This document shows, piece after piece, positions 1 through 64,000 of a stretch of 64,000 bases of DNA. The position numbers and the translations under genes are program-made. Under the pieces are notes generated by a model that saw nothing but the letters and a program-made list of their open reading frames with translations, searched no databases and had not been told where the DNA came from. Numbering within the stretch: the stretch's first letter is position 1; each line of letters opens with the position of its first letter. This DNA comes from Nostoc sp. (lineage in GTDB: Bacteria; Cyanobacteriota; Cyanobacteriia; Cyanobacteriales; Nostocaceae), in assembly GCF_035638895.1 (NCBI RefSeq), contig NZ_DASQZC010000559.1, positions 2,302-66,301 of the forward strand, in the 5' to 3' direction.

Positions 1-345
1 AGTAATAGTAGCCAAAGCTGGAACATCGGCTTATACAGCCAAACTATAAAATTTGCAAATTGTTATTCTTTGTAAATTAAATGGCTAATCTATTGACTTT
101 TGGACAAAGGCTTTAAAGTTAAAAGGCAGTTAAGGCAGGAATTCCAGCAATATTTCAGCAAGTTTGAATTATTGTTAAAATATCTCCAACTATCTCCAAC
201 AAAGTACAAGTTAAGACTCTATAATTCAACGAGAAACAACAATCCACATCGGTCTTCATCGCGGCTTCAGCAAAATGGAATTTGCGGTAATGGTTAACTT
301 TGTGGTATTCATGATTCCTCATTCCTTATCTAGAGAGGAGGTCGA

Positions 346-2604
346 ATGACAATAAGTCCTCCGGAGCGAGAGGAAAAAAAGGCAAGAGTAATCGTCGATA
401 ATGACCCAGTTCCAACCTCATTCGAGAAATGGGCGCAACCTGGACACTTCGACAGATCCTTAGCCAGAGGTCCCAAAACCACCGCATGGATTTGGAACCT
501 GCACGCACTCGCCCATGATTTTGATACACATACAAGCGATTTAGAAGATATATCCCGCAAGATATTCTCAGCCCACTTCGGCCACTTAGCCGTAATAATG
601 GTTTGGTTGAGCGGGATGATTTTCCACGGCGCGAAGTTTTCTAACTATGAAGCTTGGTTAAGCGATCCGTTAAACGTTAGACCAAGTGCTCAGGTTGTTT
701 GGCCCATTGTTGGACAAGACATTTTAAACGGTGATGTTGGCGGTGGTTTCCACGGCATTCAAATCACCTCTGGTTTGTTCCAAGTATGGCGTGGCTGGGG
801 TATCACAAACTCCTTCCAGCTTTACGTGACTGCGATCGGTGGCTTGGTATTAGCAGGCTTATTACTATTTGCCGGCTGGTTCCATTACCACAAACGCGCT
901 CCCAAACTGGAATGGTTCCAGAATGTGGAGTCAATGCTGAATCACCACTTGCAAATATTGCTTGGTTGTGGTTCCTTGGGATGGGCAGGTCACATAATCC
1001 ACGTATCCGCACCGACTAACAAGCTTTTGGATGCAGGCGTTGCTCTTAAAGACATACCCTTGCCCCACGAGTTCATCTTGAACAAAGACTTGTTGACCGA
1101 GCTGTATCCCAGCTTTGCTGCTGGTTTAGCACCTTTCTTCACCTTGAACTGGGGTCAGTATGCTGACTTCCTCACCTTCAAGGGCGGTCTAAACCCAGTA
1201 ACAGGCGGCTTGTGGATGACTGATATTGCTCATCACCACTTAGCGATCGCAGTTATCTTTATTATTGCTGGTCACCAGTACCGTACCAACTGGGGTATTG
1301 GTCACAGCATTAAAGAGATCCTGGAAAACCATAAAGGCCCTTTCACCGGTGAAGGTCACAAAGGTCTTTACGAAAACCTGACCACATCGTGGCACGCTCA
1401 GTTGGCTACTAACCTAGCCTTCTTGGGTTCGCTGACCATCATCGTCGCGCATCACATGTACGCGATGCCCCCCTATCCATATTTGGCAACTGATTACGCT
1501 ACACAGTTGTGCATTTTCACCCACCACATGTGGATTGGTGCATTTTGTATAGTCGGCGGTGCGGCTCACGCTGCCATCTTCATGGTGCGGGATTACGATC
1601 CAGTTGTGAACCAAAACAACTTACTGGATCGGGTGCTTCGTCACCGCGATGCGATTATTTCTCACCTTAACTGGGTGTGTATTTTCCTCGGCTTCCATAG
1701 CTTTGGACTTTACATTCACAACGATACAATGCGTGCCTTGGGGCGTCCCCAAGATATGTTCTCTGATACTGCAATTCAATTGCAGCCAGTGTTTGCCCAG
1801 TGGGTACAAAATATCCACACCCTAGCTCCTGGTGGCACTGCTCCCAATGCGCTAGAACCCGTTAGCTATGCTTTCGGCGGTGGGATTTTGGCTGTAGGCG
1901 GTAAAGTTGCGATGATGCCCATTGCTTTGGGTACGGCGGACTTCTTAATCCACCATATTCACGCATTCCAAATCCACGTTACTGTCCTAATTCTGCTCAA
2001 AGGTGTACTGTTTGCCCGTAGCTCTCGTCTGATTCCAGACAAAGCAAACCTGGGCTTCCGCTTCCCCTGCGATGGTCCTGGTCGTGGCGGTACTTGTCAA
2101 GTATCTGGTTGGGATCATGTGTTCCTCGGACTTTTCTGGATGTACAACACAATATCCATTGCAATTTTCCACTTTAGCTGGAAGATGCAATCAGATGTCT
2201 GGGGAACCGTAGATGCAGATGGTGCTGTGACTCACATCACCGGTGGTAACTTTGCCCAAAGCGCCATCACCATCAACGGTTGGTTGCGAGACTTCTTGTG
2301 GGCGCAAGCTACGCAAGTCATCAATTCATACGGCAGTGCGCTATCTGCTTATGGACTAATGTTCTTAGGCGCTCACTTTGTTTGGGCATTCAGCTTGATG
2401 TTCCTGTTCAGTGGTCGCGGCTACTGGCAAGAACTAATTGAGTCCATTGTTTGGGCGCATAACAAACTGAAGGTAGCACCAGCAATTCAGCCTCGCGCTC
2501 TGAGCATTATTCAGGGTCGGGCTGTAGGGGTAGCTCACTACCTCTTAGGAGGAATTGCCACAACTTGGGCGTTCTTCCATGCACACATCCTTTCAGTAGG
2601 GTAG
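346..2604 (+). CDS. psaA: photosystem I P700 chlorophyll a apoprotein A1
   Basis: 752-aa ORF with full-length PsaA-type sequence. It contains the FX iron-sulfur loop [12 protein letters not shown] and lies directly upstream of psaB. Confidence 0.98.
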
Positions 2605-2620
2605 CAATCAGCTTTCTACA

Positions 2621-2754
2621 AGTTAGGAGTTAAAAGTTAGGAGTTAGGAATGAAGTTAAGAGTTAGGAGTTAGGAGTTAGAAATAAAAATTTAAAACTCA
2701 TAACTGACAACTCATAATTCTCAACTCATAACTCACAACTCATAACTCCTAACT
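2621..2754. repeat. Opposed heptamer (STRR-like) arrays in the psaA-psaB spacer
   Basis: (AGTTAGG)n-like array at 2621-2680, an A/T loop, then an (AACTCAT/ACTCCTA)n-like array at 2696-2754. The arms are near-complementary, with about one mismatch per heptamer. Coordinates are approximate. Confidence 0.85.
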
Positions 2755-2802
2755 ATCCCAGCTGGTACTTGATGGCTAAAGGTCAGAGGATTTATTAAAC
2801 CT

Positions 2803-5034
2803 ATGGCGACGAAATTTCCAAAATTTAGCCAGGATCTCGCACAGGACCCGACGACTCGTCGGATATGGTATGCGATCGCTACAGGCAACGATTTTGAAAC
2901 CCATGATGGCATGACGGAAGAAAATCTTTACCAAAAGATTTTCGCAACTCACTTCGGTCACTTGGCAATCATCTTCCTGTGGGCATCCAGCCTCCTGTTC
3001 CACGTAGCCTGGCAAGGTAACTTTGAACAGTGGATTAAAGATCCCCTTCACATCCGTCCCATCGCCCACGCGATTTGGGACCCCCACTTTGGTAAACCAG
3101 CGATCGAAGCTTTTACCCAAGCTGGCGCTAGTAATCCGGTAAATATTGCTTACTCTGGTGTTTACCACTGGTGGTACACCATCGGTATGCGGACAAACAG
3201 TGAACTGTACACTGGTTCAGTTGGTCTGTTGTTGTTGGCAGCATTGTTCTTATTCGCTGGCTGGCTGCACTTGCAACCCAAGTACCGTCCTAGCTTGGCC
3301 TGGTTTAAGAGCGCTGAACCCCGCCTAAACCACCACTTAGCAGGTTTGTTTGGTGTTAGTTCTTTGGCTTGGGCTGGTCACTTAATTCACGTTGCTATCC
3401 CCGAAGCTCGCGGACAGCACGTAGGTTGGGATAACTTCCTATCCACCCCACCCCACCCAGCAGGTTTGGCACCTTTCTTCACCGGTAATTGGGGCGTTTA
3501 CGCTCAAAACCCTGACACTCCTGGGCATATATTCAGCACATCGCAAGGTGCAGGGACTGCAATTCTGACTTTCTTGGGTGGTTTCCATCCCCAGACAGAA
3601 GCTTTGTGGCTGACTGACATAGCTCATCACCACTTAGCGATCGCAGTTATCTTTATAATTGCCGGTCACCAGTACCGGACTAACTTCGGAATTGGTCACA
3701 GCATCAAAGAAATGCTGAACTCCAAATCCGGTTTAGTACCTGGTACAAAGAGTGAAGGTCAGTTCAACCTACCTCACCAAGGGTTGTACGACACCTATAA
3801 CAACTCACTGCACTTCCAGTTAGGTATTCACCTAGCTGCTCTGGGAACCGTCACCTCTTTGGTGGCACAGCATATGTACGCCATGCCTCCTTATGCATTT
3901 ATTGCTAAGGACTACACAACGCAGGCAGCGCTGTACACTCACCATCAATATATTGCTGGTTTCTTGATACTAGGTGCTTTTGCTCACGGAGCTATATTTT
4001 GGGTACGTGATTACGACCCAGAACAAAACAAGGGCAACGTCCTTGAGCGTGTATTACAGCACAAAGAAGCGATTATTTCCCACCTTAGCTGGGTATCTCT
4101 TTTCTTAGGCTTCCACACCCTCAGCTTGTACGTCCACAACGATGTAGTGGTTGCTTTCGGTACTCCTGAAAAGCAAATCCTGATTGAGCCAGTGTTTGCC
4201 CAGTTCGTCCAAGCTGCTCATGGTAAAGTACTGTACGGCTTAGACACCTTGCTGTCTAACCCAGATAGCATTGCCCATACAGCATGGCCCAACTACGCTA
4301 ACGTCTGGTTACCAGGCTGGTTAGATGCCATCAATGCTGGTACTAACTCCCTGTTCTTGACAATTGGCCCTGGCGACTTCTTGGTACACCATGCGATCGC
4401 TTTAGGTCTGCACACCACCACCTTGATTTTGGTCAAAGGTGCTTTGGATGCCCGTGGTTCTAAGCTGATGCCCGATAAAAAGGACTTCGGCTATGCCTTC
4501 CCTTGCGACGGCCCCGGTCGTGGCGGTACTTGCGACATCTCAGCTTGGGATTCCTTCTACCTCGCTACATTCTGGATGCTCAATACCCTTGGTTGGGTTA
4601 CCTTCTACTGGCATTGGAAACATCTAGGTATTTGGCAAGGCAACGTAGCTCAGTTCAATGAGAACTCTACATATCTCATGGGCTGGTTCCGCGATTACCT
4701 CTGGGCTAACTCTGCTCAGTTGATTAACGGTTACAACCCCTACGGCGTGAATAACTTGTCTGTCTGGGCTTGGATGTTCTTGTTTGGACACCTAGTTTGG
4801 GCTACTGGCTTCATGTTCTTAATCTCCTGGAGAGGTTACTGGCAAGAGTTGATTGAAACCCTTGTTTGGGCACACGAACGCACTCCTCTAGCTAACCTAG
4901 TTCGCTGGAAAGATAAGCCCGTGGCTCTGTCAATTGTTCAAGGTCGTGTAGTTGGTCTAGCTCACTTCACTGTTGGCTATGTCTTGACTTACGCTGCATT
5001 CTTGATTGCTTCTACTGCTGGTAAGTTCGGTTAA
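2803..5034 (+). CDS. psaB: photosystem I P700 chlorophyll a apoprotein A2
   Basis: 743-aa ORF with PsaB-type sequence and the FX loop [12 protein letters not shown]. The psaA-psaB order is the canonical one. Confidence 0.98.
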
Positions 5035-5063
5035 TTAGGCTGCTAGTTTTGTAGATAAGTAAT

Positions 5064-5098
5064 AAAAATCCCCTGCCGCAAGGTGGGGGATTTTTTTT
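5064..5098 (+). terminator. Intrinsic terminator after psaB
   Basis: Stem AAAAATCCCC / GGGGATTTTT around a 12-nt loop, running into a T8 tract about 30 nt after the psaB stop. Confidence 0.8.
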
Positions 5099-5131
5099 GG
5101 GTTTTAGGTGGGGAGGATGGGAAAAATAAAG

Positions 5132-5721
5132 AAGGGGCAGGCAAGATGCCCACCCCACAAGAAAAGTTATAGAAAAATTACAAATAGTATCCTGAATGCA
5201 AGAGCCAAAGTTGAAAATTTTTTGGAGAAAATTACCTCATTGGGAGTTAGATGGGGCGGTTTATTTTATTACCTTTAATACTTGGCAAAAGTTAGAACTT
5301 ACTCTAGAAGCTAGAGAAATAGTTTTTAATTCCTGCTTGTTTTTTGATAAAAACAGATATCAAATATTTGTTTTTGTAGTTATGACAAATCATGTGCATC
5401 TGCTCATTCAGCCTTTACTCAAATCGGGAAATGAGTTTTGGTCATTGAGTAGCATTATGAAAAGTATTAAAGGTTATAGTGCTAAACAAATTCCAAAAGT
5501 TATGCAACATATAGTAACAGTTTGGCAAGATGAAAGATATGATCGGATTGTTAGGAATGACCAAGAGTTTCAACAATATTGGGAATATATCAGACAAAAT
5601 CCTGTGAAAGCAGGACTATCATCAAGTCCAGAAAATTACCCCTTCTTTTGGCAACTCCCTGAATAATCTCACTCATCACATTTTCTCTTCTCTTGTGGAG
5701 TGGGCATCTTGCCCGCCCCTT
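5132..5721 (+). mobile_element. REPtron-like unit: RAYT gene bracketed by inverted REP copies
   Basis: The 30-nt AAGGGGCAGGCAAGATGCCCACCCCACAAG (5132-5161) recurs as its reverse complement at 5692-5721. By hand count 28 of 30 positions match. The two copies flank the Y1-transposase ORF. Confidence 0.8.
5196..5666 (+). CDS. REP-associated tyrosine transposase (IS200/IS605-like Y1 transposase, RAYT)
   Basis: 156 aa with the HUH motif (NHVHLLIQP) and a C-terminal Tyr motif region (ERYDRIV...YIRQNPVKAGL). Flanked by inverted REPs. Confidence 0.85.
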   Translation: MQEPKLKIFWRKLPHWELDGAVYFITFNTWQKLELTLEAREIVFNSCLFFDKNRYQIFVFVVMTNHVHLLIQPLLKSGNEFWSLSSIMKSIKGYSAKQIPKVMQHIVTVWQDERYDRIVRNDQEFQQYWEYIRQNPVKAGLSSSPENYPFFWQLPE

Positions 5722-5751
5722 TTGTAGCCTTAAATACCAGTCTATAATTGA

Positions 5752-6060
5752 CTATTGAATCAATTTAATTTTCTCTATTGCCTCTAAATATTTTTTTGTA
5801 TCGCCTTCTTGTAAATAAAGGTTAGCAGCTTGCTGCCAATCTTTAATTGCACCTTGATTATCTCCTAAGTCATAGCGAACCCAAGCTCGATTATTGTAGG
5901 TACTAGCTTTTTTTGCGTTTAACTGAATCGCTTTATTATAGTCTTGTTAAGCTAAAGAATATTTAGACTTGTGATTATCTAAGTTGCTTGTCATATAAAT
6001 CACACCGATTTCTTGATTGAATAGAATTTTTTCTGAGGGTAAAAATTTTTTGTAGCATTG
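5752..6060 (-). pseudogene. TPR-repeat protein remnant with an in-frame stop
   Basis: The minus-strand frame reads ...NQEIGVIYMTSNLDNHKSKYSLA(stop, TAA at 5947-5949)QDYNKAIQLNAKKASTYNNRAWVRYDLGDNQGAIKDWQQAANLYLQEGD... and ends at 5752. The pattern is TPR-like, but there is no intact ORF of 60 aa or more. The upstream limit is approximate. Confidence 0.5.
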
Positions 6061-6169
6061 TCGGTATTATACTAATGTGATGTACCAAATTTTTGATATT
6101 ATGCTGATATAAATACTGGCTACCCCTGACTTGACATTACATGCCGGATAATCTTGATGCTTTTGTGGG

Positions 6170-6224
6170 GTGGGCATCCTGCACGCCCATAACCAAGGGC
6201 GGGCGAGACGCCCACCCCACAAGA
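6170..6224. repeat. REP doublet (inverted pair of the same REP family)
   Basis: CTTTTGTGGGGTGGGCATCCTGCACGCCC ... GGGCGGGCGAGACGCCCACCCCACAAG. Both halves resemble the REPs flanking the RAYT and together form a long hairpin. Confidence 0.8.
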
Positions 6225-6283
6225 GATTATTGGATACTATTTGTGATTTGGAAGTCCCCAAAGCCGGAATAATTTTATAACTC

Positions 6284-7171
6284 TTGAACTTACAACAAAT
6301 AAATTTAAAATCATATTACACCCAAAATCACGGCGCAATATATCTAGGTGATAGCCTAGAACTAATTAAGTCTATTGAAAACAACAGTATTAATCTCATC
6401 CTCACCTCACCTCCATTTGCTCTGACACGAAAAAAAGAATACGGTAACGAAACTGCGGAAAAATATATTGAGTGGTTTCTACCTTTTGCCTATGAATTTA
6501 AAAGAGTACTGGCAGATAATGGCTCATTCGTACTAGATTTAGGTGGTGCTTACCTACCTGGTAATCCCGTGCGGAGTATCTACCAATATGAACTTTTAGT
6601 CAGATTATGCAAAGAAGCAGGTTTCTTTCTTGCTCAAGAATTTTACCACTATAATCCGGCTCGACTGCCAACCCCTGCTGAGTGGGTAACAATCAAGCGG
6701 ATTCGTGTGAAAGATTCTGTAAATACAGTTTGGTGGTTGTCTAAGACACCGAATCCTAAAGCAGATAACAGAAAAGTTTTAAAGCCCTATAGCCAAAGTA
6801 TGAAACAATTACTTAAAAATGGCTATAAGGCTAAAATACGTCCTAGTGGACATGATATTTCAAATAAATTCCAAAAAGATAACCAAGGTGCAATTCCACC
6901 AAATCTACTAGAAATTGCTAATACTGAATCGAATAGTGCTTATTTACGACGCTGTAAATCAGCAGAAATTAGACCCCATCCAGCACGTTTTCCTCAAGGG
7001 TTCGCCGAGTTCTTCATCAAATTCTTAACTGATGAAGGTGATATGGTTTTAGATCCATTTGCAGGTTCTAACACAAGCGGGTTTGTCGCTGAAACTCTGC
7101 AACGCCGATGGATATCTTTTGAAATTAACGAGGATTATGTAATGGGAAGCCGTTATCGTTTTACTCAATAA
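6284..7171 (+). CDS. DNA methyltransferase, beta-class N4-cytosine/N6-adenine type (SPPF motif)
   Basis: 295 aa. Motif IV (TSPPFAL) is near the N-terminus and the AdoMet motif I (VLDPFAGSNTSG) near the C-terminus, which is the beta-class order. The apparent start codon is TTG. No adjacent intact endonuclease ORF. Confidence 0.85.
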   Translation: MNLQQINLKSYYTQNHGAIYLGDSLELIKSIENNSINLILTSPPFALTRKKEYGNETAEKYIEWFLPFAYEFKRVLADNGSFVLDLGGAYLPGNPVRSIYQYELLVRLCKEAGFFLAQEFYHYNPARLPTPAEWVTIKRIRVKDSVNTVWWLSKTPNPKADNRKVLKPYSQSMKQLLKNGYKAKIRPSGHDISNKFQKDNQGAIPPNLLEIANTESNSAYLRRCKSAEIRPHPARFPQGFAEFFIKFLTDEGDMVLDPFAGSNTSGFVAETLQRRWISFEINEDYVMGSRYRFTQ

Positions 7172-7226
7172 AGATATTAAGTAAATATTCAGGACTAAGC
7201 AGTTAAAATCTATAACTCATAACTAC

Positions 7227-7439
7227 TTAAATTTCTCCATTCACTTGCATTTGATGAACTTGATCTGCTAACTCTTGACGACCTTGATCATCTAGTTTGT
7301 CAATTGCTAACATCCCCATGAGGATAACTTCTTTCAGGGTCAAACGTGTCGAATGTGCTTGTTTTTGCACAATCTCTTTAATAATGGGACTCACACCAAT
7401 CGCTGTACTAGCTCTAGCCACGGAATAAAAGGAAAACAC
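7227..7439 (-). CDS. hypothetical small protein
   Basis: 70-codon ORF with a GTG start, convergent with the methyltransferase. The composition looks coding, but I recognise no motif. Confidence 0.35.
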   Translation of the reverse strand: MFSFYSVARASTAIGVSPIIKEIVQKQAHSTRLTLKEVILMGMLAIDKLDDQGRQELADQVHQMQVNGEI

Positions 7440-8357
7440 TAATGATTAAGCCTAAATCTTAGCACCTCCCATGAAGTTATTTTGTCTAGTTAAAACTTAA
7501 TTTAAATGTGTTTCAACTCATACTTCAATAAGTAAACATTAATTTTAAATTAGGTATATACAGAATAACCTTCTAAGTGCAGGGCACTATCCTAGAACTG
7601 GACAATTTATATCAAAACCCCAATTATCGCACCAAAGGTAAGAGGCTACTTTTGCATGAAAATAAACTTAACTTTTATTATCTCAGAATAACGGGTATAG
7701 TGTCTAACAGTGCTATAAATAGCTCTAGAGTTGTTCCAAAGCTTTTTGATTGAGGGTGTACGGGCATAACTTCTAACTGTGCTGTAAATTACCTAAAATG
7801 GTCAGAAACTTCTTTAAGTGTCGTTCCTTGTCTGATCCTAGTTACGAATCTTTAATCTAACTAATTCCATATTTGAGAACTGACGCATTTGCAACGCTCA
7901 ATTTTATTTGAGAAATTAAAAAGCTATCCCCCTAGTTCTAGTAAAGTCTAATGCGATCGCCATAATTGACTGACATTTTAAACCTGAAATCAAATGGTTA
8001 TTTATTATGTTAGCAACGGCAAAAGCCAAAACCTCTGTCCTGAGATACTCAAAAATAACCTGCTAATTGCTGAGTTTGTACACACTTGCAATATTTGTGG
8101 CAACTGAGTTATAAAAAATAGTCGGTTTGTGAAAATAGGGTTTTCAGTACAACTATCCTTACAAATAAAATTTGTATACCACCGGGAAAACCGTAATTTA
8201 AAGAGATCATGAATTCTCAAATATAATCTCGTTAACAGGCTTTACAGAACTATACAGTTTAAATAAGAATAATAACTTAACCGAAGTAAAATTTTCCTGA
8301 ATACAGGCAACTAATGCTGTGAGATGGAAAAGCAGTGAGTAGAGGAGAGACAAAGCG

Positions 8358-9413
8358 ATGAGGGAACCTTATCTGTTGGCAGCAGGCTTGTTAACAGTAT
8401 TAGCAATACCAGCATTGGCTCTTCCACATTTGTCGATTATCTTGCCAGAAAATTCTAGATCCCTGTGGGATTTAAAACAGAGTTCGCAAGCAATAGTCAG
8501 TACAAAAATTATCAATAGCGTTGATATCTCTTTACCAGAACTCAGCGGCCAAGCGTTCCAACCCTTAAAAAGTTTGCAGCCAACAGCAGGTGAGAAAAAC
8601 ATTAAGAGCTTACCAGAAGTCAGTAGTCAGGAATTACCAGCTCCAACAGAGTCATCACTCAACCCCAGTCCCCAAGCAACTGGTCTCTCATTGACATCTG
8701 GGAATCAACTTTACTACCAAAGATTGGCGGCTCTGAAAACAGGTCAAATTTATACGCGCGTAGAAAGTGATAATTTGCAATCATTGTGGGAGTCGATCAA
8801 GAAACGTCAATTAACTTATGATGACTGGAAAAGTTTATTAGCTTCAGAAGCTAGAGCGATCGCTCTAGGTCAAGGTGCAAATCATCTAAGTATTTTAGTT
8901 GGTGATTCTTTGAGCATGTGGTTTCCGAGAGAAAAACTGCCTGCTGGAAAATTATGGCTGAATCAAGGCATATCTGGAGATACTTCTAGTGGTGTTTTAA
9001 AAAGATTGGGGGCATTTTCGGCAACGCGACCCGATGTGATTTACGTCATGGCTGGGATTAACGACTTACGAAAAGGTTCTAGTGATGGCATAATTTTGCG
9101 TAATTATCGCCGAATAATCCGTCGCTTACGGCAGACTCACCCAAAAGCTCAAATCATTGTCCAATCAATTTTGCCTACTCGCCTAGCAAAACTTTCTAAT
9201 AGCCGCATTCGTCACATCAATACACAACTAACTCAGATTGTCAAACAAGAAGGCGCTAATTATCTAAATATTTATAGCTGGTTTACGGATATGGAAGGCA
9301 ATTTGCGCCCAGAGTTGACCACAGATGGGTTGCACCTGTCTCAAGAGGGTTATGATGTGTGGCGATTGGCACTACAGCAGATAGAATACAAGCTAACTCA
9401 GCGTGAGAAATAA
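8358..9413 (+). CDS. SGNH/GDSL-family hydrolase with N-terminal signal and low-complexity region
   Basis: 351 aa with GDSLSMW (block I), GINDL (block III) and DGLHLS (block V). The N-terminus is hydrophobic. Confidence 0.8.
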   Translation: MREPYLLAAGLLTVLAIPALALPHLSIILPENSRSLWDLKQSSQAIVSTKIINSVDISLPELSGQAFQPLKSLQPTAGEKNIKSLPEVSSQELPAPTESSLNPSPQATGLSLTSGNQLYYQRLAALKTGQIYTRVESDNLQSLWESIKKRQLTYDDWKSLLASEARAIALGQGANHLSILVGDSLSMWFPREKLPAGKLWLNQGISGDTSSGVLKRLGAFSATRPDVIYVMAGINDLRKGSSDGIILRNYRRIIRRLRQTHPKAQIIVQSILPTRLAKLSNSRIRHINTQLTQIVKQEGANYLNIYSWFTDMEGNLRPELTTDGLHLSQEGYDVWRLALQQIEYKLTQREK

Positions 9414-9437
9414 GCGATCGCCTGGCGAAAACTTAAA

Positions 9438-9465
9438 GCGATGTCTACGATGGGCTGCGCCTACG
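9438..9465. repeat. Dispersed about-28-bp repeat (GCGATGCCTACGGCGGGCTGCGCCTACG family), copy 1
   Basis: GCGATGTCTACGATGGGCTGCGCCTACG. It covers the first ATG of the next ORF. Confidence 0.75.
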
Positions 9466-9842
9466 TAATTTTTAGATTTATGGAAGTTACTGATAACGAT
9501 GCCATCACCATACGTTCTCTAATTGAACACCAATTGGCAGCCTTTCAAAAGGATGATGCCCAAGGCGCTTTTGACGGAGCTAGTCCGGCAATTCAAAAGC
9601 AATTTAGAACCCCAGAATATTTTATCCAGATGGTAAAAATAAGCTACCCAGCAGTATACCGTCCTCGTTCTGTCTTTTTTGAGAAGATAACAACTATCCA
9701 GGGAAACATAACTCAGCCAGTGCTAATACTAGCTCCTGATGGAGTTCCCTTGAGGGCTTTATATTTTATGGAAAAACAGCCAGATAATACCTGGAGGATT
9801 AACGGTTGCTTTTTAGTTTCCGTAAAAAGTAAAGAAGTATAA
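9441..9842 (+). CDS. DUF4864-like small protein
   Basis: 133-aa ORF. The family assignment is from recall of the ...HQLAAFQKDDAQGAFDGASPAIQKQF... pattern. The true start is more likely the in-frame ATG at 9480, because the first 39 nt are the dispersed repeat. Confidence 0.6.
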   Translation: MSTMGCAYVIFRFMEVTDNDAITIRSLIEHQLAAFQKDDAQGAFDGASPAIQKQFRTPEYFIQMVKISYPAVYRPRSVFFEKITTIQGNITQPVLILAPDGVPLRALYFMEKQPDNTWRINGCFLVSVKSKEV

Positions 9843-9867
9843 ATTATATCTTCATACAACCAAAATA

Positions 9868-10698
9868 TTATAATTTAACGCTCAAGGCTTCCCGATTCAA
9901 AACCTGATTTAACTTACCGCTACGATAACCTTCTAAATCCAGGGTTACGTAAAGAAATCCGAAATCTTGAAATGCAGAAACTATTTTCTGTAAATCCGTA
10001 GTTAACACAAACTCTTTAATTTGTTCTGGTGGTAATTCAATGCGGGCTGTATCTCCTTCCGATCGCACGCGCAAATTCTGCCAACCTAGCTTTCTTAAGA
10101 AAATTTCTCCTCTACCAACTCGTTGTAACTTAGCTACAGTAATCTCTTCACCATAAGGAAACCGTGAACTGAGGCAAGGTTGAGCGGGTTTATCCCACCA
10201 AGGTAAACCAAGTTGTTGCGAAAGTTGTCTAACTTCAACCTTGGTGACACCAACTTCTGCTAAAGGCGATCGCGCACCTCTTTCTTTCGCCGCCTGAATT
10301 CCTGGGCGATAATCATGCAAATCATCGGAATTTACCCCATCTACTACGTAGGGATAACCTAACTCTAAAGCTAAAGGTTTAAGAGTGTCGTGTAATTCAC
10401 TTTTGCAAAAATAACAACGGTTAACCGGGTTAGAGGTGTAATTGGGATTTTCCATCTCGTGAGTCTGGACGATTTTATGCCCAATCCCAATAGTTGCGGC
10501 TTGAATTTTGGCATCTTCCAACTCTTCTGGTAACAGCGAAGGAGAAACAGCTGTTACAGCCAAAGCGCGATCGCCCAATGCATCATAAGCAATTTTGGCA
10601 ACCAAAGTACTATCAACGCCCCCAGAGTAGGCAATCAACGCCTGCTCCATTTCTTGAAATAAGGCTTTTAATTGCTCAAATTTTTCTGTCAGCATCAT
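9868..10698 (-). CDS. PP-loop ATP-utilising enzyme, LarE-like sulfur transferase family
   Basis: 276 aa with the PP-loop SGGVDS and the conserved Cys context QPCLSSRFPYG. Confidence 0.75.
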   Translation of the reverse strand: MMLTEKFEQLKALFQEMEQALIAYSGGVDSTLVAKIAYDALGDRALAVTAVSPSLLPEELEDAKIQAATIGIGHKIVQTHEMENPNYTSNPVNRCYFCKSELHDTLKPLALELGYPYVVDGVNSDDLHDYRPGIQAAKERGARSPLAEVGVTKVEVRQLSQQLGLPWWDKPAQPCLSSRFPYGEEITVAKLQRVGRGEIFLRKLGWQNLRVRSEGDTARIELPPEQIKEFVLTTDLQKIVSAFQDFGFLYVTLDLEGYRSGKLNQVLNREALSVKL

Positions 10699-10764
10699 TT
10701 ACCAATCCTGCCCAAACCCTATAGCACCCAACAGCTTCTATTGTAGTCATTTCCCTCTGTTCCC

Positions 10765-12651
10765 CTACTCCCCTAATTCCCCTGTTGTTGGCGGTTTGCT
10801 GTATTTAGCTATCAGACTGGCTAAAAGTGGTAAATCAATTGGTTTAGAAATATAGTCATTTACTCCAGCTGCTAGACAAGTTTCGCGATCGCCTTTCATT
10901 GCCATTGCTGTTTGAACAATTACCGGAATCGTCTGATATTGCCGATTTTCTCGCAGCTGCTGTACCAACTTTAGACCATTTCCATCTGCCAGATGAACAT
11001 CCATCAAAATTAACACTGGGTCTAACTGTGGTAAAATTTCCCACATCTCGGCAGCATTCTTAACCCAAGTCACCTGATATCCCAATTTACATAGATAAAT
11101 TTGTATCAAATGAGCGTTGGGTAAGTCATTTTCTACCAGCAAGATATCTACAGAAGAACTAGGGGTGAAAGCCAAATGAGGTAAAGAGGATTTTTCTTCC
11201 CCTGCTCCCTCTGCTCCCCCTGCTCCCCCTGCACCCTCATCTCCCTCATCTCCCTCATCTCCCCCCACTCCCGGCTCTTGCCTAAAGGGAAGTACAAGGG
11301 TAAAACGGGAACCGCAATTTACTTCAGATTCCACTTTCACAGAACCACCGTGAATTTGGGCGAGTTTTTGAGTCACTGCTAAACCCAAACCAGTACCTTC
11401 ACCACCAGCGACAGCCTTGGCAATTTGGAAATAGGGTTCAAACAGTTGAGCTTGGTCTTCTTGGGAAATGCCAGTGCCAGTATCCCAAACTGTAAAATAC
11501 ACAAATAGACCTTTGGGAACAACCTCTAAGCCAACACTTCCTTGGCTGGTGAATTTTAGGGCATTGAAGAGTAAATTCAACAGCATTTGCTTGAGTCGCA
11601 AGGAGTCAGCTACTAGGGTTGTGATATCGGGGTCAACTCTTAAACGGAGTTGCAAACCCTTACTAGCGGCTTTCTCTTTCACCAGTGCGAAAACATTGTT
11701 ACATAGCATTGGCACATCAATTGTTTCCCACTGCACCTCCATCTGATTTGCTTCAATTTTAGAGAGATCCAAAATATCATTAATCAAAGCTAGCAAGTGC
11801 TTACCGCTAGACCGAATGATATTTAAATACTCTTGCTGGCGTTCTTGAGTTGGTTCAAATCCTGGGGTTAAAAGGAAGTCGGTGAACCCAATAATAGAAC
11901 TAAGGGGTGTGCGAATTTCGTGGCTAGTGTTTGCCAAAAACTGATTTTTGAGTTGATTGGTGCGCTCCAATTCTTGATTAGAGTTATTTAACTCTTGATG
12001 CCGTTGCTGCCAAGATAGAATGTGTCTAAGTTGTACCAAGGCTGTTGTACAATGCTTGGCAGACCTTGCCATCAATTGAGATATGAGTTGAGCAAGTGAT
12101 TTTATAAGCGAATCACGAGCAGAGTTTAGGGGTGCGGTGGCGAGAATTAGCCAACCCATGACGTTGCCAGAATCATCAGCTAACCGCCAAGCGCTCGGTG
12201 GTTGTTGATTTTCAAGCTGCTGCAAATCTTCGAGTTCTATAACCTCTTGCAATCTTAACAGCAGCTTTTTTTCTGCTGTCAGCAATTCTAGAAATAAAGG
12301 TTGTGAGTTCGGGGATAGAGAAGATGAAACATAGCAAACTCTGGCAACAGTTGCTTGTGGTTCAAACAAAGCTATGCCTACGGCACAATCTGTAACCGCC
12401 AAATTGCTGTTGTTCACAGCACTGTTAATCTCGTTGACAACAGTTTGAAGAATTTTTGTTTCTGCGGCTCCTGCCTGTGGGACAGTGTTACAAGCAGAAA
12501 GCAGGCAATCATCAAGGCGACTTTGCAACTGGTTCAAGCTGCTCTCCAGCCACAACCTGGCGCGAAGTTGCTGAATTGTTGTCAAAGGTTTTGGCCTTAC
12601 ATCTATCTGTGAGTTATGGTCTGGTAAGCTTGAGTACTGCTGCATGGTCAA
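10765..12651 (-). CDS. hybrid sensor histidine kinase / response regulator
   Basis: 628 aa with H-box SHEIRTPL, G2 box GTGLGLA and a C-terminal receiver domain (LLVENDL...MDVHLADGNG...SKP). The linker GDEGDEGDEGAGGAGGAEGAGEE is encoded by a 9-nt periodic repeat. Confidence 0.9.
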   Translation of the reverse strand: MTMQQYSSLPDHNSQIDVRPKPLTTIQQLRARLWLESSLNQLQSRLDDCLLSACNTVPQAGAAETKILQTVVNEINSAVNNSNLAVTDCAVGIALFEPQATVARVCYVSSSLSPNSQPLFLELLTAEKKLLLRLQEVIELEDLQQLENQQPPSAWRLADDSGNVMGWLILATAPLNSARDSLIKSLAQLISQLMARSAKHCTTALVQLRHILSWQQRHQELNNSNQELERTNQLKNQFLANTSHEIRTPLSSIIGFTDFLLTPGFEPTQERQQEYLNIIRSSGKHLLALINDILDLSKIEANQMEVQWETIDVPMLCNNVFALVKEKAASKGLQLRLRVDPDITTLVADSLRLKQMLLNLLFNALKFTSQGSVGLEVVPKGLFVYFTVWDTGTGISQEDQAQLFEPYFQIAKAVAGGEGTGLGLAVTQKLAQIHGGSVKVESEVNCGSRFTLVLPFRQEPGVGGDEGDEGDEGAGGAGGAEGAGEEKSSLPHLAFTPSSSVDILLVENDLPNAHLIQIYLCKLGYQVTWVKNAAEMWEILPQLDPVLILMDVHLADGNGLKLVQQLRENRQYQTIPVIVQTAMAMKGDRETCLAAGVNDYISKPIDLPLLASLIAKYSKPPTTGELGE

Positions 12652-12851
12652 CTAGACCGTTGAAATAGTTTAGCTTCGCATAAGAATCCGAAGAGGATTC
12701 TATGTATATTAACTGACAATTCTTTTTTATTTATAAACCATAACTATATGTTGTTATAAACCATAACTTATGATGTTAAATTTAGCATCTCTTCTAAAAA
12801 AATTATTATACGAACCACTGACGTAAATTTTTTTAAAGCAACGTAAGGCTT

Positions 12852-13718
12852 ATGGATACACAATTCGCCCAATTAATCGTTAATGGAATTGCGGTGGGGA
12901 GCATTATTGCTCTAGCAGCAGTCGGACTCACTCTTACCTACGGAATTTTACGGCTATCTAACTTTGCTCATGGTGATTTTCTCACTCTTGGAGCCTATCT
13001 GACTTGGCTGATAAACACTATTGGAGTCAATATTTGGCTGTCGATGATCCTGGCGGCGGTGGGAACAGTAGCAGCAATGCTGTTATCAGAAAAGTTACTG
13101 TGGTCAAAGATGCGCTCTATCCGTGCTACTTCTACTACGCTGATTATTATTTCTATCGGACTTGCCTTATTTCTTCGCAACGGTATTATTTTTATCTGGG
13201 GTGGCAAGAACCAAAATTATAATTTACCTGTTACGCCAGCTTTAGACATCGCGGGTTTAAAGGTGCCGCAAAATCAATTATTGGTATTGGGTTTGGCGGT
13301 GTTAGCAATTTTGGCACTGCATTATCTGCTGCAAAATACCAAAATTGGTAAAGCGATGCGAGCAGTTGCCGACGATCTGGACTTAGCCAGAGTTTCAGGT
13401 ATCAATGTTGACCGAGTAATTTTATGGACTTGGGTAATTGCTGGTAGTCTTACATCCTTGGGCGGCAGTATGTATGGGCTGATTACAGCCGTGCGCCCCA
13501 ATATGGGATGGTTTTTAATTTTACCATTATTTGCTTCAGTAATTCTTGGTGGGATTGGCAACCCTTACGGTGCGATCGCAGCAGCTTTTATCATTGGCAT
13601 CGTCCAAGAAATCAGCACTCCTTGGCTGGGTTCACAGTACAAACAAGGTGTAGCGCTGTTAATCATGATTTTGGTGCTGCTCATTCGTCCCAAAGGTTTA
13701 TTCAAAGGAACGATTTGA
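12852..13718 (+). CDS. branched-chain/neutral amino-acid ABC transporter permease (LivH/NatD-like)
   Basis: 288 aa, polytopic, with a LivH-type sequence (...NFAHGDF...GGIGNPYGA...). Confidence 0.88.
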   Translation: MDTQFAQLIVNGIAVGSIIALAAVGLTLTYGILRLSNFAHGDFLTLGAYLTWLINTIGVNIWLSMILAAVGTVAAMLLSEKLLWSKMRSIRATSTTLIIISIGLALFLRNGIIFIWGGKNQNYNLPVTPALDIAGLKVPQNQLLVLGLAVLAILALHYLLQNTKIGKAMRAVADDLDLARVSGINVDRVILWTWVIAGSLTSLGGSMYGLITAVRPNMGWFLILPLFASVILGGIGNPYGAIAAAFIIGIVQEISTPWLGSQYKQGVALLIMILVLLIRPKGLFKGTI

Positions 13719-13739
13719 GCAGCACCACTCCACTTCTAA

Positions 13740-13880
13740 CTACTCAATAATGTGGAAATAGAAGGCTGCTACCACAAAATTAATAGCTAACAAGAACAGT
13801 GCCCAGCCTGTGCGAAAGGCGTAGGGAGGTTTAGCTCCACTGTCGGCAACTGGTAAATTCTTCGTCGTTTTTGCAGTCAT
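13740..13880 (-). CDS. psaX: photosystem I subunit PsaX (small ORF absent from the ORF track)
   Basis: My own translation is MTAKTTKNLPVADSGAKPPYAFRTGWALFLLAINFVVAAFYFHIIE, 46 aa. The AKP-Y-FRT-WA-LLLA-NF-VAA-YF pattern matches PsaX as I recall it. An AGGAG Shine-Dalgarno sequence lies about 11 nt upstream of the ATG. Confidence 0.85.
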   Translation of the reverse strand: MTAKTTKNLPVADSGAKPPYAFRTGWALFLLAINFVVAAFYFHIIE

Positions 13881-13969
13881 AATGCGATTCTCCTAATGTC
13901 ATGACTTTTTAAGAAATACCAAACTGGTGTACCAAATATTCAAATTCTTTAAGAATATTTGTGTGAAGT

Positions 13970-14110
13970 TGGAAATTGGGGAGTGGAGAATAGGGAATGG
14001 GGAATGGGAACTGGGTATTGGGCAATTGGTTATTTCTTCCCCTGCTCCCCCTGTCTCCCCTGCTCCCTCATCCCCCGACTCCCGACTCCCCACTCCCCAC
14101 TCCCTCCTCT
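13970..14110. repeat. Opposed STRR arrays between lipA and psaX
   Basis: A G-rich heptamer array (GGGGAGT/GGGAATG...) at about 13970-14030 is followed by a C-rich array (CCCGACT, CCCCACT, CCCTGCT) at about 14038-14110. The latter overlaps the lipA 3' end. Confidence 0.85.
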
Positions 14111-15009
14111 CCAGCATGATAGGAACTGCGAACCAGAGGCCCAGAACGAACATGATTGAATCCCATTTCCCATGCTAATCTGCCTAGTTGATCAAATTCC
14201 TCTGGAGTCCAATATTTTTGGACTGGCAGATGTTCAAGAGTTGGACGCATATACTGCCCGATAGTCAAGCGATCGCACCCCACAGCCCTTAGATCAGCCA
14301 TTGTTTCAACGACTTCATCAAGTGTTTCTCCGTGTCCCAGCATCAAACCTGATTTGGTGGGAATTGTCGGATCGATTTCTTTGACCATAGCTAGTACCGA
14401 AAGGGAGCGATCATATTTGGCTCCCCGGCGCACTGGCCCAGTTAACCGTTTTACTGTCTCGATATTGTGATTGAAACAAGCTGGTTTGGCCTTTACAATC
14501 ATGGCTATTCGCTGGCGTTGACCTGATTCCCCAACACTAGCACCACCCCAAAAATCAGGGGTCAGCACTTCGATTTGAGTCTCTGGGTTCAATTGGCGGA
14601 TAGTCGCGATCGTTTCTACAAAGTGCCCTGCACCTTGATCGGGCAAGTCATCACGGGCTACAGAAGTCAGCACCACATAACGCAATCCCAAAAGCTGCAC
14701 CGCCTGTGCTACCTTTTGGGGTTCCTCTAAATCAAGAGGCATGGGTGCATGACCTTTATCTACTTGACAGAAAGCACAAGAGCGTGTGCAAGTAGGCCCC
14801 ATTAGTAAGAAAGTTGCAGTTTTTTGGGCATAACACTCCCCCCGGTTGGGACAGCGCCCTTCTTCGCAAATCGTGTGAATTTGGCGCTGCTTAATAATGC
14901 GTTGTACGGTAGAGATTTCACTGGCTTTGCCAATAGGACGACGTAACCAGCTAGGCATTGCCGTAATTTCAGACTTTAGTTCGGCTCGTTGTGACGAAAT
15001 CATAGACAT
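14068..15009 (-). CDS. lipA: lipoyl synthase
   Basis: 313 aa with the radical-SAM motif CTRSCAFC and the N-terminal cluster [12 protein letters not shown]. The C-terminal tail [14 protein letters not shown] is read from the STRR array. Confidence 0.95.
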
Positions 15010-15189
15010 CTAAGCAAGATACGGATATAAAGTAACGGTCTGTTAATTAACAATAGATAAGAATAGACGTGGGGATGCTCTTAATGAAGTCCCCATGTCT
15101 CAGTACCAGCATGTCTTTTATGCCCTAGAACAGAGCTAGAGCCTTAAATATCACCATGACACAAATTGAAAATAGCATAAGCAAAAGTT

Positions 15190-16017
15190 TTGCAAAACAC
15201 CTGTAGCAATGTCATTTATACCGAAATATACTATCCCCCAATTGCTAAAAATTTTGTATATAGTGGGGGAATTCTCAATGACAATCGGCAAAGCCGCTAT
15301 TTACACTTAAAGTTTCTGTTAGAGCAAACAGCCGTGGCAAGCAACAAGATTTTAGTTATCGATGACACTACAGTTGTCAGGGTAAAGGTACGAGAAATGT
15401 TGCCTCCGGGCAATTTTGAGGTACTGGAAGCAAAAGATGGTTTGGAAGGACTAAATTTCATTCTTCAGGAAAAACTCAGCCTGATTATGCTGGATTTCCT
15501 GTTGCCTAAAATGAGTGGCTGGGAGGTTTTCCAGAAAGTTCAAGCCGATCCTGAATTAAGGAAAATTCCTTTGGTAATCATGTCTGGTCGCAAGGAAGAG
15601 GTGACTGAAAAAATTACAGAACCCTTTGAATACTTTGAATTTCTGGGTAAGCCTTTTGATCAGAAGCAACTAATTAACGCAATTAAGTTAGCTATGACCA
15701 AGGCGAAACAGCCACGCCCAGAACTAGTGCCAGTAGGAGCAGTTACTGTCAAAAAAGGTACAGTCGCAACTTCTGGTGTAACTACTGCTACAGTAGCAGC
15801 CCCTAGTGCTGTAACTACTGCTACAGTAGCAGCTCCTAGTGCTGTAAATACTGCGATGCCTACGGCGGCAAGCAACGCAACCCCTACTGCCGGAGGAGCC
15901 TCCAACGCAGAAATTAGTGCATTGAATGAGAAAATTGTCAAAATGCAAGCTGAAATCGATGGCTTGAAGAAACAGCTTACTCAGGTTGTGACCTTTATTA
16001 AACAAAAAATTAAGTAG
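15190..16017 (+). CDS. CheY-like single-domain response regulator with repeat-containing and coiled-coil C-terminus
   Basis: Receiver domain (KILVIDDTTV...MLDFLLPKMSG...GKPF). A 33-nt tandem duplication encodes VTTATVAAPSA twice. The ORF-track start is TTG; the in-frame GTG at 15334 (VASNKILVIDD) is a more plausible start. Confidence 0.8.
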   Translation: MQNTCSNVIYTEIYYPPIAKNFVYSGGILNDNRQSRYLHLKFLLEQTAVASNKILVIDDTTVVRVKVREMLPPGNFEVLEAKDGLEGLNFILQEKLSLIMLDFLLPKMSGWEVFQKVQADPELRKIPLVIMSGRKEEVTEKITEPFEYFEFLGKPFDQKQLINAIKLAMTKAKQPRPELVPVGAVTVKKGTVATSGVTTATVAAPSAVTTATVAAPSAVNTAMPTAASNATPTAGGASNAEISALNEKIVKMQAEIDGLKKQLTQVVTFIKQKIK

Positions 16018-16280
16018 CATTTGTACTCATTATTATTATCGCAGCTAAAAATACCCCGTTTATGATAACGGGTGTCCCATTAAAAGCGGGTAAAAATAGT
16101 TAGTTCAAAAATACTTATGTTGCGAAATCATCTTTGAAAACAAAATTCAAAAGCAGGAAAACATAACTAGCAATTATCTGCACTTCTATAAATTTTGAAT
16201 TTTGAATTCCCCGAACGCGAACAGCGTCTTCGCAAAAGAAGAGGTTGACAGTCTAGAAAAGCAGCCCAATACCCACAAAA

Positions 16281-16328
16281 CCTGCCGTAGTTTGCTCTTA
16301 ATCTAAGGAGAACGGCAGGCTTTTTTTT
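16281..16328 (+). terminator. Orphan intrinsic terminator in the 0.87-kb intergenic region
   Basis: CCTGCCGT (16281-16288) pairs with ACGGCAGG (16312-16319) and is followed by C plus T8. No annotated ORF ends near it. Confidence 0.7.
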
Positions 16329-16413
16329 ATTTGTAAGACTTACACCCTGTAAAAATGCATCGTGATGTGAATTAACGATTTTGAGGTTGTTTCAGGCTTT
16401 TCTAAATTATCCT

Positions 16414-16438
16414 GCGATGCCTACGGCGGTAAACTACG
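16414..16438. repeat. Dispersed about-28-bp repeat, copy 2
   Basis: GCGATGCCTACGGCGGTAAACTACG. Confidence 0.7.
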
Positions 16439-16894
16439 TAAATAAACCATGCTGTATGTAGGGTGTGTAGCTGATTATTTTTATAAAAAACATACTACTT
16501 GTATGAAACAACAAGAGTATTAATAACTCACTTGATAACAATCGCCTTCATTAAAAATATTGTTCAATAGCAAAATTGTTTTGAGTTGACACTACTTTTT
16601 TCAAAAGACAAGAGTAATAATAACTAATTTAAAGCCACTCGCCTTCATTAAACAGGATGTTCATCTGTAGTCAAAATGAAGATTGGCGCTTCATATTCAT
16701 ACTGTAGCGATCGCCCCCGCAGTCGTATAGAACAATTTAATGTGAGAATGTTGCTGTTGTCAGATTTTTTGGGAACTATAGGATTATTAGGCTAAAAATT
16801 TGTCAGTCAGTCCGCCAATAAAACAAAGGTGACTTAGCTGCGATCGCAGAGCCAATAGTGAATAAATAACAAGGAGTTAAATTCAGTTAAATAC

Positions 16895-18214
16895 ATGAAT
16901 TACAAGACAGATATAAAAACCCTTGATTTATCAGAAGATAGTTTAATTTTAGTGGTAGATGATACTACTACAAACTTAGAAATTGTCTTTAACATATTAA
17001 CTAATGTAGGTTTTAACGTTACTACAGAAAATAATGGAGAAAATGCAATCAAGCAAGTTGAATATAACCCCCCTGATTTAATTTTATTAGATGTAGTGAT
17101 GCCGGGTATAGATGGGTTTGAAACCTGCAAAAGACTGAAACAAAACTCAGCTACTTGTGATATTCCGGTAATTTTTATGACGGCGGATTCTGATACTGAC
17201 AGTAAAGTAAAAGGTCTAAATATAGGCGCAGTTGATTACATTACCAAGCCTTTTCATGAAGAAGAATTATTAGCTAGAATTAAAACCCATCTTCAATTAC
17301 GAAATCTCACAAAAAATTTAGAAAAACGAGTTACAGAAAGGACAGCAGCGTTGTCTAGGGCATTAAAAGACTTACAAGAGTCTCAACTTCAGCTTGTACA
17401 GACAGAAAAAATGTCTGCCCTTGGTGAATTAGTAGCAGGAGTTGCTCATGAAATTAATAATCCTGTTGGTTTTATTCATGGCAATCTCCAACATGCTTCA
17501 GCATATTTTCAAGACATGATTAATATCATTAACCTCTATCAGCAGCATTATCCTAATCCGGTTCCAGAAATTAAAGAGGAAATTGCAGCAATAGATTTGA
17601 AGTATATGCTTGCCGATCTACCTAATTTAATATCCTCAATGAAAGAGGGTGTTCAGCGCATTCGCGACATTAGTATCAGTCTGAGAAACTTTTCTCGAGC
17701 AGATAGCGATCGCAAAGTTTCTTGCAACATTCATGATGGCATTGACAGCACAATCATGATTCTCAAACATCGCTTAAAAGCATCTGAGGATCATCCCGAT
17801 ATTCAAGTAATTAGAGATTACGATAATTTGCCAGAAATAGAATGCTTTATCGGACAACTAAATCAGGTATTTATGAACTTATTAGCTAATGCTATTGATG
17901 CTTTAGAGGAGTCTAATGTAGGGCGCACCTATATTGAGATTGAAGCAAATCCCAATCAAGTATTGATTCAGACTAGCCTCACTGTAAACAAAAAACATAT
18001 TTTGATTCGGATTAAAGATAATGGCGTGGGAATGTCACCTGATGTCCAGCAAAAAATCTTTGATCATTTATTCACCACTAAACCTGTGGGTCAAGGCACA
18101 GGATTAGGATTATCAATTGCTCGTCAAATTGTTGTCGAGAAACATGGAGGAACTCTGGAAGTAAATTCAGCACCAGGACAAGGTTCAGAGTTCATCATTA
18201 AGCTTCCTATTTGA
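16895..18214 (+). CDS. response-regulator receiver / histidine kinase hybrid
   Basis: 439 aa with an N-terminal receiver (LVVDDTTTNL...LDVVMPGIDG...TKPF), H-box GVAHEINNP and ATP-lid GTGLGLS. The codon usage is visibly A+T-rich. Confidence 0.9.
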   Translation: MNYKTDIKTLDLSEDSLILVVDDTTTNLEIVFNILTNVGFNVTTENNGENAIKQVEYNPPDLILLDVVMPGIDGFETCKRLKQNSATCDIPVIFMTADSDTDSKVKGLNIGAVDYITKPFHEEELLARIKTHLQLRNLTKNLEKRVTERTAALSRALKDLQESQLQLVQTEKMSALGELVAGVAHEINNPVGFIHGNLQHASAYFQDMINIINLYQQHYPNPVPEIKEEIAAIDLKYMLADLPNLISSMKEGVQRIRDISISLRNFSRADSDRKVSCNIHDGIDSTIMILKHRLKASEDHPDIQVIRDYDNLPEIECFIGQLNQVFMNLLANAIDALEESNVGRTYIEIEANPNQVLIQTSLTVNKKHILIRIKDNGVGMSPDVQQKIFDHLFTTKPVGQGTGLGLSIARQIVVEKHGGTLEVNSAPGQGSEFIIKLPI

Positions 18215-18345
18215 AAATCATAGCAAAAATCATTCTCCATATAGATAAATTTACATGATTTATTAGTAATATTATTTACATATTAAGCCTGTTTTGCTTC
18301 TTAATTCTGCTGCAACTTAGAAATTTTATTTTGTGTTATTAAACA

Positions 18346-18384
18346 GAAACGCCTATTTGCTTATTACCAAATAGGCGTTTCTTT
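18346..18384. terminator. Bidirectional hairpin between convergent kinase and ndhB genes
   Basis: GAAACGCCTATTTG / CAAATAGGCGTTTC form a 14-bp perfect stem with T-rich flanks on both strands. Confidence 0.8.
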
Positions 18385-18410
18385 AAGTAAAAAGTTTGGT
18401 TGAGACTCGG

Positions 18411-20012
18411 TTAAATCTTAGCGGTAGAATCAACTGAGGGTTGAGACTGACTAACCGAATCTAACTTTGGTAACAGTGGATTTTCTGCCTTTACATTAGT
18501 GTTGATTGTTGCTTGCAAAATTGGGGTATTGGAGATGGAATTGTTCGCCAATGTAAACAGTGGATTTGACAAAATCCCTGCTATGGAAGTGGCAATTAAT
18601 GTTACCACCAACCCGACCTGCAAAGGTCTTAGTCCAGGCAAATCCCAACGCACTTGTGGATAATTCTTTACCGAGTCGGACATTTCATGGGGTTCTTTGA
18701 CTACCATCATCTTGACTACACGAATGTAGTAGTAGATGGAGACGACGGTGGTAACTAAGCCCAGCAAGACTAACCAATAAAGACCTGCTTGCCAACCAGC
18801 CCAGAATAAGTAAATCTTGCCGAAAAACCCAGCCAATGGTGGAATACCACCCAAGGAAAGCAGGGAGATACTCAAGCCCAGTGTTAAGAGTGGGTCTTTT
18901 TGATATAAACCAGAGTACTCAGCAATCTGGTCAGTTCCCGTTCGCAGTGAGAACAGGATGATGCAGGTAAAGCCGCACAGGTTCATGAACAGGTAAACCA
19001 GTAGGTAGAATATCATACTGGCATAGCCCGCTTGTGTACCAGCAATCAAGCCAATCATCACAAACCCAGCTTGGGCGATAGATGAATAAGCTAGCATCCG
19101 TTTCATGGTGGTTTGGGCTAGGGCGACTACGTTACCCAAGATCATACTCAGAACGGCCAGAGCAGTGAAGACAAATCTCCACTCTTCAGCAACTAAGGGG
19201 AAGGCTGTTGTCAGCAAGCGGATGGCTAGGGCAAACCCAGCTGCTTTGGAACCGACTGATAAAAAGGCGATGACTGGGGTGGGAGCGCCTTCGTAAACAT
19301 CTGGTGTCCACTGGTGGAAGGGTGCTGCGGAGATTTTGAAGCCAATACCTGCGATCGCAAAAACCAACGCAATCACTAAACCTAAAGATTGACCGACTTT
19401 AGCTGTAGCAATGCCATTAGCGATCGCACTTAGTTCAGTTTGTCCTCCAGATAGTCCATACAGCAGTGATACACCGTACAAAAATACTGCCGTGCTGGAA
19501 GCTCCAATTAACAAGTATTTCAGCGCCGCTTCATTGGAGCGGGGGTCACGCTTGGTATAACCTGTCAACAGATAAGAAGAGATACTCAGGGTTTCTAGGG
19601 AGATGAAAATCATCACCAACTCACTAGCCCCGGATAAAAACATTCCTCCCAAAGTAGCACTCAGCAAAATAGCGATGAATTCTGCTAAAGGAGTGCCGCT
19701 CTGTTCAACGTAGCGAATTGACATCAGTATAGTCGCGATCGCAGATAAGGCGATAATACCGCGAAAGACAATACTCAGGTCATCACCGTTAAAGCTACCG
19801 GTAAAACCGATGGGATTGGGAGAGTCCCATTGAAAATATAGGGCGATAATCGAAGCAAATAAACCTGCGATCGCTAGATATCCAATCCAGCGTGCGGATG
19901 TACGCCCCAAAATCAAATCAACAATCAAAACCCCCAAGAGGGTGAGAATAACAATCCCCTCTGGCAAAATCGTTCCAGCGTTTAGCTGGGATGCAATATT
20001 AGCAAAATCCAT
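18411..20012 (-). CDS. ndhB: NAD(P)H-quinone oxidoreductase subunit 2 (NDH-1 subunit B)
   Basis: 533 aa, polytopic, with an NdhB/NuoN-type sequence ([19 protein letters not shown]...). Confidence 0.95.
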
Positions 20013-20341
20013 GAGATGTATAGGTTTTGGGGATTAGACATTAAGGCTAACTCTGTTCACTCTAGCAAGTTTTCTAACCCCCAGACTAGCTCTTTTAACA
20101 AGAGCTTAACAGCTTGGGTGCAGATGACGATTGCACCAACTTGACTGCCTTCCCAGCAGCTTTCTCAGTATCTAGGAATTCACCTAACAGCTTTCCTACC
20201 TCGTTTTTCAGGCGTGACCTTTTGCGAAGATCATAAATAATTATGCCGTAACCAGGGCGATCGCCACGGACAAAAAGCTCATAAAATTAATAAGGACACA
20301 GCATTGCTGTGCCCCTACAATATTCATAACTCGTAAGTTTA

Positions 20342-20614
20342 TTAAAAACCTACTGATGGCAGCTTGCCTTGTAGCGACTGAAATTTAGACTGTACACAGT
20401 TGGCACAATTGCAACCAAGTTGATCAATAATCGGATTAGATGTTTGAATCAAATGTGGTGTTGCCAGATCAGGAATTTGTTGTGTAGATACTACCGTCAT
20501 AATTTGGGTAGCATAAGCAGATTTCAGGCTGGATGCGTGTGCTGGATTGACTACCAACAGCATGGATACCAAAAATGCGGGACAGGCAAGTAAAATCAGT
20601 TTGACAATGTTCAT
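20342..20614 (-). CDS. small secreted hypothetical protein
   Basis: 90 aa with an N-terminal signal-like segment (MNIVKLILLACPAFLVSMLLVVNPAHA) and a Cys-containing C-terminus (CNCANC). Confidence 0.5.
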   Translation of the reverse strand: MNIVKLILLACPAFLVSMLLVVNPAHASSLKSAYATQIMTVVSTQQIPDLATPHLIQTSNPIIDQLGCNCANCVQSKFQSLQGKLPSVGF

Positions 20615-20679
20615 AATTTACACAAAGATACCTTTGCTGATACAGCATAGCTAATAACTTGACCATCTTCAACTTTAAT

Positions 20680-20848
20680 AATTCGTAATTCGTAATTCGT
20701 AGTTCGTAATTGTTGGGTTTAATTACCTTTCTCCCAAAGGGGAGAGGTCAACGCCAACGTCTATAAATGACGCTTTTTTTCGGTCTGCGTATAAATACTT
20801 TGATGTAATAGTCTTTAATTACGAATTACGAATTACGAATTACGAATT
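20680..20848. repeat. About-170-bp element bounded by inverted (AATTCGT)n / (ACGAATT)n arrays
   Basis: The left array is at 20680-20711 and the right array at 20817-20848, and they are reverse complements of each other. The core contains a short hairpin TCTCCC-AAA-GGGGAGA. Confidence 0.8.
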
Positions 20849-20851
20849 ATT

Positions 20852-21913
20852 TTAACTACGCCCGAATCCTTGACCCCGCAAAACTTTTGACCATATAACT
20901 AATTCGCCCTGTTCACCGCCTGCGGCCAGTAACTTCCCTTGGGGATGCCAAGCTAGGGTGGAAAATCCTGCTGAGACACCTGTGATAATTTGGGATACTT
21001 CCTTGGCTTTGTTCCACAAACACAGCCAGCCATCAGCAGCAGCAGAAGCGAGAAGGAAGCTTTTAGGTGCAAAGGCGATCGCATTAATCACGCCCACATG
21101 ATTTGTTAATACTCGTGCTTCCCAACCTAAAGAATCATCCTCTAGTTTTTCCCACACCACAATACCTTCAACGCTAGAAGATGCTAGTATTGGCGCACCT
21201 AGTTTCGTGGTAGCTTCTGACCATGCCAATTGACGAATTTTACCAGGGAAGCCACGCATTACCCAAGGATCGGGGTTGTTCCATTCTAAAACGGTGACGC
21301 TACGATCCATGTTACCAGAAGCGAGGAATTTGCCATCGGGCGACCAAGCCATCGCTACACTGACAGTAGTCATATCTAGGTTGTATGGTTCTTCATCCCA
21401 GTTTTGACTATGCCAAATTTTGACTCCCTTATAACCACTAATAGCTAAGTATTGTCCGTCAATACGCCAATCTATACCCAGTACTGAAGAGTTGTCGAAA
21501 TTCAGCGTTACGACAATTTCACGAGTATCTGCATCCCAAACTTGGACGTAACGCCCCAAACTAAAAGCCAGTTGGTTACTAGTGTAATTCCAAGCTAGCT
21601 TGTCAACCCATGCGGGGGCATTTTCCAAGGTGGCGATTAATTCAGTATCGCGCCAAATTTTCACCTGTCCATCTTGTCCACCAACGGCTAAAAATTTTCC
21701 ATCTGGTGAAAAAGCTAGACAGTCTACAGATTTACCGTTACCAGTTTGTAAACTTGTAAGTTCGCCATCATTCCACAAAACTACTTCACCGGCGGCGGAA
21801 GTTGCTGCTAAAGTTTGACCTTGTGGCGACCAAGCGATCGCAGTTACATAATCTGAAAGTGTCCCCGAATAGTGTTGTTCAAATTCCTTAGATTTGCTGG
21901 TTGTGGTGTTCAT
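20852..21913 (-). CDS. WD40-repeat protein
   Basis: 353 aa with about 7-8 repeated units of the type ...SPDG..LA.gg.DG.v.lW. Confidence 0.85.
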   Translation of the reverse strand: MNTTTSKSKEFEQHYSGTLSDYVTAIAWSPQGQTLAATSAAGEVVLWNDGELTSLQTGNGKSVDCLAFSPDGKFLAVGGQDGQVKIWRDTELIATLENAPAWVDKLAWNYTSNQLAFSLGRYVQVWDADTREIVVTLNFDNSSVLGIDWRIDGQYLAISGYKGVKIWHSQNWDEEPYNLDMTTVSVAMAWSPDGKFLASGNMDRSVTVLEWNNPDPWVMRGFPGKIRQLAWSEATTKLGAPILASSSVEGIVVWEKLEDDSLGWEARVLTNHVGVINAIAFAPKSFLLASAAADGWLCLWNKAKEVSQIITGVSAGFSTLAWHPQGKLLAAGGEQGELVIWSKVLRGQGFGRS

Positions 21914-22011
21914 AGTTATTGGGTACTGGGTACTGGGGACTAGGGGCTGGAAACTAAAGACTCGAAACTAGGGAGTGAATTTTTTCCAATCCCCAGTCCC
22001 CAATCCCCTAT

Positions 22012-22983
22012 TTATGCTAAACAAGCGAGAAAATCTTGCTTGAGTTGGGCTGCATCAAGGTTGCGGCCGATGAATACTAGTTCGTTTTTGGGGGTTTCGC
22101 TTGCTTTCCAGGGGCGATCGGGTTTGCCATCAAATATCATGTGTACTCCTTGAAAGACAAATCGATTATCTTCTCCAGCAATATTTAAAATGCCTTTCAT
22201 CCGAAAGATATCTGTCCCTTGGGTACGCAGTAACTCCGAAAGCCAAGTATTTAATTTTTCTCCATCGACTGCACCTGCTTCTACTAAAGCTACAGAAAAG
22301 ACGCTTTCATCGTGTACGTGAGCATCTTCGCCTAAGAAATCTGGGTCAATTTCTAATGCACGATCTAAATCAAAGGCTTTTACACCTAATAAAGCATCCA
22401 TTCCGAGTTCAGAATTTTGGGTACGGTAGATTTTTGCGATCGCATTCATCGCCCGAATCCGTTTTTCTAATTCATCCAACTCTTCTGGTGCTACCAAATC
22501 TGTTTTATTAAGTAAAATTACATCGGCAAAGGCAATCTGTTCTTGTGCTTCGTCTGCATCCCAGTGCTGCGAGATGTGCTTGGCATCTACGACTGTCACC
22601 ACTGCATCTAAAGACAGTTGGCTTTGTAAATCTTCATCAACAAAAAATGTCTGAATCACTGGTGCAGGATCGGCTAATCCAGTTGTTTCAATTACTAAAT
22701 GGTCAAATTTATCGCGTCGCTTCATCAAATTACCAATGATGCGAATTAAATCGCCGCGCACTGTACAACAGATACAGCCATTATTCATTTCAAAAATTTC
22801 TTCATCTGCATCGATAATCAATTGATTATCAATACCCACTTCCCCAAATTCATTGACAATCACAGCAACTTTCTTGCCGTGTTCGTAGGTGAGGATGTGA
22901 TTGAGTAGAGTCGTTTTACCTGCTCCCAAATAGCCTGTAAGAACAGTAACGGGAACTGAATTGTTGATTACGTCAGCCACCAT
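22012..22983 (-). CDS. COG0523-family (CobW/ZigA-like) metallochaperone GTPase
   Basis: 323 aa with P-loop GYLGAGKTT and the metal-binding motif GCICCT. Fur/Zur-type boxes lie in its promoter. Confidence 0.88.
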   Translation of the reverse strand: MVADVINNSVPVTVLTGYLGAGKTTLLNHILTYEHGKKVAVIVNEFGEVGIDNQLIIDADEEIFEMNNGCICCTVRGDLIRIIGNLMKRRDKFDHLVIETTGLADPAPVIQTFFVDEDLQSQLSLDAVVTVVDAKHISQHWDADEAQEQIAFADVILLNKTDLVAPEELDELEKRIRAMNAIAKIYRTQNSELGMDALLGVKAFDLDRALEIDPDFLGEDAHVHDESVFSVALVEAGAVDGEKLNTWLSELLRTQGTDIFRMKGILNIAGEDNRFVFQGVHMIFDGKPDRPWKASETPKNELVFIGRNLDAAQLKQDFLACLA

Positions 22984-23012
22984 ACTCTAAATTCCTCTTG
23001 TCTCACCTTATG

Positions 23013-23025
23013 GATAATCATTATC
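23013..23025. promoter_or_regulatory. Fur/Zur-type palindromic box 1
   Basis: GATAAT-C-ATTATC is a perfect 6-1-6 palindrome about 30 nt upstream of the COG0523 start codon. Confidence 0.65.
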
Positions 23026-23229
23026 ACATATCATAAATCTTTTTATATTTTTGTGCGAACTTACTATTATTTTGGGTTTCAGCAAAATAATTACATAATT
23101 TAATAACCAAACATTTTATTTTTATGCATCTGTAATAAGTAATAGATATTCAAAAGTTGGCTGGCAATATTGCATACAAGCCAACAACCTGCGGTAAGTC
23201 GCAGGTTAGTACCTTGACAATTCTACTAG

Positions 23230-23248
23230 TATAATGATAATCATTATC
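23230..23248. promoter_or_regulatory. Fur/Zur-type palindromic box 2
   Basis: TATAATGATAATCATTATC matches the classical 19-bp Fur-family consensus GATAATGATAATCATTATC at 18 of 19 positions. It lies about 35 nt upstream of the 23282 ORF. Confidence 0.7.
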
Positions 23249-23281
23249 TTAAAGAAAAAAATTATACTTTGATGGAGTAGG

Positions 23282-24229
23282 ATGGTGGTTTCAAAAAATA
23301 CTACCGACTTGAGAAAGCAATTAACTCAAGCAGGACAAGCATCTGCGTCTATTGCAGTCAGCTTTTTTATCTTTGCACCGTTGGTTTTATCTACCGCAAT
23401 AGCCCCGGCACAAGCTGATGATACTCATAATCATTCGGATGAAACAGGTTTTTACATTGGGTTAGATGGTTTGGAGGTTCTCTCTACAGGGACATACGCA
23501 GGTTTGGAGAACCCTAACTATAATCGTTTGACCCTTCTCTTTGCACACAGGGATGAAGACACGCCGGAATCTAGCCATTTCCACGGTATTGGTACTTATA
23601 GCTACTCAGGTTCTTTAGATAACCCAACTATTAACCCAACCAATACAAATAACCGAATTCCTGAGTCTTACTCAGAACAACCACCGTTAACATTATTACC
23701 TGGCACAGGGTTCTATACTGGTCGCTTGATTAGTACTCCAACAGACAATGAATATAGCAATCTCACAATAGAACCTATAGCGTCTCTCAAAACTTCAAAA
23801 GAATTAGACAACCAGTATTTGTTAAATAGCTCTAATGGTCGTTGGCAGTCGTCTCTTGAGGGTGCAAATATTGGTTTACAATTAGCCTCAATTAGCAGTG
23901 GATTGAATATTGGTGATTCAGCAGGCGTTGATATTGTCAAGTCAGTAGGCGATATCTACACAATCGGCAGTGGTGATAATTTTTCGTTCACCCCTACTTT
24001 TTGGACTGAAGCTGCTGCACCACTAGGAACTTATTCTGCATCATTTAAGTTAGTAGATTTAGGCACTGATAATCACCGTATTCCCTTTAAAGAGTCCGGC
24101 ACTTTCAATTTTGATTTTGAAGTCAAGGCAGTGCCTGAGTCCTCAACTGTTCTTGGTCTTGGTATAGTCGGTTTACTAGCGCTTTCTCTATCTCGCTTGC
24201 AAAAACTTACTCGCAGTAGGTTGAACTAA
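23282..24229 (+). CDS. secreted His-rich protein with PEP-CTERM-like sorting tail
   Basis: 315 aa with a signal/anchor segment, His clusters (DDTHNHSDE, SSHFHGIG), and a C-terminal VPESS + hydrophobic helix + basic tail (RLQKLTRSR). Confidence 0.7.
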   Translation: MVVSKNTTDLRKQLTQAGQASASIAVSFFIFAPLVLSTAIAPAQADDTHNHSDETGFYIGLDGLEVLSTGTYAGLENPNYNRLTLLFAHRDEDTPESSHFHGIGTYSYSGSLDNPTINPTNTNNRIPESYSEQPPLTLLPGTGFYTGRLISTPTDNEYSNLTIEPIASLKTSKELDNQYLLNSSNGRWQSSLEGANIGLQLASISSGLNIGDSAGVDIVKSVGDIYTIGSGDNFSFTPTFWTEAAAPLGTYSASFKLVDLGTDNHRIPFKESGTFNFDFEVKAVPESSTVLGLGIVGLLALSLSRLQKLTRSRLN

Positions 24230-24237
24230 TCTTAATC

Positions 24238-24278
24238 TCGCACCAAGGTGCAAAATGATTCTTTGCGTCTTGGTGCGA
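24238..24278. terminator. Hairpin between convergent genes
   Basis: TCGCACCAAG (24238-24247) pairs with CTTGGTGCGA (24269-24278). Confidence 0.6.
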
Positions 24279-24282
24279 CGAT

Positions 24283-25197
24283 TTAATTTTCTGAGGAGAA
24301 CAAAAAATCTTGAACTGCTTCTAAAACAACTGCTGGGTATTCTTCATGTAGTCCCAGAGAACCAGGGATAACAACGCTTCTCACTCCTGGTAAGGTTACT
24401 AAAGCGTTCATCTCTTCTCGTGATTTGGGGGGGCTAGATTCTCCAATTACGACCATGAGCGGTACAGTTAGAGACTGCACAAGTTTCAGAAAATCAGATT
24501 GTTCGTGTACAGCATCGAGATTACCAGTTACAAAGGCAGCAGATGCAAATCGCGCTCCTGGTTGTTGAGTTGTTTGCCATTTTTTCTCGATGAAACTGGG
24601 TGTAATTTTAGCCGCATCAGTAAATACATGACGGCGATACATCAAACTTAAGAAGGATGGGGTAGTGTTGAGTTTGTAGAGAGCTTGACCAAGTATAGGC
24701 GATCGCACCAATTCTCTCACAATGCCAGCTATTTGCTGACTTGCTCCCATTGTCGGTAAAGGCCCACGCCAAGTAGGAGCTAACAACAAAATTCGTGAGA
24801 AAGCAGCAGCTTGTTTGACAGCTAATTGTAAAACGTAGCTAGCAGCATGACCAGCCGCCACCACAGTAATGGGAGTATTAAAAACAGCTTTGATAAAATC
24901 TTCCAGAAATTGCTGATATATTTCTGGACGGTAATTCAAACTAGGGCGAGATGATTCACCAAATCCAGGCCAGTCTATTGCTACAACTTGAAAATGGGGA
25001 GCTAGTAGCCTAGCAAGTTCGCCCATTTCCAAACGCGTTGAAACACTGCTGAAAGATGGTAGCAGCAATAGCGGTGAACCTTTACCGAGGGTTTCATAAA
25101 CAACGCGCAATTGCTGATTTTCCCAGTTCCAGAGATATTCTTGAACTACTCCACCAAAGCCGGTAGCAGCAGGGGTAGATAATAAATTTGTTGACAT
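24283..25197 (-). CDS. alpha/beta-fold hydrolase
   Basis: 304 aa with typical alpha/beta hydrolase spacing (DWPGFGES ... nucleophile-elbow-like AAGHAASY). Confidence 0.75.
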   Translation of the reverse strand: MSTNLLSTPAATGFGGVVQEYLWNWENQQLRVVYETLGKGSPLLLLPSFSSVSTRLEMGELARLLAPHFQVVAIDWPGFGESSRPSLNYRPEIYQQFLEDFIKAVFNTPITVVAAGHAASYVLQLAVKQAAAFSRILLLAPTWRGPLPTMGASQQIAGIVRELVRSPILGQALYKLNTTPSFLSLMYRRHVFTDAAKITPSFIEKKWQTTQQPGARFASAAFVTGNLDAVHEQSDFLKLVQSLTVPLMVVIGESSPPKSREEMNALVTLPGVRSVVIPGSLGLHEEYPAVVLEAVQDFLFSSEN

Positions 25198-25306
25198 GAG
25201 ACTAAATTTTGGTAGTTGTACCTTATTTGTCCTTTGTCAGTTGTCATTTGTCCTTTGCAAATGACTAATGACCAATGACTAAATGACTAATGACCAATAA
25301 CCAAGT

Positions 25307-25747
25307 TTAGCTAGGCAAATCTAACTTACATTCCAACGCTTTTTTTTGCATGGTTCTAAAAATGTTATAAAATCCATTAGCGCGGGAAGCTGTCAGACTA
25401 ACGTTTAAGCCTGTTTCTTGAATAAAATCTGGAGTCACTTGTAATATTTCTGTTGGAGTTAGGCCATTTAATCCTTCAATTAAAAGACCAACCATCCCTT
25501 TGCTTATGAGAGCATCTGAGTCAGCACAGAATACGACCTTATCATCATTGAGTGAAGCAGTGATGTAAACTTGAGAAACGCAACCAGGAACTTTATTTTC
25601 CGGTACTTTATCAGCTTCTGGAAAATCCTTCAGCTTCTTACCGTAGCCAATTAGCTGTTCAGTACGTCTTCTTTGGTCGGTTGATCGTTGAAAGCGCTGG
25701 ACAATTTTAGCAAGCGCAGGTGGCAAAGAATCTAGAGTTGAGGACAT
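25307..25747 (-). CDS. sufE: SufE-like cysteine desulfuration protein
   Basis: 146 aa with the conserved PGCVSQVY active-site Cys loop. Confidence 0.85.
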   Translation of the reverse strand: MSSTLDSLPPALAKIVQRFQRSTDQRRRTEQLIGYGKKLKDFPEADKVPENKVPGCVSQVYITASLNDDKVVFCADSDALISKGMVGLLIEGLNGLTPTEILQVTPDFIQETGLNVSLTASRANGFYNIFRTMQKKALECKLDLPS

Positions 25748-25881
25748 AACAGAAGCTGCAAATGATCGGTCTTACCTTGAGTGTAAATTATCTGAAGAGC
25801 GATAGCGCCTCTGGTTCTCTTGGCAGTATGAAGCTAGCCATTATTGACTATAATAACTTGTCAAATCCAGACAATTCCTGT

Positions 25882-25908
25882 GTAGGCGCAGCCCGCCGTA
25901 GGTATCGC
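25882..25908. repeat. Dispersed about-28-bp repeat, copy 4 (reverse orientation)
   Basis: GTAGGCGCAGCCCGCCGTAGGTATCGC. Confidence 0.75.
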
Positions 25909-26131
25909 ACTTATCTTCAGTTACCTTTTTAATGCGTCTAATCGCAAAAACTTAATTTTTTTATAAGCAGGTTTTAACAGCAACTCTATACAAGTTATGT
26001 TGTATCGATATGCACTTACAAAAATAGCTGCAAGTAGCTTTTAACTAAGCAGCCAGGTGATAATCAACAATTAAAAATTAAAAATCAAAAAAATTCTGAC
26101 TTTTAATTTTTAATTTCTCTCCCTATAAGGA

Positions 26132-26641
26132 TTAATTCGTAGTTTGTGCAGCTAGCATCTGCTTCAGCTTTTCTAATTCCGAAGCCCAACGAGGATCTGG
26201 ACGAATAGCGTCTGAATCGGTGGTTGTGGTGTTGTTGTTTTCACGAGAACCGCCGCCGCCACCTGAGCCACGACGAGGCTTCTTAGAGCTTTTCTCGCGG
26301 CGGCTACCTTCTCTAGTAGGCATAGGAGTAGGGGTACTACTAGCAGCAGTAACTGGTTTGGGAGCTTGCTCCTCGCCCTCATCACCTTTTGTCCGAGGTA
26401 ATGCCTTCTCTAGCTTAATGGGAGTATCTTTAAACATCTGACCATTATATTTTTCAATAATTTCGTCAGCTTGCTCGTCGTTGTTAACTGTAAGAAAACC
26501 GAAACCACGGCATTTGCCAGTTTTACGGTCTTTAATTAATTTAGTAGTTACAGCATCACCTTCTGCTGCAAAAACTGCTTGCAGATCCTGACGATCTATT
26601 TCTTCTTTAGGCAAATTACCTATATATAGGCGAATGGACAT
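26132..26641 (-). CDS. RRM-type RNA-binding protein with long basic/Gly-rich tail
   Basis: 169 aa with RNP2 LYIGNL and RNP1 RGFGFLTV. The C-terminal half is a low-complexity K/R/G/S/T-rich region. Confidence 0.88.
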   Translation of the reverse strand: MSIRLYIGNLPKEEIDRQDLQAVFAAEGDAVTTKLIKDRKTGKCRGFGFLTVNNDEQADEIIEKYNGQMFKDTPIKLEKALPRTKGDEGEEQAPKPVTAASSTPTPMPTREGSRREKSSKKPRRGSGGGGGSRENNNTTTTDSDAIRPDPRWASELEKLKQMLAAQTTN

Positions 26642-27049
26642 GAACTATACCTCCAGAGTTAAATGAACATGGCAAGGCAAGAAAACAATCACTTGGCTTT
26701 GGCTTTTAATTAAATAGATGCTATTGACCAAGACTACATCAACCAATTTTTTTGCTTGAGACTGTCAACCTATACAACAATACAGTTTTTCGTCGGGATC
26801 AAGCTTGTTTAATCTAAAGGCCCACACTATGGTGAGCTAATAACACCTTAATTCTAAGAATTGTAAATTTAATAGCCTATTGCCTGCTAAAGTACACGCT
26901 TTTTTCCATGCCTTTTTTCGCAGAATCAAATACCATTCCTTACATTACCACGGTATTTTCTACGTAGCTAGTTTAGCGCATACATTTCCGACGTTAGTAT
27001 TACTTCATCGTAACATAAAACACATTTTTTGTTTCAAGGGAGCATATTT

Positions 27050-27077
27050 TGAAACAAAAACCAGCCACTGGCTGGTT
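27050..27077 (-). terminator. Intrinsic terminator downstream of the 776-aa gene
   Basis: The minus strand reads AACCAGCC-AGT-GGCTGGTT followed by TTTGTTTC. Confidence 0.6.
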
Positions 27078-27281
27078 AATTTCCTGCTGTGTTGGGAGGA
27101 AAAAGGTATAGAGCGGGGGGAAAAGCATCCGAGTTCACAACTAAGCTGTAGTGCTGAGTTATGTCGCTTACTATTGTTTGTGTAAATAAATGTAACATTT
27201 TTAAAGAAAACCTGCAACTTTTGTTTACATTCCGATTTGTCCTTTGTCCTTTGCTAATGACTAATGACAAATGCCCAATAA

Positions 27282-29612
27282 CTAACTAGTGAGAAAAATG
27301 TATGCGCCCCAAGCCTGTGCTGCAACTGCTAAAAAAGTAGACCAAATGGGATGAGGGCTATGAAGGGTTTTACCACTTTGAGTTTCCAGGGTTTGGATAT
27401 CGATCCAAGGTGTTGCTCCTCGCCGAAACCAACCTGTGACGATAATTTGCCTACCAATTAGATCCTGGTGATTGACTTGTCCTAGCCAGGAAATGTGGTG
27501 TAATTTCACTAAACCTGCGCTGGATTGAAGGATTAAATCTTGCGCTAGGGAGTTACTAGTGCCTTGACGACCTAATAATTTACCCACAAGACGCACGCTG
27601 ATGCTATCAATTGGTAAGGCAGAAGGATCAGCTAATAGATTGGGTAGGTAATCGTCAGTTTGCACAGTGGCAGGTTTAATATCGGGGAAGAAAGAATTAA
27701 TCCGCATCACTGTACCGATGCTAAAGCCAATTAGAAGGCAGCCTGTAATGAAAGACCAATCTTCATATATCCACTTTAGATTTAAAAACTTGAGTGCGAA
27801 TGCTAGTTGCCACGTTAGCCAGACGAAAGCTGCAAACAGAATCCCTAGAGGAATTCCTAACCAAGGAGCGATTTGTAATAAGAAAGACTGACGCTTAACT
27901 TTTAATGGTTCGCTTGCAAAATGTAGTTCGGTGTCTAGATGCCAGTGACGGGCTATTTGGCAGAGGCGTTCGATGCGATCGCCCATCAAGGGATGACTGT
28001 TATTAATTGTAAACCATCGGCGATAGGGATTGGCAGTATCCCACTTCAAAAAGGCTTCAAAAGATAGATTGCTGGCAATAGTTCCCAAAGAAAGGCTCTG
28101 TTGGTGGCTGACTGGTGTCAGGAGATTTAAGCTTTCTAGTTGCCAACTAGTTTTTTCCTCTTTTTGGATATCAGCTGCAATGCCAATGGCGATTTTGAGT
28201 AAAGCGCGAATCAGGGCATTGGGATTACCAGTAATTTCAGAGGCAATGCGATCGCTATAATAAAGCCGCAACCGTGACAACCACAATGCAGTCCCAGTCA
28301 GCAAACACCAAACTCCATAAACGATACTAGCCAGAATTGTCACCGGATAGCGCCAAATCCCTGATATTTTATCTCCCCAGTTCGACACTTGCTGATATAG
28401 CTGATGAATTGGTAGTGTGACCAGCAGCAACAAAGACATCACAGCAAAATCCCAGTGAGCAATATGCCCTAGCTGCGTGGCGTAGATAATGGCGATTTCA
28501 TCATCAGCTAGTTGCTCTAATAGCCCCTGACTTACAACAATCCTGGCATTACGTGGTAAACTACCGTAAGTCAGGATAATTGGTGCAGCCATTGGTAAAA
28601 TCCGCAGTTTGGGTAACGGCCAGTGCCTCTGTTGGCAACAACGTTGTAGCACCCGAACAGCTTCGCGGCTATGGGCATTCAATACATCTTTAGGAAATTC
28701 TCGTTGGCCATACAAGTTCGCCAGTAGCAAATCCAACAACCAAGGTGATACTCCGATCAAAATCACCAATACTATTAGCAACAATTTAGTAGGGTTGCTG
28801 TATAAAAGCTGCAATGGCTCCAGATAAGGTAGTTTGACTAAACTCTGGTTGATGAATCCCATTGCGAACTTGAGCATTTCTCGGATCACCCAAAACAGAG
28901 CGATGAATGTTCCTGCTGTCAGCAGCCGCAAAGGAATTAATTTCGGTTTGCGTAGGGGTTGCCATGCTCTGGCGCGTTGTGCTTGTCGCCAATAAATAAC
29001 GCCGAATAATTTAGCTTGGGTGCGGGTAACAGAACCCATGAAGCCGCTTAAGGGTACAGAGCCTGCTGCTGGCGGTGGCGGTGGCGGTGGTGTCGCTACT
29101 GTAGCTTTGAGTTTAGCTAGTGGCACCATCGACGGGGTGTTGTTGCTCTTAGTTTCTATTACTTGATGTTTTGGTTCCTCTAATGTAGGAGTTTCCCGGG
29201 GAGTAACTGGGGTTGAATCTGGCGTTGAATCTGGCGTTGAATTATTAAAAGCAACAAATCCAGTTTCGACATTTTTTGATTCTTGATCGCGTTTTTGGCG
29301 TTTTGTTAGGTGTTCGAGAGCGCGTGTTGCCCACTCTTGAACTTGCGGATTGTTACTCTCAATGAGATTCTGAGAAATAGTGATCGCTTTGGAGGCTTCT
29401 CCAATTCGTGCATAAGCCATCACTAAACCAACCTGGGCTTGTAAGCTAGCAGTACCATTATGGCTGCTAGCAATAGGTTCTAGTTGAGCGATCGCGGTTT
29501 GGTAATTTCCCTGCTTGAGGGCAACTAAACCAGCCTCCAAAGACGGTTTGGCATGTGAAGGCATACAAATTCTGGCACTCCAATCTCTTCTAAGTGATCC
29601 ACGTTTGTGCAA
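27282..29612 (-). CDS. TPR + polytopic M48-peptidase-like membrane protein with a degenerate HEXXH motif
   Basis: 776 aa with an N-terminal TPR-like region, a Pro-rich linker and TM segments. The M48 zinc site reads ATQLGHIAHWD instead of HELGH. The likely true start is MPSHAKP (about 29564). Confidence 0.7.
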   Translation of the reverse strand: MHKRGSLRRDWSARICMPSHAKPSLEAGLVALKQGNYQTAIAQLEPIASSHNGTASLQAQVGLVMAYARIGEASKAITISQNLIESNNPQVQEWATRALEHLTKRQKRDQESKNVETGFVAFNNSTPDSTPDSTPVTPRETPTLEEPKHQVIETKSNNTPSMVPLAKLKATVATPPPPPPPAAGSVPLSGFMGSVTRTQAKLFGVIYWRQAQRARAWQPLRKPKLIPLRLLTAGTFIALFWVIREMLKFAMGFINQSLVKLPYLEPLQLLYSNPTKLLLIVLVILIGVSPWLLDLLLANLYGQREFPKDVLNAHSREAVRVLQRCCQQRHWPLPKLRILPMAAPIILTYGSLPRNARIVVSQGLLEQLADDEIAIIYATQLGHIAHWDFAVMSLLLLVTLPIHQLYQQVSNWGDKISGIWRYPVTILASIVYGVWCLLTGTALWLSRLRLYYSDRIASEITGNPNALIRALLKIAIGIAADIQKEEKTSWQLESLNLLTPVSHQQSLSLGTIASNLSFEAFLKWDTANPYRRWFTINNSHPLMGDRIERLCQIARHWHLDTELHFASEPLKVKRQSFLLQIAPWLGIPLGILFAAFVWLTWQLAFALKFLNLKWIYEDWSFITGCLLIGFSIGTVMRINSFFPDIKPATVQTDDYLPNLLADPSALPIDSISVRLVGKLLGRQGTSNSLAQDLILQSSAGLVKLHHISWLGQVNHQDLIGRQIIVTGWFRRGATPWIDIQTLETQSGKTLHSPHPIWSTFLAVAAQAWGAYIFLTS

Positions 29613-29761
29613 AAGCGCGAACCTCGGATACCGTGGAAATCAACCGCGCCCAAGTTTTGCTTGTCAAGTGAATGATAAAGATTGAATCCAGGAGTCAGGA
29701 GTCAGAATTCAGTTAGCTATTTTGTAGGACTAATTCTGAATTCTGGATTCTGTATTCTTCT

Positions 29762-31390
29762 TCATTCTTCCACTGGTTGTTGACTAGAAAAAACTGGAGC
29801 GATCGCGCTTAATTTTAACTCTGGATGGTCGCCCAGTAATTGTTGACAATTCCATTCATTGCGGAATAGCAACACTGGCCGTCCCATACTGTCTTTAACT
29901 GTAGTGGTATTGAATATTCGTCCCACTTTTTCTAATGCTTCCCAACCACCCTCAACCCAACGGGCGACACTGTAGGGCAATGAATCTAGTATGGTTTCTA
30001 CACCATACTCGTTTTGTAAGCGAAACTGTACCACCTCGAATTGCAACTGACCCACCGCCGCCAAAATTGGATCGCGCTTGGCTTCATCAGTTGAATACAT
30101 AATTTGTACAGCACCTTCTTCTCGCAATTCCGCAACGCCTTTTTGGAATTGTTTAGACTTCGAGGGGTTGGGATTCCTCAGAGATGCGAACAGTTCCGGC
30201 GAGAAATACGGAATCCCCTCATATTCGAGCTTTTGTCCCGTGTAAATTGTATCCCCGATCGCAAAAACACCGGGATTGTTCAAACCGATCACATCGCCAG
30301 GATAAGCCACATCAATCGATTCTCGCTCTTGAGCAAAGAGTTTTTGCGGGCGAGAAAGACGAATGGGTTTACCAATGCGGGCGTGATTCACCATCATATC
30401 TTTTTCAAACTTACCAGTGCAGACCCGGATAAATGCGACGCGATCGCGGTGTTTCGGGTCCATGTTCGCTTGCAGTTTGAAGACAAACCCTGAGAATTCC
30501 GGGTATGTAGGAGCAACTTCGCCAACACTGCTGTAGTGAGAACCAGGTTTAAGGGCATAGTCGAGGAAATACTTGAGGAATAACTCTACCCCAAAGTTGG
30601 TCATGGCGCTACCAAAGAACACAGGCGTCATTTTGCCTTCATGTATCAGCTGCAAATCTAACTCTGGCCCAACTCCATCTAACAGTTCTAAATCATTTTT
30701 TAGTTGGTAGTATAAGCTTTGTTCTAACTGATTTTCTATTCTCGGATCAGTTAATTCGACTATCGTATCACGGGCTTCTCGGCTGCCGTGGGCGCTGCGT
30801 TCAAAGAGGTGAATCTGTTGCTTATGTCGATCAAAAACACCTTTAAAGCGATCGCCCATACCAATCGGCCAGTTTACCGCATAGGTTTGCAATCCCAATT
30901 CTTGCTCAATTTCATCCAAAAGTTCCAGAGGTTCTCTTCCTGGGCGATCGAGCTTGTTGATAAACGTAAAAATCGGGATACCCCGCAACTTACACACCTC
31001 AAACAATTTGCGGGTTTGGGGTTCCAAACCTTTTGCCGCATCAATCAACATCACTGCATTATCGGCGGCGGCAAGGGTGCGATAAGTATCTTCACTGAAG
31101 TCTTGGTGTCCTGGTGTGTCTAATAAATTTATCTGACAGTCCCGGTATTCAAATTGCAACACGGTGGAAGTAATAGAAATACCCCGTTGTTGCTCCATCG
31201 CCATCCAGTCAGAGGTCGCTTTGCGCTGTGCCCGTCGCGCCTTAACCGCCCCAGCTTCGTGAATTGCACCTCCGTACAGGAGGAGTTTTTCTGTTAGTGT
31301 AGTTTTACCTGCATCAGGGTGAGAAATAATCGCAAAGTTGCGGCGAAGTTCAACTGCTTGAATAAGTTCAGACTCAAGTTCAGTAGACAT
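29762..31390 (-). CDS. prfC: peptide chain release factor 3
   Basis: 542 aa with GTPase motifs [17 protein letters not shown] and NKLD. The overall sequence is of RF3 type. Confidence 0.95.
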
Positions 31391-31511
31391 AAGTGTATTT
31401 GTTTGTTGGTTAACTTAATTTTTTTTGATGGTAAGTCTTTTAATCTTAAGACAACGATGTTCGTGATAGGGTCGTAATATGACCAACAATCTGACTAAAT
31501 AGGAGAAAGCA

Positions 31512-31871
31512 ATGTACGACACAGACAAGCGAAAGCTTCTATCTGGCTTATCGCATGGAGCCATTTTTCTCAGCACGACATTGGTATCTGTAGGTATACC
31601 TATTGCCATACTGTTCGTATCTGATGATCCTATTGTTAAAGAAAACGCCAAAGAATCCATTAATTTCCACTTTAATGTCTGGCTTTATGGAGGAATTCTG
31701 GGAGCGCTGTTTTTTCTATTCGGTTGGTTAGTGTTACCTCTATTATTGCTCGGGCCATTAGCCGGTCTGGGATATCTATTGCACTGGGGATTAACAATTT
31801 GGGCGCTCATCAAAGTTTTCGGCAATCCTGATATACCCTTCCGTTATCCTTATATTTTCCGAGTTTTTTAA
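31512..31871 (+). CDS. DUF4870-like small membrane protein
   Basis: 119 aa with 3-4 TM segments. The family assignment is by recall only. Confidence 0.6.
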   Translation: MYDTDKRKLLSGLSHGAIFLSTTLVSVGIPIAILFVSDDPIVKENAKESINFHFNVWLYGGILGALFFLFGWLVLPLLLLGPLAGLGYLLHWGLTIWALIKVFGNPDIPFRYPYIFRVF

Positions 31872-32272
31872 TGAGAATTAGGGCATGAGGCATGAGGCAT
31901 TGCTAATTGTCAGTTATTTGCTACCAAGTAAGTACAACATCTCATGAATTCGTAGCGAATTCTCTGCGTGCCTCTGCGTTTACCTCTGCGCCACTTTGTG
32001 TTTAAATTTCCACCCTCAATTTGCCAAGATTTTGCCAACAGACAGTTTTATCATTTTGAATTTTGAATTGCTTACTATGTTGTTTTTTTTCCAGCCCGTC
32101 GGATAGATGCAACCAAGCTGTAGAATACAAAATTGCCCCACAACTTGATTAAGAGTAGGGCAAAGGACAGTTAAGCACTGTTTGTAGTCTGTCTGACGGC
32201 AGGAAAATTTTAGCCTGCTTTTGTGACGCTTTGTTTTGTGTCCATTTGCGTTGTTTTTCTTTATAAAATTTT

Positions 32273-33253
32273 ATGTTTCCTACACATCGCCCCCGTCGTC
32301 TGCGTACTCATCCTCAACTGCGCCGGATGGTTCGTGAAACTGTTTTGACAACAAGCGATTTAATTTACCCACTATTTGCTGTACCGGGTGAGGGAATCGC
32401 TAACGAAGTAAAATCGATGCCCGGAGTCTACCAACTTTCGGTAGATAAAATTGTCGAAGAGGCAAAAGAAGTTTACGACTTAGGAATTCCTTCGATTATT
32501 TTATTTGGGATTCCAGCTGATAAAGATGTGGATGCCACTGGCGCTTGGCATGATTGCGGTATCGTCCAAAAAGCTGCGACTGCGGTAAAAGCAGCAGTGC
32601 CAGATTTGATTGTAATTGCTGATACTTGTTTATGTGAGTACACCAGTCACGGTCATTGTGGTTATTTACAAACTGGTGATTTGACAGGACGAGTTTTAAA
32701 TGATCCAACTCTGGAATTGTTGAAAAAAACAGCAGTTTCGCAAGCGAAAGCCGGTGCTGATATCATTGCGCCTTCTGGAATGATGGATGGCTTTGTCCAG
32801 GCAATTCGTCAGGGTTTGGATGAAGCCGGATTTCAAGATACGCCGATTTTGTCTTATGCCGCTAAGTATGCTTCGGGTTATTATGGCCCATTTCGGGATG
32901 CAGCAGACTCGACACCGCAATTTGGGGACAGAAGAACTTACCAAATGGACCCAGGTAACGCCCGCGAAGCGATTAAAGAAATTGAATTGGATATCGCTGA
33001 AGGTGCGGATATGCTCATGGTTAAGCCAGCTTTGGCATACATGGACATTATCTGGCGGGTGAAAGAAGCGAGTAACTTACCAGTTGCGGCTTACAATGTT
33101 TCTGGTGAGTATGCGATGGTAAAAGCTGCGGCTCTCAATGGTTGGATTGATGAGGAGCGCGTGGTTATGGAAACTTTAACTGGGTTTAAACGGGCTGGGG
33201 CAGATTTGATTTTGACCTACCACGCCAAAGATGCGGCGCGATGGTTAAAGTAG
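32273..33253 (+). CDS. hemB: porphobilinogen synthase (delta-aminolevulinate dehydratase), Zn-type
   Basis: 326 aa with the Cys-rich metal site [14 protein letters not shown] and an active-site Lys region (MVKPA). Confidence 0.95.
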
Positions 33254-33590
33254 AGACAAACGCTGGCTAATCTTACAAGCGGGTAAAAGTTTGGTTTAGA
33301 GGCGGGGTGGACACCCTGAACATCTGCTGCAAGATGTAGCAATGGATTTATAGGAACGCTCAAACCGTAAGTTATTCCGCTAAGGTGTCGAAGCGCTGAT
33401 CAAAGGAGCATGAAGATTGATCCACAAAGAAGACCCCTGGTTTGCACCAGAGGTCTTTGCATTTAACAACGTTGTAAAATTCATTAGCAACGTAAAACGC
33501 TGATATGGTTAATTAGTGGCTTTTGTGCCATGAATGCAAAAATAGCAACCCAATTGCCAATTCCAGACATGTTACTCCTATACCTAAAAT

Positions 33591-33619
33591 GCGTAGGCGC
33601 AGCCCGCCGCAGGCATCGC
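33591..33619. repeat. Dispersed about-28-bp repeat, copy 5 (reverse orientation)
   Basis: GCGTAGGCGCAGCCCGCCGCAGGCATCGC. Confidence 0.75.
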
Positions 33620-33683
33620 GAACATTTAGGTGCAGACCTAGAAATCTAATGCTGCGACAAAAACTTCATTATTATGCAAGGTT

Positions 33684-33917
33684 TTAGGAGAAATTTTCCC
33701 AACATTGGGCAACTAATTGGCTCAACCAGCGACGTTGTTGCTGATCCAGCAATGGATCATCTGCTAGCAACTGAGCGGTTAATTCTTCTAAAGATTGACC
33801 CTGAGCGCGGACAATTTTAATTACTCCAGCGATCGCACTGGCAACTAGTTCTTCATCAATCGGCTGTTGTCGTAGGGCAACAATTTCTTGGGGACTGTCT
33901 GGAATGGGATAATTCAT
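33684..33917 (-). CDS. hypothetical small acidic protein
   Basis: 77-aa ORF with a clean coding appearance and no recognised motif. Confidence 0.5.
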   Translation of the reverse strand: MNYPIPDSPQEIVALRQQPIDEELVASAIAGVIKIVRAQGQSLEELTAQLLADDPLLDQQQRRWLSQLVAQCWENFS

Positions 33918-34077
33918 GGCGTGGGTTTACAGAAATACAAAATGTACAATAAATTTGACAAATTCTTAAAATTTCTTCATTGAATCTTTATGAAAGTAGT
34001 AGGGCGGAGCATACCTCTCTTTGTGCCTTCATAAAATCTGTCTTAGTGAGTAGATTGATCGGAGATGTCAGGAAACG

Positions 34078-36201
34078 ATGAGAGAAATTCTTTATTTAGA
34101 AGTTCCAACTTCGGATATAGCAACTGTACGTAGCTGGCTACAAACAGATTTTGAACCCGGAAATGGAGAAAAAGTACTTACCTCGGAAGGCTTTCGCCTC
34201 AAAATCCCCACTGCAACTACAACTGCTACCGGGACTATTTCCGAACACTTGCCTGCGGAACTTTCGATATTTGTCTGGTCGGTGCAACGAACTACTTATC
34301 TGAAAGTGTTTCGTTGGGCAGAACAACCCTTTCCCAAAGAGGGGCAGATTTTGCAACACCTAACCAAAGAAATCAGAAGCCGTTTTCCGCATCATTACCC
34401 AGAACCGCCAGCAATTGATTTATCTAAGCAATCAATATTTGCAGCACTAGGCTCTGCTTACCCCCTCACCGTCAAGTATTTTCAGAAAATGCCCAACGGT
34501 GAATATGATCTAACGCGTGCCTACTGGTGGGAACAACGATGGCGCGAAGGGGTACGGAATCCGCAGCAGCCTCGTCAGGTGGTGTTTTCTAGTCGAGGGG
34601 ACTGGGGAAAAGGTAATCCCAATACCCAATCCCTAATACCTAATCCCCACTACGACATCATCTACATCGGCGGCGCACTAGGCGCGATTCATGCAGCACT
34701 GATGGCAAAACTCGGATATAAAGTCCTGCTGGTGGAACGAATGCCCTTTGGGCGGATGAACCGAGAATGGAATATTTCCCGCGATGAGATTCAAAGCTTA
34801 GTTAACCTGGGTTTAGTCACCCCCGCTGAGTTAGAGACCATCATTGCCAGAGAATACAAAGACGGATTCAATAAGTTTTTTGATGCTAATAATCCAGCCA
34901 AACTGCGATCGCCCGTCCTCCACACACCCACAGTCCTAAATTTAGGCTTAGATTCCGAAAAATGGCTCCAAATGTGTGGGCAAAAACTGCAAGCGGCAGG
35001 CGGTGAAATCTGGGATGAAACAGAGTTTATCCGTGCAGATATTGATATATCACAAGTACTTTTGAAAGTCAAGCACTTACCCAGTCAGGTTGAGAAGCAA
35101 GTAAGTGGACGACTGTTAATAGATGCAATGGGAACTGCATCGCCCATAGCTTGGCAATTAAATGGTGGTCGTGCTTTTGATAGTGTATGTCCAACGGTGG
35201 GAGCGGCAATTGAGAGCGGATTTGAGCCGGAAGTATGGGATTCCCAATATGGAGACGTTCTTTACAGTCATGGGGATATCTCGCGGGGAAGACAGTTGAT
35301 TTGGGAACTGTTTCCTGGGGCAGATGATGAACTAACGATTTATTTATTTCATTACCATGAGGTCAATACTGAAAATCCCGGTTCCTTGCTAGAGATGTAC
35401 GAAGACTTTTTCACGATTTTGCCAGAGTATCGCAGGTGCGATATGGACAAATTGGTGTGGAAGAAGCCGACATTTGGATATATACCGGGGCATTTTAGTG
35501 TGGGAAGTAGCGATCGCACAGTTGCCTTTGATCGATTGATTGCGATCGGTGATGCTGCATCACTCCAGTCTCCCCTCGTCTTCACCGGTTTTGGTTCGCT
35601 AGTTCGCAACTTAGAGCGTTTAACAACTCTGTTGGATACTGCTCTCAAACATGACTTGTTGAGTTTCCGCCACTTGAACCAAATTCGTGCTTACCAAAGC
35701 AACGTTTCGGTCACTTGGCTATTTTCCAAAGGCATGATGGTACCCACAGGGAAATTTTTACCGCCCCAACGGATTAACTCCATGCTCAACACCTTCTTTG
35801 GACTGTTAGCAGACGAACCCCAGGAAGTAGCAGATAACTTCATCAAAGATAGGTGTGATTGGTTAACCTTTAACCGCCTTGCACTCAAAGCAGCTAGAAA
35901 AAATCCTGCTTTACTTTTATGGATTTGGCAACTTGCTGGCCCCAGAGATTTAGGGCGATGGCTTGGTAGTTATTTCAACTTCGGTCGTCATGCCCTAATT
36001 AGCTCTTTGCTGAGTCCGTGGTTCGGGGATTTCTTGAACCGGGTAGGTTTTTGGCTAGAACCCCGGAATCCGGGATTGTGGCTGTGGTTATTGGCGATTA
36101 ATTATGCGATCGCCACAGGCAAACCGCGATCGCGCTCTCAAGTAGAAAAAGCCAACCCAGAAGCCATAATTCCGAAGTCAGAAGTAAGAATTAGTCATTA
36201 G
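34078..36201 (+). CDS. FAD-dependent oxidoreductase, CruA/CruP lycopene-cyclase-like
   Basis: 707 aa with the dinucleotide-binding motif DIIYIGGALGAIHAALMAKLGYKVLLVE after a 190-aa N-terminal extension. The length and layout recall cyanobacterial CruA, but the functional call is tentative. The stop codon lies inside an STRR array. Confidence 0.6.
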   Translation: MREILYLEVPTSDIATVRSWLQTDFEPGNGEKVLTSEGFRLKIPTATTTATGTISEHLPAELSIFVWSVQRTTYLKVFRWAEQPFPKEGQILQHLTKEIRSRFPHHYPEPPAIDLSKQSIFAALGSAYPLTVKYFQKMPNGEYDLTRAYWWEQRWREGVRNPQQPRQVVFSSRGDWGKGNPNTQSLIPNPHYDIIYIGGALGAIHAALMAKLGYKVLLVERMPFGRMNREWNISRDEIQSLVNLGLVTPAELETIIAREYKDGFNKFFDANNPAKLRSPVLHTPTVLNLGLDSEKWLQMCGQKLQAAGGEIWDETEFIRADIDISQVLLKVKHLPSQVEKQVSGRLLIDAMGTASPIAWQLNGGRAFDSVCPTVGAAIESGFEPEVWDSQYGDVLYSHGDISRGRQLIWELFPGADDELTIYLFHYHEVNTENPGSLLEMYEDFFTILPEYRRCDMDKLVWKKPTFGYIPGHFSVGSSDRTVAFDRLIAIGDAASLQSPLVFTGFGSLVRNLERLTTLLDTALKHDLLSFRHLNQIRAYQSNVSVTWLFSKGMMVPTGKFLPPQRINSMLNTFFGLLADEPQEVADNFIKDRCDWLTFNRLALKAARKNPALLLWIWQLAGPRDLGRWLGSYFNFGRHALISSLLSPWFGDFLNRVGFWLEPRNPGLWLWLLAINYAIATGKPRSRSQVEKANPEAIIPKSEVRISH

Positions 36202-36252
36202 TCATTGGTCATTAGTATTAGACAAAGGACTAAGGACAAATGACTAATGACA
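36191..36252. repeat. STRR array (TAGTCAT/TGGTCAT then GACAAAG-type)
   Basis: TTAGTCATTAGTCATTGGTCATTAGT...GACAAAGGACTAAGGACAAATGACTAATGACA lies between convergent genes. Confidence 0.85.
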
Positions 36253-36257
36253 ACTAA

Positions 36258-37805
36258 CTATTGACTCTTGGGGCGAAAATTTGGTAATTCCACAGATGCC
36301 AATGATTTACGCCCCTTGGGTGGACGCTGAGGATAAACTACTGGTGAAGGTGAACTTGTATCATTGGTGTCATCACCTAATGACTCTGGAGACAAATCAG
36401 TTGCCGACAATTCCAAATGTGTCAATTGTGATTCTGACCAGTAATCTTCAGTTCCTTCAGGCGGCGTCTCAGTATGAGGTGAAGTAGAAGAAACTGGTAA
36501 CTCATTGGCTGGTGAGACTACAGAATCTATTGTCCAAGAAGTGGAGGTAGTTGTAGGAGGATTAATTTCTGCTGCCAACTGCTCCTCCTGTGGATTTTCT
36601 AATTCCTCATCGTCTTCTAAGATTGTTGTTAAAGTCTCCCAGATAGGTGCATCATTACTATCCACATTCGTTTTCGCCGCAGGTGGTGGTGATCCAGATG
36701 CAGGCTGGGAGGTGAAAAACATTTGAATGAGACTATCTAATTGCTGATCTAAATTTGATGACCCTGAAGTTGAAACAGCTTCCGGTGTCTCTGGGGGATC
36801 ATCAATTTTTGGAGAAGGGCCTGATTCTGCTGGTGTTGAGGGATTTTGCTTAACTGACCAGTTCCAAGAAGATGATGGCGTCGGAGTCGGTTCATTTCTT
36901 TGGAATGGAATTGGTGCTGACGGTTCGCCCCAAGAATTATCTAGATCATCAGTCAGGGATTCTGGTTCTGCTGACCAAGGTTGAATTGGCTGGACGTTAG
37001 GAAACAAAGATCGAGCTTTTCTAGAAAATCTTCCTTGCCCACTAGTTATGTCTTTGGGATGTTTTGCAGTATCTTCTAGCGAGTCATAGTTAGGAACCGA
37101 TGTATCTAAACATTTTTCCAAAGCTGCTTTAAATTGCAGCGTTTGGCGTTGTTGTCGCATCAGCCTAGTACGTAACTCCCGACAAACAGTTTCTGATTGC
37201 AATAACTGCTGAGACTGTTCGCTACTGTTGGTGTGTAGCAACGTACATTCTCGCTCTAGCTGGGCAAGGCGTTGTTGGCTAATTTGTAGCTGTGCTTTAT
37301 AACTTTCGGCGAGAATTTCCTGGCGTTGAACAGTTTGTACAGCAGTTTCTAATTTTTGAAATAGGGATTTTATTTGCTCTTGAGCCGCAGCCAGTTCTTG
37401 AGCGTGTTGGTTGAGCATCGACTCACTAACGCTAGAACGTGTTTTCTGCCACTGCAAAACCTTTTCTGACTCAGCTAGGTTATCTTTTAGCTGCTCCACT
37501 TGTTCATACAAGTTATTGTTAGCTGCACGCAATTCTTCGTTCAATGCCAGCAGGTTCTGAAATTCTGAGTCAATAAGTGCTTGTTTGCCGCTTTCAGGCT
37601 CTGCAACCCAGTCTGCCTGGGTGGTATCTTTTGAAAATTGTGTATCTTCAGCTGGCATGAGGAGTGGCAGTTTGCTGACTGTCATATTGTCATTAGGCAC
37701 AACTGAGTAAAACGGACAACTCGCCTGCTCCGATTGTGGCGAATTAGCAGAATTTAGGGATTCCATCACAACCCCCTTGTTTGAGGTGTTAGCTTCATTC
37801 ATCAC
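36258..37805 (-). CDS. coiled-coil / low-complexity protein (hypothetical)
   Basis: 515 aa. The central heptad-rich region is rich in Q/E/L, and the C-terminal half is P/S/T-rich. Confidence 0.7.
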   Translation of the reverse strand: MMNEANTSNKGVVMESLNSANSPQSEQASCPFYSVVPNDNMTVSKLPLLMPAEDTQFSKDTTQADWVAEPESGKQALIDSEFQNLLALNEELRAANNNLYEQVEQLKDNLAESEKVLQWQKTRSSVSESMLNQHAQELAAAQEQIKSLFQKLETAVQTVQRQEILAESYKAQLQISQQRLAQLERECTLLHTNSSEQSQQLLQSETVCRELRTRLMRQQRQTLQFKAALEKCLDTSVPNYDSLEDTAKHPKDITSGQGRFSRKARSLFPNVQPIQPWSAEPESLTDDLDNSWGEPSAPIPFQRNEPTPTPSSSWNWSVKQNPSTPAESGPSPKIDDPPETPEAVSTSGSSNLDQQLDSLIQMFFTSQPASGSPPPAAKTNVDSNDAPIWETLTTILEDDEELENPQEEQLAAEINPPTTTSTSWTIDSVVSPANELPVSSTSPHTETPPEGTEDYWSESQLTHLELSATDLSPESLGDDTNDTSSPSPVVYPQRPPKGRKSLASVELPNFRPKSQ

Positions 37806-38926
37806 TCTTGACTCACCTGCTTAAAAATATTCAGCAGTGCTGGCATTAGCATTGCTTATTAACTGTGTCTAATCAGGGTTTGCTCTAGAAGCTAAGTTTA
37901 ACTCTCTCTAAGCGCCAGCAATTAATCATCAATTGGTGTTCCCTATTTTGTATCTAGACTGATGCCGTTATAACACTATGATGCTCTTGGCCGTCAAGAA
38001 GAGACGGTAGGGGAATTTGGGCTGCCTTCGGGGATGGGCGCAGAAAAGAGAAACCTGATGCTTAAAAACTAAACTGTATTGGCTGATGAAGTTTTTCGAG
38101 ATAAAAAAACTGCCTCACAACATAAATTATTGTCTATAATCGCATCCACCTTAATATATAAAATCAAAATGTATTGAATAATACATTTTTATGCTGAGTT
38201 TTTTATTACTTAGGATAGATGTCAGTACAAGTATCTACCGTTAACTAATCATTCTATAGGACTTACGCATTGACAGAGGCAACTAACTGCGAGTTAGCTC
38301 TAGTTACAAGACAGAGCCTTGTAATGCTTTTGTAGAAATTAGAGCCTCCTGGTTTTACGGTAGGCAGAGCCTGGGAACTAGGTAGAGTAAGACTTTTAGT
38401 TGAGCAAGCTTACCATTCACATGATGGTCAAGATGTAAGGTACTTAAGTACTATTGTGTTATTTTGGGCGATCGCTATTTCATGTCAGCAAAGAACCAAG
38501 AGCTTCTGCTAGACCTGAAATATTAGGCAACCATGATAATTACGGATAAATATTTATAAATCTTTGATAAAGAGGTAACAATTATTTTAAGTAAATTAAT
38601 AAAACTTTTTTAAAGAACAACCTTAACTTGATCCGGGGTTTTTTCTGAGTAAATATAGTCCTAGTAAGCAATTTCAAGCTTAGTTAGCGAGAGCTTTCTC
38701 TAACAACTTGCTTTCAATGTGTCAAGTTTATTTAATAACTACAAGAAAATTGTTTAAAGTATACTTGACTACTTATAGACATAAAGCACATAGTATATTA
38801 AATAACCAAAAAAAGTAAAATAATTAAGCAATTTTGCGGATACAGTTTTTAATTCATCTATTAAATAATAATTGGGATAACCGAGTTTTCCACTAGATAA
38901 AACAACATAAATAACACATATAAATT

Positions 38927-39715
38927 ATGCAGCACGTAAACGAAACGCCATTATTACAAAAACAAGCCCAAAATATTTCTCTTGAGTCCGAACTATTTAG
39001 CATTCCTATGGGGGACTACCAAAAGTTTTACTGTCAGCGATTCCTAAAGGCGACAAAACTTGACTACACAATGGCGGGTCATCCATCGAGTGCTTTTTGG
39101 GTTATCAATTCTATCAAAGTTAATGAGAGTGAAAAAGACACGCACTTTCTATTTGTTTCAGAGGGCGAAGTCACCCTCAACAGCACTAACGGAGAGTTTT
39201 TATTGCGAAAAAACTGCTTTGCCGCAGTTCCGGGAAACTTTTCTTTAGATGGTACAGCCCAAGTGTTAGTTGCAACGCGACTCAACTACACTGGACTTTT
39301 CACAATTGGGGGGCCTATTGAACCATTAGGGCGATTGAATTACATTGATGGCTGCTCTTCAACGGTTCTGATTAATCCTTTAAGACGTGGAGAACCCTGC
39401 TTGAATTTCCTCCACGTTCCTCCAGGTGTATCACAAACTCCCCATACCCATCCGTCATTGCGGATTGGGCTTGTCGCTGCGGGTAGTGGAACTTGTCAGG
39501 TGGATGAAGGAACATTCAAAATGGAGCCGGGAACGGTCTTCTGTCTTCCAGAAAACAAGTTACATAGCTTCAGTGCGATTGATGATTCCTTAAGAATCAT
39601 TATCTATCATCCAGATTCTGATGTAGGCCCAACTGATGATTCTCATACGATGCTGAATAATACTTTTGTTGGAGAAAAGTCAGCTAAAGTTCTGGATGCG
39701 ATTAGAACAAAATAA
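38927..39715 (+). CDS. cupin-domain protein
   Basis: 262 aa with a cupin metal motif context (PHTHPSLRIGLV ... LHSF). About 400 bp of very A+T-rich DNA lies upstream. Confidence 0.65.
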   Translation: MQHVNETPLLQKQAQNISLESELFSIPMGDYQKFYCQRFLKATKLDYTMAGHPSSAFWVINSIKVNESEKDTHFLFVSEGEVTLNSTNGEFLLRKNCFAAVPGNFSLDGTAQVLVATRLNYTGLFTIGGPIEPLGRLNYIDGCSSTVLINPLRRGEPCLNFLHVPPGVSQTPHTHPSLRIGLVAAGSGTCQVDEGTFKMEPGTVFCLPENKLHSFSAIDDSLRIIIYHPDSDVGPTDDSHTMLNNTFVGEKSAKVLDAIRTK

Positions 39716-39865
39716 CCACGCTTATCAGGCTTGCCTTTTCATTTGAGTATTGTAAAGGCAATTTTGTATTATTGATAGCAGTTTTCACATCAGTGGAACA
39801 CAACTTTTATTAAATGAGCATCCCTGATTTATGCAACTATAAACCACTATATACCTGTTCTAGGA

Positions 39866-40918
39866 GTGCTGATGATTTTGCTAACAAGCGATACTGAAAC
39901 AAAGCCGACACAGGCGATGCGACAGGCGATCGCCACTGCTGAAGTTGGAGATGAGCAAAAAGGAGAAGATCCGACCGTTAACCAACTAATAGAACGGGTT
40001 GCAGATTTACTAGGCAAAGAAGCCGCTCTTTTCTTTGCCTGTGGAACCATTTGCAACTTTGTGGCAATCAAGACCCATACCCGCCCTGCTGATGTAGTGC
40101 TAGTAGAACAGATGGCACACATTATTCGAGCTGAATCGGGGGGTGCAGCGATGACTTCTGGTGTACTGATGGAACCGATTGCAAGCGAACGGGGAATTTT
40201 TACAGTCAATGCTCTGGCTCAATCACTTGAAAGAGTCGCAACTGCTCCTTACCTTTACTCTGCAATTCCCCGCTTGTTGTGTGTAGAGCAAACCCACAAT
40301 TTTGGAGGGGGTTCGGTTTGGCGGCTCAATGAACTACGTGAGGTTTGCGAGTTCTCCCGTCAAAAAGGTTTAGCTACCCACATGGACGGGGCACGACTTT
40401 TAAATGCAGTTGTTGCATCTCAAACTCCAGCAAAGGATTTTGCTGCCTGTGTTGATTCTGTCTGGATTGACTTTACTAAAGGACTAGGCGCACCAATCGG
40501 TGCTGTTCTTGCAGGTACACGGGAATTTATTGCTGAAGCACGTCGATATAAACACATTTTTGGTGGCGCAATGCGTCAAGCTGGCATTGTCGCAGCAGGT
40601 TGTCTCTATGCACTTGACCATCATGTTGAACGTCTACAAGAAGACCACGACAACGCAACTTATCTCGCTCAAAGACTGAGTGAAATCGAGGGAATTACAG
40701 TTCAAGATCCAAAACCTGAGACAAACATTGTTTTCTTTGATGTTTCAAGATTAGGACTCGACAAAGCCATGTTTCTCACTCTGTTACAGCAGGGTGGTGT
40801 GAAAATGGGAGCCGTTGGTCATTCTATTCGGGCAGTTACTCATTTAGATGTTACGCGGGCTGATATCGATTTTGCGGTTGATGCTATTTCCAGAGTTGCG
40901 AAATCCTCATGGCACTAA
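39866..40918 (+). CDS. low-specificity threonine aldolase (PLP-dependent, beta-eliminating lyase fold)
   Basis: 350 aa with the N-terminal SDTETKPTQAMRQAIATAEVGDEQKGEDPTVNQL pattern typical of LtaE/GLY1 and a PLP-Lys region (DFTKGLGAP). Confidence 0.8.
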   Translation: MLMILLTSDTETKPTQAMRQAIATAEVGDEQKGEDPTVNQLIERVADLLGKEAALFFACGTICNFVAIKTHTRPADVVLVEQMAHIIRAESGGAAMTSGVLMEPIASERGIFTVNALAQSLERVATAPYLYSAIPRLLCVEQTHNFGGGSVWRLNELREVCEFSRQKGLATHMDGARLLNAVVASQTPAKDFAACVDSVWIDFTKGLGAPIGAVLAGTREFIAEARRYKHIFGGAMRQAGIVAAGCLYALDHHVERLQEDHDNATYLAQRLSEIEGITVQDPKPETNIVFFDVSRLGLDKAMFLTLLQQGGVKMGAVGHSIRAVTHLDVTRADIDFAVDAISRVAKSSWH

Positions 40919-41153
40919 GCTAAGGCAGATCGATGAGTACTCGCACATTGCCAAAATTATCAGATTATACTGTGAGTTTAGGATTACTATCAATTTATAT
41001 TTTTTGGGAAGCCGGAATAAATTATCAACAAATAATTACTAATTCGTAATTTCATGTCTGCTTGATTACTTATTAAACCCAGAGAAGCCGACCCCCCCAA
41101 AGGCTAACGCACCCTAGTACCGTAGCAAGACTAAATTTGTAGATTAGATTTAT

Positions 41154-41195
41154 GGTGTAATAGCTAAAGGCTCATAGTTGCATAGCTATTACACC
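41154..41195 (+). terminator. Perfect 13-bp hairpin after the aldolase gene
   Basis: GGTGTAATAGCTA ... TAGCTATTACACC followed by ATTTTAT. Confidence 0.6.
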
Positions 41196-41257
41196 ATTTT
41201 ATCCTTGCCACGCCACTACAAGAGAGCTAAAGTCTAGATTTTTAAAAGAGGTGAACT

Positions 41258-42250
41258 ATGAGTATTTTTAAAGTTGAAGTTGTCAAAATCAACAGCATTA
41301 ATCCTCATCCCAATGCTGATAGATTAGATATTGTCTCTATCGAAAATATGGGATATCAAGTAATTATAGCCAAAGGTAAGCTTCACGCTGGAGATTTGGC
41401 TTTTTATTTTCCTATTGATAGTGTTATTCCAGAAAAGTTTTTGGATGAGTTTGGTATTCGTAACTACTACTCGAAAAAACTGTATGCTGCCAAACTTCGC
41501 GGAATTTTCTCTGAGGGTTTGCTTATTCCTGTTGGTAATAATTTTATGGGAAATGTCGGAGACGACTATACGGAGTATTTTGGCGTAACAAAGTACGAAT
41601 ATCCAATTCCTCAAGGGATGAGTGGGGAAGTAGAAAGTTTTGTTGGACATTACAAATTCCCCAGCCCAGAAAACCTGAAACGTTACAAAAATATACTAAT
41701 TGGAGGTGAAGAAGTTGTTGTAACAGAGAAGTTGCATGGAACTAACTTCACTGTCTTAATTGATGCTGACGGCAAGACTAAAATTGGCAGCCATAATTAC
41801 TTCTGGAAAAACAGCGAAGTCAACAAAAAATTAGTTTATATTCGTGCTTACAACGAAAATGAAGCTTTGCAGAAACTTCCGCCAAGAACTCAGATTTTTG
41901 GGGAAATCTACGGCGTACAAGATATCAAATATGGCTTGAATAATGGCAATATTGGAATTGCTATATTTGCTGTGCGTCGCGGCAGTTATTTTCTTAATCA
42001 CAGCGATTTTGTGGCTTTTTGCGAGGAATTTGCTTTGCCGAGAGTGCCTGTGCTTTATATCGGTGCTTACACTTGGGAAGCAGTATCTCAGTTCAATAAT
42101 GCAAATAGTGTAGTCAGTCCCAATTGCATCATGGAAGGCGTTGTTGTGCAACCGACTATTGAGAAAACGCATCCAGAAATAGGTAGAGTAGTCTTGAAGT
42201 TGATTAGCGATCGCTATCTGCTCCGTAAGGATGGAACTGAACTTCATTAG
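41258..42250 (+). CDS. ATP-dependent RNA ligase, DRB0094/Rnl5-like, with N-terminal OB (tRNA-binding-type) module
   Basis: 330 aa. The N-terminus (INSINPHPNADRLDIVSI) resembles the tRNA-binding OB fold. The nucleotidyltransferase motif I is EKLHGTN, with the Lys codon at 41729-41731. Confidence 0.7.
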   Translation: MSIFKVEVVKINSINPHPNADRLDIVSIENMGYQVIIAKGKLHAGDLAFYFPIDSVIPEKFLDEFGIRNYYSKKLYAAKLRGIFSEGLLIPVGNNFMGNVGDDYTEYFGVTKYEYPIPQGMSGEVESFVGHYKFPSPENLKRYKNILIGGEEVVVTEKLHGTNFTVLIDADGKTKIGSHNYFWKNSEVNKKLVYIRAYNENEALQKLPPRTQIFGEIYGVQDIKYGLNNGNIGIAIFAVRRGSYFLNHSDFVAFCEEFALPRVPVLYIGAYTWEAVSQFNNANSVVSPNCIMEGVVVQPTIEKTHPEIGRVVLKLISDRYLLRKDGTELH

Positions 42251-42316
42251 GTTCAACTCGACTTTTGGTGGCGACACCTTAACTGAACTTCCGAAATCGA
42301 CTTACAAATTCTTCTC

Positions 42317-43816
42317 TCAAGGTAGCCACCGGGGTCGAAATCCGGTTAAGGGGAGTTGTTCTGGTCTAATTTCAACAGTCGCAGCATCAGCGATGGGCAA
42401 CAAAGGCATTAACCACAGACTACTAGTAGCAATAACATCTCCATCGTCAGTTTTCAAAGTGTTTGTAGGTAATGATGCTGGGGGGTTTGTCTGTGGTACT
42501 ACTTGATCAAATAACAAGCCCAAACCGTCAGCAGATAAACTCATTTGCACATTCCGTTGATCGGGAGGCAGTACTAGCAGTGGTTTCTGTTGCCCGGTTT
42601 TCAGATCAATTGCCACCACATAAGGCTGTTCGATGTATTGTTCTTTGGATACTAGCTGTGTCAGCAAGCAGTAGAGGGTGGGTGAGGCAATATCAAATTG
42701 GCAGCTGACAATTGAGCCTGTTGTTTTTAATAGTTGTTTCTGCACACCTTGGTTTGTCACTAAAAACAAATCTCGTGTGTAATCTGTATTAAACTTTACC
42801 ATTACTGCTTGAGAGCCATCTTTAGAGAAAGCCTGTACCAAACCAAACTGCGGCAGAAAATCTAGGGGTTTCCTGGCATCACCTTGCAGTGGTAGGATAG
42901 CTGCTCCCTGTCCTTGGGCAACTGCTACGGCTTGACTATCTGGTGTGATCATAAAGTCTCCCCCAGGTTGGCTTTCCAGACGTTTAACGATGGGCTTTTC
43001 TGCTGAACCGTTACTGGTTGCAGGCATAAACCATAGCCCAAAGTCACCGGGATTAGTTTTATTGCCGCGTTGAATCACAATAGTTTGCCCATCAGGTGAT
43101 AAGTCAAATTTCAGGTTTTGATAATCTTTACTATCTAAAACTAAGTCAACTTTGCCTGCTGGTTCTACTTCTTGTCCAGATTTACCAGGAACACCTGTTG
43201 TCACTGTGTACAGTTGAGCTGAAAGTAAGTCTTGGTTCTTAGCCGCACGAGCCGAAAATAAAATTTTTCCCCCATCAGGAAAGGACTCAAAGTCCATTAC
43301 TATCAGGTCTTGAGGGGTAAGTAGCCTTTTTTGCTCTTGGGTTAAGTTGTAAAGAACTAATCGTCCCTGTTCTTCTTTATCGGTTCCTATATAAAGGATG
43401 ACGCGATCGCGTGTACGAAAGCTACCAACAAAGGGCTGTATCACCCGATTTTTGCCTTCCTGCTGGGCAAATTTATCTTTGGCTCCCTGTAACTGCACTT
43501 TATAATTTGTGCCATAAGGTGCTGGTGTTACCAGTGTATAAACCATCCGCCGCCCAGCCCAACTGAACTTACCTGCTAGGGGTGGCTCGATTTTCAAGTT
43601 ATCCTCTACGCTTTTTACTTCCATTGGGCGGCTGAAGGTGAGGGTGAAAGAATTATCTTCTGCCCCAATTTGCTGATTTTGCCAGGTAAAGTCCCGGACA
43701 CGAGCAGTCACCACATCACCTTGCAATATAATTAACCCAATCAGCGCACTTAGCAGTAGCATTAGTGCGATCGCTATCCGATCTAGTGGTTGAATAAATG
43801 CTTTAGATTTTGTCAT
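42317..43816 (-). CDS. periplasmic/anchored protein, beta-propeller-like (hypothetical)
   Basis: 499 aa with an N-terminal TM anchor and repeated DG/beta-strand-rich segments reminiscent of TolB-like propellers. The start codon lies inside an STRR array. Confidence 0.6.
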   Translation of the reverse strand: MTKSKAFIQPLDRIAIALMLLLSALIGLIILQGDVVTARVRDFTWQNQQIGAEDNSFTLTFSRPMEVKSVEDNLKIEPPLAGKFSWAGRRMVYTLVTPAPYGTNYKVQLQGAKDKFAQQEGKNRVIQPFVGSFRTRDRVILYIGTDKEEQGRLVLYNLTQEQKRLLTPQDLIVMDFESFPDGGKILFSARAAKNQDLLSAQLYTVTTGVPGKSGQEVEPAGKVDLVLDSKDYQNLKFDLSPDGQTIVIQRGNKTNPGDFGLWFMPATSNGSAEKPIVKRLESQPGGDFMITPDSQAVAVAQGQGAAILPLQGDARKPLDFLPQFGLVQAFSKDGSQAVMVKFNTDYTRDLFLVTNQGVQKQLLKTTGSIVSCQFDIASPTLYCLLTQLVSKEQYIEQPYVVAIDLKTGQQKPLLVLPPDQRNVQMSLSADGLGLLFDQVVPQTNPPASLPTNTLKTDDGDVIATSSLWLMPLLPIADAATVEIRPEQLPLTGFRPRWLP

Positions 43817-43870
43817 TTGTCATTTGTCATTGGTCATTAGTCATTGGTCATCAACAAATGACTAATAACT
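43810..43870. repeat. STRR array forming the whole spacer between two genes
   Basis: TGTCATTTGTCATTTGTCATTGGTCATTAGTCATTGGTCATCAACAAATGACTAAT. Confidence 0.85.
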
Positions 43871-44635
43871 ATAAGGATTTTGGGGTTGAGGAATCTTTTT
43901 GAGAGAGGTAGCGGCAATGGTAAGTTGGCGTTTACCTGCCAAATTTTCTGTTACCATTTGTCCTTCTACTTCCAACCAGGTATCAGGGGAATAAGTTTCT
44001 TGATTGTTTGGGAGTTTGACGGGTAATCCTACAGGGTAAGCATCTGCTGCACAGCAAGTTAAGACAAATCGCGCTAAGAACAAATATTCTTTTCCGATAT
44101 CTGGCGGGTGGATAACAAATCCCTCCACCTTGACTTTTTGCCCTGTATATGTATCTGGTTCTGGATAGACATTGACAGTGCGTACCCAGTCTACAAGCGA
44201 TCGCTCCTCTGGAAGAACAGTAGCTCGAAAGGCTTGGGGTTTGATGCGTGTGGTTCCCAATAAATCAGCCGTCACACCCCTTTGGAGTGCTTTGTCACTA
44301 GCAAAAACTTGCGGTGTAATGATAAAACCTAGAATTGCTGTAGTTAATAACAAAGTACTGCCCCAACCAGGGGGAAATAAACTAATATGCTGGTTATTTG
44401 ACGTAACATCACGGCGACGCCTTTGCCAAAGTTCCTGCATTTTAAATAAACCCATAATGATGAAGCTGATACCAGTCACGACCACCAACCAAATGTAATT
44501 TGGGTGAATTAACAAGTTCAGCTTGTTGGTTAGCCAATATCTCAACATCAAAATTCCCCAAGCTGTAATTGCTACAGCATCCAGCCAAGGGAATAACAGA
44601 TTAGGAATTTTAGATTTGGAATTTCTGTTAGCCAT
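43862..44635 (-). CDS. TIGR03943/DUF1980-family membrane protein (partner of COG0701 permease)
   Basis: 257 aa with N-terminal TM segments and the C-terminal conserved LTCCAADA motif. Confidence 0.7.
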   Translation of the reverse strand: MANRNSKSKIPNLLFPWLDAVAITAWGILMLRYWLTNKLNLLIHPNYIWLVVVTGISFIIMGLFKMQELWQRRRRDVTSNNQHISLFPPGWGSTLLLTTAILGFIITPQVFASDKALQRGVTADLLGTTRIKPQAFRATVLPEERSLVDWVRTVNVYPEPDTYTGQKVKVEGFVIHPPDIGKEYLFLARFVLTCCAADAYPVGLPVKLPNNQETYSPDTWLEVEGQMVTENLAGKRQLTIAATSLKKIPQPQNPYSY

Positions 44636-44713
44636 TAATTATTAGTCGTTGGTCGTTAGTCATTGATCATTAGTCATTAACAAAGGACAAATGACAAATC
44701 ACTAATATTTTTT

Positions 44714-45781
44714 TTAAAAGACGTGCAAATTCAGAAACAGGGTGAATATAAATGTCAATTGTGCTGCTAAAGTAAATAAGTAAAAAATCGTTTTGGGCTT
44801 AAAAATAGATAACATCAAACCAACACTTTTGATGTCAATCATTGGACCAAACACCAGAAATGCCAACAACGAACCACTGCTAAAGGTTGAGGCAAAAGAT
44901 AGTGCAAAGAAAGAATCGACTGTAGAACAAATTGACACCACTACTGCTAATATCAGCATGACCACAATTGAAGTAATGGGCCCAGCACCCAAACTGAGAA
45001 TTAATTCACGGGGAGCTAGCACTTGAATAGCAGCAGCGATCGCACTTCCTAAAATCATCACTCCGCCTAATTCTCGCAATTCTTGGATGCTATTATCCAC
45101 AACTAGGCGCAGTTTAGCTGCAAGCGGTTTATCGGAGGTAGAGATTAAAGTAGGCGGTACCAAATTCGCATCTATCCGCATAGGTATACTTGCTTTTCCT
45201 CCTAAAATATAAGTCCCGGATTGTAACAGATTCGGAACTGTTGCTTCCTGTTCTACTTGGTAACGTTTACTACGGCGTTTAGTTTCAGGCTGCGCGGGCG
45301 GATTAAACTTCATATACCGAGCGATCGCAGGTTGGATTATAGGATTTAAGTCCTTTTGAAAACTGAAAACAAACCCGATAATTGTGGCAATTGCAAGAGA
45401 AAATACGACTCGTAATACTACTATTTCTGGCTGATCTCGAAATGCTGTCCAAGTTGACCAAATTACAACTGGGTTAATTGTTGGTGCTGCTAGCAAAAAA
45501 CCAATTGCGACTGGTGTGGGTACTCCCTGAATTAGGAACCGCCGGGCTACCGGTACATTCCCGCACTCACACACCGGAAATAAAAAGCCGATCATGCTGC
45601 CAACTAAAGCACCCAGCAACGGATTTTTGGGCATTTTTTCTACTAATTTGCGCTCATCAACAAAAAACAGCAGCAAACTGGAGAATAAAACCCCAAGAAG
45701 CAAAAAAGGCATCGCCTCGACTAGCAGACTTAGAAATATAGTAAAACCATTGTTCAGTTGATTCATGGGCGTCGCAGTCAA
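44714..45781 (-). CDS. COG0701-type permease
   Basis: 355 aa, polytopic, with the PVCECGNVP motif. Confidence 0.75.
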   Translation of the reverse strand: MTATPMNQLNNGFTIFLSLLVEAMPFLLLGVLFSSLLLFFVDERKLVEKMPKNPLLGALVGSMIGFLFPVCECGNVPVARRFLIQGVPTPVAIGFLLAAPTINPVVIWSTWTAFRDQPEIVVLRVVFSLAIATIIGFVFSFQKDLNPIIQPAIARYMKFNPPAQPETKRRSKRYQVEQEATVPNLLQSGTYILGGKASIPMRIDANLVPPTLISTSDKPLAAKLRLVVDNSIQELRELGGVMILGSAIAAAIQVLAPRELILSLGAGPITSIVVMLILAVVVSICSTVDSFFALSFASTFSSGSLLAFLVFGPMIDIKSVGLMLSIFKPKTIFYLFTLAAQLTFIFTLFLNLHVF

Positions 45782-46682
45782 AAGCGGTTTTTAGTTTTAG
45801 GGTTCTGCCTAGTCATTCTATCGAAATGGGGATCAAAAGCAGTTCGGGAAAATTAAACATTATTTAAGTAGCAAGTTATCCTACGTTTTAAGTAGCGTTT
45901 AAGCGCTATAAACCTTTGCTTCAGCCAAGATAGTGATATTTACCTGAGTGCATTTACTGACGATGACCATTTCTAAGATTGTCTAAGTTCAGAAATTGTT
46001 CCGATCTAGATGGCAAGTAGCTGCATAGATGATTTGAAGTTATCTATGTTTATACTTACAGTAATTTGCTGGAGAAGATATTAGCTCGGCTGTATTTTCA
46101 TCAAGGATTTACACTTATTCAACAATTGGGGTAGGCGTAGCCCGCACTTCTCTACGTTCGCGCAGCGTGTCGCAGACAGACGCTGCGCGTAGCTTGCTTC
46201 CACAAAGTGGTACGACAAGCTCAGTGACCATCGTAGACATCGCTCTTGGTTGCTACCATCATTGAATTTCGCTAGTTCTGGCAAAATATAGTCTAAGCTC
46301 TGGTTGATTTTTTACTATAAAAACTCTAAAAATGCAATATTAAAGTTTAGCAAACACAATAAATGATTGGGGAAATCTTTCGGCGTTAGCGATCGCCAGA
46401 ATTTCTACATGACGTGAAAAGCGAGCGATAGCGAGTCAAAGAAGACGAAAAGGGGCACGGAGCAGGGGGGAAACCCTATAAATTTAGGGGCTTCCCTCAA
46501 CATTGGCTCGACCTGCGAAGTTTTGCTCAAATGGAGTTTGTTGTTGTGACGACGTTCAACAAGTGCCGTATATTCGTCACGAGGTCGCAACTTGATCTTT
46601 CGAAGAGCAGTTTTAGCAGAAGTACAATTAATCCTTACTGCTTTAGCAGCACAATAACCGCACAATTATAGGTTGTCTTTTT

Positions 46683-47273
46683 ATGCAGTTAGAAACACAA
46701 AAATTCTATTACACACCTGAAGAGTATTTAGAAATTGAAGAAAAAGCAGAATATAAAAGCGAATACCGTAATGGAGAAATTGTACCGATGACGGGTGGCA
46801 CTACAAATCATAATAAAATTGCTTTGAATTTAGCTGCATCCTTAAAAATTGCTTTAAGGCGCAAAACTTATGATGTTTATATTGGTGATGTGCGTTTGTG
46901 GATACCCCGTTATCGGCAGCATACGTATCCTGATGTGATGGTGATTGAGGGACAGCCTATTTATACGGGAACCAGCACAACAACGGTTATGAACCCAATG
47001 TTAATTGCTGAAGTTTTATCTAAATCGACTAAAAATTATGACCAAGGCGATAAGTTTCTTTATTATCGCTCTATTTCAGAATTCAAGGAATATATTTTAA
47101 TTGATCAATATCAATATCATATAATGCAGTATGTAAAAACTGCGGAAAGTCAATGGTTATTTACTGAACTTGAACATGAATCTGCAATTTTATCATTGCA
47201 AACAGTTGATTTTCAAATTGAATTGCGCGACCTTTATGAGCAAGTCAATTTTGCAGAAAATAATGATGATTAA
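46683..47273 (+). CDS. Uma2-family (DUF820) restriction-endonuclease-fold protein
   Basis: 196 aa with the typical YTPEEYLEIEEKAEYKSEYRNGEI...PDVMV...EVLS pattern. Confidence 0.8.
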   Translation: MQLETQKFYYTPEEYLEIEEKAEYKSEYRNGEIVPMTGGTTNHNKIALNLAASLKIALRRKTYDVYIGDVRLWIPRYRQHTYPDVMVIEGQPIYTGTSTTTVMNPMLIAEVLSKSTKNYDQGDKFLYYRSISEFKEYILIDQYQYHIMQYVKTAESQWLFTELEHESAILSLQTVDFQIELRDLYEQVNFAENNDD

Positions 47274-47361
47274 GAAAAAAACCTCCCATTCACCCCAGAT
47301 GCTGGCTCATACAATAAAATTAACTTGGAATTATTTAACGATTAGCTACCAAAGTTCTTCA

Positions 47362-47937
47362 CTAAATTTGTGTTTCTTCCTCGGTAAAGATAGGAGGCCA
47401 CAATTCAGTAATGGGCAATTCCCAACCGGGAAAAAGTTCTGGTATAGTTAAAATCTCGCCATTTTGTAAAACTGTAGGTTCGCCTGTAGAGCGATAAATT
47501 GTAACTGTCTCTTCATCAGGATCAATCAAAATGCCGACGATCGCTCCTAGTTCTATAAATTTCAGAATTTTGGCTGCTATAAGTTTAATTTTATCGCTCT
47601 GAGATTTAATTTCTACCACCAAGTCAGGGACAAGTTCTCCAAAGTAACGAGGACTTTGGAGAAGTCGGGAAGCGCGGACAAAGGAAACATCGGGTGCTTT
47701 GAGGTTTGTATCTGGCATGATGAAACCGCCAGCAGAATCAAATACTCTTCCCCAGCGACGAGGATTTATCCAAGCAAAGAGAAAGGCGATGAGACGACTA
47801 CTAATTTCGCTGGATACAATATCTGACGGGCCCATTATTGAAATTTTCCCATTTTCGAGTTCCAGCTGGTAATCTAAACCTGCTTCGGTAAAAGCGGTTT
47901 GAACTTGCTCTAAATCTCTGACTGTCATCATTGACAT
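47362..47937 (-). CDS. Uma2-family (DUF820) restriction-endonuclease-fold protein
   Basis: 191 aa with ...PDVSF...PDLVVEIKSQSD..., convergent with the other Uma2 gene. Confidence 0.8.
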   Translation of the reverse strand: MSMMTVRDLEQVQTAFTEAGLDYQLELENGKISIMGPSDIVSSEISSRLIAFLFAWINPRRWGRVFDSAGGFIMPDTNLKAPDVSFVRASRLLQSPRYFGELVPDLVVEIKSQSDKIKLIAAKILKFIELGAIVGILIDPDEETVTIYRSTGEPTVLQNGEILTIPELFPGWELPITELWPPIFTEEETQI

Positions 47938-48123
47938 AAAAAGTTTTTTCCACTAGGATTTGCAACTCGATTTTAACAAGAGCCAAATTTTTGAAGATTT
48001 GGCACGGTGTGCGAATTTCTCTCAAACCTAAGCCTCAAAGCGTTCCCTAGCAGCAAATCAGAGCAAGAATAAAAGCCTCTCTCCCTGTGTGGGAGAGCTT
48101 TGGAGCATAAAGCCAATCGCACT

Positions 48124-48906
48124 CTATTTTCCCAAATAAGCTTCTAGAACTTTGGGATTAGTTTGAATTTCTGCGGGTGTACCGTCAGCCAAATTTTGTC
48201 CTTCAGCAAGTACCCAAACACGATCGCATAAGGACATAATCACATCCATATTGTGTTCAATAATCAAAAAAGTCATCCCATCTTGACGGTTCCAATTGAT
48301 AATGCGATCGCAAATATCATCAATCAATTTTGGATTCACCCCAGCAGCTGGCTCATCTAACAAAATTAACTTGGGATTAGTCATTAACGCCCGTCCCATT
48401 TCCAGCAGCTTGCGTTGTCCACCAGACAAGCAACCAGCGTAATCGTGTGCTTTTTTTGCCAAGCCTACGGATTCTAATAGGAACATTGCCCGCTCTTGCA
48501 GTTGCTTTTCTTCTTTAGCTACGATGTGCGGTTGCAACTGCACTTGCCAAAAGTTCTCACCCGTTTGTTTTTGCGCCGCCAGCAGCATATTTTCTAGCAC
48601 CGACAACCGCGAGAGAGTCCGCGCAACTTGAAAAGTGCGGATTACTCCCTGCTGGGCAATTTGATATGGTTGCAAATTATGAATCGGTTCACCGTCAAAA
48701 ATCACTCGTCCCTTATCTGGACGGATGAAGTTTGAGAGTAAGTTAAATAAAGTAGTTTTACCAGCACCATTAGGGCCAATCAAACCCGTAATGCTGCCTT
48801 TAGCAACTTCGATTTTCGCCTCATTAACTGCTTTGATACCACCAAAGCTTTTAGAAAGTCCAGTAGCTACCAGAAGGGGAAGTGGCGATGACTGGTTATT
48901 TACCAA
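48124..48906 (-). CDS. ABC transporter ATP-binding protein (LivG/NatA-like)
   Basis: 260 aa with Walker A GPNGAGKTT, signature LSGGQRK and Walker B LILLDEP. It overlaps the upstream permease gene by 11 nt. Confidence 0.92.
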   Translation of the reverse strand: MVNNQSSPLPLLVATGLSKSFGGIKAVNEAKIEVAKGSITGLIGPNGAGKTTLFNLLSNFIRPDKGRVIFDGEPIHNLQPYQIAQQGVIRTFQVARTLSRLSVLENMLLAAQKQTGENFWQVQLQPHIVAKEEKQLQERAMFLLESVGLAKKAHDYAGCLSGGQRKLLEMGRALMTNPKLILLDEPAAGVNPKLIDDICDRIINWNRQDGMTFLIIEHNMDVIMSLCDRVWVLAEGQNLADGTPAEIQTNPKVLEAYLGK

Positions 48907-50029
48907 GAGTAAGTTCCTCCTTTTTCCCTAGAATACCTTGAGGTCGCCAAATCATCAGTACCATCAAAATTAGTCCGATTACCATGATCCGAAATGCACC
49001 CAAACGGGCTTCATCAAGAGGGACGATTTTGGGTAAGACTTCCCGTGTCAGCGCATCGTAACCAAAGAAAATTACCGCACCTAAGATTGTGCCAATATTA
49101 TTTCCAGAACCACCTATAATCACCATAATCCAAGTGTCAAAGGTGATCTGTGGTTGGAAATTATCAGGGTAAATGGCGCTAAGTTGCCAAGCAAAGAAAG
49201 CACCAGCGATACCTGCGATCGCACCCCCTAACATGAGAGATTGTAATTTATACCAAAAAACATTTTTTCCCAGTGCCTTGGGAATTTCTTCATCTTCTCT
49301 GATGGCTTTGAGAATTCTACCCCAAGGCGATCGCACCAAAATTTCTAAGCGCCAGTATACAAATGCTAAAACTAACAGCAACACCAGCATTAAACCTGCT
49401 TTTGGGTTGTAATTATACAATCCTATTACCCCAGAAATATAAATTGCTGCTGCCAAAACCGCTAAAACAATTGCCACACCTAAACGTGATACAAATTCTT
49501 GTTTGCTAGTTGCCCTTTTGCCTAAATCAGTAGTCCGAGATATTTGGGTGGTGCGAATCCATCGCCACAATGTAAAAAAAGTTACAGCAGCCAACAGTGT
49601 CAAAAGCCCAATCATGAGTAATCTGACAAACAAATTCGGTTCTGTGGATAGGGGTATAGGATAACTTTGCACACCAAACGCCCCAGAAGTCCAGGTGTCA
49701 CCCACAGGTAATTCCTGGTTATTTACCACCAAACGAATTAATTCACCCGTACCAATAGTGACAATTCCTAGATAATCTTCCCGTAAGCGTAGAGTTACAA
49801 AACCAATTATCAAACCCAATAAAGCGGCGACAATTGCCCCAGCTAGTGCCGAGATTGGTAGGGGTACGCCCTTTAAGCTTAACAGTACGGTTGTATATGC
49901 TCCAAGGGTCATGAAAGCAATATGACCAAAGTTAATTAACCCCGTAAAGCCCCACTGTAAATTGAGTCCTAATGCGAATAGAGCAAAAAGTGCTGTAGAA
50001 ATTGCTAAGAAAATGAGATAGTCAACCAT
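48896..50029 (-). CDS. branched-chain/neutral amino-acid ABC transporter permease (LivM/NatC-like)
   Basis: 377 aa, polytopic, LivM-type. Confidence 0.88.
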   Translation of the reverse strand: MVDYLIFLAISTALFALFALGLNLQWGFTGLINFGHIAFMTLGAYTTVLLSLKGVPLPISALAGAIVAALLGLIIGFVTLRLREDYLGIVTIGTGELIRLVVNNQELPVGDTWTSGAFGVQSYPIPLSTEPNLFVRLLMIGLLTLLAAVTFFTLWRWIRTTQISRTTDLGKRATSKQEFVSRLGVAIVLAVLAAAIYISGVIGLYNYNPKAGLMLVLLLVLAFVYWRLEILVRSPWGRILKAIREDEEIPKALGKNVFWYKLQSLMLGGAIAGIAGAFFAWQLSAIYPDNFQPQITFDTWIMVIIGGSGNNIGTILGAVIFFGYDALTREVLPKIVPLDEARLGAFRIMVIGLILMVLMIWRPQGILGKKEELTLGK

Positions 50030-50037
50030 GTTTTGGA

Positions 50038-50143
50038 ATGGGGAGTGGGGAGTGGGGAATGGGGAGTGGGGAAGGAGGAATGGGGAATCGTTATTTTCGC
50101 TTGTGCCCCTACTCCCTACTCCCTACTCCCCACTCCCACTCAC
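50038..50143. repeat. Opposed STRR arrays (GGGGAGT ... ACTCCCT)
   Basis: GGGGAGTGGGGAGTGGGGAATGGGGAGTGGGG ... CCCCTACTCCCTACTCCCTACTCCCCACTCCC, upstream of the permease gene. Confidence 0.85.
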
Positions 50144-50235
50144 TAAGCGAATAAATTTTAGCGTAGCTTGAGCGTAGCTAATTTTATGGGAATACTATTT
50201 ATTGTTGGTGTTTGCTGGTAGGGAATAGTTGACGT

Positions 50236-50433
50236 ATGAATTTGCTGCGACTGAGAATGCATCACTTAATCGAGCAATTAGCCGATGAGGATTTGCAAAA
50301 CATTTGGGATGTTCTCGAAGCTTTACATTGTGACTCTTATATGCTTAACGCGATACAACAAGTCAAGCGCTCGCAGCAACCGTGGGATATCTTAACCCAT
50401 GAAGAAGCGGTAAGACTGTTGATGTTTTTCTGA
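50236..50433 (+). CDS. hypothetical small protein, possible antitoxin
   Basis: 65 aa, immediately upstream of a RelE/ParE-like ORF. Confidence 0.4.
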   Translation: MNLLRLRMHHLIEQLADEDLQNIWDVLEALHCDSYMLNAIQQVKRSQQPWDILTHEEAVRLLMFF

Positions 50434-50501
50434 TTCAGCAGCGCTTTCAACTCAGCACTCTTTTGGTGGCCCCCCTCAAGTTTTGGTTAAGGTAACGCCT
50501 A

Positions 50502-50759
50502 GTGACTCTGGAAATGCGCTATGCAAGGTCTTTTTTGCTAGACCTGAAGAATTTAGAACCTGCCGCCTACGAGCGGGTGCATGATTTTGTGTTTATTGAG
50601 TTATCCCAAAAGTGGCAGTTGAGTGATTTAAAAGAACTGCGACAGCTTGATAGTGAAGGCATTTTTCACCGCTTTACCCTCGATAATTATCTTATTGGCA
50701 TAGAAATCAGGGGTGAAATTGTGAAATTTCTGCGTGTCATCCCTATGCCAGATGTTTAA
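50502..50759 (+). CDS. RelE/ParE-like toxin candidate
   Basis: 85 aa with a GTG start. The N-terminal RYARSFLLDLKNLEPAAYERV pattern resembles the RelE/ParE superfamily. Weak call. Confidence 0.4.
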   Translation: MTLEMRYARSFLLDLKNLEPAAYERVHDFVFIELSQKWQLSDLKELRQLDSEGIFHRFTLDNYLIGIEIRGEIVKFLRVIPMPDV

Positions 50760-50870
50760 AGCGAAGATTCAAGAGAACACTTAAAACTGTAAACTGTATA
50801 AGGCTAGGCAGGGATCGCTATAACCTTACATTAAACTGGTTTTGAAAAACACTTTATTTGAGATTTCCCT

Positions 50871-52457
50871 ATGGATGCTAGGGCACTTTGGCAACGATAC
50901 CAAAACTGGTTATATTTCCACGAGGGATTGGGACTGTACTTAGACATAAGTCGAATGCGGTTCGATGATGCCTTTGTGGATTCGTTGCAGCCGAAGTTTG
51001 ACAAGGCGTTTGCGGATATGGCTCAATTGGAGAAGGGTGCGATCGCAAATCCTGACGAGAATCGCATGGTTGGACACTACTGGCTGCGAAATCCTGATTT
51101 AGCGCCAACTCCAGAACTTACACAAGAAATTGTCCAAACCCTAGAGCAAATCGAAGCCTTTGCGGAAAAAGTCCAAACAGGTGCTATTCATCCTCCCAGA
51201 GCAAGCCGCTTCACGGATATTATCTCCATTGGCATTGGTGGTTCCGCCCTCGGGCCCCAATTCGTCGCGGAAGCTCTCGCTCCTGATTTCCCGCCCCTGA
51301 AAATTCACTTTATCGATAATAACGATCCGGCGGGTATCGATCGCGTCATCAATCATCTACGAAATAGCCTCGCCAGCACTTTGGTTTTGGTGATCTCCAA
51401 ATCTGGGGGAACGCCGGAACCTCGCAACGGCATGATTGAAGTTAAAAAAGCCTACGCCGGACACAATTTGGAATTTGCTCAATATGCGGTAGCAATTACC
51501 AGCGTTGACAGCAACCTCGATAAACTAGCCAAAGACGAAGGTTGGCTGGCTAGATTTCCCATGTATGACTGGGTAGGAGGACGCACCTCAGAAATGTCTG
51601 CTGTGGGGCTAGTACCAGCCGCATTGCAGGGCATTGATGTTCGTGCCATGCTAGATGGCGCAAAAGAAATGGATGACGCTACCCGCGTCTGTGATGTGAA
51701 AAATAACCCAGCAGCCTTGCTTGCTTTGTCTTGGTACTTTGCAGGTAACGGAAAGGGCGAAAAAGATATGGTTGTCTTACCTTACAAGGACAGCTTATTT
51801 TTATTCAGTCGTTATTTGCAACAGCTAGTGATGGAATCCTTGGGCAAGGAAAAAGACTTAGATGGTAATGTTGTCCATCAAGGAATTGCCGTTTATGGCA
51901 ACAAAGGCTCAACAGATCAACACGCTTACGTCCAGCAGTTGCGTGAGGGTGTAGCGAATTTCTTTGCTACCTTTATCGAAGTGTTGGAAGATCGTCACGG
52001 CCCATCCACTGAAATAGATCCAGGAGTTACATCAGGCGATTATCTTTCTGGTTTTCTTCAAGGAACCCGACAAGCGCTTTATGAAAATCACCGCGATTCG
52101 ATTACAGTCACGATTCCCCAAGTTAACCCCCGAACTGTAGGGGCATTAATTGCTTTGTATGAGCGTGCTGTTGGTTTATACGCTAGCTTAGTCAACGTCA
52201 ACGCCTACCATCAACCAGGGGTAGAAGCTGGCAAAAAAGCAGCCGCCTCTATTCTCGATTTGCAAACACGAGTGATAGGAGTGCTGCAAAAAGAAAAAGC
52301 TCCTATTTCTCTTGAGAAACTTGCAGAGAAAGCAGGCGCATCAGAGCAAGTTGAGGCAATTTACAAGATTTTGCGTCATATCCATGCCAATCAGCGAGGT
52401 GTGGTTTTGCAAGGTGATCTTCAGAAACCCGGCAGTTTAACCGTTTCTGCTAGCTGA
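50871..52457 (+). CDS. pgi: glucose-6-phosphate isomerase
   Basis: 528 aa, a cyanobacterial-type PGI (...[10 protein letters not shown]...SKSGGTPE...). Confidence 0.95.
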
Positions 52458-52519
52458 TAGCTCTAGTCTAAACATCACATTTTGTTCATTAATTGTTGTA
52501 TCAGCAACAATTTTTTATT

Positions 52520-52567
52520 GTGAAGCATCCTAGATAGAAGATATATCTTCAGTCTAGGATGCTTCAC
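52520..52567 (+). terminator. Hairpin after pgi
   Basis: GTGAAGCATCCTAGA ... TCTAGGATGCTTCAC form a 15-bp perfect stem followed by TTTAT. Confidence 0.7.
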
Positions 52568-52572
52568 TTTAT

Positions 52573-52604
52573 AATTCGTAATTCGTAATTCGTAATTCGT
52601 AATT
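52573..52604. repeat. (AATTCGT)n STRR array, unpaired copy
   Basis: AATTCGTAATTCGTAATTCGTAATTCGTAATT uses the same heptamer as the arrays at 20680/20817. Confidence 0.85.
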
Positions 52605-52629
52605 GACAGGACAGAGGAACTAATTGCTT

Positions 52630-52700
52630 AGGTAAGAAAAGAGATATATTGTATTATTTTTAGCTGATAGGTAAATCGCCAAGAAAGTAAAAGCGATCGC
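52630..52700 (+). repeat. 71-bp direct repeat, copy A
   Basis: AGGTAAGAAAAGAGATATATTGTATTATTTTTAGCTGATAGGTAAATCGCCAAGAAAGTAAAAGCGATCGC matches copy B at 60 of 71 positions by hand count. Confidence 0.85.
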
Positions 52701-52756
52701 CTTTATCTTTCTGTAAAATAAAGTTAAGACAGCATTAACAAATAGGGCTAATTACT

Positions 52757-53074
52757 ATGGCTGAATCAACTGCAAAACAACCTGCACGTCGAGGCAGAAT
52801 CTTTCCAGAACGTACTTTGCCACCAGAAGAACTTGCTAGACGCAAAGCTGAAGATGAGGTATTTTATCGCCGTTGTCGGCAAATTTTTGAGCGTGTACGT
52901 CCAGATTTGATTAAAGAACACTACGGTTGGTATATTGCTGTAGAGCCAAATAGTGGTGATTACTTGATTGATACAGATAGAATGCAAGCTCATAAAAAAG
53001 CGCTTGAAAAATACCCAAATACTGACCACTGTGTTTTTTGTTTTAATGAAACAGGAACCACTGGCACAATATGA
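52757..53074 (+). CDS. hypothetical protein, upstream partner of the aspartic-protease-like gene
   Basis: 105 aa. Its stop overlaps the next start by 4 nt (ATGA). Confidence 0.6.
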   Translation: MAESTAKQPARRGRIFPERTLPPEELARRKAEDEVFYRRCRQIFERVRPDLIKEHYGWYIAVEPNSGDYLIDTDRMQAHKKALEKYPNTDHCVFCFNETGTTGTI

Positions 53075-53433
53075 TTCAGGGTAAATTTGGGGAAAAGGGT
53101 CAACTATTTTTTGAAATTGATTTAATAACTGATGATGGATTAAATTTGCCTGTAGATGCCATGTTAGATACTGGTTTCACAGGTTTTTTGGCTATTAACA
53201 AACAAGATTTAGATAGTCTAGACTGGTTTTATATTGGTAAGGAAACTTTGCGAACTGCACAGGGTGAAACCTTGTTTAAAATATATTTAGGCAAGTTGAT
53301 ATTAAACGAACAAGAGTTTGAAATCCCTGTTTATGCAGGGGATGAAATTACAGAATTTTTGTTAGGTTCAGAATGGCTAAAAATTCTGCCGTTGGTGGTG
53401 AATTATCAGGCTGGTATATTAACTTTGGGATAA
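53071..53433 (+). CDS. retropepsin-like (clan AA) aspartic protease
   Basis: 120 aa with the catalytic-type motif LDTGFTGFLAI. Confidence 0.7.
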   Translation: MIQGKFGEKGQLFFEIDLITDDGLNLPVDAMLDTGFTGFLAINKQDLDSLDWFYIGKETLRTAQGETLFKIYLGKLILNEQEFEIPVYAGDEITEFLLGSEWLKILPLVVNYQAGILTLG

Positions 53434-53483
53434 CTGCGATCGCAGTTATTTTTAAATGGACAGCAGATACACAGATAAAGCAT

Positions 53484-53554
53484 AGGTAAAAAAATAAATT
53501 TATTTCACTATCTTTAGTTAACAAGTAGATTGCGGATAAATTAAAAGCGATGCC
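53484..53554 (+). repeat. 71-bp direct repeat, copy C (degenerate)
   Basis: AGGTAAAAAAATAAATTTATTTCACTATCTTTAGTTAACAAGTAGATTGCGGATAAATTAAAAGCGATGCC matches copy B at 54 of 71 positions without gaps. Its 3' end runs into the dispersed about-28-bp repeat at 53547-53575. Confidence 0.7.
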
Positions 53555-53645
53555 TACGGCTGGCTACGCCTACGCTATTAAATCAATCTAACTTTAAATA
53601 TTGTTAAAATAAGCTTAAACCTGTCAATAAACTAGAATATAAATC

Positions 53646-53924
53646 ATGAATATCCAAATTAAACCTGAACTAGAGCAAATTATCCAAGCGCAAATTGCTA
53701 CAGGTAGATATGCGAATCCTGAAGAAGTGATTAGTAAAGCATTGAAGTTGCTATCAGAGTGGGAAAAAGGTTATCAGCAGTGGGTAGAAGAAACACGCGA
53801 AAAAGTTGAAGTTGCTATTGAGCAACTGGATAGAGGGGAAGGTATTGATGGAGAAGTTGTAGTTGAACAATTGCGAGATAAACTGCGTAAAGCTAAAGAA
53901 TCTACGCGCTTCAGTTATTTTTAA
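53646..53924 (+). CDS. ParD-family antitoxin (ribbon-helix-helix), no cognate toxin gene
   Basis: 92 aa. The pattern PELEQIIQAQIATGRYANPEEVISKALKLL is typical of ParD/CC2985-type antitoxins. No ParE-like ORF follows. Confidence 0.7.
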   Translation: MNIQIKPELEQIIQAQIATGRYANPEEVISKALKLLSEWEKGYQQWVEETREKVEVAIEQLDRGEGIDGEVVVEQLRDKLRKAKESTRFSYF

Positions 53925-53952
53925 ACAAACCGTAGAGGCGCAGAGGGCGCAG

Positions 53953-54023
53953 AGGGAAGAAAAGAGATATATTTTACTATCTTTAATTAGTAGGTAAATC
54001 ACGGAGAAAGTAAAAGCGATCGC
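53953..54023 (+). repeat. 71-bp direct repeat, copy B (includes the 3' end of the nuclease gene)
   Basis: AGGGAAGAAAAGAGATATATTTTACTATCTTTAATTAGTAGGTAAATCACGGAGAAAGTAAAAGCGATCGC. On the minus strand it encodes ...DRFYFLRDLPTN followed by the stop. Confidence 0.85.
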
Positions 54024-55428
54024 TATTCCAATCACTACCTTTTATTCGTCCTAAATAGCCTGTTAATGGTGAAGAAAGTTCAATCAAAATTTCGTAAATT
54101 TCTTTATTTTTCAAAGACTCAGGTGGACTGCCATAAATGTATGCTATATGAAGGGCATCCACTCCAACATTTACATCACCTGTTTTTTCTAGATGATTTT
54201 TGACAAGCTGGATAATGTGCGATCGCAACCTTATTGATTGTTCAACTTTATCTATATAAGTATTAATTTTATCTTCAGCTAAACCAAAAGGAGCTTGTTG
54301 CAAATATTCTTTTAGTTCTAATAAGTTGATAGAATTTTTGTAGTGTGCTTGCAGTTCAACGAGTTTTTGCAGTGTTTCAGGGCTAATAACATTCATTTGA
54401 TTTTCGGTAGCTGTTCTTAAGGCGTAAAAATTTAGTTCTCCGGCGGCTACAATTAATTTAATAGAATTGTCATATTGAAATTTACCAAGATGGTTCATAC
54501 CTATTTTTAGTAACTGTGCAGGCGTACCATCAGTAACTTTCTCAGTTTTAGTTGCTTTGCACTCTCCTACTATTGGATAAGGTTGTTCAGTGTAAAAATC
54601 CATACCTCCTGCGCCACCAGTTGCATCTGGATTCAAACCTGAACCTGTAAAGCCTAATTTTAGTAACCCTCTACGTACTAATTTTTCAAATGTATGTCCG
54701 TCGCTAGAGTTCCCAACTTCAGCAATTTTATGAATCCAAGGTAAGTCTAAATCTAATGAATTGGTTAGTTTGTCACTACTCCAACCCAAAAATACTTTGA
54801 TATCGTCGTCTAATTGTTTCGCTGCTGGTTGGCTAACGGTTAGGGATGCGATCGCACTCTGCAATTCTTCCAATTCCAGGTGTAGCGGGGGTTCTAGCTT
54901 TTCTAATTGGTGTTTGCGTTGGGCGAAGGTGCGATCGTTTAATACTGGTAAATCAATAGATACCTTTAACGGATCAGGTAAACTTATAAACTGGCTTTGT
55001 GAATTCACAGGTATTTCAATTGGCTGAGACAATAAATAGACACGCAAATAAGCAAGAAAGATATGCTTCCTTTGCAGCAGAATCTCTTGTAATCCTTTTG
55101 TTGTCCAAATATTTAATTGTGACAAAGCTTTTAACGATTCTGAGTTATTTAAGATTTGGCACAGTTCACACTTACCCCAAGATTGAATGCAGACTGTTTC
55201 AGAACTTATTTGAGTAATAGCTTTCTGTGTAACCGTCAAGAAATTTGATTTGTAGTATTGTTCATTAGGTAACACATTGGTTGAGTTTTCAGACGGACAG
55301 AGAGCAAAGGAACGCCCTGGATGAATAAATGTCCGGGGTAGAGCTATGATTATTCGACCCTGTAGCAAACCTTCAACATCAGGAGAAGGTAGACATAAGG
55401 CAGTATTGAGCAAAATTAGATTACTCAT
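53983..55428 (-). CDS. DUF1802-like N-terminal domain fused to an Mrr-type PD-(D/E)xK nuclease core
   Basis: 481 aa. The C-terminal half has HTFEKLVRRGLLKLGF ... GGMDFY ... IVGECK (D277, E289, K291; nt 54556-54600). The N-terminal 165 aa resemble DUF1802 by recall. The start overlaps the stop of the ATPase gene. Confidence 0.7.
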   Translation of the reverse strand: MSNLILLNTALCLPSPDVEGLLQGRIIIALPRTFIHPGRSFALCPSENSTNVLPNEQYYKSNFLTVTQKAITQISSETVCIQSWGKCELCQILNNSESLKALSQLNIWTTKGLQEILLQRKHIFLAYLRVYLLSQPIEIPVNSQSQFISLPDPLKVSIDLPVLNDRTFAQRKHQLEKLEPPLHLELEELQSAIASLTVSQPAAKQLDDDIKVFLGWSSDKLTNSLDLDLPWIHKIAEVGNSSDGHTFEKLVRRGLLKLGFTGSGLNPDATGGAGGMDFYTEQPYPIVGECKATKTEKVTDGTPAQLLKIGMNHLGKFQYDNSIKLIVAAGELNFYALRTATENQMNVISPETLQKLVELQAHYKNSINLLELKEYLQQAPFGLAEDKINTYIDKVEQSIRLRSHIIQLVKNHLEKTGDVNVGVDALHIAYIYGSPPESLKNKEIYEILIELSSPLTGYLGRIKGSDWNSDRFYFLRDLPTN

Positions 55429-57332
55429 AAACCAAGTTTAACAATTAAATTATCAAGCATAGCGTCTAGCTCTTTCGTTACATTTAGATTTTGTATAGGC
55501 TGAGTTTCAACAACACATTCTTCGTTTATTAAACCACTAGGTATTTGACCAGATGGGTCACTTAAAATTTCACGTATTAAGTAGTTTTCAACTGCAATTT
55601 TGTGTTGAACTATAAACTGAGAAATTTCCTCTTCACTAACTTCATAATCTTTGCAAGCTTGCTGAACAAATAAAATTGCTAAAAGAGGCTTAATATCCTC
55701 AATACTAAGCTTTACAAATTCTCCTCCTAAATTTTTAGAAAGTAGTTCATCTAAATATTCTTTTCCTTTAGTATTAGGTTTCACATCTTTAGCACGAACC
55801 AAGCAGCCACGAGTCATATCAAATTTTTTATAATCTATTAATCTTCTCAAGGCAGCACTCACAAATTTATTGCTAGATTCTTGTACAACTGCTACTACTA
55901 TTTTGATAACTCTTTCATCTTCCTTACCAATAATTCTAAAGTTGAGGTAGCCTTTTTCTACATTTTTGACTATAACTTCTTCAACTTCATCGATTTTTAC
56001 TTTCTCTACAGTTTTGCCTTTCAGAGTTAATAAACAAAAACGTATAGCATCAGCTATGATATTACTGTCTTCAAAGTAATTTTCTATTGTATTATCAAGT
56101 GCTGCAAGTTCTTTATTAAAAGCTTTTTCAATTTTATGTAGTGGTTCTACTTGCACCAGTGGGACACCAGGCAAATTCCAATTATTTGCACACCACTGTA
56201 AAACCTTTCTAACTATTGGTTTTTCTTTACCAAGCGCTCGTAAATTGTTTTCATCGAAAGGATATAAAGGATGAGGTGGAGTTAAATTCTTTGTATCATA
56301 AAACTCCTTCAACCAGTGCAAAACAAGAGTTACTACATCATCACTATTAAGATGCCTTAAATCAAATTTCTTTTCACCAATTCTATCAATAACTGAATCT
56401 GCTTGTGGTACAACTTTAACTTGTTGCGTCCAAGTTTCATCGAACATAGCTAGAATTAATACTCCACGTTTAATTCTGCTATATATATCTTTTGCAAACA
56501 GAGCGATAACCTGTGCTCTTGTAAAACCCTGCTCATTACAATTGAGGCTTTCTAACTCATCAAAACAGATGACTATTGTCCTGTAATCACCAATTAAGTC
56601 TAAAATTTGGCATACTGTTTGGAATGCTTCAGCTTCTTTATCGTCTTGATTAGTATTTGGTAATCCCATAGAGTCTGCTTGTGACTGCGCTAAGTCTCTG
56701 CCAGCAAGCCAATTAGTTGCAAATGAAACTTTATCTAAAGAAAGCGTCCATAGGATAGCCTGAATCAAATAAGGATTTTCAATATTTGACTTAAGTTTCA
56801 GTACTTTAGCAGTCAAGGCATCAACTATTTTGGGATGTTGAGCTAAAACCCCAGGAAATCGCTTCATTAACTCTTGAGGAGTGTAGCTTGACTTATATAC
56901 CTCATTGACTAAAGTAGTTGCGATCTCTTGCCATTGCATTACACCTTGATTACCAGTTTGTTTTAGACTAAATGACAATGTGTTTAGAAATTTAGAATGT
57001 ATTTTGTTTAAGTCACCATAATCGACTTCGCTCATATAGACAAAAAAACTATCACCTTCATCCTGAATATGGTGACGAATCCGACTCATTAAGTGACTTT
57101 TACCCAGCCCTTTCTCAGCTTTAATAGTTATACCAATAACTGAACGTTTTCCTGTGCTGATTTGCTCTATTGCCTGATAAACAGCATCTGATGCATGAGC
57201 ATTTATGGAAGGAACATCAGGAAAAGTTTGGTTCCAGATATCATAGTTTCTAACTACTAATGATCTATCAAATGGGTTATGAATTGTAATAGCTTTGTTG
57301 ATGTCTGAGTATGAAGAGAAAGAATTAGTCAT
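55425..57332 (-). CDS. P-loop NTPase (STAND/ORC-like AAA-type), large uncharacterised C-terminal region
   Basis: 635 aa with Walker A AEKGLGKS (GLGKS = nt 57096-57110) and Walker B IVICFDE (nt 56556-56576). I recognise no motif in the last 370 aa. Confidence 0.75.
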   Translation of the reverse strand: MTNSFSSYSDINKAITIHNPFDRSLVVRNYDIWNQTFPDVPSINAHASDAVYQAIEQISTGKRSVIGITIKAEKGLGKSHLMSRIRHHIQDEGDSFFVYMSEVDYGDLNKIHSKFLNTLSFSLKQTGNQGVMQWQEIATTLVNEVYKSSYTPQELMKRFPGVLAQHPKIVDALTAKVLKLKSNIENPYLIQAILWTLSLDKVSFATNWLAGRDLAQSQADSMGLPNTNQDDKEAEAFQTVCQILDLIGDYRTIVICFDELESLNCNEQGFTRAQVIALFAKDIYSRIKRGVLILAMFDETWTQQVKVVPQADSVIDRIGEKKFDLRHLNSDDVVTLVLHWLKEFYDTKNLTPPHPLYPFDENNLRALGKEKPIVRKVLQWCANNWNLPGVPLVQVEPLHKIEKAFNKELAALDNTIENYFEDSNIIADAIRFCLLTLKGKTVEKVKIDEVEEVIVKNVEKGYLNFRIIGKEDERVIKIVVAVVQESSNKFVSAALRRLIDYKKFDMTRGCLVRAKDVKPNTKGKEYLDELLSKNLGGEFVKLSIEDIKPLLAILFVQQACKDYEVSEEEISQFIVQHKIAVENYLIREILSDPSGQIPSGLINEECVVETQPIQNLNVTKELDAMLDNLIVKLGL

Positions 57333-57395
57333 GATTGTGTATTTACTGAAAATAATGGCTAAGAAATCAAAGCGTAAAAAAATGAGTAACTTAGT

Positions 57396-58094
57396 TTAAA
57401 AATTGAGGCGTTTAGCATAACAGCGTAATCCACTGACTTTAGTAGTAATGGAATCTTCAATCTTGTCGGGGGCGCTATCTTCTATACTTCCACCCTGAAG
57501 TTGCAAAATGTCATTCTCCTGAACTTCTAGCAGCCATGTGTTAAAGTCTTCACGACTAACCCGATCGCCTATTTCTCTCCTGATACGATAAATTGGGACA
57601 AGATTATCTAGGTTGTAGTTTTGGTTAAGCTTGTCGTAGACTTCCAACGCCACCGACTTAAACTCGTCGTAAGATGCGATTCCTTTGGAAAGCTCCGCTA
57701 ACGCACTCTTCCCATTAACTGGAACATCTGCACCAGTTACCCCAACATCAATCTGACTTATCCACTTCACCAACGCATTCGCCACCCAAGCGCTAACAGT
57801 TGTCTCTTCAAACTTAAAATCGCCACTTCTCAAACCCTCACCCAACACCTCTAAACCCTTGGGAGATATCAGAGAATATCCCTTTTTGGAAATTGCGATC
57901 GCACCCTGATTCTGTAATTCTTCAAGTGAACCCTGATAATCTGCTACCTTCTGGGTTTTGGATACAATTCGCTTAGTGAGTTGGCCCTTCTTAACTTCCT
58001 GCTGCGTTCCTCCCAAATCCCACAAAGCTAAAAGGAGGCGAGTGCTAGTTAGGGCTGTATTTTTTGATGTCATATTGAATATACTTTTTGGCAA
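57396..58094 (-). CDS. winged-helix-like DNA-binding protein (hypothetical), first gene of the operon
   Basis: 232 aa with two wHTH-like segments (LLLALWDLGG...LEELQNQGAIAISKKGYSL and LVPIYRIRREIGDRVSREDFNTWLLEVQENDILQLQGG). The fold call comes from the sequence pattern only. Confidence 0.5.
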   Translation of the reverse strand: MPKSIFNMTSKNTALTSTRLLLALWDLGGTQQEVKKGQLTKRIVSKTQKVADYQGSLEELQNQGAIAISKKGYSLISPKGLEVLGEGLRSGDFKFEETTVSAWVANALVKWISQIDVGVTGADVPVNGKSALAELSKGIASYDEFKSVALEVYDKLNQNYNLDNLVPIYRIRREIGDRVSREDFNTWLLEVQENDILQLQGGSIEDSAPDKIEDSITTKVSGLRCYAKRLNF

Positions 58095-58410
58095 AGATCA
58101 TCATAGTAACTGTATTTTTCTAAATTATTTATCCCGAAAAAATAACCGAGAAATTGCTGAATATTTCGGCGTTTGGGCTAAATTGATTAATAAAAAATCA
58201 ACAATATATTTCCTTCGGATGAATCAGTTTCTCTCGAAGGCAGGATGGAATATTTGAAAAAATCGATCATCATAACAGTGAAACGCTGTAGCTGTGCAAT
58301 TGTAAATTGAGTGGTATATGTTCTTTCAATTCCAGGTGAAATAACAGGAATTCCAACTTTGTATTTGCAACAGCAAGGCTTTTAGTAAATACAGGTGATG
58401 ACGAAATCCG

Positions 58411-58893
58411 ATGAACATAGTATATAAAGAACGTAAAATAGTTTCGCGTCTATTAGCAGTTCTGCTTTCCGCATTGCTAACCGTACCCTTGTTGAGTAGC
58501 TGCGGAGGAGGTTCCAAAACTGCTACGCCACCACCGGTTGATGATACTGTTGTTGGTAGAACAGTGAGCGATCGCCAAACCGAAGCTAAGAAAGGAATGG
58601 GTACAGGGCAAAAAGTGGCACTTTTGGCAGGTGCGGCGGCACTTTACTACATGTACAACCAACATAAGAATGCTCCAAAAGAAGGAGCGCAAGGTAAGTA
58701 CTATCTTTCCAAGAACGGGCGTGTATACTACCGCGATGCTGAAAATCGCGCTCACTGGGTAACTCCACCATCAGAAGGAATTCGAGTACCAGAATCTCAA
58801 GCACAACAATATCGGCAATTCCAAGGCTATAACGGCAACACTTCAGGTCGCGATCTAACTGGCATAAGTTCATCCGCAGCTCCAGCCCTCTAG
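58411..58893 (+). CDS. lipoprotein (hypothetical)
   Basis: 160 aa with a signal peptide and lipobox LLSSCGG. Confidence 0.75.
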   Translation: MNIVYKERKIVSRLLAVLLSALLTVPLLSSCGGGSKTATPPPVDDTVVGRTVSDRQTEAKKGMGTGQKVALLAGAAALYYMYNQHKNAPKEGAQGKYYLSKNGRVYYRDAENRAHWVTPPSEGIRVPESQAQQYRQFQGYNGNTSGRDLTGISSSAAPAL

Positions 58894-58987
58894 ATAGTGA
58901 AGCGTGTGTAAATAAGAAAGCGGGTTTCCCGGAGGATAACGCTGATCGCGCACGTCGGAAACACAAACTTAAATCAGGAGACAGATT

Positions 58988-59317
58988 ATGGTAGATGACT
59001 TTTTCCGAAAGGCGAAGGATCTCTTGTTGGGAGGGAACGGCGATCAATCTGAGGATGCTGAATACCGCGATCGCAATGTCCGCCCAGCGAGTGAAGACCC
59101 CTACGGCGACCCCGCAGATACATCCTCTTACGGCAACCTTACTCCAGCCAGCCAAGACCCATACGGCGACCCCGCAGACATAGCGTCTTACGGTAATGTT
59201 CGCCCAGCCAGTGAAGACCCCTACGGCGACCCCGCAGACCAAGGGGAATTTGGTAACGTCCGTCCAGCCAGCGAAGATCCCTACGGCGATCCCGCAGATG
59301 ACGATTACCGCCGTTAA
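58988..59317 (+). CDS. tandem-repeat acidic protein (4 x 20 aa NVRPASEDPYGDPAD... units)
   Basis: 109 aa with an AGGAG Shine-Dalgarno sequence upstream. Four in-frame 60-nt repeats span 59075-59314 and end at the stop codon. Confidence 0.7.
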   Translation: MVDDFFRKAKDLLLGGNGDQSEDAEYRDRNVRPASEDPYGDPADTSSYGNLTPASQDPYGDPADIASYGNVRPASEDPYGDPADQGEFGNVRPASEDPYGDPADDDYRR

Positions 59318-59330
59318 CGCGAAACTTAAC

Positions 59331-59390
59331 CCCCTTAAAAAAGGGGTAACTGAGTCAAAATCCCCCTTTTTTTAAGGGGGATTTAATTTA
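59331..59390. terminator. Twin hairpins between convergent genes
   Basis: CCCCTT-AAAAA-AGGGG and TCCCCC-TTTTTTTA-AGGGGGA, with T/A tracts on both strands. Confidence 0.7.
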
Positions 59391-59397
59391 GGAGGAT

Positions 59398-60369
59398 TTA
59401 CTCAGCCAAAATTTCTTTCGATCGCTCAATACTTTTACGCACAGATTGGGCTGAAGTATGCAAACCCTCTCTTTCGCGATCGCTGAGATTTAATTCCAAA
59501 ATACTTTCAATTCCACCGCATCCCAACCGACACGGAACACCAATCACAACATCTTCTAAACCGTATTCACCTTGCAGATACGCCGCTACAGGCAATAACC
59601 GCGACTGATTTAGCAAAATCGATTCTACCATCACGCTAGTAGCCGATGCCGGAGCAAAAAAAGCACCACCCGTCTGCATCAATTCCACAATTTCTGCGCC
59701 ACCGTTGCGAGTTCTTTCTACCAAGCGTTCAATTGTGGCTACATCCAGCAATTCCGTGATGGGAACGCCGTTAACGGTAGCATAACGAGACAACGGAACC
59801 ATTAAATCGCCGTGGCTACCCAAAACCATTGCTTTGACATCAGCAGGCAAAACCCCCAATTCTAGGGCAATAAAGGTTTCAAAACGGGCGGAATCTAACA
59901 CGCCAGCCATACCCATAATGCGATCGCGTGGTAAACCAGTTGCTTGCAAAGTTAAATAAGTCATCACATCCAACGGATTGGTGACGACAATAAAAATAGC
60001 ATTGGGAGAATGAGCGATCGCATTTTTTGCCGCTTGCACCACAATCTTGGAATTAGTTTTCAGCAAATCATCCCGACTCATCCCTGGTTTGCGGGGAAGT
60101 CCTGCGGTAATCACCACAATTTGAGAACCAGATGTATCAGCATAATTATTCGTGCCGATAATTTGGCGATTGTGTATTTCAATTCCCCTGGCTTCCATCA
60201 AATCCAGCGCCAAACCTTGAGGCATTCCCGCAATAATATCTAGTAAAACTACATCAGCCAGGTTTTTCTCCGCAACGCGTTGGGCTAAAGTACTGCCAAC
60301 CCTACCCGCACCCACGATGGTGACACGAGGTAAACTACACACAATTGGGGAGTTAGGCGAAGAAAACAT
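59398..60369 (-). CDS. mdh: malate dehydrogenase (LDH-like family)
   Basis: 323 aa with the NAD motif VGAGRVGS and an LDH/MDH core sequence. Confidence 0.9.
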   Translation of the reverse strand: MFSSPNSPIVCSLPRVTIVGAGRVGSTLAQRVAEKNLADVVLLDIIAGMPQGLALDLMEARGIEIHNRQIIGTNNYADTSGSQIVVITAGLPRKPGMSRDDLLKTNSKIVVQAAKNAIAHSPNAIFIVVTNPLDVMTYLTLQATGLPRDRIMGMAGVLDSARFETFIALELGVLPADVKAMVLGSHGDLMVPLSRYATVNGVPITELLDVATIERLVERTRNGGAEIVELMQTGGAFFAPASATSVMVESILLNQSRLLPVAAYLQGEYGLEDVVIGVPCRLGCGGIESILELNLSDREREGLHTSAQSVRKSIERSKEILAE

Positions 60370-60585
60370 AATTATTAAACTGCAATTTTATCAACAATAA
60401 TTCGGGAGTTAGCAGTCAGAATTGATGCTGACTCGTACATTAGACCTCTTGCACAAGCCCCTAACACGCACCCCCAACCTCTCCTCGCTTGCGGGGAGGG
60501 GAGACAAAGCATAGCTTTGGCGGGGTGGGGTTCTTATTTTTGATTTATGCAAGAAGTCTATTCTGACTTCCGAACTCTTTCTTAG

Positions 60586-60801
60586 TTATTTAAACTCTTC
60601 AAGCTGATCCACACGCAACCAAACATTTGGCGTTGGCACTTTCCCGAACTTAATCAGGGCGTAATCACCTTTGATATCTACAATTTCGCCCTTACTGTCA
60701 AACAAATAGGGAGGAAAACGAGTATCACTGGCTTTTGCTTCCAGACTATTTTCCAGTTTCTCGCGGATAGCGCGAACCATATCTCCTTTTTTGACTGCCA
60801 T
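60586..60801 (-). CDS. ndhO: NAD(P)H-quinone oxidoreductase subunit O
   Basis: [34 protein letters not shown]... is NdhO-type. I take the start at the ATG at 60801 rather than the upstream in-frame codon used in the ORF track. Confidence 0.88.
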
Positions 60802-60904
60802 GAATTCCCCTCTCAAATTTCTAGATTAGACTTATCCGCATTTTAAAAGACTTCCGAGATAAAAACTCTTAACTCTTGTACAGATGCGATTAATCGCGTC
60901 TCTC

Positions 60905-61765
60905 CTAACTCCTAACTCCCCGTAGCGTTTGGCACTGTGGGCAAAAGTGACTAGATCGCCCAGCTAACCTAATCCGCATAATTGGAGTGTCACAAACTCG
61001 ACAGGGTTCTCCAGCGCGGTTATAAACCCAGGCAACACCACCATAATTGCCATTGACACCCTTAACACTTAAGAAATTACTAAAAGTCGTACCGCCAGCC
61101 TCAATGCTGGTTTCTAAAACTTGAATTATCGCTGTTCGCAAACGCTCAATTTGCTTTAGCTGCAAATCTATACATAAGGTTTCAGGTAAAATTCCACTCT
61201 TAAACAGGCCTTCATCAGCATAAATGTTACCTAATCCCGCCACTACCGATTGATCGAGTAGTGCAGTTTTAATTGGACGGCGGCGGTTTTGGAGTTTGGT
61301 TGCTAAGTACTCGACAGTGAATTCTGGTGAAAATGGATCTGCTGCCAGTGTTGCCAAACCAGTCATAATACTTTCTACAGCAACACCAGGCGGAACCCAC
61401 CACATTTTCCCGAAGGTACGCTGATCAACAAAGCGTAATTCCTGCTGTTCCCCAAAGAATAATCTAACCCGCGTGTGCTTATGTAATGGTTCATCTCGGT
61501 GCAGCCATAATAGCTGACCGGTCATTCGCAGATGAACCCCTAGCCGACCTGTGGAAGAAGGGGAAGAGAGTTCAGCGAGGAGATATTTACCGCGACGATG
61601 CCAAGTAGCAATGGCATTCTTTTTAATTCCATCAACAAACTCACCAACAGAAAACGGGTAGGCGATGGTGCGATCGAGCAACACATCTCCACCCGTAATT
61701 TCTTGGTTAAGGGTCAATTGATTTAGGCCCCTTCGGACTGTTTCAACTTCAGGCAGTTCAGGCAT
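60905..61765 (-). CDS. mutM: formamidopyrimidine-DNA glycosylase
   Basis: 286 aa with N-terminal MPELPEVE and the C-terminal zinc finger CRVC...CPQC. Confidence 0.95.
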   Translation of the reverse strand: MPELPEVETVRRGLNQLTLNQEITGGDVLLDRTIAYPFSVGEFVDGIKKNAIATWHRRGKYLLAELSSPSSTGRLGVHLRMTGQLLWLHRDEPLHKHTRVRLFFGEQQELRFVDQRTFGKMWWVPPGVAVESIMTGLATLAADPFSPEFTVEYLATKLQNRRRPIKTALLDQSVVAGLGNIYADEGLFKSGILPETLCIDLQLKQIERLRTAIIQVLETSIEAGGTTFSNFLSVKGVNGNYGGVAWVYNRAGEPCRVCDTPIMRIRLAGRSSHFCPQCQTLRGVRS

Positions 61766-62016
61766 TCAAACTGATTAAGCAGGCAATTTTGATGTACTTG
61801 GGCGTTGAATAAAGAAGAGATGGAGTAGTAACTTACACAGCCTTATATGGCTCGTATTACTACCCAAGAGAAACCGTAAATACCCGCAGGGCAGCTTCTC
61901 ATAGATTAGGGTAGGCTTGGGTGAAATATGAATGAACTGAAATTTTCAGACTTCATACTTCAGACTTAAGACTACCCTTCATCATCGCATCAAACAAGCC
62001 CCTTGTAGCTTTGCTG

Positions 62017-62232
62017 CTATTTTTTAGGTGCTTTAGCCTTTGGTGCTTCAACCTCGACTAATTCATCCTGAGCAAAGTTGTTGGTATTGATACCAGCGTA
62101 ATTGACCTTTTCAAAGCGGACAATTACAGGGTATTTGATGCCGCTTTGGTCAATGGAAGCCACAGTTCCTAGATCCTGAAACCAGTAGGATTCAGGGCGG
62201 AGAATACGTACTTTAGAACCACGTTGAACCAT
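62017..62232 (-). CDS. psaE: photosystem I reaction centre subunit IV
   Basis: 71 aa; [53 protein letters not shown] is PsaE-type. Confidence 0.95.
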
Positions 62233-62340
62233 GATTATTTTCCCTTTTAGTTATCAATCGCCAATCTAGAGGGCTAATTGATTTCACTCTACAACCTGAA
62301 GGTAGCAGTAAGAGTCTTTGTTAAGTTATTTGTCTGAATT

Positions 62341-62446
62341 GGGAGTAGGGAGTAGGGAGTGGGGAGTGGGAATTGGGAATTGGGAATTGAATATTAATTA
62401 TTCTTTCTCCCTCACTTCCCTTATGTTCACCACTCCCTACTCCCCA
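62341..62446. repeat. Opposed STRR arrays upstream of psaE
   Basis: GGGAGTAGGGAGTAGGGAGTGGGGAGTGGGAATTGGGAATTGGGAATTG ... CCACTCCCTACTCCCC. Confidence 0.85.
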
Positions 62447-62524
62447 AAAAACGGTATTAGAAAATACTTGACAAGGCACACGTTATAGCGTACCTTCGTT
62501 CGCAAGCGGTTATTTTGTAGAAGC

Positions 62525-63109
62525 TTATGTTTTAGTTAAGACAAACACACTTCCCTCGTTACCTCTGCTAATCCGCAGATCGTTATCTATATAGGTGATA
62601 TCTAACCAGCCTTGCTGATTATCACTCTTGATTGCAAAATCAATTGCGGGAAATTTTCTACCTGCTTCAATTTGTTGAATAAAAGTTACCGGAGAATTGT
62701 ATTCTATTAAACGTTGTAAGCCGATAATAGACCGCTCAAATTTCACTTGGACACGCCGACCTGAAACTGGCTCAAATTTAGCAGCAACGCTAACTAATCC
62801 TTCCAAATAAGGTAGGCCATAAATCTCAGCTATGTTATAAACACTGGCAGTATCAACCCGGATACACTGATAGATTTGACCCAGTTTGCACAAAGGTAAA
62901 CCATCTAAGTTTAAAAGGGCCTTGCTGGTGGTGTATAGTAATCGCCAATCGCCATTTAGCAAATTACTAGCTTCAACCGGACGGGGTGTAGGATTAAAAT
63001 CTTCTAAATTGGCGATCGCTGCTAAGATAACCTGTTTCTGTGCTTGAGTCGCCAGTAGACCGCGATTTGTCCCAGCGATCGCATCCATTAGAGCCGCTTT
63101 TTTGATCAT
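62525..63109 (-). CDS. PAP/fibrillin-family protein
   Basis: 194 aa with the typical GDWRLLYTTS motif. Confidence 0.8.
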   Translation of the reverse strand: MIKKAALMDAIAGTNRGLLATQAQKQVILAAIANLEDFNPTPRPVEASNLLNGDWRLLYTTSKALLNLDGLPLCKLGQIYQCIRVDTASVYNIAEIYGLPYLEGLVSVAAKFEPVSGRRVQVKFERSIIGLQRLIEYNSPVTFIQQIEAGRKFPAIDFAIKSDNQQGWLDITYIDNDLRISRGNEGSVFVLTKT

Positions 63110-63351
63110 CGCCTGTCACCTCAAAAATCAGTCCTTACCATCAGCATAAACAAGATATTCATAACCTATGTATAGAACCATAAAAATTACTAAATAAAGG
63201 CTTTGCGTAAGCAATACGCCTATTAAATAAAAAATTTCTATCTGAATGCGGATTTATCAAATAAAGGGTTGAAAAGATAACTAAATAAATCCGTGCCAAG
63301 TGATAGACTCTAAATGTCAACTTACGTATACATTTTCTTGTCCTCCTCGAT

Positions 63352-63582
63352 ATGTTGAACTCTCCATTACGTGAAGTACCTCGTAATCAGCGAGCCGATG
63401 TTATCCCCTTAAAGGAAGAGTCCTCTTTATTGGACTGGTTGCAAACTTACGGTCGGATCATCGCGCGTGACGTTCACGAACCGGATTTTCAAGATGACGA
63501 AGTAGAAATAGACTCCCTAATGGGTGTAGAAGATGGGATTGGCTACGACCTTGATGACGATATAGGAATCGCCGAGGATTAG
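63352..63582 (+). CDS. small acidic protein (DUF3134-like)
   Basis: 76 aa. The family assignment is by recall only. Confidence 0.5.
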   Translation: MLNSPLREVPRNQRADVIPLKEESSLLDWLQTYGRIIARDVHEPDFQDDEVEIDSLMGVEDGIGYDLDDDIGIAED

Positions 63583-63767
63583 CCTTTTCAGGCAAGTACC
63601 GCAAGGCGGAAGTCAAAAGTTAAAAGTCAAAAGTCAAAGAATCATATTCTGCGCTTTTGCACCATTTGAAATGGTATGTTTATTTCCGGCGTGCTGTGCT
63701 AAGGACTTGGTAGTATCTTTAGTTGCTGATATTGAATTTTATAAGTGTGGAGTGAAGGGAAACTTTT

Positions 63768-64000
63768 GTGGACGCTAAATTATCTCCTGAGCAAGGTTTA
63801 AATATTTCTGGAATAGCTCTAGCCTCTTTATTAACCGTAGGGCTAGCTACAACAGCATTTTTCTTGGATTCGATGGCCAATAGACTACCCTGGCAAAGTA
63901 TGTCCTTAACCCTGCCACTACTATTGTGTGCGTTGGGTTCAGGTGTTGTGGGTTATTGGGTAATACCCCTACTTCAAGCGCTTAAAACTGGACAAATAAT
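63768..64000 (+). CDS. mraY: phospho-N-acetylmuramoyl-pentapeptide transferase, 5' partial
   Basis: A GTG-started frame reads VDAKLSPEQGLNISGIALASLLTVGLATTAFFLD...VVGYWVIPLLQALKTGQI, which is a MraY-type N-terminus. It runs off the window end. Confidence 0.7.
   Translation, partial: MDAKLSPEQGLNISGIALASLLTVGLATTAFFLDSMANRLPWQSMSLTLPLLLCALGSGVVGYWVIPLLQALKTGQI

Follow-up and report, generated by a model that had tools for sequence, protein, structure and literature searches.

A conserved but uncharacterised NTPase-nuclease operon of filamentous cyanobacteria: a putative restriction-type defence system

The three genes described here, from a 64,000-nucleotide stretch of Nostoc sp. DNA (the window), form a conserved but uncharacterised unit of filamentous cyanobacteria. 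They encode a small putative winged-helix protein, a P-loop NTPase and a nuclease (Table 1). Our preferred, still tentative, reading is that they constitute a chromosomally resident, NTPase-gated nuclease system engaged in genetic conflict, putatively defending the cell against phage or other foreign DNA in the manner of a restriction system. A preliminary description had presented them as a candidate defence system of accessory origin. That proposal is partly supported: the synteny, the conserved D..ExK residues and the lack of a match to any PADLOC, NCBIfam or PHROGs model all stand, while the accessory and sporadic picture does not.

Table 1. Features of the operon and of the associated repeats, in coordinates of the window
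Feature	Position	Strand	Description
Small protein gene	57396..58073	(-)	225 aa from ATG at 58073; may be a DNA-binding adaptor or regulator with tandem winged helices
P-loop NTPase gene	55425..57332	(-)	635 aa; predicted ORC/Cdc6-like, Pfam KAP; hyper-polymorphic member of the trio
Walker A	57096..57119	(-)	residues 72-79, AEKGLGKS, K78; sequence reading
Walker B	56556..56573	(-)	residues 254-259, VICFDE, D258/E259; sequence reading
NTPase C-terminal alpha-beta-beta-beta-alpha-beta domain	55653..56066	(-)	residues 423-560; secondary structure of AF2 model
Nuclease gene	53983..55428	(-)	481 aa; from N- to C-terminus DUF1802 (ASCH-like), a conserved linker, the PD-(D/E)xK core and a winged helix (Pfam, AF2, Foldseek, alignments)
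DUF1802 domain, ASCH/PUA-like	54904..55428	(-)	residues 1-175; variable, co-segregates with NTPase class
Conserved helical linker	54754..54948	(-)	residues 161-225; likely recombination breakpoint
PD-(D/E)xK core	54229..54753	(-)	residues 226-400
C-terminal helical region and winged-helix domain	53986..54228	(-)	residues 401-481; ends in conserved ELSSPLTGYLGR...DRFYFLRDL motif
114-nt repeat copy 1	52589..52702	.	after pgi; minus strand reads GDRFYFLGDLPIS-stop
114-nt repeat copy 2	53443..53556	.	after o120 ORF; degenerate relic of nuclease 3' end
114-nt repeat copy 3	53912..54025	.	functional 3' end of nuclease gene and downstream sequence

Organisation and distribution of the operon

All three genes are co-directional on the minus strand, as first described, with open reading frames at 57396-58094, 55425-57332 and 53983-55428. 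The spacing is likewise as reported, with 63 nt separating the small-protein and NTPase genes and the NTPase and nuclease genes overlapping in ATGA at 55425-55428; among homologous loci this second junction is mostly -4, +2 or +10 nt. The operon is tightly coupled and its genes are co-conserved, the canonical gene order being found in 74 of 80 cyanobacterial loci. An impression that the DNA is A+T-rich is confirmed for two of the genes: GC3 is 0.225 in the NTPase gene and 0.274 in the nuclease gene, as against 0.40-0.43 in pgi, mdh and the small gene. ParD-like and further small cassettes adjoin the operon.

The size of 232 aa originally given for the small protein needs revision. The open frame does run on to a TTG at 58094, but this start is less likely: most homologues, and the database copy of the protein, begin at the ATG at 58073, and homologues begin MTSKNT. 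The family is small (253 clusters among 1.84 billion representatives), and the C-terminal half of the protein recurs in proteins with ParB_N, PadR, SAP or MCM4_WHD modules.

An accessory origin and a sporadic distribution are both contradicted by the genomic context. Across Nostoc the module is resident at a single fixed chromosomal site, between mdh and pgi. At least 431 cyanobacterial species genomes contain relatives, and no relatives of the nuclease were found on plasmids, phages or viral contigs. Outside Nostoc, the neighbours are housekeeping genes, not defence islands. No PADLOC (PADLOC-DB 2.0.0, 2023), NCBIfam or PHROGs model fits the trio, which agrees with the earlier view that it matches no named system.

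Predicted structures of the NTPase and the nuclease

The NTPase has, intact, both motifs previously read in it, Walker A AEKGLGKS (K78) and Walker B IVICFDE (D258/E259), and G75, G77, K78, F257, D258 and E259 are at least 97% conserved in 75 homologues. Pfam identifies a KAP_NTPase match of 28.9 bits, over the 20-bit GA cut-off, covering only profile positions 2-163 of 293. The AF2 model (pLDDT 81.6) matches Orc1/Cdc6 in Foldseek (E=1e-4, probability 1.0), with further fold-level matches to RADAR RdrA, BREX BrxC and CED-4. The protein is predicted to be ORC/Cdc6-like and soluble, no transmembrane helices being found in it (maximum KD19 1.25). About 370 of its residues had been described as carrying no nameable motif, a reading corrected by AF2 and Foldseek, which give an ORC/Cdc6-like fold and a further C-terminal alpha/beta domain. 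MspJI is also among the fold matches (probability 0.92), and this match probably maps to the C-terminal domain, residues 423-560. A canonical D..ExK motif is absent from these residues, which may form a restriction-endonuclease-like binding or sensor domain; F465, L498, Y501, T507, R508, G509, C510, L511 and R513 are conserved there. Variability spans the full length of the NTPase, and its tail is hypervariable.

The nuclease is predicted to have the architecture ASCH - PD-(D/E)xK - winged helix. The N-terminal DUF1802 domain already suggested is clearly identified by Pfam (E=9.9e-30, residues 10-174). It is no longer without an assigned character, as Foldseek places it as ASCH/PUA-like, with matches to ZmASCH (probability 0.99, TMt 0.54-0.57), TTHA0113 (TMt 0.62), the TRIP4 ASCH domain bound to dsDNA, and AF2351; overall, the nuclease model matches ASCH domains with a probability of 0.97-0.99 and TMt of 0.5-0.6. 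The conserved core of the domain consists of G24, W84, C87, E88, W108 and Y131, and the remainder is variable.

The nuclease had been described as Mrr-type; its E..D..ExK motif is conserved, and the Pfam Mrr_cat match is below threshold (E=0.02, 15.5 bits against a 21-bit cut-off). The catalytic residues E248 (codon 54685-54687), D277 (54598-54600), E289 (54562-54564) and K291 (54556-54558) are at least 97% conserved in 83 homologues spanning all allele classes, and the core has a fold match to HindIII (Foldseek probability 0.97). The C-terminus matches the winged helices of Fur, BlaI, Cdt1 and ORC in Foldseek, and DSSP places helices at residues 423-432 and 441-451 and strands at 459-462 and 471-474. 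The AF2 model has a pLDDT of 79.7, with low confidence in residues 271-304 (the active-site loop), and whole-chain E-values are at least 7e-3 for every nuclease fold match.

Allele classes, recombination and turnover

Among the genomes compared, at a PGI identity of 96-98%, the NTPases are only 40-93% identical and the nucleases 54-80%. Between different classes, dS is 1.4-2.8 for the NTPase and ASCH domain, compared with 0.13-0.29 for the flanks, which are ~97% identical; dN/dS is ~0.2 for the module classes. The nuclease core falls into two or three ancient classes, and the class of the window differs from the commonest other one by a dS of 2.2-2.8. Ancient classes are common to different genera.

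The NTPase and ASCH classes co-segregate, as seen by clustering and a Mantel test; physical linkage alone could account for this. Together they reassort freely against the two or three nuclease-core classes, and distances for the NTPase and the catalytic core are uncorrelated (rho -0.13). Column identity is ~0.9 in the linker, as against 0.3-0.6 upstream and 0.55-0.72 downstream, and residues 161-225 are likely to be a recombination breakpoint between a specificity block and a catalytic block. The specificity block consists of the NTPase and the ASCH domain; purifying selection acts on its ancient allele classes, and the locus is fixed in position yet dispensable.

The 3' end of the operon had been described as duplicated, and a 114-nt repeat is indeed present three times, the copies being relic nuclease 3' ends plus the functional end. 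Copy 1 is recognised as a relic because its minus strand reads GDRFYFLGDLPIS-stop. Tandem arrays of divergent module copies also occur, and these, with the relics, indicate that turnover is ongoing. A paralogous NTPase/nuclease pair, only 27%/35% identical, retains the pairing. L089 cleanly lacks the trio, L092 retains just a deletion relic of it, and N. punctiforme, a viable laboratory strain, has an IS-truncated copy; the module is therefore dispensable. In a genome lacking the trio, a NACHT-type STAND protein (NACHT+FGS) occupies the same interval.

Comparison with known systems

The trio resembles the type IV enzymes in which a PUA-superfamily reader and a nuclease are combined in one polypeptide (MspJI, VcaM4I and ScoA3IV groups; PMC6765204, PMC7897488), and like them it has no cognate methyltransferase; MspJI is itself among the fold matches of the trio's proteins. 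The trio differs in that its reader is ASCH-like (DUF1802), not SRA or EVE, and lies N-terminal to the PD-(D/E)xK core, which is followed by the winged helix, and in that the nuclease has two obligatory partners, a separately encoded P-loop NTPase and the small putative winged-helix protein. A second group, McrBC together with DpnI-like PD-(D/E)XK-wH enzymes and relatives of these that are fused to an NTPase (PMC11037411), shares the order of core and winged helix and falls, like the trio, within the type IV realm, where nucleases work with an NTPase. In the trio, however, the NTPase is ORC/Cdc6- or KAP-like and separately encoded, and the nuclease carries an extra ASCH domain. The Pfam search gives no AAA_5/McrB match for this NTPase, which is therefore no McrB-type AAA+ GTPase.

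The above-threshold KAP_NTPase match, and the coupling of an NTPase to an otherwise unrelated effector region, are shared with KAP P-loop NTPase defence proteins (F-plasmid PifA; EF_KAP and relatives, PMC13552941), of which EF_KAP needs its Walker B (PMC13552941). The trio's NTPase matches the profile over no more than the first ~160 of its 293 positions, lacks transmembrane helices, and has as its effector a separate nuclease instead of a fused C-terminal region. ORC/Cdc6-like and STAND defence ATPases (BREX BrxC, RADAR RdrA, Avs/NACHT) have a similar NTPase fold, NTPase-plus-effector logic and enrichment in multicellular bacteria (PMC7159879), but the trio has other partner genes, no repeat sensor arrays and no sequence-profile match to their PADLOC models.

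The NTPase module also has homologues in RNase T exonuclease-NTPase fusions on cyanobacterial plasmids, for example WP_179076702.1 of Nostoc sp. C057 p057_H (24% identity over residues 19-402), with which it shares the NPF, Walker A, WLA..GLPN and Walker B motifs. In these fusions, unlike the trio, the effector is a DEDD exonuclease in cis, with neither an ASCH-nuclease nor a small putative winged-helix partner. WP_179076702.1 adjoins DUF262 and DUF1524 genes (GmrSD-like), and the plasmid paralogue has weak nSTAND matches.

Possible functions

In a restriction-type system, with modified or foreign DNA as the inferred target and with an inferred licensing step and immune role, the nuclease would read nucleic acid through its ASCH/PUA-like domain and winged helix, and cleave with its canonical E..D..ExK centre. 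The ORC/Cdc6-like NTPase would bind or oligomerise on the target or trigger, and its NTP binding or hydrolysis would license the nuclease. The small putative winged-helix protein would tether the complex to DNA or autoregulate the operon. PUA-like and winged-helix folds recognise modified bases in known type IV enzymes. Modification-dependent restriction enzymes include PUA-superfamily-nuclease and PD-(D/E)XK-wH(-NTPase) fusions (PMC6765204, PMC11037411), and KAP NTPases can provide phage defence that depends on Walker B (PMC13552941); there is no proof that ASCH domains read DNA modifications (PMC11037411). Counting against defence are the unusually wide spread, the positional stability, the nuclease without plasmid or phage relatives, the housekeeping neighbours outside Nostoc, the weak whole-chain fold E-values and the low-confidence active-site loop.

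The variable NTPase could instead act in NLR/Avs-like abortive infection, sensing a phage protein by means of the C-terminal alpha/beta domain and the tail, oligomerising, and activating the nuclease for indiscriminate DNA degradation, with the ASCH domain as a docking adaptor to the NTPase and not a nucleic-acid reader. End-to-end variability with a hypervariable tail, the fold-level resemblance to STAND/ORC-like defence ATPases (CED-4, RdrA, BrxC), the class co-segregation, the retention of ASCH core residues within a varying domain and the weak nSTAND matches of the plasmid paralogue are all in keeping with this. Linkage explains the co-segregation equally well, however. A repeat-type sensor domain is missing, none of the Avs or NLR models in PADLOC matches, and the nuclease has two nucleic-acid reader folds (ASCH, winged helix) that would be superfluous in a simple effector. 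We consider this mechanism unlikely.

We regard as distinctly improbable a lineage-specific housekeeping complex for DNA transactions (e.g. repair, replication restart or chromosome handling), in which a structure-specific nuclease and a DNA-binding protein would be combined with an ORC/Cdc6-like loader. Such a role would suit the presence in at least 431 species genomes, the fixed core position in Nostoc and housekeeping neighbours elsewhere, the nuclease without mobile relatives, the purifying selection and the NTPase fold, but not the deep divergence of classes within near-identical flanks, the reassortment, the tandem arrays of divergent copies, the atypical GC3, or the clean absence, deletion relic and truncation in a viable strain. 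Balanced classes could also mark 'self' DNA or lineage, restricting conspecific DNA of another class (arriving by transformation or conjugation) rather than phages as such, or serve as an addiction module. Ancient cross-genus classes and single-locus reassortment are typical of negative frequency-dependent selection, and ParD-like and other small cassettes lie beside the operon; but neither a modification enzyme nor an immunity gene to mark self is present in the operon, and addiction is disfavoured because loss of the module is tolerated. This explanation appears very improbable.

A role of the trio in genetic conflict gains support from the ancient recombining classes, the dispensability and the NACHT-type STAND protein found in the same interval, and also from the tandem arrays, the relic 3' ends and the low GC3. 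A locus that combines a fixed site with very old recombining classes has the evolutionary signature of immunity or restriction-type systems, not that of an ordinary housekeeping operon.

Organization of the trio in the window

The three genes of the trio (small gene, NTPase gene and nuclease gene, in that order between mdh and pgi) are present in the window as co-directional open reading frames on the minus strand, as stated in the preliminary description, with a gap of 63 nt between the first two and an ATGA overlap between the NTPase and nuclease genes at 55425-55428. The length of 232 aa given there for the small protein is less likely than 225 aa, because most homologues, and its own database entry, begin at the later ATG. 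The A+T-richness judged by eye is borne out by GC3, which is 0.225 in the NTPase gene and 0.274 in the nuclease gene, against 0.40-0.43 in pgi, mdh and the small gene. ORF and Pfam analysis found no methyltransferase domain in any of the three genes, and the unit therefore has no cognate methyltransferase. An Rfam search of the whole window gave no family, and a promoter and terminator scan gave counts no higher than those in shuffled sequence.

Coordinates of the trio and of nearby features in the window
Feature	Position	Strand	Remarks
Nuclease gene	53983-55428	minus	ORF, 481 aa
NTPase gene	55425-57332	minus	ORF, 635 aa
Small gene	57396-58094	minus	ORF; ATG at 58073 gives 225 aa
114-nt repeat, three copies	52589-52702, 53443-53556, 53912-54025		relic nuclease 3' ends plus about 55 nt of downstream sequence
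o105/o120 overlapping gene pair	52757-53074 and 53071-53433	plus	close to the trio
ParD-like ORF	53646-53924		small cassette between nuclease gene and pgi
160-aa ORF (o160)	58411-58893		upstream of the trio
109-aa ORF (o109)	58988-59317	plus	four tandem peptide copies
Short repeats	53423-53444, 54218-54235, 54844-54864, 57882-57911		shared centre GCGATCGC

Several small neighbours accompany the trio. The second gene of the o105/o120 pair has a DTGFTG motif and a weak retropepsin-like Pfam match (E=0.0096); the pair is found near the trio in Nostoc and likewise in Calothrix, Rivularia and Nodularia loci (L039, L051, L053, L075, L077), and its GC3 of 0.22-0.27 is low, as in the trio. On the other side, the 109-aa ORF, with its four tandem copies of the peptide (N)(V/L)(R/T)PAS(E/Q)DPYGDPAD, adjoins the 160-aa ORF, a pairing conserved in most Nostoc loci; neither has a Pfam match. 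The short repeats share a centre, the cyanobacterial HIP1 palindrome, and are probably not specific to this locus.

Domain structure of the three proteins

The nuclease begins with a DUF1802 domain (PF08819), as the preliminary description proposed; the Pfam match lies well above the gathering score and spans the whole domain (104.1 bits against a cut-off of 25, E=9.9e-30, residues 10-174, profile positions 1-174 of 174), and PF08819 is carried by all homologues listed. An Mrr-type nuclease pattern had also been proposed. The D..ExK residues of this pattern are real, E248, D277, E289 and K291 being at least 97% conserved among 83 nuclease homologues; assignment to the Mrr clade is not secured, because the Mrr_cat match is below the cut-off (15.5 bits against 21, E=0.02).

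An AlphaFold2 model of the nuclease (pLDDT 79.7, with low confidence for residues 271-304 around the active site) was compared with the PDB using Foldseek. In this comparison the DUF1802 domain is matched by PUA-superfamily ASCH domains, with ZmASCH at a probability of 0.99 (TMt 0.54-0.57) and further matches to TTHA0113 (TMt 0.62), AF2351 and the TRIP4 ASCH domain bound to dsDNA; the whole-chain E-values of the ASCH matches are only 0.03-0.7, the query being a multi-domain protein. The middle of the model resembles a restriction-endonuclease fold (HindIII, probability 0.97), and the C-terminus matches the winged helices of Fur, BlaI, Cdt1 and ORC. For all the nuclease fold matches the whole-chain E-values are 7e-3 or higher, because the query has several domains. 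The DUF1802 domain is thus predicted to have an ASCH/PUA-like fold, with a conserved core of G24, W84, C87, E88, W108 and Y131, and these part-by-part matches predict an architecture of ASCH-like domain, linker, PD-(D/E)xK core and winged helix. ASCH domains have been proposed, though not proven, to be readers of modified DNA bases (PMC11037411, PMC7641849).

The 635-aa protein matches KAP_NTPase (PF07693) at 28.9 bits against a cut-off of 20, with only profile positions 2-163 of 293 aligned. The Walker A and B motifs already recognized in it are well supported, G75, G77, K78, D258 and E259 being at least 97% conserved among 75 NTPase homologues. The closest fold to its structural model (pLDDT 81.6) is archaeal Orc1/Cdc6 (E=1e-4, probability 1.0), with other fold-level matches to RADAR RdrA, BREX BrxC and CED-4. 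Between Walker A and Walker B is a long, soluble helical insert (residues ~133-248). Many prokaryotic KAPs have transmembrane helices within the NTPase domain or next to it. Here no hydrophobic segment was found, no 19-residue window exceeding a Kyte-Doolittle value of 1.25, and a membrane-anchored KAP was therefore rejected. Residues 423-560 form a C-terminal alpha-beta-beta-beta-alpha-beta domain with no canonical catalytic triad, and the protein is closed by a hypervariable tail.

No family assignment was found for the small protein, which has few relatives, 253 clusters out of 1.84 billion representatives. Its C-terminal half is shared with proteins that have ParB_N, PadR, SAP/HeH or MCM4_WHD modules, which fits a putative DNA-binding winged helix. 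The same C-terminal domain is also present in three long relatives (P0460, P0382, P0475), with phage portal plus inorganic pyrophosphatase, ferritin-like and GNAT partners; since these partners are unrelated, it appears to be a mobile module.

Distribution and synteny

At least 431 of the species-representative genomes scanned have a relative of the nuclease. The best 80 loci are cyanobacterial (Nostocales, Coleofasciculaceae, Microcoleus, Oscillatoria, Lyngbya and Xenococcaceae), and the order small gene, NTPase, nuclease on one strand is kept in 74 of them, so that the three genes are syntenic elsewhere too. The other six comprise four loci cut by contig ends, one tandem array and one with decayed upstream genes. 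Junctions between the NTPase and nuclease genes are mostly -4, +2 or +10 nt. Two of the 80 bear labels from mis-binned MAG contigs, L018 (Acetobacteraceae) and L078 (Chroococcales). Both are loci of Nostoc type, the PGI of L078 being 97% identical to that of the window and L018 having fpg, o160, o109 and o105 as neighbours, and they are most likely mis-binned Nostoc contigs. The idea that the middle gene is swapped for unrelated genes was rejected: in Nostoc C057 it is a 53%-identical homologue.

In Nostoc the site is always fpg – mdh – o109 – o160 – trio – small cassettes – pgi, and in Coleofasciculus and Microcoleus the trio lies amid other housekeeping genes. No relative of the nuclease was found on mobile DNA, either by tblastn against 72,556 PLSDB plasmids and 50,697 GenBank phage records or in a scan of IMG/VR contigs. 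The accessory, sporadic origin suggested in the preliminary description is therefore unsupported, given the distribution, the fixed synteny and the absence of the nuclease from plasmids, phages and viral contigs; fixed synteny rules out a sporadic accessory island. The sporadic, island-associated and mobile distribution usual for defence systems is thus not that of the trio, which is nevertheless dispensable.

Allele classes and module reassortment

Among Nostoc genomes whose PGI is 96-98% identical to that of the window, the NTPase is 40-93% and the nuclease 54-80% identical, and the two values vary independently. Column identities show the NTPase to be variable along its full length. In the nuclease they are 0.3-0.6 in the ASCH domain, about 0.9 in the linker (residues 161-220) and intermediate in the catalytic core, and the C-terminal tail is conserved. 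Clustering and Mantel tests were applied to 28 Nostoc loci. The small protein, the NTPase and the ASCH domain vary together (rho 0.42-0.87, p<=5e-4), and the catalytic core varies without coupling to the NTPase (rho -0.13). The co-segregation of NTPase and ASCH classes may reflect interaction or mere linkage. The classes cross genera: one NTPase class is found in Nostoc, Calothrix and a Coleofasciculaceae MAG, and a Microcoleus NTPase (65% identical) is nearer to that of the window than are most Nostoc alleles.

Nei-Gojobori estimates place NTPase alleles of the same class at a dS of 0.14-0.17, similar to the flanks (PGI dS 0.13-0.29), and alleles of different class from equally close genomes at a dS of 1.4-2.5 and a dN of 0.34-0.45, dN/dS remaining at 0.18-0.26. 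For the catalytic core, dS is ~0.06-0.23 within a class and rises to 2.2-2.8, two pairs being saturated, when the class of the window is compared with the most frequent of the other classes; a third class lies in between (dS ~1.0-1.2). By these estimates the variants are allele classes of ancient origin, which are under purifying selection and recombine at one fixed locus; they are not fast-evolving genes.

Turnover and dispensability

The duplication of the 3' end of the operon, pointed out in the preliminary description, is confirmed as the 114-nt repeat. The copy after pgi reads GDRFYFLGDLPIS-stop on the minus strand, against SDRFYFLRDLPTN-stop in the gene itself, with the ~55 nt downstream also shared; generic dispersed repeats were rejected in favour of relic nuclease 3' ends. 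The copies bracket the small cassettes, that is, the ParD-like gene and the o105/o120 pair, which suggests that cassettes have been inserted, or nuclease alleles replaced, by recombination at this sequence.

Similar turnover products are found in other genomes. There are stray nuclease fragments in three loci (L039, L040, L065) and a tandem second nuclease gene in another (L062, 6001-9015). In Oscillatoria PCC 10802 three NTPase-nuclease units follow one another in an array (L061, 900-12063), a locus for which a rearranged trio was considered and rejected; O. princeps has two units (L069, 1-7476). An NTPase-nuclease pair of Rivularia has diverged very far (27% and 35% identity) and is still kept as a pair, and in L077 (469-7455) this pair adjoins a canonical trio. 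The units of the tandem arrays are divergent. For the several units of L061, and likewise for those of L077, a single small-gene copy was detected.

An unbiased sample of loci, anchored on pgi, has the trio at the syntenic site in L086, L088, L090, L097 and L105. It is cleanly absent from L089, which is from a close relative. There, the mdh–pgi interval contains, between o109 and mdh, a gene for a 1060-aa NACHT plus FGE-sulfatase STAND protein (13976-17158, minus strand), and in this the interval resembles a variable hotspot of conflict genes. In L092 the trio is deleted and only the last 28 nuclease codons and the stop remain (12838-12925, minus strand, TGYLGRVKGSYWRSESDRFYYLRDLPVN-stop); this relic is a deletion footprint. 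In Nostoc punctiforme PCC 73102 (L166, CP001037.1, 9584-11699) a transposase insertion has cut the nuclease gene short, to 399 aa, with a DDE transposase gene directly following, and this copy is probably naturally inactivated. Because it is absent, deleted or truncated in these three genomes, the module is not essential.

Comparison with known systems

The earlier impression that the trio matches no named defence system holds, in that no PADLOC, NCBIfam or PHROGs model fits it. Against PADLOC-DB 2.0.0 (Septu, Gabija, Lamassu, PARIS, AVAST, BREX, DISARM, Shedu, RADAR, Tmn and others) the small protein and the nuclease had no matches, and the sole match, of the NTPase at E=0.022, is spurious. 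McrBC membership was rejected, since no AAA_5/McrB or McrC profile matches and the NTPase fold is nearest to Orc1/Cdc6. Single-sequence and profile searches against PDB sequences found nothing for the trio proteins. Literature searches on DUF1802, on KAP with Mrr and on hypervariable defence loci of Nostoc gave no description of the trio and no function for DUF1802, and the trio carries no functional annotation, though it is present in hundreds of species.

A more distant relative occurs on conjugative plasmids of Nostoc, Calothrix and Tolypothrix, where the NTPase module is fused to an N-terminal RNase T-type exonuclease. It is 24% identical to the trio NTPase over residues 19-402, with the NPF, Walker A, WLA..GLPN and Walker B motifs in common. 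This NTPase thus has different nuclease partners, some in cis and others in trans. On plasmid p057_H of Nostoc sp. C057 (L085, 4527-10722) the fusion is of 801 aa, and downstream of it are a DUF262 gene, an ISL3 transposase gene and a DUF1524 gene. DUF262 and DUF1524 are the two halves of GmrSD-type type IV enzymes, and the insertion sequence seems to have split a type IV restriction gene of GmrSD-like kind.

Among modification-dependent restriction enzymes are fusions of PUA-superfamily domains to nucleases and also PD-(D/E)XK–winged-helix enzymes, whether or not the latter have NTPases (PMC6765204, PMC11037411). KAP NTPases can act in phage defence in a Walker-B-dependent manner (PMC13552941), and multicellular bacteria are enriched in NTPase-centred conflict systems (PMC7159879). 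Like type IV (modification-dependent) restriction systems, the trio has no cognate methyltransferase; its predicted architecture is only suggestive of type IV cleavage dependent on modified DNA.

Possible function and significance

The reading that we tentatively favour, at a little under an even chance, is that the trio is an NTPase-gated nuclease system of restriction type. The ASCH and winged-helix modules of the nuclease would read nucleic acid and the PD-(D/E)xK centre would cut it, the ORC/Cdc6-like NTPase would license cutting, and the small protein would tether or regulate. This scheme builds on the folds, the motifs, the coupling of the genes in an operon and the pattern among populations; we infer the target, the licensing step and the immune role. 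It is rather unlikely that the trio is instead a protein-sensing abortive-infection system resembling Avs or NLR proteins, in which the ASCH domain would be a docking adaptor. A lineage-specific housekeeping complex for DNA transactions is improbable, being weakened by the allele classes, the tandem arrays and the natural losses. The tolerance of these losses also weakens the case for a strain-discrimination or addiction module, as does the lack of a marking enzyme, and we regard such a module as very improbable.

The NTPase-gated nuclease reading concerns mechanism. A more speculative proposal, which we put forward as somewhat unlikely, is that the locus is a balanced-polymorphism locus for immune specificity in multicellular cyanobacteria, similar in its population logic to fungal het/NLR or vertebrate MHC loci. 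The NTPase and the ASCH domain of its partner would co-evolve as a matched lock-and-key pair, ancient trans-generic classes would set recognition, and recombination in the linker would shuffle these classes against interchangeable nuclease cores. If true, this would mean that diversity in defence can arise and be maintained at one resident locus on the chromosome, and not on a mobile island, by a route not described before.

Because the modules are each known singly, and the logic of NTPase plus nuclease is common, the trio does not constitute a new category. What is unusual is the combination of an ASCH–PD-(D/E)xK–winged-helix nuclease with a small putative winged-helix protein and an ORC/Cdc6-like 'KAP' NTPase that is soluble and has its own gene, the near-constant residence at a core site throughout a group of multicellular bacteria, and a pattern like that of MHC or het loci, in which ancient allele classes reassort by module. 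As symbiotic nitrogen fixers, the filamentous cyanobacteria (Nostoc, Microcoleus, Calothrix and others) are of ecological importance, and to our knowledge their phage defence is poorly charted. DUF1802 gains a predicted fold (ASCH/PUA-like) and a context, and the known NTPase-coupled nucleases gain one of predicted ASCH–PD-(D/E)xK–winged-helix type with a separate ORC/Cdc6-like NTPase. Evolution provides the strongest point: at this fixed and dispensable chromosomal locus, ancient allele classes undergo modular reassortment, which makes the locus a tractable natural experiment on the diversification of specificity.
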